A DNA stretch of 40,873 bases, taken from IMG/VR virus record IMGVR_UViG_2609460344_000022; one strand, 5' to 3'. The notes beneath the pieces are model-generated. The model had not been told where the DNA came from. It saw nothing but the letters and a program-made list of their open reading frames with translations, and made no database searches. Made by a program: the position numbers and the translations under genes. Positions 1 to 40,873 of the stretch are shown here, one piece after another. How positions within the stretch are numbered: the first letter of the stretch is position 1; each line of letters starts with the position of its first letter. Source of the DNA: a virus (Duplodnaviria > Heunggongvirae > Uroviricota > Caudoviricetes).

Positions 1-1164
1 TTATGCTTTCTTTGCATCCTCAAAAACCTCAGGGTGGGACAAATTTGGGACATCGTCACCCAATATGTCGTCAATTTTCCTCGCGTGCTCTGTCAAATGA
101 TTAGGTGCAAGGTGTGCGTACCTACGCACCATTTCGATAGACTCCCAGCCGCCCATTTCCTGAAGTACTGACAGTGGTACACCTGACTGAATTAACCAAC
201 TGGCCCAGGTATGGCGGAGGTCATGAAAACGGAAATTTTCAATTCCTGCCCGACGACATGCTGTTAACCACGATGTGTTATAGTCCAGGCGCATCTTTCT
301 GATGCTTGGTGTCATTGTCCCGTCAGGCCTTCTGGCAGCAGTGGTATAAACAAACACCCAGCGGTGATGTTTGCCTATTTGATCACGCAACACCTTGCAG
401 GCAGTGTCATTCAGTGCGACCCCAATAGCGCGGTTTGACTTACTGTCTTCAGGGTTTACCCAGGCAACACGTCGCTGCATATCGATTTGTTGCCACTCCA
501 GATTAATAATGTTTGATCTCCTCAGGCCAGTTGCCAGTGCAAATTTAACTACAGATTTCAGGGGATCAGAACATGCATCAATGAGTCTCCTGGCTTCTTC
601 TTTTTCCAGCCATCTCACGCGTTTGTTTTTTACGGCAGGTATTTTGATTACAGGTGCTTTTTCAAGCCATTTCCAGTCTCGCTCTGCGGCGCGCAGAATA
701 GCCTTGATCATTGCCAGGTGTGTTGCTTTTGTTTGCGTGCTCACCGATTTAGGTATATAGGCTGGTGGTTCTTTCCCTTTTCTTAATGCAGCCTCCACCT
801 GCAACTTCCATCTCTCCTTTGTTTTTCGGTTATACGCTTTGCTGATAACTGAGTAGATCATTGCCTCCGATATATCCTTAATCCTTATTCCCTCGAAATG
901 CTCAATCCAGAATGCGATTCTGGATTTATCGGAATCGATGGATTTCTTGTCGGCTTTTTCCTCAAGCCATCTCAGGCAGGCTTCTTCGAAAGTGACATCT
1001 GGCATATCCCCCAGTCTGTCTACTCGCCAGAGTTCTGCTTTTCGCTTGTCGTGCAACTCCTGAGCTTGCCGCTTGTCCTTTGTGCCAAGAGACTCCTTAA
1101 TTCGCTTCCCGCCCGGGAGCGAGTACGAGGCGTACCATATTTCACCTCTGCGGAAGAGTGACAT
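1..1164 (-). CDS. int: Phage integrase (tyrosine recombinase)
   Basis: 387-aa ORF at prophage edge; C-terminal R..HxxR..Y-type catalytic region ([15 protein letters not shown]...VRRYAHL) typical of lambda-family integrases; followed upstream by xis-like gene. Confidence 0.9.
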
Positions 1165-1391
1165 TTTCTTTCCTCTGTTATGCCATCACCCGCGCTCACC
1201 TGGACAGTATGCAGCGGTGAATGAAGTGCTGCAATGCAGGCTTGCCGGGTTGTGAGATAAGGTGATCTTTTACCGGAAGAATTTTTTCGGGTTGCCTGTA
1301 GTCGGCCCGTTCGTATCCAGTTAACAGCTGTTGGCCTTGATATCTTGAGAAACTTACAGGCCTCTTTGAGGGTGATACTGTGTGAATCCAT
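1020..1391 (-). CDS. xis: Excisionase-like wHTH protein (start chosen at internal ATG 1391)
   Basis: Small basic ORF directly upstream of and overlapping int; N-terminal '[26 protein letters not shown]' resembles Xis/AlpA-type DNA-binding domain; position conserved in lambdoid phages. Confidence 0.55.
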
Positions 1392-1425
1392 ATTTTCGCC
1401 ATTAAAAACCGCCCGAAGGCGGTTG

Positions 1426-1677
1426 TCAGTTGATTGATATGCGGCGCATTTTTCGAAGGCTGGCAATATGCTTTTCCTTCTCAATTTCTGCTTTAATCAT
1501 GTGTAGTTCGTTGTGATCGATTCGCTCAAATTCTGCATTAAATGCGCTAATTGAAGCGGCTCTGGTTCTCCCATCCAGCCTGCGGAAGATTACCTGCGTC
1601 AGAGTGATTTTGCAGACTTCAACCGGATAGTTGTTGGCATCGACGAAAGACTGCCCGCGCTGGATTAGAACGAACAC
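1426..1677 (-). CDS. Hypothetical protein (int-xis to exo accessory slot)
   Basis: 83-aa ORF in the b2/ea-like region between xis and exo; no recognizable motif. Confidence 0.3.
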   Translation of the reverse strand: MFVLIQRGQSFVDANNYPVEVCKITLTQVIFRRLDGRTRAASISAFNAEFERIDHNELHMIKAEIEKEKHIASLRKMRRISIN

Positions 1678-1728
1678 CGGTAGTATTCCTTAATTGTCAT
1701 ATCATTTGCACCTCGTTGCTACTGGCTA

Positions 1729-2406
1729 TCACCATTGCTCCCCAAATACAAAACCAATTTCAGCCAGTGCCTCGTCCATTTTTTCGATGAACTCTGGCAC
1801 CATTTCGTCAAAACCAGCCATGTATTTTTCATCCCGTTCGACCACGACATAATGCAGTCCTTCACGCTTCATACGCGGGTCATAGTTGGCAAAGTACCAG
1901 GCATCTTTTCGTGTCACCCACATGCTGTACTGCACCTGGGCCATGTAAGCCGACTTTATGGCCTCGAAACCACCGAGCCGGAATTTCATGAAATCCCGGG
2001 AGGTAAACGGGCATTTCAGTTCAAGGCCGTTGCCGTCACTGCATAAACCATCGGGAGAGCAGGCGGTGCGCATACTTTCGTCGCGATAGATGATCGGGGA
2101 TTCAGTAACATTCACGCCGGAAGTGAACTCAAAGAGGGCTCTGGCGTCGTTCTCGTACTGTTTTCCCCAGGCCAGCGCTTTAGCGTTAACTTCCGGAGCC
2201 ACACCGGTGCAAACCTCAGCCAGCAGGGTGTGGAAGTAGGACATTTTCATGTCAGGCCATTTCTTTCCTGAGCGGGGTTTTGCTATCACGTTGTGAACTT
2301 CTGAAGCGGTGATGACGCCGAGCCGTAATTTGTGCCACGCATCATCCCCCTGTTCGACAGCTCTCACGTCGATCCCTGTACGTTGCAGGATAATGTCCGG
2401 TGTCAT
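1729..2406 (-). CDS. exo: Lambda-type 5'-3' exonuclease (Red alpha)
   Basis: 225-aa protein matching my recollection of lambda Exo almost residue for residue ([65 protein letters not shown]...). Confidence 0.95.
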
Positions 2407-3188
2407 GCTGCTACCTTCTGCTCTGTGACTTTCTGTTTCAGGAATCCAAGAACCTTCACAGCTTCAGCCTGTGTTAGTTCTGAAGATGTGTAAATGTTGC
2501 GGCGAAAAATCTGGGAACAGAGCGGCAACAGGTCGTCATCCCACGTTTTTTCCATGGAAGTAAGAAGGGCGTTAATTTCCGACATGGTTTCTTCGTTAAC
2601 CGGGGTGATGTCGCGTTCCGGCTGACGTTCTGTAGTATATGCAGTATTTTCGACAATACGCTCGGCTTCATCCTTGTCATAGATGCCAGCAAATCCGAAG
2701 GCCAGGCGAGCACACTGAATCATGGCTTTGTGCCGTAACATCCGTTTGGGATGCGACTGCCACGGTCCGGTGATTTCTCTGCCTTCGCGGGTTTTGAATG
2801 GTGCGCGGCGACATTCATCCATCCACTCGGTAACGCAGATCGGATGATTTCGGTCTTTGCGGTAAATCCGGCATGTACATGATTCATCGTCCTGCTCAAA
2901 GTCCATGCCATCAAACTGCTGGTTTTCATTGATGATGCGGGACCAGCCATCAACACCCACCACCGGAACGATACCGTTCTGTTTATCAGGAAAGGCGTAA
3001 ATCTCTTTCGTCCATGGATTAAGGCCGTACTGGTTAGCGACGATCAGTAGTGCGATGAACTGGGCATCGCTGGCATCACCTTTAAATGCTGTCTGGCGAA
3101 GAGTGGTAATCAGTTCCTGTGGGTCGACAGAATCCATGCCGACACGTTCAGCCAGCTTCCCTGCCAGCGTTGCGAGTGCTGTACTCAT
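2403..3188 (-). CDS. bet: Single-strand annealing protein (Red beta)
   Basis: 261-aa protein matching recalled lambda Bet ([66 protein letters not shown]...); 4-nt overlap with exo. Confidence 0.95.
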
Positions 3189-3193
3189 CCGTT

Positions 3194-3490
3194 TTATACC
3201 TCTGAATCAATATTAATTTGGTGACGGGCGATGGTTTCAGCCATGTAGCGGATGTGTTCTGCCATGCGTTCCTGAAAATCGACATCGTCATCAAATGCAC
3301 GGGAAATAGCTTTTTTGCTGGCCCCGTGACGTTGCAGATTATCGATGCATAGCGATTCAAACAGGTGTTGGGGCAGACCTTTTTCCAGGTCGTCTGCCAG
3401 CTCAGCTTCAGTTTCTTCACGGGCAATTTGCTGGTAGTGTCGTGCCCATGACTGCTCTTCAATGCGATCGGGGATAAGCCAGGCATTCAT
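3194..3490 (-). CDS. gam: RecBCD inhibitor Gam (short form)
   Basis: 98-aa protein matching the recalled C-terminal (GamS) portion of lambda Gam (...QSWARHYQQ...[21 protein letters not shown]...[12 protein letters not shown]...); sits upstream of bet as in lambda. Confidence 0.9.
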
Positions 3491-5547
3491 GATTTATCAC
3501 CTCCGAAATTTTCAAGCCTGTTGGCAATCATGATGGCGATATCAGGGATTGCTGGCGCTGTGGCTATACATGCGGGGTTGGCGCACAAACCATAGACGGC
3601 TGCAATCACGAGCTGTCTTTTCCAGTCGAGAATTTCTGGTTCTGAATCAGCCTTATCGTCGGGCGCATTGTTGCCCTGAGCATTCCGGGCAACTGCCTCG
3701 AGTTCATGAGTTGTATCAGCGGAACTTTCCAGGACATCCGCTTGTGCTGAGTTCTCTTCAGCAGATGTGCCGTTTTCTCCAAAAATTTCAGCGTAAGTTT
3801 CATCTCCTATTACCGGACCGCAGTCAGGGCAGTTGCCCCCACCAGTCTGAGCACAGACGCGGCAGGATTTTTCCAGCTCCGGTTGTGCTACTGGCTCTGG
3901 TTGTTGCTCTGCTGGTCCGTTTTGTTGCGTATCCGGGCTGTTTTGTTCCGCTTCTGGCTCATTTTGTTCCACTTTGGATTGATTCTGGTCTTCAGTGTCG
4001 CGAGTCTGGATCCCCTTCACCCACTTCGGGTCGGTTGGGTCGCTGATACCTTCAACGAATTCTCCGCGAGAAGCCGCCAGTAATTTGTCGGCATCGACTG
4101 GATTTTTTGGGGGGATGTTTTCCCTGGCTTTATTGAGTTCCTCCCTCAGTTCCTGGTATTTCGTTTCTACAGATGAGACATTTTCCAGTGATTGCGTGTC
4201 CTCATTATGTTTAACTGGAATTTCTTCCACTGATTCAGGCGCTGCCTGTTCATTAGCCATTGTGTCCGATGTTTGTTGCTTTTCTTCATCGCCATGTTTT
4301 CCTTCTGCTGTTCCGCGCTGCGGCATCGGTGCTGATGAGCGACCGCAGGCAATTTCCACGATTTCCGGATCCGGGTTAGCGTGATCGGTTTCGGTCAACA
4401 CTTTGTTGAGATATTCAGTCACGCGTGCCGGGATGGCCTCAATGCCGATTGGTGCTTCTTTCACGGAAGCCACCACAATGGCGCGGGAATAATCCAGCCC
4501 ACCGGGCATGGCGATAAATTTGTCGCGAAAAACAGAAAAGGGCGGCTTATTCTCTGACACGATTTCTTCAACGCGTTTTGCGTGTGCTGGGTGCAGGTTA
4601 TAAATATCCACATCCATTGAACGGGCCAGAACGCCGGTGGCTACATCTCGTGCGAGTGATGTCTTATCATGTTTGAATCCTTCACCACGATCGGTAATAT
4701 TTCCGCCGCCAGCGTTAGCACCGGAAGGCGTACGGGTAATGCCTGAAACATAATTTCCGTTCTGCCATTCTTTTGTCAGCAGGCCCTGATCAAGGTAGTC
4801 AGTTTTCATCCAGGTGGAAATGAACTTGTCGAATTCAGCCGGGCTGATGCGATGATTTGCAGAGTGGGGGAATGCTTTCCCTACAGATTCAGCCAGGCGG
4901 CTAAGGTGATAATTCGTCAGCTTATCCAGCTCTGGATGTGAACGCACAGCAGTAAGCAGGCTCTGAAGGTAACTATCTTCTGTGTCCATCTCCAGACGGA
5001 TCACATTATTACGTTGTTCTGGTGTGGCGTGATGCCGGTATTTTCCATCTTTATCCTTGCTAAAGAAGAAGAGGTGAAGGAAACGATGGGTAAGACTGAG
5101 AGTGGCGACGGGAATTTCACAGTCAATACAGTCATCGTCGCTGTCTGTGGATTCGATTTTCTCCGCATTACCCGGAACAGCTCCGTCTGGGTCATCGTTG
5201 CCACCGTCAGCCGTTGTGGCATCTTCACCGTTGATGTTGTCATCGGAGGGTATAGCCATCATGGTGATGCCATCGTTACCGCCTTTTTCATAGCGATTAC
5301 AGAATTCGGTATCAAACACTCCTTCCGGTGGAAGGTCATTTACGACGGGCAAATGAACGCGAACAGGTTTTTTAAAGTCATCTTCATCGTAGCCCGCATC
5401 GTCAATCGCAACAGCACCACGAGAGATTGCAATGGATAATTTTTTCGCCTCAGCCCAGTAAAAACCGCCTTTAATGCCGAGGCGTTTTCTTACCTTGTCA
5501 TTTTTTGCTTCGTAATACAGTGGGTAAACTTGTTTATCAGTGCTCAT
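3487..5547 (-). CDS. Large acidic hypothetical protein (686 aa; start trimmed to ATG 5547 with GAGG SD)
   Basis: Long ORF overlapping gam start by 4 nt (ATGA); acidic low-complexity linkers, CxxC...CxxC zinc-ribbon-like motif ([17 protein letters not shown]); upstream part of track ORF (to 5835) overlaps the preceding gene and lacks an SD. Confidence 0.6.
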
Positions 5548-5617
5548 TGTGTTTAAACCTCTGACTGGATAAAAATAAGCGCCCTTTTTGGTAGCCTGTG
5601 CTGCCGGATTTTTTATT

Positions 5618-6010
5618 TCAGTGAAATGCTTTCTTGTTTGCGGTTTTGGTGCTGGCCTGAGTCTGTTCGTGCTGGCATTCAGGGCAGTCACAGGTGCATT
5701 CACCATTCTCTCTGATAAGCTGAAGAGCCATTGCCAGTTCCAGTATTGCCTGTGGTTTAATTGTACTGTCGACAATTTCAGATGCTGCATGAATATATGG
5801 GCTGGAAGTTTCGCAATACAAACCGAAGGAAACAAAACGACTGTCCTTATATTCGTTAATTGCGATTTCTGTTAGCTCTGAAAATGAATAGACATAATCT
5901 ATCTTGTGTTTTTTGCATATTTCATTTATGCGTGCTGCGATTTCTTTAAGCTCATTTATTGCGTCAGGGCAGGATTCTGAGAACACTTCGTTCTGTGCGA
6001 GTTCTTTCAT
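5618..6010 (-). CDS. Hypothetical Cys-rich protein
   Basis: 130-aa ORF in the early-left operon; C-terminal CTCDCPECQHE cysteine cluster; no recognized family. Confidence 0.45.
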   Translation of the reverse strand: MKELAQNEVFSESCPDAINELKEIAARINEICKKHKIDYVYSFSELTEIAINEYKDSRFVSFGLYCETSSPYIHAASEIVDSTIKPQAILELAMALQLIRENGECTCDCPECQHEQTQASTKTANKKAFH

Positions 6011-6084
6011 TTTACGTTTCCAGTGTTGATAACTAATGTGAATTGTTGTTTCAGTGTGGATTTAGAGAGCGTATTTATTGCTCA

Positions 6085-6324
6085 TCACCATGATTCGGCC
6101 TTTACAGGCAAACCATCGCGTCCCAGGAAAACTTTAATCATGCAGTCGGTAATGCATGTTTTTGTCGTGAAGTTACGAATATAGAGCTTTCTCTTTTCAA
6201 TATTGTTTGCTGAAGCGATATATGTGCGGCCTTCATGAAGAACATAATCGCCAGGTGTCACGCACTGACGTGGTATTTCATCAGTCCCGAAGTGATGAGC
6301 AATCATAATTATCTCCATTTTCAC
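6085..6324 (-). CDS. Hypothetical small protein (likely starts at ATG 6306 with GGAG SD)
   Basis: 79-aa track ORF; internal ATG preceded by GGAGATAATT gives a 73-aa product; no recognized family. Confidence 0.4.
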
Positions 6325-6482
6325 AAATGAACTTTGTTGATGCGGTGCCTGGTGCCTCCAGGTGACGTTAACCAGTTAACAATTAACGCCGGGTCAGGGG
6401 ATGATGACTTGCCGTGACATCCTGTCGGTTTAACTGTTCCGCGTGCGCTTAGCCGCATTCACCGCATCACAAAATTCACTTT

Positions 6483-6530
6483 AAAAAAGGGCGGACATCA
6501 GCCAGCAATAAACTGATGCCGCCAATGACT
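6483..6530 (-). terminator. Candidate intrinsic terminator inside early-left operon (tL-like)
   Basis: On minus strand: GGCGGCATCAG-loop-CTGATGTCCGCC stem followed by CTTTTTT. Confidence 0.45.
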
Positions 6531-6940
6531 ACACACAGCAATGTTGTTATTCACAACCGGAAGCGCACGGTCGAAGAAAATTTAACGATGCCGTACAGAT
6601 ATACGAGCTTTGCCGTGCGCTTTCGTGTTATGCCCTGGCTTTTCAGGGGAATATCTGTTCAGTAAACTGAGATTGCCGGATTCACACCCGTGTCCGGCGC
6701 ACGAACTCCACCTGACCCGTGGAGAACTCCTTAACTACAACCCCGTAAGGAGGGTGAATTTATGACATAAGAAGAAAAGGCAATGTTTCTGATGCGACTG
6801 GCTGTTGATACCTACAACACACAATTCAGGGAAGAAAAAATACCTCAAAAGGCAGTTCCTGCCGCGGTAGATAGGGGCGGTGCTATTGCCGTATTTTACG
6901 ACGCATTTGAATCCTTTTTTGATGAAAAAACTCGCAGCTG

Positions 6941-7300
6941 TTAGCGACTTCGGAACATCGAGTAATAAATAACGTCCATTACGGTTCTTAAACAACAATC
7001 AGTGGGCTTGATGTTGTGCTTTTCAAGCTCACTTGCCATCACTTCCATTATTCTTGCACTTACACGAATTATTTGGTGGCTGTAAGCGACGCAACTATCG
7101 CTGATATTGCTGTTTATTTCTATTGCTTCATTTTCACCATTAGCACTAACTTCAGATGTGCTGTTTTCATTTTCCTGTATCAGTGCTGCTTCCGCCATCC
7201 TGATGCGTCCCAGCGTTGAGGAATTTGGGCTAAGTTGATAAACCTGTCGGGCATCTTCCAGAAGCAGGGCGATAATGTGCTTCAGTTCTGTTTCGTTCAT
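6941..7300 (-). CDS. Hypothetical protein
   Basis: 119-aa ORF downstream of the zinc-ribbon protein in the N operon; no recognized motif. Confidence 0.45.
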   Translation of the reverse strand: MNETELKHIIALLLEDARQVYQLSPNSSTLGRIRMAEAALIQENENSTSEVSANGENEAIEINSNISDSCVAYSHQIIRVSARIMEVMASELEKHNIKPTDCCLRTVMDVIYYSMFRSR

Positions 7301-7331
7301 GGTTAATTCCGTGAGTTGCGATTTATTAATA

Positions 7332-8045
7332 TCAGGAGGTCAGTTCTTTAAGTTTCTGAACCGCTTTATTCATTTCATCCATGCAGTCGATGAACTCGTC
7401 CAGTTTAAGCTGCATTTTTCCGGCGGCCTGAAGAATTTCAAGTTTTAAGGGCGCGAGTTTTTTGTTGAATACATCATCTTCCTGACGTTTTTTCTCCGCA
7501 ATTTCGGCGGCTTTCAGCAATTCTTCTGCCTGTTTTCTGAGTGTTTCTGGTGAAGGTGAAACTACTTTGAGGTTATTCATTTCAGATTCCTGTTGTTGCA
7601 GAATTAATTTATTACATTCTCTGCGCAAGCGTTTCATTGCAGATTCGCACTTCTTACAATAAATGGCTCTCCCGTCACGTTTGCTGGCATCTGAATAAAA
7701 ATCATCGACTGATTTTGTCTGCCCGCATCTGGTGCATAATTTTGACTGAAGGTCCTTAATGATGGTCACGTTTCCTTCCCGTTTGGGATATCCATATTTT
7801 TTGTGGCGGAAAAAGGTTACTCCGTTACCAGAACCTTCTTTTCTGACCTTAAATACAATGATGCTTTCCCGTTTATCGATAAAATCGATGAGCTGGTTTC
7901 TCTCCTTGCCTGACAGTTCGGCAAATGTCTTAACTTTTTTAGTAACTTCCGTAAGTCGAACGCCATCAGGCATTTTTTCAACGAAGTTTTTAATCTCTGC
8001 AAGTGGACGCCATAATTTTTGCGGCAAAACTGAAGGCGTTGTCAT
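7332..8045 (-). CDS. Hypothetical zinc-ribbon / coiled-coil protein
   Basis: 237-aa ORF immediately downstream of N-like gene (3-nt gap); CTRCGQ...CKKCES zinc-ribbon motif followed by Lys/Glu-rich coiled-coil C-terminus. Confidence 0.55.
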   Translation of the reverse strand: MTTPSVLPQKLWRPLAEIKNFVEKMPDGVRLTEVTKKVKTFAELSGKERNQLIDFIDKRESIIVFKVRKEGSGNGVTFFRHKKYGYPKREGNVTIIKDLQSKLCTRCGQTKSVDDFYSDASKRDGRAIYCKKCESAMKRLRRECNKLILQQQESEMNNLKVVSPSPETLRKQAEELLKAAEIAEKKRQEDDVFNKKLAPLKLEILQAAGKMQLKLDEFIDCMDEMNKAVQKLKELTS

Positions 8046-8048
8046 TTA

Positions 8049-8432
8049 TCACCTCGCTGTTATTGTTCCTGATTTGCGATAGCCTGCCGCGTAAATGGCT
8101 ACGTTTGGAAGACATACACCAGTTTCTGGTTGCTTATGTCCAAACTCATTCGCGTACACAATGGCCGCTCGCTCCAGATTGCGTCTGTATTCTTTCTGTT
8201 GCCAGATCACGTCCTGTGCCATGAACTTAATTGGCTTAGCGTCTTCTATGCGCTCAGGCGTTTCGTGAGTACCTTTAGCCTGAATCTGCGCTCTGCTTAG
8301 AGTAGGGCGGTGTAATACTTCTGAACTTATTGCTTCTTCGCGGGCCAGCACGCCGTTAGCTAATGCCTTTGCCTTTAAACGCTCACGACGACGAGAACGT
8401 GAATTGCCTTTGAACTGAGTTCTGCGTGTCAT
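8049..8432 (-). CDS. N: N-like transcription antitermination protein
   Basis: 127-aa basic protein with N-terminal arginine-rich motif (TRRTQFKGNSRSRRRERLKAKA); first gene downstream of candidate pL/nutL. Confidence 0.6.
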   Translation of the reverse strand: MTRRTQFKGNSRSRRRERLKAKALANGVLAREEAISSEVLHRPTLSRAQIQAKGTHETPERIEDAKPIKFMAQDVIWQQKEYRRNLERAAIVYANEFGHKQPETGVCLPNVAIYAAGYRKSGTITAR

Positions 8433-8597
8433 ATAGACCTCCTGATGAACTTTGGTGGTGTGGTGGGAGGGAGACCCATTTCGACCTGTTTCGGCCTACT
8501 TCAATTCGGCAATAGTCCTGCAGGCCTCGCCGCTTTACGTGCGACATATTCCCGTCCATGAACCCTTCACCACACCCCAAAGTTCACTTTGGTTATT

Positions 8598-8664
8598 GCG
8601 CTTTGTCAGCGCCGTAGATTCATATTCGAATCGTTGTATATTCACCGCCCTGGTGAGTAGAGCG
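8598..8664 (-). promoter_or_regulatory. Candidate nutL (boxA-like + boxB hairpin)
   Basis: Minus-strand CGCTCTACTCACC (boxA-like) then hairpin GCGCT-GACAA-AGCGC; same hairpin/loop and flanking CTACG as the nutR candidate. Confidence 0.5.
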
Positions 8665-8679
8665 TCCTGCTGATGGGTG

Positions 8680-8890
8680 AACTTTATCGGAATGATAAAT
8701 TGATGGCAATAGCAAAATGATAAATTCTTTTGGTTTTCAAATATCGTATTGATTCTTATGGTGTTTTATTTTGTTGTAGGAATTCGACAGGATAAATAAA
8801 GAGATTTGAGGTAGATCTGAATTGCGATGTTTAGTGAGTTGTATCTATTTATTTTTCAACAAATACAATTGGTTATGTGTTTTTAGGTGG
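8680..8890 (-). promoter_or_regulatory. Candidate OL/pL region
   Basis: AT-rich region with three TGATAAAT-type repeats (also present three times between cI and cro); possible TTGCCA-N17-TAAAGT promoter on minus strand. Confidence 0.4.
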
Positions 8891-8899
8891 AGGGATCGA

Positions 8900-8931
8900 G
8901 AGGAAAAGAAAACCCGGCGCTGAGGCCGGGC
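8900..8931 (-). terminator. Intrinsic terminator ending the kinase operon
   Basis: Minus strand: CCCGGC-CTCA-GCGCCGGG hairpin followed by TTTTCTTTT immediately after the small ORF stop. Confidence 0.6.
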
Positions 8932-9095
8932 TAGATTTTAAAGTATTTATCTTTTAGAGATGTAGATGTAAAATTTTTCGCCTTTGAAAATTTTTTGTCA
9001 TCAGAAGGGCTTATGAACTCATCTTTTTTGTAGGGAACCGCTAATGCTGCATCACGTCTGCGAGGCAGCTTGCTTACTTCCTCGCGCTTTTTCAT
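8931..9095 (-). CDS. Small basic protein (54 aa), translationally coupled to kinase
   Basis: ATG 2 nt after kinase stop (TAATCATG) with AAGGA SD inside kinase 3' end; Lys/Arg-rich (MKKREEVSKLPRRRD...); not in ORF track (<60 aa). Confidence 0.4.
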   Translation of the reverse strand: MKKREEVSKLPRRRDAALAVPYKKDEFISPSDDKKFSKAKNFTSTSLKDKYFKI

Positions 9096-9097
9096 GA

Positions 9098-10144
9098 TTA
9101 GTTATCCTTTAATAACCTATACAGTTTTGTAGGGGTACATCCTGAGGATATTGTTAAGTTCGTAGCACGCCTTTTCCGCCCATCATCGTATAAACGAAAA
9201 CCAGTAGTAGACGAATTTTCTGCGTCAAAAACTATAGACAGTATAGCGTCCCCAGACTTTTTTTGCCATTCGCATGTGCCGTTAGTTGGTTTCGTCATCT
9301 GTAGACGCCAGTCAAGAACGCCATCACTTATAGCTGAGAGATCGTTTAGTACATCTAGTACTGATTGATATCTTTCATTTGGATCTACATGAATGCATTT
9401 GTTTACTATTGTTATCAATTTTTTATGTATATGGGGAGGATATTCTTTTAATGGATAGCAGCCATTAATTATCGACTCTCTGAGTTGTTCAATCGTGCTA
9501 AATGCAGATCTTTCTCTTTCAAAATTATCATGTCCAACACACATTCTATATATGGTTAATCCTGCCTGATATATGTCATATGTGAAATTATAATCATTTG
9601 TTGATAAAGAAAAATATTCCGGTGGCACATGAAAATGATATCCAAACTCAGGCGCAGCTCTCGATTCCTCATTGACTAACTGAGATAATCCAAAGTCAGA
9701 TAGCATGGCCTCATTTCTGTTTGATATCATGATGTTATTAGGTTTTATATCAAAATGCATAAGACCTTTTGAGTGTATATGATAAAGTCCACTTAAAAAT
9801 TGAATAGAATACCGTATTATCTCCCTGCTTGTAAGATTATTTTTTTTCATTAATTGGTTTAGCGAACCATTATGATAAAATGGCATGGCTATATAGATAT
9901 TGCTCTCACATTGAGCAGCATACTGAACTTGCACAATATTTGGATGTGCATGTTTATAGAGAAGCCTTGCTTCATTAAAGTAGTCGTCGTGGTTAGTGTT
10001 TTCTTTTTTTTCTATTTCTTTAATCACCAAGTCATGAGCTAGGTGTCTGTCATGAGCCAGATATACTTTTGAAAAACAACCCTGTTCTTCTAGATCACGA
10101 ATCCATTCGAATTCTACATCAGCTCTTTTGTATGGAGTTAGCAT
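9098..10144 (-). CDS. Eukaryotic-like Ser/Thr protein kinase (Stk-like)
   Basis: 348 aa; catalytic loop HFDIKPNN, DFG motif (SDFGLS), beta3 Lys (VIKEI); strongly AT-rich; located between cI and pL. Confidence 0.8.
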   Translation of the reverse strand: MLTPYKRADVEFEWIRDLEEQGCFSKVYLAHDRHLAHDLVIKEIEKKENTNHDDYFNEARLLYKHAHPNIVQVQYAAQCESNIYIAMPFYHNGSLNQLMKKNNLTSREIIRYSIQFLSGLYHIHSKGLMHFDIKPNNIMISNRNEAMLSDFGLSQLVNEESRAAPEFGYHFHVPPEYFSLSTNDYNFTYDIYQAGLTIYRMCVGHDNFERERSAFSTIEQLRESIINGCYPLKEYPPHIHKKLITIVNKCIHVDPNERYQSVLDVLNDLSAISDGVLDWRLQMTKPTNGTCEWQKKSGDAILSIVFDAENSSTTGFRLYDDGRKRRATNLTISSGCTPTKLYRLLKDN

Positions 10145-18050: not shown

Positions 18051-18368
18051 TCATGATATTACCTGGATTCCGTTTTTCTCTACGACTGAAAGAAGGCGAA
18101 GAGCGGCACCTCCCGGCCGTTTTACACCACGTTCCCAGTCTGATATCAGGTTTTTACTGACGTTGAGGTATCTGGCAAAAACAGGTTGAGACAGATGCTC
18201 TCGTTCGCGCAGTGCACGGATCCTTTCCGGAGACATTACCGGCGCTGGCTGGAGACAAGTTTCATCGAATTCTCGCATAGTCTGTTTCGTTACTGCGCCG
18301 ATATCATGAAGCGATTCCATCATTTCATGTACGGATGCAAGCGCATCACTGCGGTAATTTTTACTCAT
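18051..18368 (-). CDS. HTH (XRE-type) antitoxin, HigA/MqsA-like C-terminal HTH
   Basis: 105 aa; C-terminal 'REREHLSQPVFARYLNVSKNLISDWERGVKRPGGAALRLL' resembles the antitoxin HTH pattern; start ATG overlaps stop of upstream toxin remnant. Confidence 0.6.
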   Translation of the reverse strand: MSKNYRSDALASVHEMMESLHDIGAVTKQTMREFDETCLQPAPVMSPERIRALREREHLSQPVFARYLNVSKNLISDWERGVKRPGGAALRLLSVVEKNGIQVIS

Positions 18369-18730
18369 TGGGTACCTCCGTAAACTGACCCTGTAGAATC
18401 AGTTGTGCCAGTTGTTCATCTGTTAGATTGAGTACGTGAGGAGCCCCTTCCGAAATGCACTTTCCTCAGTAGCGGTTATATTTTCACGTTCATTTTTTGC
18501 GTATGCATATACGAAAAAGGCCCTTGTGCCGACGCGATAGAAAATGATTGTGCGATAACCGCCAGATTTGCCGCCACCGACTCGTGGCAGACGTTGCTTG
18601 ATAACGCCGTTACCCAGGTTTGCTGAGATAAGCCCGTTATCAGCCTGTTTAACAATTTCGCGCAGTGATTGGTCGGATATTTTGTTTTGCGTGCAAATCG
18701 CTCAAACCAGGCGTTTTTAAAAATGCGCAT
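18361..18730 (-). pseudogene. RelE/ParE-superfamily toxin disrupted by two frameshifts
   Basis: Frame 1: MRIFKNAWFERFARK; frame 2: ...SLREIVKQADNGLISANLGNGVIKQRLPRVGGGKSGGYRTIIFYRVGTRAFFVYAYAKNERENI...; frame 3: LNLTDEQLAQLILQGQFTEVPNE*; first shift at an A-rich tract (GCACGCAAAACAAAATAT). Confidence 0.6.
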
Positions 18731-18797
18731 TTTTTGTTCCGTTATTAATGTATAACACATAGTGTTACATTGCGTAGGGATCTGCAATGCCATCAGT

Positions 18798-18908
18798 TTG
18801 ACAACGTCGCGTGTTCGGGGCTATATTCCTCACGCGCCAGCAAAACCTGGCGTCGGGATTAGCACCCCGGATATCGAAACGGTGCATAACCGCGCTGGCG
18901 GTTTTTTT
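18798..18908 (+). ncRNA. Promoter + ~75-nt structured RNA + intrinsic terminator (copy 1)
   Basis: TTGACA-N18-TATATT (18798-18827); hairpins CGCCAG-CAAAAC-CTGGCG and AACCGC-GCTG-GCGGTT followed by TTTTTTT (18888-18908). Confidence 0.45.
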
Positions 18909-19072
18909 ATGCGCTAAGCACAGTCACATTCGCGATTTATGGCGGGCTGTGTGGGGGAGCCGAAAGGCTCGCCGGATGTTTCGACCGGTAGTGCTAACCC
19001 CGCACAGTTCGCCACCACGATGATTAGCACCTGACGGTGGCGAGGTAAAAATTATCGAAACGCGAGGTCATT

Positions 19073-19738
19073 ATGGCTGTTCAAATTTCTGTCGAAAACC
19101 TTTCCCCTGTTACCTATAACCAGATCCCCGTAATTACTACTGAACTGTTGGCTCACCTTTACGGAACAAAAATCAAAAACATTTCTGATAACTTTCTGAA
19201 CAACACGACGCGATTCATGCCCGGAAAGCATTACTTTAAAATTGAAAAAAACGAATTACGCGAGTTTAAGAACAGACCCGAAACAATCGGGTTAGTTGGT
19301 AAAAATGCCCGCTCCCTCATCCTCTGGACAGAACGCGGCGCAGCCCGTCACGCAAAAATGCTCGAAACCGATCGGGCGTGGGAGGTATTCGAAAAACTGG
19401 AAGACTGCTATTTCAGCCAGGGAAAAACAGCACCAACCGAACAGCAGCCGCAGATTCAGCCACAATTCACAGCCGAAGAAATCATCCTCCTTTGCTACAT
19501 GCAGCTCTGGATGGAAAAAGCCCAGGACATCAGCAAACACCTGTATCCCATTATGAAAGAGCTGAACTCCTCATACACGAACAAGCTGTATGACATTGCG
19601 TTTGAGACCATCTACATGGTGACGAAGAACAGAGACGCGCTACTGAGGGAGGTAACACGTCTCGACATGTCAAGTTCCGTTATCCAGCGGGCCATGCCAA
19701 TGCTGAAAAGCCTGCGGGCAAGACAATTTGAATTCTGA
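19073..19738 (+). CDS. ORF6N-domain antirepressor-like protein (paralog 1)
   Basis: 221 aa; N-terminus '[20 protein letters not shown]...[21 protein letters not shown]' shared with paralog at 20657 and typical of the ORF6N antirepressor N-terminal domain. Confidence 0.6.
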   Translation: MAVQISVENLSPVTYNQIPVITTELLAHLYGTKIKNISDNFLNNTTRFMPGKHYFKIEKNELREFKNRPETIGLVGKNARSLILWTERGAARHAKMLETDRAWEVFEKLEDCYFSQGKTAPTEQQPQIQPQFTAEEIILLCYMQLWMEKAQDISKHLYPIMKELNSSYTNKLYDIAFETIYMVTKNRDALLREVTRLDMSSSVIQRAMPMLKSLRARQFEF

Positions 19739-19792
19739 AACTAAAGGAGCTTCGGCTCCTTTTTTGTTGGGAAAATCCAGTGAGAGGGAATA

Positions 19793-20203
19793 ATGAACCA
19801 GACTATCTTCCTCCGAAGTAAGCAGCAGCAACAATTCGCCATTAACGCCATCCTTGCAACAACTCTCGATAAAGACAAACCCGTTACGATCCGCATCACC
19901 GATTACAAGCGGAATCTCGATCAAAATGCCAAATTTCACGCGATGGTCGCTGATATCTCCCGACAGGTTCAGTGGTGCGGCAGATGGCTAAAACCAGAAC
20001 AGTGGAAAGTTTTGTTAATCAGCGGTCATGCCGTGGCGACAAAACAGGAAGCTGATGTTTTGCCTGGTCTTGAAGGTGAATACGTCAATATCCGCGAAAG
20101 CAGTGCGCAGATGAGCGTGAAGCGTATGGCAAGCCTGATTGAGTACACAACTTCCTGGGCTGTGGAGCAGGGTGTCAGATTTACCGACAGGAGGTATGAA
20201 TGA
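19793..20203 (+). CDS. ninB: NinB (Orf-family recombination protein)
   Basis: 136 aa; resembles recalled lambda NinB (…RNLDQN.K…DISRQV.W.GRWL..E.WK…). Confidence 0.8.
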
Positions 20204-20382
20204 GACGACAGCGACGAAGCATTACCGATATAGTCTGTGAAAACTGCAATTACCTTCCAACGAAACGTTCCAGAAATAAACCCAGGCCAATCCCAAAAGA
20301 ATCTGACGTTAAAGCCTTCAATTACACGGCTCACCTGTGGGATATCCGGTGGCTAAGACATCGTGCGAGGAAAACAAGGTGA
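20200..20382 (+). CDS. ninE: NinE-like small protein
   Basis: 60 aa, [60 protein letters not shown]; matches my recollection of the NinE family; 4-nt overlap with ninB. Confidence 0.55.
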
Positions 20383-20497
20383 TTGACGTGATGATTTATT
20401 CGGGGCTATATTCCTCACGCGCCAGCAAAATCTGGCGTCGGGATTGGCGTCCTGGATAGAGACCGCGACAGATACACGCCGCGAGCGTGTTTTTTAT
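20383..20497 (+). ncRNA. Promoter + ~75-nt structured RNA + intrinsic terminator (copy 2)
   Basis: TTGACG-N18-TATATT (20383-20412); hairpin CGCCAG-CAAAAT-CTGGCG; terminator ACACGC-CGCGA-GCGTGT + TTTTTTATT (20474-20499). Confidence 0.45.
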
Positions 20498-20656
20498 TGT
20501 CGTATGCACGCGCACATCTGAATTATGGTGGGCTGTGTGGGGGCGGAGAGATCCGCGCCGGTCGGTTTCCCGGTTACGCCAACCCTGCACAGTTCACCAC
20601 CAGACGATTGGCGTCGTCGGTGGTGAGTTATTAAGAAACCACTCGAGGGCGTCATT

Positions 20657-21340
20657 ATGACAACTCAAATCTCTGTTGAAACACTCTCCACGATTACTTA
20701 CAAGCAGATCCCCGTTATCACTACCGAACTTTTGGCGCACCTTTACGGCACAGAAGCTATTCGTATTCGCCAGAATCACCACGAAAACAAAGGTCGTTTC
20801 ATTGAGGAAAAACACTTCTTCAAACTTGAAGGTGAAACTTTACGTGAGTTCAAGCACAGAGTAGCTTTTAACTACTCTGTGAAAATTGCCCGTAACGTTC
20901 GCTCCCTCATCCTCTGGACAGAACGAGGCGCAGCCCGTCACGCCAAAATGCTAGAAACCGATCAGGCGTGGGATGTGTTCGAAAAACTGGAAGACTGCTA
21001 TTTCAGCCAGTGCGAGAAAAATACTGGCAAACAAGAGAAGAAGCCCAACGGGCTTTCCGCAAAAGAAACAGACAGCCTTGTATGGCTGTGGGATTATGCC
21101 AACCGCTCACAGGCATTGTTCCGTGAGTTGTATCCCGCATTAAAACTGATTCAGTCTGGCTATTCCGGCATATGCCACGACTACGGCTATGAGTTCTCGT
21201 ATATCATCGGGAGGGCGAGGGGCGTTTTAATTAATCACACGCGGGATATAGATATTTATGAGCCTGACGGGCCGACGAACCTTCTGGCATGGGAAAGGCT
21301 TAAGAACAAAGAGTTGCCGCCTTCACTGCATCGCTACTGA
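20657..21340 (+). CDS. ORF6N-domain antirepressor-like protein (paralog 2)
   Basis: 227 aa; N-terminal ~120 aa highly similar to paralog 1, C-terminus divergent. Confidence 0.6.
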
Positions 21341-21408
21341 CAATTGACAACTTAACAAACCCAGCTTCGGCTGGGTTTTTTATTGCTGAATTTTCAATAT
21401 GAGAGGAC

Positions 21409-22137
21409 ATGACAATGAATGAGCTGATAAATAGCAGCATCATCAAAATGACCAGCATTGAAATCGCTGAGTTGGTGGGGAGTCGTCCAGATAACGTAAA
21501 AATATCAATAGAGCGCCTGGCTGAATCTGGAGTTATTCAACTTCCTGCATTGCAGGTTTTCGAAAAAATCAATAACTTAGGACTGCGCCGTAGTGTCGAG
21601 GCTTACGTCTTCGAAGGCGAACAAGGTAAGCGAGACAGCATTATTGTCGTCGCCCAATTGTCGCCGGAATTCACCGCTCGTCTTGTTGACCGTTGGCGAG
21701 AGCTTGAAGGGGCAACCGCGAAAATACCACAAACCTTTTCTGAGGCATTGCGCCTTGCGGCCGACCTTGAAGACCAGAAGGCTGAACTGGAGAAACAGCT
21801 TGCTCTCGCAGCACCTAAAGTTGAGTTTGCCGATCGAGTTGGCGAGGCCAGCGGAATTTTGATTGGAAACTTTGCAAAGGTTGTTGGTATTGGTCCAAAC
21901 AAACTGTTTGCGTGGATGCGCGATCACAAAATCCTTATTGCTTCAGGTTCCCGGCGCAATGTGCCAATGCAGGAATATATGGATCGCGGCTATTTCACAG
22001 TGAAAGAAACAGCGGTCAATACAAATCACGGAATACAGATCTCGTTCACCACAAAAATCACCGGGCGTGGTCAACAGTGGCTGACCAGAAAGCCGCTCGA
22101 TAACGGAATGCTGAAAGTAACAGGGGAGGCTGCTTAA
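21409..22137 (+). CDS. Rha-family regulator / antirepressor (KilA-C/ANT C-terminal domain)
   Basis: 242 aa; N-terminal 'MTSIEIAELVGSRPDNV' Rha-like HTH; C-terminal '...EFADRVG...KVVGIGPNKLFAWMRDHKIL' antirepressor-type domain. Confidence 0.65.
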   Translation: MTMNELINSSIIKMTSIEIAELVGSRPDNVKISIERLAESGVIQLPALQVFEKINNLGLRRSVEAYVFEGEQGKRDSIIVVAQLSPEFTARLVDRWRELEGATAKIPQTFSEALRLAADLEDQKAELEKQLALAAPKVEFADRVGEASGILIGNFAKVVGIGPNKLFAWMRDHKILIASGSRRNVPMQEYMDRGYFTVKETAVNTNHGIQISFTTKITGRGQQWLTRKPLDNGMLKVTGEAA

Positions 22138-22427
22138 TGGCTAACCTACGCAAAGAAGCGCGCGGCAGAGAATGCCAGGTACGGATTTACGGCGTATGCA
22201 ATGGCAATCCTGAAACGACAGTTCTGGCACATTACCGGATGGCTGGAATTTGCGGAACGGGAATGAAGCCTGACGACCTGATCGGTGCATGGGCTTGTAG
22301 TGACTGCCACGCGGAGATCGACCGACGCACCCGAATTCTCGACAACAACGACGCCAGACTTTACCACCTGGAAGGCGTGATCAGGACGCAGGCGATATTG
22401 CTGAAGGAGGGGAAGATTAAGTCATGA
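22137..22427 (+). CDS. DUF1364 (YbcO-like) Cys/His-rich protein
   Basis: 96 aa; resembles recalled DLP12 YbcO (MANLRK.ARGRECQVRI.GVCNGNPET.VLAH...CSDCH.EIDRR); ATGA overlap with neighbours. Confidence 0.65.
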   Translation: MANLRKEARGRECQVRIYGVCNGNPETTVLAHYRMAGICGTGMKPDDLIGAWACSDCHAEIDRRTRILDNNDARLYHLEGVIRTQAILLKEGKIKS

Positions 22428-22786
22428 ATGAATATGAGTTTGTGCTTCCCTGGCCGCCGACGGTGAATACCTACTGGCGAAGACGGGGAAGCCAGTACTA
22501 CATCAGCGATAAAGGCCAGAAATACCGAAAAGACGTACAGCAAATCATCCGGCAACTCAGATTAGACATTTTCACTAAATCACGACTTCGCATCACAATT
22601 ATTGCTGAACCACCAGATTCCCGCCGTCGCGACCTCGATAACATCCTGAAAGGTTTACTCGACTCTCTTATCCACGCCGGATTTGCGGACGACGACGAGC
22701 AATTCGATGACATTCGCGTAATTCGCGGCGTGAAAGTGCCTGGCGGTAGAGTGGGGATAAAAATCACCGAACTGGAGAACATTTGA
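22424..22786 (+). CDS. rusA: RusA-type Holliday junction resolvase
   Basis: 120 aa; 'LPWPP..N.Y.R...............R.DLDN..K...D.L..AGF..DD.Q' pattern matching recalled RusA. Confidence 0.85.
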   Translation: MNEYEFVLPWPPTVNTYWRRRGSQYYISDKGQKYRKDVQQIIRQLRLDIFTKSRLRITIIAEPPDSRRRDLDNILKGLLDSLIHAGFADDDEQFDDIRVIRGVKVPGGRVGIKITELENI

Positions 22787-22980
22787 TGAATGCTAAAATT
22801 CAAACGATACCTGAATTACTGATCTGCACCAGGGGAAATCAGACAGAAGTCGCCAGAATACTGAACTGCAATCGTGCTACAGTCAGAAAATACATTGATG
22901 ATAAAGATGCGAAAAAGCACGCCGTCGTCAATGGCGTCCTTATGGTTCATCGCGGATGGGGTAAAGATACTGATGCGTGA
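22783..22980 (+). CDS. ninH: NinH-like protein
   Basis: 65 aa; '[42 protein letters not shown]' resembles recalled lambda NinH. Confidence 0.7.
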
Positions 22981-23407
22981 TATCCGGCAGGTTCTTGAGC
23001 GCTGGGGGGCATGGGCGGTAAATAACTATGAGGATGTTACATGGTCGCCCATTGCTGCCGGATTTAAGGGACTGATCCCCGAAAAAGTAAAATCACGTCC
23101 ACAGTGCTGTGACGATGATGCGATGGTGATATGCGGGTGCATAGCCCGCCTTTACCGGAACAATCGCGATCTGCATGACTTGCTGGTTGATTACTACGTG
23201 TTGGGGGAGACGTTCATGGCGCTGGCACGGAAACATGGGTGCTCTGACACCTGTATAGGTAAACGCCTTCACAAAGCGGAGGGGATTGTTGAAGGCATGC
23301 TGATGATGCTGGGAGTGAGGCTTGAGATGGATCGGTATGTTGAGCGTGAATTGCCGGGAGGGAGAAGCTCTGTATTTTATCAGCGAAAAAATAGTTTACG
23401 ATCGTAA
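22973..23407 (+). CDS. Q: Late-gene antiterminator Q (phage 21/82 type)
   Basis: 144 aa from ATG 22973; '[49 protein letters not shown]' matches recalled Q82 family. Confidence 0.8.
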
Positions 23408-23439
23408 AAATCTGCATATCATGATAAGAGTGGTTACAT

Positions 23440-23472
23440 TGCCACGCAGCCGAACCCGCCGATGCGCGGGTT
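23440..23472 (+). terminator. Intrinsic terminator downstream of Q
   Basis: CCCGC-CGATG-GCGGG hairpin followed by TTTTTTT. Confidence 0.55.
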
Positions 23473-23651
23473 TTTTTGTACCCAGAATCCTGTGAGCTAT
23501 ACGGAAAGTACACAGAAAGGAAGGTACGACCGCAATTAATAACAAAATCTTAAAAATCTCATATGGCACTATTAGTTTTCTAAATATTGTATATTTTAAG
23601 TATTGCAGGATAACCCTGTAACGAAGTTTGCGTAACAGCATTTTGCTCTAC

Positions 23652-23690
23652 GAGTTTGCCAGCCTCCCCTGGTGGCTGGCTTTTTTTGTA
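23652..23690 (+). terminator. Candidate tR' terminator of the late-promoter leader RNA
   Basis: GCCAGCC-TCCCCTG-GTGGCTGGC hairpin + TTTTTTT about 200 nt downstream of the first terminator; AT-rich promoter-like sequence (tattgtatatttt) between them. Confidence 0.5.
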
Positions 23691-24172
23691 TCCGTTCAAC
23701 GGGAATGTTACATACCTCACAATTAAGTCAGTTGAATGTTGTCTGCCCGGATGAGAATTTGTTAGAAAAAACTGCATGGTGAATCCCCCTGAGCGGAGGG
23801 GCGACTGGTGACGGTATAATCTCTGATTATCAAAACGAGAATGACGCGGGTTTAGTGGCACCGGGCTGAACTCACCGGGAGGCACCCGGCACCATGCAAT
23901 GGCACATAGCGCCACTCTCCAGCCCCTCTCCGGAGGGGCTTTCTTATGGACAAAAAAGCCCGCGCTGGGAGACGCGGGCGGCAAGGAATGAACAATGAAA
24001 CGTGAAGTAATATTTCAGCTGGCGAATAATACCCCATAGTAATCACTCTGCGCAACTGCGCGACCTTTTTCGAATTGCGGGCTGTAGTCTCCCTTCTGCC
24101 ATTGTCCTGTAACTTCCGGACTTCAGCCCGCTCCTTATTTTACTCACAATATTATCCCGGCCGGGAGGATTC

Positions 24173-26083
24173 ATGGCATTTAAACACTATGATGTTGTCA
24201 GGGCGGCGTCGCCGTCAGACCTTGCGAAACGAATAACTCAAAAACTGAAGGAAGGGTGGCAGCCTTATGGTAGTGCGCTGATTTCGACAGCTGGTTATGG
24301 TGCGGAGTTCATCCAGCCAGTTGTGAGTGAGGGGAGCATCTCATCACCAGAGGAGCCAGGCAACCGTCCGACGACCTCAGCGCCTTCTGTTGCGCCAGAA
24401 TATTACTATGTGATCGCGCTTGCTGGTCAGTCCAATGGTATGTCATACGGTGAGGGACTGCCATTACCGGATACATTCGACAGCCCTGATCCACGTATTA
24501 AACAGTTAGCGCGTCGCAGTACGGTGACACCGGGCGGTGCAGCATGCAAATATAACGACATCATTCCGGCGGACCATTGTCTGCATGATGTGCAGGACAT
24601 GAGCCGTCTTAACCATCCGAAAGCGGACCTGTCAAAGGGGCAGTACGGAACCGTGGGGCAGGGGCTGCATATCGCCAAAAAACTGCTGCCGTTTATACCG
24701 GCGAATGCGGGCATTCTGCTGGTTCCGTGCTGTCGTGGTGGTTCAGCGTTCACCACCGGAGCTGATGGCACATACAGTGACGCGAGTGGCGCCTCGGAGA
24801 ATTCAACCCGCTGGGGTGTGGACAAGCCGCTGTATAAGGACCTTATCGGTCGAACAAAAGCGGCACTGGAGAAGAACCCGAAAAATGTGCTGTTTGCCGT
24901 GGTGTGGATGCAGGGGGAATTTGATTTTGGCGGTACGCCGGCAAATCATGCCGCACAGTTTGGTGCGCTGGTTGATAAATTCCGTGCAGACCTGGCGGAT
25001 ATGGCAGGCCAGTGCGTCGGTGGCTCTGCTGGCGGTGTTCCCTGGATATGCGGGGACACGACGTATTTCTGGAAGCAGAAGAACGAATCCACGTACCAGA
25101 CGGTGTACGGCAGCTATAAAAATAAAACGGAAAAGAATATCCATTTCGTACCGTTCATGACCGATGAGAACGGGGTGAATGTGCCGACGAACAAACCGGA
25201 AGAAGACCCGGACATTCCGGGTATCGGTTATTACGGTTCGAAATGGCGTGACAGCTCAGCCACCTGGACGTCACAGGACAGGGCGAGCCATTTCAGTTCA
25301 TGGGCTCGCCGTGGGATTATTTCCGACCGTCTGGCAACGGCGATTCTGAGCTGCGCGGGTAAGTCTTCTGCGTTTGTTAATGGTACTGCCGGGGTGGTTG
25401 TTCCAGACAGACCGGTTACCACCTCAGAGTCTGTAATTTTTTACGATGCCAAAAAAGCTACAGACAATCAGCTGAAACCCTATGGCTGGGACGGTGTGTA
25501 TGGCAGGCGCACACTGGTTGATGACAGCGGCAATAAAGCTCTGCGAATTGAGAAAAATAACAGCGCGAAATCCTGGTCAATGTACTGTGATATTGCTGCA
25601 GACAAGGCAAAACTTTTACTGGAAAAAGGCGGAGAAATTGCTGTCCGGTTTAAAATCCCCGAAAACGTCAATCTTGAGACAACCAGAAACAAGTATGCCT
25701 TTGGTTTGTACTGGCGAATAGCGGAATGGCCGGGTGAGGGTGGTGAAGGCCATCTGAGTTCTTTCTTTGTCCAGACAGATAAAGCCAGTATTAATGTTGC
25801 ATACCATCATACAGTTAATCAACAAAAAGAACTTGGCACGTTTGGCGCATTCGACCATGACTGGCATACGCTTGCATTTAAATTTAAGGGCAGTAACAGC
25901 ATTAATGTTACTCCGGTGCTTGATGGTGTGGATGGACAGGCGTTTGACCTGGTGAAATGGGCCAATACTGCTAATGGACTCAACAGGTTTGTCATTACGG
26001 ATATTACAGGTAGTGCAGAAACCTACCCTGTACTTATTGATACGGTGGAAGTTAAAGCAAACAAAGCTGGAGCAGCCGCATAA
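24173..26083 (+). CDS. NanS-p-like sialate O-acetylesterase (DUF1737 + SGNH/SASA domain)
   Basis: 636 aa; N-terminal DUF1737-like 'MAFKHYDVVRA...LKEGWQPYG'; esterase motif 'IALAGQSNGMSYGEG'; located between Q and the lysis genes. Confidence 0.7.
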   Translation: MAFKHYDVVRAASPSDLAKRITQKLKEGWQPYGSALISTAGYGAEFIQPVVSEGSISSPEEPGNRPTTSAPSVAPEYYYVIALAGQSNGMSYGEGLPLPDTFDSPDPRIKQLARRSTVTPGGAACKYNDIIPADHCLHDVQDMSRLNHPKADLSKGQYGTVGQGLHIAKKLLPFIPANAGILLVPCCRGGSAFTTGADGTYSDASGASENSTRWGVDKPLYKDLIGRTKAALEKNPKNVLFAVVWMQGEFDFGGTPANHAAQFGALVDKFRADLADMAGQCVGGSAGGVPWICGDTTYFWKQKNESTYQTVYGSYKNKTEKNIHFVPFMTDENGVNVPTNKPEEDPDIPGIGYYGSKWRDSSATWTSQDRASHFSSWARRGIISDRLATAILSCAGKSSAFVNGTAGVVVPDRPVTTSESVIFYDAKKATDNQLKPYGWDGVYGRRTLVDDSGNKALRIEKNNSAKSWSMYCDIAADKAKLLLEKGGEIAVRFKIPENVNLETTRNKYAFGLYWRIAEWPGEGGEGHLSSFFVQTDKASINVAYHHTVNQQKELGTFGAFDHDWHTLAFKFKGSNSINVTPVLDGVDGQAFDLVKWANTANGLNRFVITDITGSAETYPVLIDTVEVKANKAGAAA

Positions 26084-26221
26084 TTGCTAAAAAAAGCCGC
26101 CAGCGGCAGGAATGGAAGCTGGCGGAGGGAATCCCAATGGAGAATGTAAAGAAAAGATGCTTTCGTACATTGGTTTTTAAATGAAAACAATTCTCATTGT
26201 CAACCATAACGGTAAGAAATT

Positions 26222-26404
26222 ATGACATTTATTCATCAGGTGATGCTGTACTTCTGTACGGCGGTCTGTGTGCTGTATCTTCTTTCGGGTGGGTACAGGG
26301 CTGTGCGCGATTTCTGGTGCAGGCAGATTGATAAAAGGGCCGCTGAGAAAATCAGCGCCAGTCAGTCAGCCGGAAGCAAGCCCGAAGAACCCGTTACTCC
26401 TTAA
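26222..26404 (+). CDS. Small hydrophobic hypothetical protein
   Basis: 60-aa ORF with one predicted TM segment (VMLYFCTAVCVLYLL); weak support. Confidence 0.3.
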   Translation: MTFIHQVMLYFCTAVCVLYLLSGGYRAVRDFWCRQIDKRAAEKISASQSAGSKPEEPVTP

Positions 26405-26429
26405 CAACCCCTTTCAGCGAGAAAATCCC

Positions 26430-26675
26430 ATGTCAGAAATCACATCCCTGGTCACTGCTGAGGCAGTGAAGGAAGTCCTGCGCTCTGAAGAAGTCCGGAG
26501 CGCACTGAAACAGAAACTCCGCCAGAACCTTGAGTCGCGTCTTGATGCAGAAGTGGATGCCATTCTGGATGAGCTGCTGGGCGTACCAGCGGTTCCTGAG
26601 CCGGAAGGTATCGCGGGTGACGGGAGTGCTTCAGATGGCGGTGAACCTACACCTGACAGCGACATGATGATGTAA
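26430..26675 (+). CDS. Hypothetical acidic protein
   Basis: 81-aa product from internal ATG of the 26268 track ORF; weak SD. Confidence 0.3.
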
Positions 26676-26751
26676 GCATGCGCAAGGGACCATCGGTGTG
26701 TGCCGGTGGTCTTTATATTGTTGTGAGCTTCCGGATTGCGGGAGACGGGGT

Positions 26752-26967
26752 ATGTACCAGATGGAAAAAATCACAACAGGTGTGTCATACACCACGTCAG
26801 CGGTGGGAACGGGCTACTGGTTCCTGCAGTTGCTGGACAGGGTTTCCCCGTCTCAGTGGGCGGCAATAGGCGTGCTGGGGAGTCTGCTGTTTGGGCTGCT
26901 GACGTACCTGACTAACCTGTATTTCAAAATCAAAGAGGACCGGCGTAAGGCGGCGCGGGGAGAGTAA
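26752..26967 (+). CDS. S: Pinholin (S21-like holin)
   Basis: 71 aa; '...[57 protein letters not shown]' closely matches recalled phage 21 S; dual Met start (MYQM). Confidence 0.85.
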
Positions 26968-26971
26968 GCTG

Positions 26972-27505
26972 ATGAGCAGGAAATTCCGCTATGGTTTATC
27001 AGCGGTCGTTCTGGCGCTGATTGCTGCGGGCGCTTCTGCGCCTGAAATCCTCGACCAGTTTCTTGACGAAAAAGAAGGTAACCACACCACGGCATACCGT
27101 GATGGTGCGGGTATCTGGACTATCTGCCGCGGTGCCATCCTGGTGGATGGCAAACCTGTCGTTCCGGGCATGAAGTTGTCGAAGGAAAAATGCGACCGGG
27201 TTAACGCCATTGAGCGTGATAAGGCGCTGGCATGGGTGGAGAAAAACATCAGAGTGCCACTGACCGAACCGCAGAAAGCGGGCATCGCGTCATTCTGTCC
27301 GTACAACATCGGGCCTTCGAAATGCTTCACCTCAACGTTTTACCGGAAACTGAACGCAGGAGACCGGAAAGGTGCATGTGCTGAAATCCGCCGATGGATA
27401 TATGACGGCGGCAGGGACTGTCGGAACCGCTCAAATAACTGTTACGGGCAGGTATCGCGGCGTGACCAGGAGAGCGCGCTGGCGTGCTGGAGTATCGACA
27501 GATAA
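26972..27505 (+). CDS. R: SAR endolysin (T4-lysozyme-like muramidase)
   Basis: 177 aa; N-terminal signal-anchor-release segment (GLSAVVLALIAAGASA) followed by E...D...T catalytic triad region (LDEKEGNHTTAYRDGAGIWTICRG). Confidence 0.85.
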   Translation: MSRKFRYGLSAVVLALIAAGASAPEILDQFLDEKEGNHTTAYRDGAGIWTICRGAILVDGKPVVPGMKLSKEKCDRVNAIERDKALAWVEKNIRVPLTEPQKAGIASFCPYNIGPSKCFTSTFYRKLNAGDRKGACAEIRRWIYDGGRDCRNRSNNCYGQVSRRDQESALACWSIDR

Positions 27506-27597
27506 GCAGAATATTCTGCTGAAAAATGCCGTTGACCAACGCGAACGGATAACACGAAATCCTGCGAACTGGCAAAATTTAAGTGAGTAAAAGTAAA

Positions 27598-27635
27598 AAC
27601 CCCGTTTGTTGGCAGCAAGCGGGGTTTTGTGTTTC
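27598..27635 (+). terminator. Hairpin + T-run between endolysin and Rz
   Basis: CCCCGTTTG...CAAGCGGGG stem followed by TTTTGTGTTT. Confidence 0.35.
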
Positions 27636-27725
27636 TGACCTTGAATAAGGCAAGGGAGAAATTATGGGTAGGGAGGTTCTTTCCCTGTGAGGAAGTATAA
27701 AAGATTCTTTCTGAGGTTGTCCATT

Positions 27726-27839
27726 ATGAAAGGCATTGAGGTGGAGACGCCAGCAAGTCTGGATTTAACAAGAGCGGCAGCTTTTGCCATTCGTATTGTG
27801 GCAATTGCTGTTCTGGTCTGGGCAATCCGTTGGTGGTGA
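27726..27839 (+). CDS. Small membrane peptide (37 aa) upstream of Rz
   Basis: ATG with GAGG SD; hydrophobic C-terminus (AAAFAIRIVAIAVLVWAIRWW); stop 1 nt before Rz ATG. Confidence 0.3.
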   Translation: MKGIEVETPASLDLTRAAAFAIRIVAIAVLVWAIRWW

Positions 27840-27840
27840 T

Positions 27841-28299
27841 ATGAATCGTGTGCTGTATGGCGTGCTTATTGTCCTGCTGCTTGGTTGTGGATCGCTGTGG
27901 CTGGCAACAGACCATTACCGTGATAACGCCATCACCTACAAAGAGCAGCGAGATGATGCGAAGACAAAACTCAGCCAGGCGAACGCCACCATTGCTGACA
28001 TACAGCAGCGCCAGCGTGATGTTGCTGCACTCGATGCCAGATACACCAGGGAGCTTGCTGATGCTAACGCGACTATTGAAAGTCTCCGTGCTGATGTTTC
28101 TGCTGGGCGTAAGCGCCTGCAAGTCGCCGCCACCTGTGCAAAGTCAACGACCGGAGCCAGCGGCATGGGCGATGGAGAAAGCTCAGGACTTACAGCAGAT
28201 GCTGAACTCAATTATTACCGTCTCCGAAGTGGAATCGACAAGATAACCGCGCAGGTTAACTACCTGCAGGAGTACATCAGGATGCAATGCCTCGATTAA
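27841..28299 (+). CDS. Rz: Rz i-spanin
   Basis: 152 aa; N-terminal TM helix, coiled-coil periplasmic domain; follows endolysin. Confidence 0.8.
   Translation: MNRVLYGVLIVLLLGCGSLWLATDHYRDNAITYKEQRDDAKTKLSQANATIADIQQRQRDVAALDARYTRELADANATIESLRADVSAGRKRLQVAATCAKSTTGASGMGDGESSGLTADAELNYYRLRSGIDKITAQVNYLQEYIRMQCLD
28094..28246 (+). CDS. Rz1: Rz1 o-spanin lipoprotein (embedded in Rz, +1 frame)
   Basis: MFLLGVSAC lipobox followed by Pro-rich segment (KSPPPVQSQRPEP); fully nested in Rz. Confidence 0.7.
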   Translation: MFLLGVSACKSPPPVQSQRPEPAAWAMEKAQDLQQMLNSIITVSEVESTR

Positions 28300-28303
28300 C
28301 AGA

Positions 28304-28330
28304 GCCAGCTCAATCGCTGGCCTTTTTTAT
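28304..28330 (+). terminator. Intrinsic terminator after Rz
   Basis: GCCAGC-TCAAT-GCTGGC hairpin + CTTTTTT. Confidence 0.55.
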
Positions 28331-28379
28331 GAGGAGAGATATAACCTGAATCAATGCCAGTGCATTATCAACAAATGGA

Positions 28380-28961
28380 TCACTGGGTAAGCTCGTTTGG
28401 TTTTAAATGTCCGTCGAGAATCAGATTGTGATTTTCCCGATGCAGAACCAGTGTGCCCATATAATCAGGTTTAAATCTCCATCCATTCATTTTTTTTGCA
28501 ATTCTGGACAGACAGTGATTATGTGTGAAAATCACAGTAACATGATCTGATTTTGATATTTTAAGGATATTATTTACTGCGTTATCATCACATGTCGATA
28601 TGTCCGGAATAGTTGCTGTCTTACCTCCCGAAAAAAAAGTGGCTGTCTGCATTGTTCGGAGTGTGTCTGTAGAATAGAGACTGTAGTATGGAAACATTCT
28701 TCTGAATTTATCTCCATATTGTTGAGCTTTGTTAGCTCCGTTTACTGTGATTCCCTCATGTGCTGAAAGACATATTCTTTGGGAGCGATCGCATCTTTCC
28801 CCATGCCGGATGAGAAAAATAATGGGATGTTTCTGGTTAATCTCAGTGACATCGTTCACATCAAGTCTGACTGGAGTTCTTACAATGTATATGATGGATA
28901 CAGAAACGATTATGACAAGTAAAAATATAAGAAGAGATTTTGTTAGCGTTTGATTTAACAT
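28380..28961 (-). CDS. Ais/PmrG-like histidine phosphatase (putative LPS core heptose-phosphate phosphatase)
   Basis: 193 aa from ATG 28961 (AAGGGA SD); RHG motif 'IIFLIRHGERCDRSQRICLSAHEGITVNG' and 'VIFTHNHCLSRIAK...FKPDY' align with recalled E. coli Ais; N-terminal TM/signal; AT-rich; opposite strand to late genes. Confidence 0.75.
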   Translation of the reverse strand: MLNQTLTKSLLIFLLVIIVSVSIIYIVRTPVRLDVNDVTEINQKHPIIFLIRHGERCDRSQRICLSAHEGITVNGANKAQQYGDKFRRMFPYYSLYSTDTLRTMQTATFFSGGKTATIPDISTCDDNAVNNILKISKSDHVTVIFTHNHCLSRIAKKMNGWRFKPDYMGTLVLHRENHNLILDGHLKPNELTQ

Positions 28962-29563
28962 ATAAATTCCCTTGTCTGTGTTGAAAATGGGCATTATTAT
29001 GCGTAAATCTTATGTAATCCTTAAGGATTGTCTGACGTGGTGATATGACGCGAAATACAGTGGGTACACAGAATGCTGTGAACAACGACGAAATGGGCAT
29101 TGGTAGCGGTACTGGTGCTTTTTTTATTGGTTGGTTGCTCAAGTCTTGATAAAGCGCGTTAGCTTTTTGGTATTGCCTCTTAGGTCTGTAAAATTGCCGA
29201 CGGTGTCCGGCAGTGCATGCAGGGCTGATCGTCTATGAGAACAGAATATATTGCTAAAAATGAAGTGTGCGTCAATGCTTATAAAGCATGCAATTCTGTA
29301 TTTCTAACTATTCAATAAAATAAATTCTTTCTGTCGCAGTGAATATACAAATGTTGATCAGCGCTCGATGTGGCGACGGGTTTCTATATCAGGAGACTTT
29401 GGCATTTATCCGCGAGGCAGCCTATCTGGTGCTGTAGTGGAATGAAGCGGATATAACCTAAATAAGGTTAAACATTAATCAGACATGGCTCTGCTGTGTG
29501 AAATCTGAAAATTTACAGCAGTCATTGTGCATCAGTTTTTAACAGAGAACGTCAGAAGGTGAC

Positions 29564-30379
29564 ATGGCAAAGCTGGACTGGAAAAAGCTGGAGCAGGCAT
29601 TTCGACGCGAACATGTCAAAACCGGCATAAAGCTTCAGGATTGGTGCCGTCAGAACAATATCAGTTATGACACGGCTCGGCGGTACATTAAACTGCGCAA
29701 ACACTCCCCCAGAAATACAGAGAAAAGTGCGCAGAAAAATGCGCAAATTGATGATCAAAAAAGTGCGCAGAAATCTGACGGCAACTCCAGTCATGACGAG
29801 CCTTCAGGCGATGATGGTTGTGATGAAAAATGCGCAAATTTGGCAGAAACGAAACGGACTCGTGGTTCCAGACTTTTGCCACCTTCAAATGCTTTTTCTC
29901 AGCGTAACACCCACGCCGTCAGACACCGTGGATACGCGAAGTATCTCGAGGCAGATAACCTCATAGATGATGCAGTCGGAATGGAACTTGCCGATGAACT
30001 GGTGTTTACCCGGGCCCGCGCACTTTCAGTAACAGGAACACTGAAAAAAATGTTCGCCGACCTGAAAGAGGCGGCTGACGTGGAAACCCGCGTTGCTCTG
30101 TACGACAAAATACTCAAAGCTGAACAGGCTCTTGACCGGAATATTGCCCGTATCGAGTCAATTGAACGCTCATTGCTGACGCTGGACGTTCTGGCTGAAA
30201 CAGCACCAAAACTTCGTGCTGACCGGGAAAGAACCAACGCTGCCAGAGATAAACTCAGAGCGGAAACCGATATTCTGACCAGCCAGCGTCGGGGCGTTGT
30301 TACGCCTGTCAGTGACATCGTGTCATCGCTGCATGAAATGAGTAATTCGGGGAGACTGGATGACATTCCGGAAGAATGA
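29564..30379 (+). CDS. Terminase small subunit (putative)
   Basis: 271-aa ORF immediately upstream of and overlapping the large terminase; N-terminal HTH-like segment. Confidence 0.5.
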   Translation: MAKLDWKKLEQAFRREHVKTGIKLQDWCRQNNISYDTARRYIKLRKHSPRNTEKSAQKNAQIDDQKSAQKSDGNSSHDEPSGDDGCDEKCANLAETKRTRGSRLLPPSNAFSQRNTHAVRHRGYAKYLEADNLIDDAVGMELADELVFTRARALSVTGTLKKMFADLKEAADVETRVALYDKILKAEQALDRNIARIESIERSLLTLDVLAETAPKLRADRERTNAARDKLRAETDILTSQRRGVVTPVSDIVSSLHEMSNSGRLDDIPEE

Positions 30380-32066
30380 ACCGCGATGTGATGAACCGTC
30401 AGAAATGACAGAGGCCGAACAACGTCTGTTCATCATGACTAAACTGAGCAATCCCTGGTGGCGGCTCAATCATCTCTACAAGATACAGAACGAAAAAGGT
30501 GAGCTGGTCACCTTCAGAATGCGACCGGCGCAGCGCCAGTTGTTCCGGAGCATGCACAATAAAAATATTATCCTGAAAGCACGCCAGCTGGGGTTTTCCA
30601 CGGCCATTGATATTTATCTTCTCGACCAGGCATTATTCATACCGCATCTCAAATGCGGGATTGTCGCTCAGGATAAACAGGCTGCCAGTGAAATTTTCCG
30701 CACCAAAATTGCTGTACCGTTTGATCATCTTCCTGACTGGCTGAGAGCCTCATTCACCATCGTTGAACGTCGTAGCGGAGCCAGCGGTGGCTATATCCTG
30801 TTTGGGCACGGCTCGAGTATCCAGGTGGCAACCTCATTCCGTTCAGGTACGGTGCAGCGCCTGCATATCTCAGAGCACGGCAAAATTTGCGCAAAATATC
30901 CGGCTAAGGCGAAAGAGCTGCGAACCGGTACACTTAATGCCGTCTCTGATGAGTGCATTATTTTTGATGAATCCACTGCTGAAGGTGTGGGTGGCGATTT
31001 TTACGAGATGAGTAACCGGGCACAGGAAATCACTGCATCAGGGCTGGCGCTGACGCCACAGGATTATAAATTCCATTTTTACGCCTGGTGGCAGGATCTC
31101 AAATACAGCGCCAGAGTGCCGGAAAGCGGACTTAAGCTGTCACGGGAAAAAACAGCGTATTTTTCTGCGGTTGAAAAAGCAATGAACATCACGCTTACCG
31201 ATGAGCAGAAACACTGGTACATCTGCAAGGAAACTGAACAGCGTGAGGAAATGAAGCAGGAGTTTCCCTCAACACCACAGGAGGCGTTTCTGACGTCCGG
31301 ACGACGGGTGTTCAGTGCGGAAAGCACGCTGCAGGCAGAGTCATTCTGTTCGCCACCGCTGATTGTTTATGACATTGAACCGGTTACAGGAACGAAGACC
31401 AAAGCGCAGTCTCTGCGTGACGGGAATAAAGCCGAACAGCACCGGACGCTGATGAATTATCTGCTGGTCTGGGAGCTACCGGATCCGGATGAAGAGTATG
31501 TATGCGGAGCGGATACTGCTGAGGGGCTGGAGCACGGAGACCGCTCATCGCTGGATATCATCAGATGTAGTAATGGTGAGCAGGTAGCCCACTGGTTTGG
31601 TCATCTCGATGCGGAGCTTTTCGCTCATCTCATTGCGCAGGTCTGCCGTATGTACAACAACGCGTTTGTGGGGCCGGAGCGTAACAATCACGGACATGCC
31701 GTTATCCTGAAACTCCGGGAACTCTATCCGACGCGTTATATCTACAACGAACAGCACCTTGACCAGGCATATGACGACGATACGCCCCGTCTTGGCTGGC
31801 TGACAACCCGCCAGAGTAAACCGGTCCTGACTGAGGGAATGAAAACGCTGCTGAATAACGGCCTGTCGGGGATCCGCTGGACGGGCACATTATCAGAAAT
31901 GAACACCTACGTTTATGACGCGAAAGGCTCCATGAATGCACAGGAAGGCTGTTTTGATGATCAGCTTATGAGCTACATGATTGCCCAGGAGATGCGCGCC
32001 AGAATGCCGGTGAGGGTAAGACAGAAAACGGATAAACGCAGAACCACACACTGGATGGCTCACTGA
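30360..32066 (+). CDS. Terminase large subunit
   Basis: 568-aa track ORF (alternative start ATG 30405); Walker A-like 'ILKARQLGFST', Walker B 'CIIFDEST'; precedes portal. Confidence 0.8.
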   Translation: MTFRKNEPRCDEPSEMTEAEQRLFIMTKLSNPWWRLNHLYKIQNEKGELVTFRMRPAQRQLFRSMHNKNIILKARQLGFSTAIDIYLLDQALFIPHLKCGIVAQDKQAASEIFRTKIAVPFDHLPDWLRASFTIVERRSGASGGYILFGHGSSIQVATSFRSGTVQRLHISEHGKICAKYPAKAKELRTGTLNAVSDECIIFDESTAEGVGGDFYEMSNRAQEITASGLALTPQDYKFHFYAWWQDLKYSARVPESGLKLSREKTAYFSAVEKAMNITLTDEQKHWYICKETEQREEMKQEFPSTPQEAFLTSGRRVFSAESTLQAESFCSPPLIVYDIEPVTGTKTKAQSLRDGNKAEQHRTLMNYLLVWELPDPDEEYVCGADTAEGLEHGDRSSLDIIRCSNGEQVAHWFGHLDAELFAHLIAQVCRMYNNAFVGPERNNHGHAVILKLRELYPTRYIYNEQHLDQAYDDDTPRLGWLTTRQSKPVLTEGMKTLLNNGLSGIRWTGTLSEMNTYVYDAKGSMNAQEGCFDDQLMSYMIAQEMRARMPVRVRQKTDKRRTTHWMAH

Positions 32067-34210
32067 TGAAAAATGAAACTAATACCATGGCGACGAAAAA
32101 CGACAACGGAGCCACGCCGCGTTTTTCTCAGCGCCAGTTACAGGCGCTTTGTTCTGATATTGACAGTCAGCCTAAATGGCGCGATGCCGCAAACAAGGCC
32201 TGTGCGTATTACGATGGTGACCAGTTGCCACCAGAAGTTCTTCAGGTACTGAAAGATCGCGGTCAGCCGATGACTATCCATAACCTCATCGCGCCTACCG
32301 TTGATGGTGTTCTGGGAATGGAGGCCAAAACACGGACTGATCTGGTGGTGATGTCAGACGAGCCAGATGATGAAACTGAAAAACTGGCTGAAGCTATTAA
32401 TGCTGAATTTGCCGATGCATGCCGCCTTGGCAATATGAATAAAGCCCGCTCTGATGCCTATGCGGAACAAATCAAGGCGGGGCTCAGCTGGGTGGAGGTC
32501 AGACGGAACAGCGATCCGTTCGGGCCTGAGTTTAAGGTGTCTACTGTCAGCCGGAATGAAGTGTTCTGGGACTGGCTCAGCCGGGAAGCTGATTTAAGTG
32601 ACTGCCGCTGGCTGATGCGCCGCCGCTGGATGGATACCGATGAGGCAAAAGCCACATTCCCGGGAATGGCTCAGGTTATCGATTATGCCATTGATGACTG
32701 GCGTGGTTTTGTCGATACCACGGTTACTGAAGGCCAGCCCAGTCCGTTGATGAGTGCATGGGAAGAGTATCAGTCATGGGATCGTAAGGAGAACGAATGG
32801 CTTCAGCGTGAACGCCGTCGTGTGCTGCTTCAGGTGGTTTATTACCGTACATTCGAGCGTCTTCCGGTGATTGAACTCAGTAATGGACGGGTGGTGGCCT
32901 TTGATAAAAATAATCTGATGCATGCGGTGGCTGTGGCATCCGGGCGGGTGCAGGTGAGAGTCGGGCGGGTAAGTCGTATTCGTGAAGCCTGGTTTGTGGG
33001 ACCGCACTTTATTGTGGATCGCCCCTGCAGTGCGCCGCAGGGGATGTTCCCGCTGGTTCCCTTCTGGGGATACCGGAAGGATAAAACCGGGGAGCCTTAC
33101 GGGCTGATTTCCCGGGCCATTCCGGCACAGGATGAGGTGAATTTTCGTCGTATAAAACTGACGTGGTTGCTTCAGGCCAAACGCGTGATTATGGACGAGG
33201 ATGCCACCCAGTTGTCAGACAACGAGCTGATGGAGCAGATCGAGCGTCCGGATGGCATTATTAAACTGAATCCGGCCCGAAAAAATCAGAAAAGCGTTGC
33301 TGATGTTTTCCGGGTTGAACAGGATTTTCAGGTTGCCAGCCAGCAGTTTCAGGTCATGCAGGAGTCGGAAAAACTTATCCAGGACACGATGGGGGTTTAT
33401 TCCGCATTTCTCGGGCAGGATTCAAATGCATCGTCCGGCGTGGCGATCAGCAACCTGGTGGAGCAGGGAGCCACAACCCTTGCCGAAATCAACGATAACT
33501 ACCAGTTTGCCTGCCAGCAGGTGGGAAGGCTGTTGCTCGCTTATCTTCTCGATGGCCTGAAAAAGCGGCGTAATCATGCGGTGGTGATTAATCGTGATGA
33601 TCGCCAGCGTCGCCAGACCATTGTTCTCAATGCAGAAGGTGATAATGGTGAACTGACCAATGATATTTCAAGGTTAAATACACATATTGCGCTGGCTCCT
33701 GTTCAGCAGACACCGGCGTTTAAGGCACAGCTTGCACAGCGAATGTCAGAGGTTATTCAGGGGCTGCCACCTCAGGTGCAGGCCGTCGTGCTCGACCTGT
33801 GGGTTAACCTTCTGGATGTGCCGCAGAAACAGGAATTTGTCGAACGTATTCGTGCGGCGCTGGGGACACCAAAATCACCGGATGAGATGACCCCGGAAGA
33901 GCAGCAGGCCGCTCAGCAGCAACAGGCCCAGGAGCAGCAACAACAGGAACTGCAGATGCGCGAAATGGCAGGCCGGGTGGCTAAACTGGAAGCAGAAGCT
34001 GCCAGGGCACAGGCAGCTGCGCAACGGGATAATGCTGGCGCACAACGGGATGTCGCCGCGGCACAGGGACAGCGTTATGTGGATGCGCTCAACCAGGCGC
34101 ATACGGCAGAAATCATTACCGGCATACAGAATATGGAACAGGAGCAGGAAGCTCTTCAGCAACAGATGCTACATACACTACAACAGCGGATGCATGAATT
34201 GCCGCTATGA
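32066..34210 (+). CDS. Portal protein
   Basis: 714-aa ORF directly after terminase (ATGA overlap); size and position typical of portal. Confidence 0.7.
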   Translation: MKNETNTMATKNDNGATPRFSQRQLQALCSDIDSQPKWRDAANKACAYYDGDQLPPEVLQVLKDRGQPMTIHNLIAPTVDGVLGMEAKTRTDLVVMSDEPDDETEKLAEAINAEFADACRLGNMNKARSDAYAEQIKAGLSWVEVRRNSDPFGPEFKVSTVSRNEVFWDWLSREADLSDCRWLMRRRWMDTDEAKATFPGMAQVIDYAIDDWRGFVDTTVTEGQPSPLMSAWEEYQSWDRKENEWLQRERRRVLLQVVYYRTFERLPVIELSNGRVVAFDKNNLMHAVAVASGRVQVRVGRVSRIREAWFVGPHFIVDRPCSAPQGMFPLVPFWGYRKDKTGEPYGLISRAIPAQDEVNFRRIKLTWLLQAKRVIMDEDATQLSDNELMEQIERPDGIIKLNPARKNQKSVADVFRVEQDFQVASQQFQVMQESEKLIQDTMGVYSAFLGQDSNASSGVAISNLVEQGATTLAEINDNYQFACQQVGRLLLAYLLDGLKKRRNHAVVINRDDRQRRQTIVLNAEGDNGELTNDISRLNTHIALAPVQQTPAFKAQLAQRMSEVIQGLPPQVQAVVLDLWVNLLDVPQKQEFVERIRAALGTPKSPDEMTPEEQQAAQQQQAQEQQQQELQMREMAGRVAKLEAEAARAQAAAQRDNAGAQRDVAAAQGQRYVDALNQAHTAEIITGIQNMEQEQEALQQQMLHTLQQRMHELPL

Positions 34211-34367
34211 ATATCCTGAACTTAACGGAACCCCGTCATCGTACGGGGTTTTTTGTTTCCGGAGATAAGCGTCCCGGGAGCGGTGCGCTTATTCGCGGGG
34301 GCAGCGATAAGCCTTATTTACTCAACCATTCGGATCTGTCCGATAAACAGACCATGCGGAGTTATTT

Positions 34368-35375
34368 ATGGATTTTGAATTTACAGGTGAAGAAACCCCG
34401 GAACAACTGGAAAAAATGCTGGAAGGACTTGGGGATGTGGATATTGACGGTCACGAACAGGACGGCGTGACAGAGGCCGCCACAGAAAATCATGCGGATG
34501 AGGCAGCACAGACACAGACGGGCGATAACACTGCGGCACCGACGCCGGATGCCAGTGCTGAGCAGACGCAGGACGTGAAGGAGCCGGAGGCGAAGGGTGT
34601 GCTCACCCGCGATGGTAAACACGTCATTCCCTATGAAGTCCTTGAGGCTGAACGTTCCGGTAAGCAGCGGGCCGAACAGGAAGCCGCACTTCTTCGGGGA
34701 CAGATAGCCGAAGAAAAACGCCTGGTTGAACTGCTGACGTCTCAGATTCACCAGGCCGGTATGAAACCCGCACCGTTACCGGAAAACGAAAAAATCTCTG
34801 ATGAGAAGATTGCCCGTATCAGGGAGATGTATCCGGAAATTGGTGACGCGGTGGCTTCGCTTATCCGTAAAAATAACTATCTCCAGTCCCGTGTTCAGCA
34901 ATCAGCACAGCAGGCAGAAGGTCATGGTGGTGAGGATTTATCACCGGTTCTTGATGCAATGAATGACGTGCCGGTGCTGAAAACGTGGCAGAACTCCGAT
35001 CCGGATCGCTTCTCGGTTGCCGTATCCATCGACGGGAAGCTCCAGAATGACCCCGTATGGAAAGACAAACCGCTCACTGAACGTTTCGCCGAAGTGGCCC
35101 GCCGTACGCAGCTCGCTTTCGGTGAAGCCAGTGAGCCGCCTTCTGATGACAAGGCAGACAACACGGATATCCGGAAAACGGCAGAAGAAAAAGTGAAAGC
35201 CGCTGAACGGGAGATGGCAGTGCCTGCTTCCCCGTCAGAGCTTGGCAACACGGCTTCCGTCGGAACCGGTGATAATTTTGAACGGTTACTTGGTGCTTCC
35301 CATACCGAAATTGAAGCAGCCATGCGAGGCATGACGGACGCTGAAATTGACGCGATTCTGGAAAAACTCGGGTAA
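34368..35375 (+). CDS. Scaffolding protein (putative)
   Basis: 335 aa, acidic, coiled-coil rich, between portal and major capsid gene. Confidence 0.45.
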   Translation: MDFEFTGEETPEQLEKMLEGLGDVDIDGHEQDGVTEAATENHADEAAQTQTGDNTAAPTPDASAEQTQDVKEPEAKGVLTRDGKHVIPYEVLEAERSGKQRAEQEAALLRGQIAEEKRLVELLTSQIHQAGMKPAPLPENEKISDEKIARIREMYPEIGDAVASLIRKNNYLQSRVQQSAQQAEGHGGEDLSPVLDAMNDVPVLKTWQNSDPDRFSVAVSIDGKLQNDPVWKDKPLTERFAEVARRTQLAFGEASEPPSDDKADNTDIRKTAEEKVKAAEREMAVPASPSELGNTASVGTGDNFERLLGASHTEIEAAMRGMTDAEIDAILEKLG

Positions 35376-35397
35376 CCACTGAAGGAGTACTGACGTA

Positions 35398-36612
35398 ATG
35401 ACCACAGTAACAACAGCCCAGGCGAATAAGCTGTATCAGGTGGCGCTTTTCACGGCTGCCAACCGAAACCGCTCGATGGTGAATATTCTCACTGAACAGC
35501 AGGATGCACCAAAAGCAGTTTCGCCTGACAAGAAAAGCACGAAGCAGACCAGTGCAGGTGCACCGGTTGTGCGAATCACGGACCTCAACAAACAGGCCGG
35601 TGATGAAGTGACGTTCAGCATCATGCACAAACTCTCTAAACGTCCGACGATGGGGGATGAGCGCGTTGAAGGCCGTGGTGAAGACCTCAGCCATGCTGAT
35701 TTTTCCCTGAAAATTAATCAGGGCCGTCACCTGGTGGATGCGGGCGGACGTATGAGCCAGCAGCGTACGAAGTTCAACCTGGCATCCTCTGCCAGAACGC
35801 TGCTGGGTACGTACTTTAACGACCTGCAAGACCAGTGTGCGATAGTGCATCTTGCCGGTGCCCGCGGTGATTTTGTTGCTGATGACACCATTCTGCCAAC
35901 GGCAGATCACCCTGAATTCAAAAAAATCATGATCAACGACGTACTGCCGCCGACGCATGATCGTCATTTTTTCGGTGGGGATGCGACGAGTTTTGAGAGT
36001 ATTGACCAGTCTGACCTGTTCACCCTTGCGCTGGTCGATAATCTCTCGTTGTTTATTGACGAGATGGCTCATCCGTTACAACCGGTACGCCTGTCCGGTG
36101 ATGAATTGTATGGCGAAGATCCGTATTACGTCCTCTACGTCACGCCGCGTCAGTGGAATGACTGGTACACCTCCACGTCCGGCAAGGACTGGAACCAGAT
36201 GATGACGCGTGCCGTAAACCGCTCAAAAGGTTTTAACCATCCGCTGTTCAAAGGCGAATGTGCGATGTGGCGCAATATTCTGGTCCGTAAGTATGCGGGG
36301 ATGCCGATCCGTTTCTATCAGGGGTCAAAGGTTATGGTGTCGAACAATGACCTTACGGCAACGATGGCAGAAAAGGCTGCTGCAACCAACATCGACCGTG
36401 CCATGCTGCTGGGGGCTCAGGCGCTGGCGAATGCGTACGGTCAGAAGGGCGGCGGTCACTTCAACATGGTTGAGAAGAAAACGGATATGGATAACCGTAC
36501 TGAGATAGCAATCAGCTGGATCAACGGTCTGAAAAAAATCCGTTTCCCCGAGAAGAGCGGCAAGATGCAGGATCACGGCGTGATTGCCATTGATACCGCA
36601 GTGAAGCTGTGA
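35398..36612 (+). CDS. Major capsid protein (putative)
   Basis: 404 aa, strong SD (GGAGTA), followed by hairpin + T-run; position after scaffold. Confidence 0.65.
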   Translation: MTTVTTAQANKLYQVALFTAANRNRSMVNILTEQQDAPKAVSPDKKSTKQTSAGAPVVRITDLNKQAGDEVTFSIMHKLSKRPTMGDERVEGRGEDLSHADFSLKINQGRHLVDAGGRMSQQRTKFNLASSARTLLGTYFNDLQDQCAIVHLAGARGDFVADDTILPTADHPEFKKIMINDVLPPTHDRHFFGGDATSFESIDQSDLFTLALVDNLSLFIDEMAHPLQPVRLSGDELYGEDPYYVLYVTPRQWNDWYTSTSGKDWNQMMTRAVNRSKGFNHPLFKGECAMWRNILVRKYAGMPIRFYQGSKVMVSNNDLTATMAEKAAATNIDRAMLLGAQALANAYGQKGGGHFNMVEKKTDMDNRTEIAISWINGLKKIRFPEKSGKMQDHGVIAIDTAVKL

Positions 36613-36666
36613 TTTTTCCTTTCCCCATGCCGGGTTATCGCCCGGCTTTTTCAGGAGTCATTAATT

Positions 36667-37056
36667 ATGGCAAAGACTATCCTTGCTCCATCACTGAGTG
36701 AGCGGATTTATTCAGGTACGCACGGTAATGAGTCGGTGGCAGAAGGTGTGTTTACAGTGAACGCTGCGGAAGCGGACAGTGTTATTCATCTTCTTTCACT
36801 GCCAGTTGGTATCCGTATCAACTCACTGCAACTGGTTTCAACGGGCGGTCTGGGTACTGCAACCGTCAGCATTAAGTCCGGTGAGCATGTTCTCATCGAT
36901 AACAGCGAAGCTGTTTCTGCAAAATTTGCCAGATATGTGCCCGTGGAGCCGTACACCACACTGCGTGACGGGGAGCTGGTTACTGTCACCATTAAGACTG
37001 CCGCTGCAACCGGCACCCTGAATGTTCTGCTGCGTTATACCGTGGTGGGTTACTGA
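36667..37056 (+). CDS. Hypothetical virion protein
   Basis: 129-aa ORF in structural module. Confidence 0.45.
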   Translation: MAKTILAPSLSERIYSGTHGNESVAEGVFTVNAAEADSVIHLLSLPVGIRINSLQLVSTGGLGTATVSIKSGEHVLIDNSEAVSAKFARYVPVEPYTTLRDGELVTVTIKTAAATGTLNVLLRYTVVGY

Positions 37057-37106
37057 TATAAACCTTCTGGCCCGCGTCATGCGGGCTTTTTTACCCGGGG
37101 AATTAT

Positions 37107-40873: not shown

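Follow-up and report, generated by a model that had tools for sequence, protein, structure and literature searches.

An Ais/PmrG-like histidine phosphatase gene carried as lambdoid prophage cargo and apparently wired to the host PmrA/BasR regulator

Our analysis of a 40,873-nt stretch of prophage DNA (hereafter, the window) reveals an intact gene for an Ais/PmrG-like histidine phosphatase that lies antisense behind the lysis cassette, is under purifying selection, and is preceded by a conserved PmrA/BasR-box-like direct repeat. The prophage is a 933W-type, stx-less lambdoid element integrated in ynfG of Escherichia coli O104:H4. By analogy with the chromosomal enzymes, we consider it rather probable that the gene is a moron controlled by host PmrA, and that its product is a membrane-held phosphatase removing phosphate from the LPS inner core in lysogens. 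Specifically, the gene would have a promoter of its own, active in the lysogen, with a PmrA/BasR box in place of the −35 element, and would be switched on together with the host LPS-remodelling regulon (Fe3+, Al3+, mild acid); the enzyme, by analogy with Salmonella PmrG, would strip phosphate off heptose II of the LPS inner core, or off a closely similar envelope phosphomonoester; and the phosphate loss would lower the negative charge of the surface. During lytic growth, the Q-antiterminated late transcript would cross the gene antisense. The gene already carries the Ais/PmrG name in RefSeq through automated annotation, and that name is correct; its regulation, its spread on mobile elements and its paralogy are modestly new.

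The ORF list of the window contains an intact minus-strand ORF of 204 aa at 28380-28994, which an earlier note, made from the sequence alone, had proposed as the gene. The reading frame stands; the start probably does not. The gene probably begins at M12 (28961), giving a protein of 193 aa, and we rejected M1 (28994) because the PGAP CDS begins at M12 (locus 20281-20862, corresponding to window 28380-28961), because the M12 equivalent is the start in most homologues in the family alignment, and because a Shine-Dalgarno-like sequence is present before M12, with none in the sequence before the M1 ATG. The segment 28962-28994 is probably an untranslated part of the 5′ UTR or promoter; the predicted transcription start falls at about 28986-28990, which is downstream of the M1 ATG. 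The elements of this region are the following:

28380..28961, minus strand: Ais/PmrG-like histidine phosphatase CDS from M12, 193 aa plus stop, identical to WP_000934362.1
28968..28973, minus strand: Shine-Dalgarno-like AAGGGA, 6 nt upstream of the M12 ATG, read from the sequence
28962..28994, minus strand: 11-codon in-frame upstream extension, MPIFNTDKGIY, with −10-like hexamers overlapping the M1 ATG

The same note had described the gene as AT-rich and oppositely oriented, and both points hold: the GC content is 0.364 over 28501-29000 and 0.37 over the CDS, versus 0.47-0.56 in the flanking phage genes, and the gene lies on the minus strand. Rfam gave no match between 28.2 and 29.6 kb of the window.

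Family profiles and a predicted structure identify the protein as a branch-1 histidine phosphatase. In a profile search it scores 201.9 bits against NF011945, the NCBIfam model of the Ais/PmrG subfamily, titled LPS core heptose(II)-phosphate phosphatase (cutoff 142, E = 7e-60), with residues 20-198 aligned to profile positions 14-199 of 201, bearing out the proposed alignment with Ais over the whole length. On the same model, Salmonella PmrG scores 366 bits, E. coli Ais 375 bits and IncI TraG 296 bits; the phage protein reaches about 55% of the score of a true orthologue (202 versus ~370). The PmrG equivalog model NF052369 gives 113.2 bits, below its cutoff of 170, and was rejected as a membership criterion because it is uninformative here: genuine Salmonella PmrG (146) and E. 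coli Ais (144) also score below the cutoff. Pfam His_Phos_1 (PF00300) is matched at 28.7 bits (gathering score 21.7) from profile position 1 to position 67, which is the first third of the domain only. Close homologues have E values down to 1e-125, far beyond chance, and PHROGs contains no significant family for the protein. The AF2 model (pLDDT 86.5, pTM 0.79) was compared with the PDB using Foldseek, and the top 50 fold matches are all histidine phosphatases, including SixA, PhoE, phosphoserine phosphatase and CobC (probability 1.00, TM about 0.5-0.66, E down to 9e-7, identity 10-18%). A search of the PDB with the single sequence gave no match and a search with a profile gave marginal matches only; by sequence search, the PDB holds no solved structure of any Ais-family member.

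Motifs that correspond to the predicted catalytic residues of the superfamily lie at the following positions:

28782..28808, minus strand: catalytic motif RHGERCDRS, residues 52-60, from translation, invariant in the family alignment
28656..28658, minus strand: codon of R102 in the RTMQTA motif, nearly invariant in the family alignment
28512..28526, minus strand: THNHC motif, residues 146-150, the conserved second-histidine region, from translation

Translation thus confirms the RHG motif and the RHxERCDR and THNHC segments that had been read from the letters. H53 is the predicted phospho-acceptor histidine, and R102 the predicted second phosphate-binding arginine. In marginal profile matches to the fructose-2,6-bisphosphatase domain of PFKFB2, the RHGE of the phage protein aligns to RHGE and its RTMQTA to RTIQTA; H147/H149 are matched to the canonical second histidine by position only. 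Throughout the mobile clade, and in Ais and PmrG, there is no variation at R52, H53, E55, R56, C57, D58, R59, S60, C64, H147, H149 or C150, and the family-specific blocks ERCDRS, GIT and HNHCL are shared with Ais/PmrG in the family alignment.

The N-terminus of the protein points to the envelope. The membrane or signal segment proposed earlier is present as a strongly hydrophobic stretch:

28881..28937, minus strand: hydrophobic N-terminal helix, residues 9-27, SLLIFLLVIIVSVSIIYIV, from translation, a predicted signal-anchor or signal peptide

The Kyte-Doolittle mean over 19 residues is 3.06, versus 1.65 in Ais and 1.46 in PmrG, and the AF2 model places an N-terminal helix at residues 2-26. 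Ais, PmrG and IncI TraG bear signal peptides; in the family alignment, no Ala-X-Ala-type cleavage motif is seen after the helix of the phage protein, and Ais has THA|AW. Three cysteines, C57, C64 and C150, do not vary within the family, and most members have a fourth in an STC motif; this pattern favours a periplasmic location, as is typical of oxidised periplasmic proteins. The catalytic domain is therefore predicted to face the periplasm, tethered at the inner membrane by the N-terminal helix.

The gene occupies a cargo slot of the prophage. As the earlier note had it, the gene follows the lysis cassette: holin, lysozyme and a spanin-type 'lysis protein' precede it, and the small terminase subunit gene, in the opposite orientation to it, comes next. 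The surrounding features are:

27841..28299, plus strand: Rz-like spanin ('lysis protein'), last gene of the lysis cassette, from the ORF list and PGAP
28304..28331, no strand assigned: GC-rich hairpin GCCAGC-tcaatc-GCTGGC, from a terminator scan
29564..30379, plus strand: small terminase subunit, first morphogenesis gene, from the ORF list and PGAP

The hairpin sits between two convergent genes (spanin stop at 28299, phosphatase stop at 28380) and has a plus-strand T-run on one side with an A-run on the opposite side. In lambda the slot is filled by bor, and in the O104:H4 Stx2 phages by a Rha-like gene; of the 1957 genomes in which the adjacent spanin DNA is present, only 43 have the Ais-like gene. 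Taking the definition of a moron from PMC3594210, the gene is by its sequence features an independent cargo transcription unit of this kind, as had been suggested: it combines atypical GC, the opposite strand, promoter-like and terminator-like elements of its own, and variable presence among related phages. The same prophage also encodes the exclusion lipoprotein Cor.

The distribution of the gene bears out the remark that it is no standard lambdoid gene. The allele is present at ≥99% identity in 43 of 5426 complete E. coli genomes, with diverged copies in about 40 more, and in a single one of 50,697 phage records (an Stx1 phage, O117:H7). A chromosomal ais, located between nudI and arnB, is found in 5413 of the 5426 genomes, so that the phage copy (<2% of genomes) stands against a near-universal host gene (99.8%). 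The phage protein is 38-41% identical to chromosomal Ais/PmrG (38% to PmrG). This identity, together with the separate chromosomal ais, indicates that the prophage gene is a second copy, a paralogue; we rejected orthology to chromosomal ais/pmrG, given also the prophage position away from arnB. That nearly all E. coli already hold ais counts against our preferred explanation, as the value of an extra copy is unexplained.

In other lambdoid prophages the slot is taken by diverged relatives with 60-85% protein identity, which stand behind different endolysins; such relatives are also found as IS-flanked plasmid cargo beside F4 fimbrial and AIDA-I adhesin genes. Judged from these sequence contexts, repeated and independent acquisitions have brought the gene family into this one slot in different prophages. 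The wider family is represented on mobile elements of three types, namely prophages, IS-flanked cargo on plasmids, and conjugative plasmids of the IncI group ('TraG'). Against the diverged homologues, dN/dS is 0.18-0.28 at near-saturated dS (0.65-2.0), and the ORFs are intact in all copies compared. The gene is under purifying selection, in keeping with a functional gene. A literature search on prophage-borne Ais/PmrG or histidine phosphatases found nothing relevant, and the gene goes unmentioned in the paper comparing O104:H4 prophages.

Upstream of the gene we find a candidate PmrA-dependent promoter:

29009..29025, minus strand: PmrA/BasR-box-like direct repeat CTTAAG-GATTA-CATAAG, 48-64 nt upstream of the M12 ATG
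28993..29001, minus strand: −10-like hexamers CATAAT (29001-28996) and AATAAT (28998-28993), 7 and 10 nt downstream of the box

The promoter has no −35 hexamer, as in PmrA-dependent promoters, in which the pmra-box takes the place of that element (PMC10570014). The published box consensus consists of two XTTAAK-like hexamers 5 bp apart, with the half-site CCTAAG tolerated (PMC3973317 and PMC10570014). Half-site 2 of the phage box (CATAAG) differs from XTTAAT at two positions, and the verified Klebsiella half-site CCTAAG departs from XTTAAT likewise (PMC3973317). The arnB promoter (locus L002) is built in the same way, with TAAAAT 10 nt after the box. Box matches have a background rate of ~4.6e-5 per position, and the 3 matches with ≤1 mismatch over the whole window, versus 2.15 expected, are not significant by themselves; the case for the box thus rests on position and conservation. 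In particular, every locus of the mobile clade has a box with ≤1 mismatch at positions from −64 to −71 (a perfect match in locus L099), followed after 7-10 nt by a −10-like hexamer, and within the clade the invariant box columns TTAAG..T..TAA form the only conserved island upstream, the surrounding DNA having diverged. No box with ≤1 mismatch is found within 150 nt upstream of chromosomal ais, nor within 150 nt upstream of IncI traG or the P0036 plasmid lineage. The PmrA-like box is, by these comparisons, specific to the close mobile clade, and the gene appears to be wired to the host PmrA/BasR regulator.

The alternative that the gene is a silent hitch-hiker, an AT-rich acquired fragment neither expressed nor functional in the lysogen, is hardly credible. 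Foreign DNA rich in AT is as a rule silenced by H-NS, and the gene is both AT-rich and rare (43 of 5426 genomes); however, a silent passenger would not account for intact ORFs in the copies examined with dN/dS of ~0.2 at near-saturated dS, for a conserved promoter island within diverged flanks, or for repeated, independent acquisition into one slot.

The heptose(II)-phosphate substrate, which we infer from the chromosomal relatives, is not secure, given 38-41% identity and ~55% of the orthologue score on NF011945. PmrG is described as dephosphorylating Heptose II in the passage of PMC8129183 that cites Nishino 2006. A protein of the same fold could act instead on a different envelope substrate, such as lipid A 1-/4′-phosphate, heptose I phosphate or pyrophosphoethanolamine, Kdo-linked phosphate, undecaprenyl-pyrophosphate or a periplasmic phosphoprotein, and the lysogen phenotype would then be unlike that of PmrG. 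We regard this as fairly unlikely. Besides the low identity to characterised PmrG (38%) and the reduced profile score, two considerations speak for it: the more hydrophobic anchor would keep the enzyme at the inner membrane, the site of nascent LPS and lipid carriers, and a difference in activity would make it easier to understand why an element carries a second copy of a gene that nearly every host already has. Set against these, the residues invariant in Ais/PmrG are all invariant here, including ERCDRS, GIT and HNHCL, the clade scores above the curated NF011945 cutoff, and the conserved PmrA-type box would put the gene in a regulon of enzymes that reduce LPS charge.

The effects put forward in the earlier note, superinfection exclusion or altered resistance to antimicrobial peptides and serum, are candidate phenotypes. 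Even with an inner-core heptose phosphatase, as we prefer, a polymyxin assay may be uninformative, since deletion of pmrG left polymyxin B resistance unchanged in PmrA-constitutive E. coli (PMC8129183). The gene was also rejected as the cause of the difference in polymyxin resistance among O104:H4 strains (PMC3486847), because all three strains carry it identically.

A further finding counts against the preferred explanation: one relative, P0066, bears the source name 'transcriptional activator AfrS'. Under a regulatory role of the AfrS type, the protein would, with an AraC-family partner, activate fimbrial or adhesin genes, and LPS remodelling would not be its primary function. This would fit the AfrS label on a truncated member of the mobile clade, the location of plasmid copies as IS-flanked cargo next to F4 fimbrial and AIDA-I adhesin genes, and the gene order in porcine ETEC/O139-type (O139/UMNF18) prophages, where an AraC-family gene lies just upstream of the holins and the Ais-like gene just after the endolysin. 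We nevertheless consider it quite improbable: neither the annotated 41 kb of the window prophage nor the E10 prophage contains an AraC-family gene, a predicted membrane-anchored, cysteine-rich enzyme whose catalytic residues are intact and which is under purifying selection is unlike a DNA-binding protein or cytoplasmic co-activator, and the AfrS name is a source label, with a fimbrial effect that could follow indirectly from a change in the envelope.

A further alternative is about what the gene is selected for, and does not conflict with the phosphatase mechanism. The LPS core is a common phage receptor and also the receptor of IncI PilV adhesins, and an altered core could reduce adsorption of rival phages or of IncI thin pili, and so exclude superinfection, as opposed to protecting the host from stress; in a variant, released progeny would not be wasted on lysogens and debris. 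The recurrence of the family on prophages, IS-flanked plasmid cargo and IncI plasmids (TraG beside the shufflon), and the presence of Cor in the same prophage, are in keeping with such receptor editing. Yet a stress-conditional, PmrA-type promoter would be odd for constitutive exclusion, and PADLOC matched no defence-system model, and we judge this benefit very unlikely.

On a wider reading, which we offer as a speculation with the odds clearly against it, the close mobile clade (prophage copies in the bor slot and IS-flanked copies next to adhesin operons) and the more distant IncI TraG would be circulating 'surface-editing' phosphatases commanded by host PmrAB, through whose removal of an inner-core LPS phosphate receptors for phages or IncI pili would be reprogrammed and, indirectly, adhesin display altered. 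If true, this would account for the old AfrS 'activator' phenotype and would mean that mobile elements plug a paralogous enzyme straight into a host two-component regulon. The preferred reading, a PmrA-controlled inner-core phosphatase, would for its part be a clear case of phage cargo tied to a host two-component regulon: the prophage of the 2011 O104:H4 outbreak lineage and the O117:H7 Stx1 phage would add a second, differently anchored LPS-core phosphatase to the PmrAB programme. This could influence metal and cationic-peptide tolerance, outer-membrane properties, and receptors for other phages or conjugative pili, and would explain in biochemical terms both the 'AfrS' fimbrial regulator and the small IncI TraG.

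Comparison with known systems places the protein as follows. With the branch-1 superfamily (SixA, PhoE, CobC, phosphoserine phosphatase, fructose-2,6-bisphosphatase) it has in common the fold and the RHG motif, together with predicted counterparts of the Arg and His motifs; in contrast to the cytoplasmic SixA, PhoE, CobC and their like, it is predicted to be exported or membrane-anchored, and it is cysteine-rich. With Salmonella PmrG and E. coli Ais it shares the NF011945 subfamily, a length of about 200 aa, a predicted N-terminal export segment, the invariant motifs RH(G/A)ERCDRS, GIT, RTxQ(T/S)A and THNHCL, and conserved cysteines; its predicted promoter has a PmrA box. It differs from them in belonging to a separate clade at 38-41% identity, in occupying a prophage cargo slot instead of a place next to arnB/pbgP, in an N-terminus that is far more hydrophobic than that of Ais and has no Ala-X-Ala-like site, and in a box of its own promoter at −64 from the ATG, where chromosomal ais has none with ≤1 mismatch within 150 nt.

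AfrR/AfrS belong to the AF/R1 pilus operon of rabbit EPEC (RDEC-1), reportedly the subject of work by Cantey et al. in 1999, and AfrS is said to be a co-activator acting with AraC-type AfrR. The AfrS-named P0066, frameshifted and truncated, falls in the same mobile clade as the phage protein and is 60% identical to it over the aligned part, and the AfrS-named UMNF18 copy (porcine ETEC) has the same post-lysis antisense prophage slot and the same upstream box; the window prophage differs from AfrR/AfrS in having no AraC-family partner.

TraG of IncI1/IncI-gamma plasmids is likewise a mobile-element-borne histidine phosphatase of the Ais family, as indicated by its NF011945 score, and has an export signal; TraG of pESBL of O104:H4 is annotated as such (PMC4288162). 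The small traG gene lies between traF and traH beside the rci shufflon and is present on ~1,380 conjugative plasmids. Unlike the phage gene, traG is part of a tra operon with no PmrA-like box, and its product, ~45% identical to the phage protein, has a cleavable-looking signal peptide.

The closest positional counterpart is lambda bor, which has the same slot after Rz/Rz1 and the same antisense orientation convergent with the late operon, and which is likewise envelope-targeted cargo whose expression in the lysogen is presumed. The two proteins, however, are unrelated: Bor is an outer-membrane lipoprotein that confers serum resistance, whereas the phage Ais-like protein is an enzyme.

The phosphatase gene lies on the minus strand, between a spanin-type gene and the gene for the small terminase subunit. 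The 204-aa open reading frame 28380..28994 proposed in the earlier note is present exactly as described, as are its opposite orientation and its position after the lysis cassette. Its AT-richness is likewise confirmed (GC 0.364 in 28501-29000, the AT-richest stretch in that part of the window), and translation recovers the motifs RHGERCDRS and THNHC and the N-terminal hydrophobic segment SLLIFLLVIIVSVSIIYIV. The coding sequence has a GC content of 0.37; the surrounding lysis and packaging genes have 0.47-0.56.

Landmarks around the phosphatase gene
End at 28299, strand opposite to the phosphatase gene: spanin-type 'lysis protein', lysis flank
28304-28321: hairpin common to the phosphatase gene and the convergent lysis operon
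29025-29009, gene's strand: PmrA-box-like repeat CTTAAG-GATTA-CATAAG
Start at 29564, strand opposite to the phosphatase gene: small terminase subunit, packaging flank

In agreement with PGAP, we place the probable start codon at M12 (28961; 193 aa), from which residues are numbered here. This start is preferred because the equivalent methionine is the N-terminus of most homologues, because AAGGGA lies 6 nt 5′ of the M12 ATG while no Shine-Dalgarno sequence precedes the ATG at 28994, and because this outer ATG shares bases with the predicted −10 hexamer. A 34-aa open reading frame, MTRNTVGTQNAVNNDEMGIGSGTGAFFIGWLLKS, at 29045-29149 (+), encodes a product whose tail is hydrophobic, and it overlaps a T-run-bearing hairpin (29095-29120); this stretch is kept in the E10 prophage upstream region and lacks annotation in C227-11.

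A prophage found in E. coli O104:H4 (e.g. C227-11, 2011C-3493, HUSEC2011) and in a few other lineages matches the window at 100% identity. The prophage is lambdoid, with a 933W-type morphogenesis module and without stx, in place of which a SASA-family esterase gene lies between Q and the holin gene. Its integration site is ynfG: the window begins (~1-3650) in chromosomal clcB-dmsD-ynfH, and a truncated ynfG adjoins the integrase, placing the insertion within the ynfEFGH-dmsD operon. Gathering-level Rfam matches (16783-16957, 18821-19019, 20406-20604, and 23746-23951) are a sok antitoxin RNA (with hokD), the isrK/C4/c4-a1b1 antisense-RNA module in two copies on either side of toxin-antitoxin genes, and the sRNA STnc100 3′ of the gene for antiterminator Q. 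Positions 39500-40500, within the annotated tail fibre gene, have a GC content of 0.66-0.69 and an A-over-T skew of up to 0.57, in contrast to ~0.5 GC for the rest of the prophage, and could encode glycine-rich or collagen-like repeats.

The earlier note's assignment to the Ais/PmrG family is correct: the protein matches NF011945 (NCBIfam Ais/PmrG subfamily) over its whole length at 201.9 bits versus a cutoff of 142. Pfam His_Phos_1 matches the N-terminal third only (28.7 versus 21.7). The protein scores below the cutoff of NF052369, 'PmrG equivalog' (113 versus 170), a failure that is uninformative because Salmonella PmrG (146 bits) and E. coli Ais (144 bits) also fail; this model is evidently aimed at another group despite its name. 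NF011945 scores are ~370 for true orthologues, 296 for IncI TraG, and ~202 for the window protein together with its close relatives; pairwise identity of the window protein to Ais/PmrG is 38-41%. Since chromosomal ais, adjoining arnB, is found in 5413 of 5426 complete E. coli genomes, the prophage gene is, by sequence comparison, a divergent second copy, a paralogue and no displaced orthologue.

An AlphaFold2 model built from a 16-sequence family alignment is of high confidence (mean pLDDT 86.5, pTM 0.79); in it, residues 2-26 form an N-terminal helix that precedes an alpha/beta domain. Against the PDB, the top Foldseek matches are without exception histidine phosphatases of branch 1 (probability 1.00, identity 10-18%), among them phosphoserine phosphatase, the MutT1 histidine-phosphatase domain, SixA, PhoE, and CobC; PDB sequence and profile searches found no solved Ais-family structure. 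Residues R52, H53, E55, R56, C57, D58, R59, S60, C64, H147, H149, and C150 are invariant in the family alignment, R102 is nearly so, and in a profile search RHGE and RTxQTA align with the catalytic motifs RHGE and RTIQTA in the domain of fructose-2,6-bisphosphatase. Because these catalytic residues are kept and the motifs align, the enzyme looks catalytically competent, with H147 predicted, by position only, to be the canonical second histidine. In hydrophobicity the N-terminal segment far exceeds the Ais and PmrG signal peptides (Kyte-Doolittle 19-residue mean of 3.06 versus 1.65 and 1.46), and it is followed by RTP instead of an Ala-X-Ala-like site. The invariant C57, C64, and C150, with a fourth cysteine in most members, fit an oxidising compartment. 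We infer that the catalytic domain probably faces the periplasm, with an uncleaved signal anchor attaching it to the inner membrane.

PmrG dephosphorylates LPS heptose II, according to a passage in PMC8129183 citing Nishino 2006. In the favoured explanation, the prophage enzyme would likewise remove the heptose II phosphate, or that of a very similar envelope phosphomonoester, acting in lysogens while PmrAB is active and lowering the negative charge of the surface. The main rival reading, a shifted substrate, is compatible with an identity of only 38% and with the difference in membrane anchoring. Receptor editing or superinfection exclusion is a possible selective benefit of such an activity, although no test in this analysis supports it; PADLOC defence models gave no match to the phosphatase.

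The gene occupies the lysis-terminase junction where, in lambda, bor lies directly after Rz/Rz1 on the opposite strand; the O104:H4 Stx2 phages P13374 and phiON-2011 carry a Rha-like regulator at the same junction. Only 43 of the 1957 E. coli genomes with the adjacent spanin DNA have the phosphatase gene, and diverged homologues (79% and ~67% nucleotide identity) occupy the same antisense slot in other lambdoid prophages, whose endolysin (M15 peptidase) and terminase both differ from those of the window. With its atypical GC, opposite orientation, promoter-like element, hairpin, and patchy presence, the gene matches the PMC3594210 definition of a moron, the class proposed in the earlier note. 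During lytic growth, the late transcript would, given lambdoid architecture, run antisense through the gene.

PmrA boxes consist of two hexamers with 5-bp spacing, in place of a −35 element, with half-site 1 CTTAAG or CTTAAT, half-site 2 XTTAAT (variant CCTAAG verified in Klebsiella), and PmrA contacts to the repeated TAA bases (PMC3973317, PMC10570014). The repeat at 29025-29009 is followed on the gene's strand by ATTTACG, then CATAAT/AATAAT, then the M1 ATG, a layout matching that of the E. coli arnB promoter (CTTAAGGTTAAGTTAAT, 10 nt, TAAAAT; locus L002). Matches with at most one mismatch number 3 in the whole window versus 2.15 expected, which is not significant, and we therefore examined conservation across loci. 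All loci of the close mobile clade (6 or more distinct upstream variants; protein identity to the window's of 60-100%) have a box with at most one mismatch 64-71 nt 5′ of the start codon, versus a background of ~4.6e-5 per position outside these sites in the same loci; one locus, L099, has a perfect box, CTTAAG-GATTC-CTTAAG. The sole invariant upstream block is TTAAG..T..TAA plus a few −10-region positions, with unalignable flanks, and the genes are near-saturated at synonymous sites (dS 0.65-2.0), so neutral DNA would have lost this conservation. No such box occurs within 150 nt 5′ of chromosomal ais, IncI traG, or the separate Ais-like plasmid lineage P0036. Because position and layout are conserved in diverged DNA, we infer, with moderate confidence, that a BasR-dependent promoter of its own drives the gene, with a predicted transcription start near 28986-28990.

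A second PmrA-box-like repeat (CTTAATACGTGATTAAT or CTTAATATACGATTAAT, 1 mismatch) sits between the tRNA and holin genes of E10/O139-type prophages (L004 ~4650 (-), L104 ~7840 (+), L003 ~3992 (-)), and may be chance or conserved phage DNA. Pseudomonas putida-group homologues (L028, L029, L033, L035, L042, L060, L061, L063, and others) have a direct repeat, TTTTTCAC-N(5-6)-CTTCAC, ~70-130 nt upstream; it resembles a response-regulator box, possibly ColR-type, which suggests that two-component control of the family may reach beyond enterics.

This allele (≥99% identity) is present in 43 of the 5426 complete E. coli genomes, diverged copies in ~40 more, chiefly porcine ETEC/O139 strains, and clade members in 22 IMG/VR prophage contigs. 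A single phage record of 50,697 carries the gene: GER2, an Stx1-converting phage (Sepvirinae) isolated from O117:H7. Every clade ORF that was examined is intact (dN/dS 0.18-0.28). On 29 plasmids, closer copies (60-80% identity) lie as IS-flanked cargo next to F4 fimbrial or AIDA-I adhesin genes. The small 'TraG' of IncI plasmids, carried by ~1,380 conjugative plasmids, among them pESBL of O104:H4 (O3K_25647; PMC4288162), is a more distant cousin (~45% identity). Its gene lies between traF and traH, adjoining the rci shufflon (3875-4459 in pN441, IncI-gamma; L109), and its product is a histidine phosphatase of the Ais family (NF011945, 296 bits) whose signal peptide looks cleavable; the literature searched gives no description of its role in conjugation. 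Another distant lineage, P0036 (42% identical; L113-L115, about 7001-13777, on 45-116 kb contigs), adjoins SPATE autotransporter genes, lying upstream of two alpha/beta-hydrolase genes and a SPATE (Peptidase_S6) gene. The family also occurs in Citrobacter, Salmonella, and the P. putida group (~30% identity).

In porcine ETEC/O139-type lambdoid prophages, an AraC-family regulator gene lies just 5′ of the holins and an Ais-like gene just after the endolysin gene, which could be an AfrR/AfrS-like pair on both sides of the lysis cassette.

AraC-family and Ais-like genes in these prophages
L004: 3066-3917, AraC-family; 5977-6552, Ais-like
L111: 9479-10192, AraC-family; 7001-7453, Ais-like

The truncated UMNF18 Ais-like gene bears the source name 'AfrS'. 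A second rival reading is accordingly an AfrS-type regulatory role: this truncated clade member is labelled 'transcriptional activator AfrS', an AraC-family gene accompanies the Ais-like gene in O139/UMNF18-type prophages, and the plasmid copies are linked to adhesin genes. However, the AraC partner is absent from the window prophage, the protein has the build of an exported enzyme, and an effect on fimbrial expression would more simply result indirectly from envelope change.

The identification in the earlier note is right, but RefSeq/PGAP and the GER2 GenBank record already name the gene's product accordingly, and it will not surprise specialists; neither a prophage-borne Ais/PmrG homologue nor the regulation of one is described in the literature searched. 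To this, the present analysis adds paralogous status, a revised start codon, recurrence in the bor slot across different prophages, a conserved PmrA-type promoter island, a stronger membrane anchor, and family links to AfrS and IncI TraG. The phosphatase gene lends itself to testing whether phage cargo has been wired into a two-component regulon of the host.
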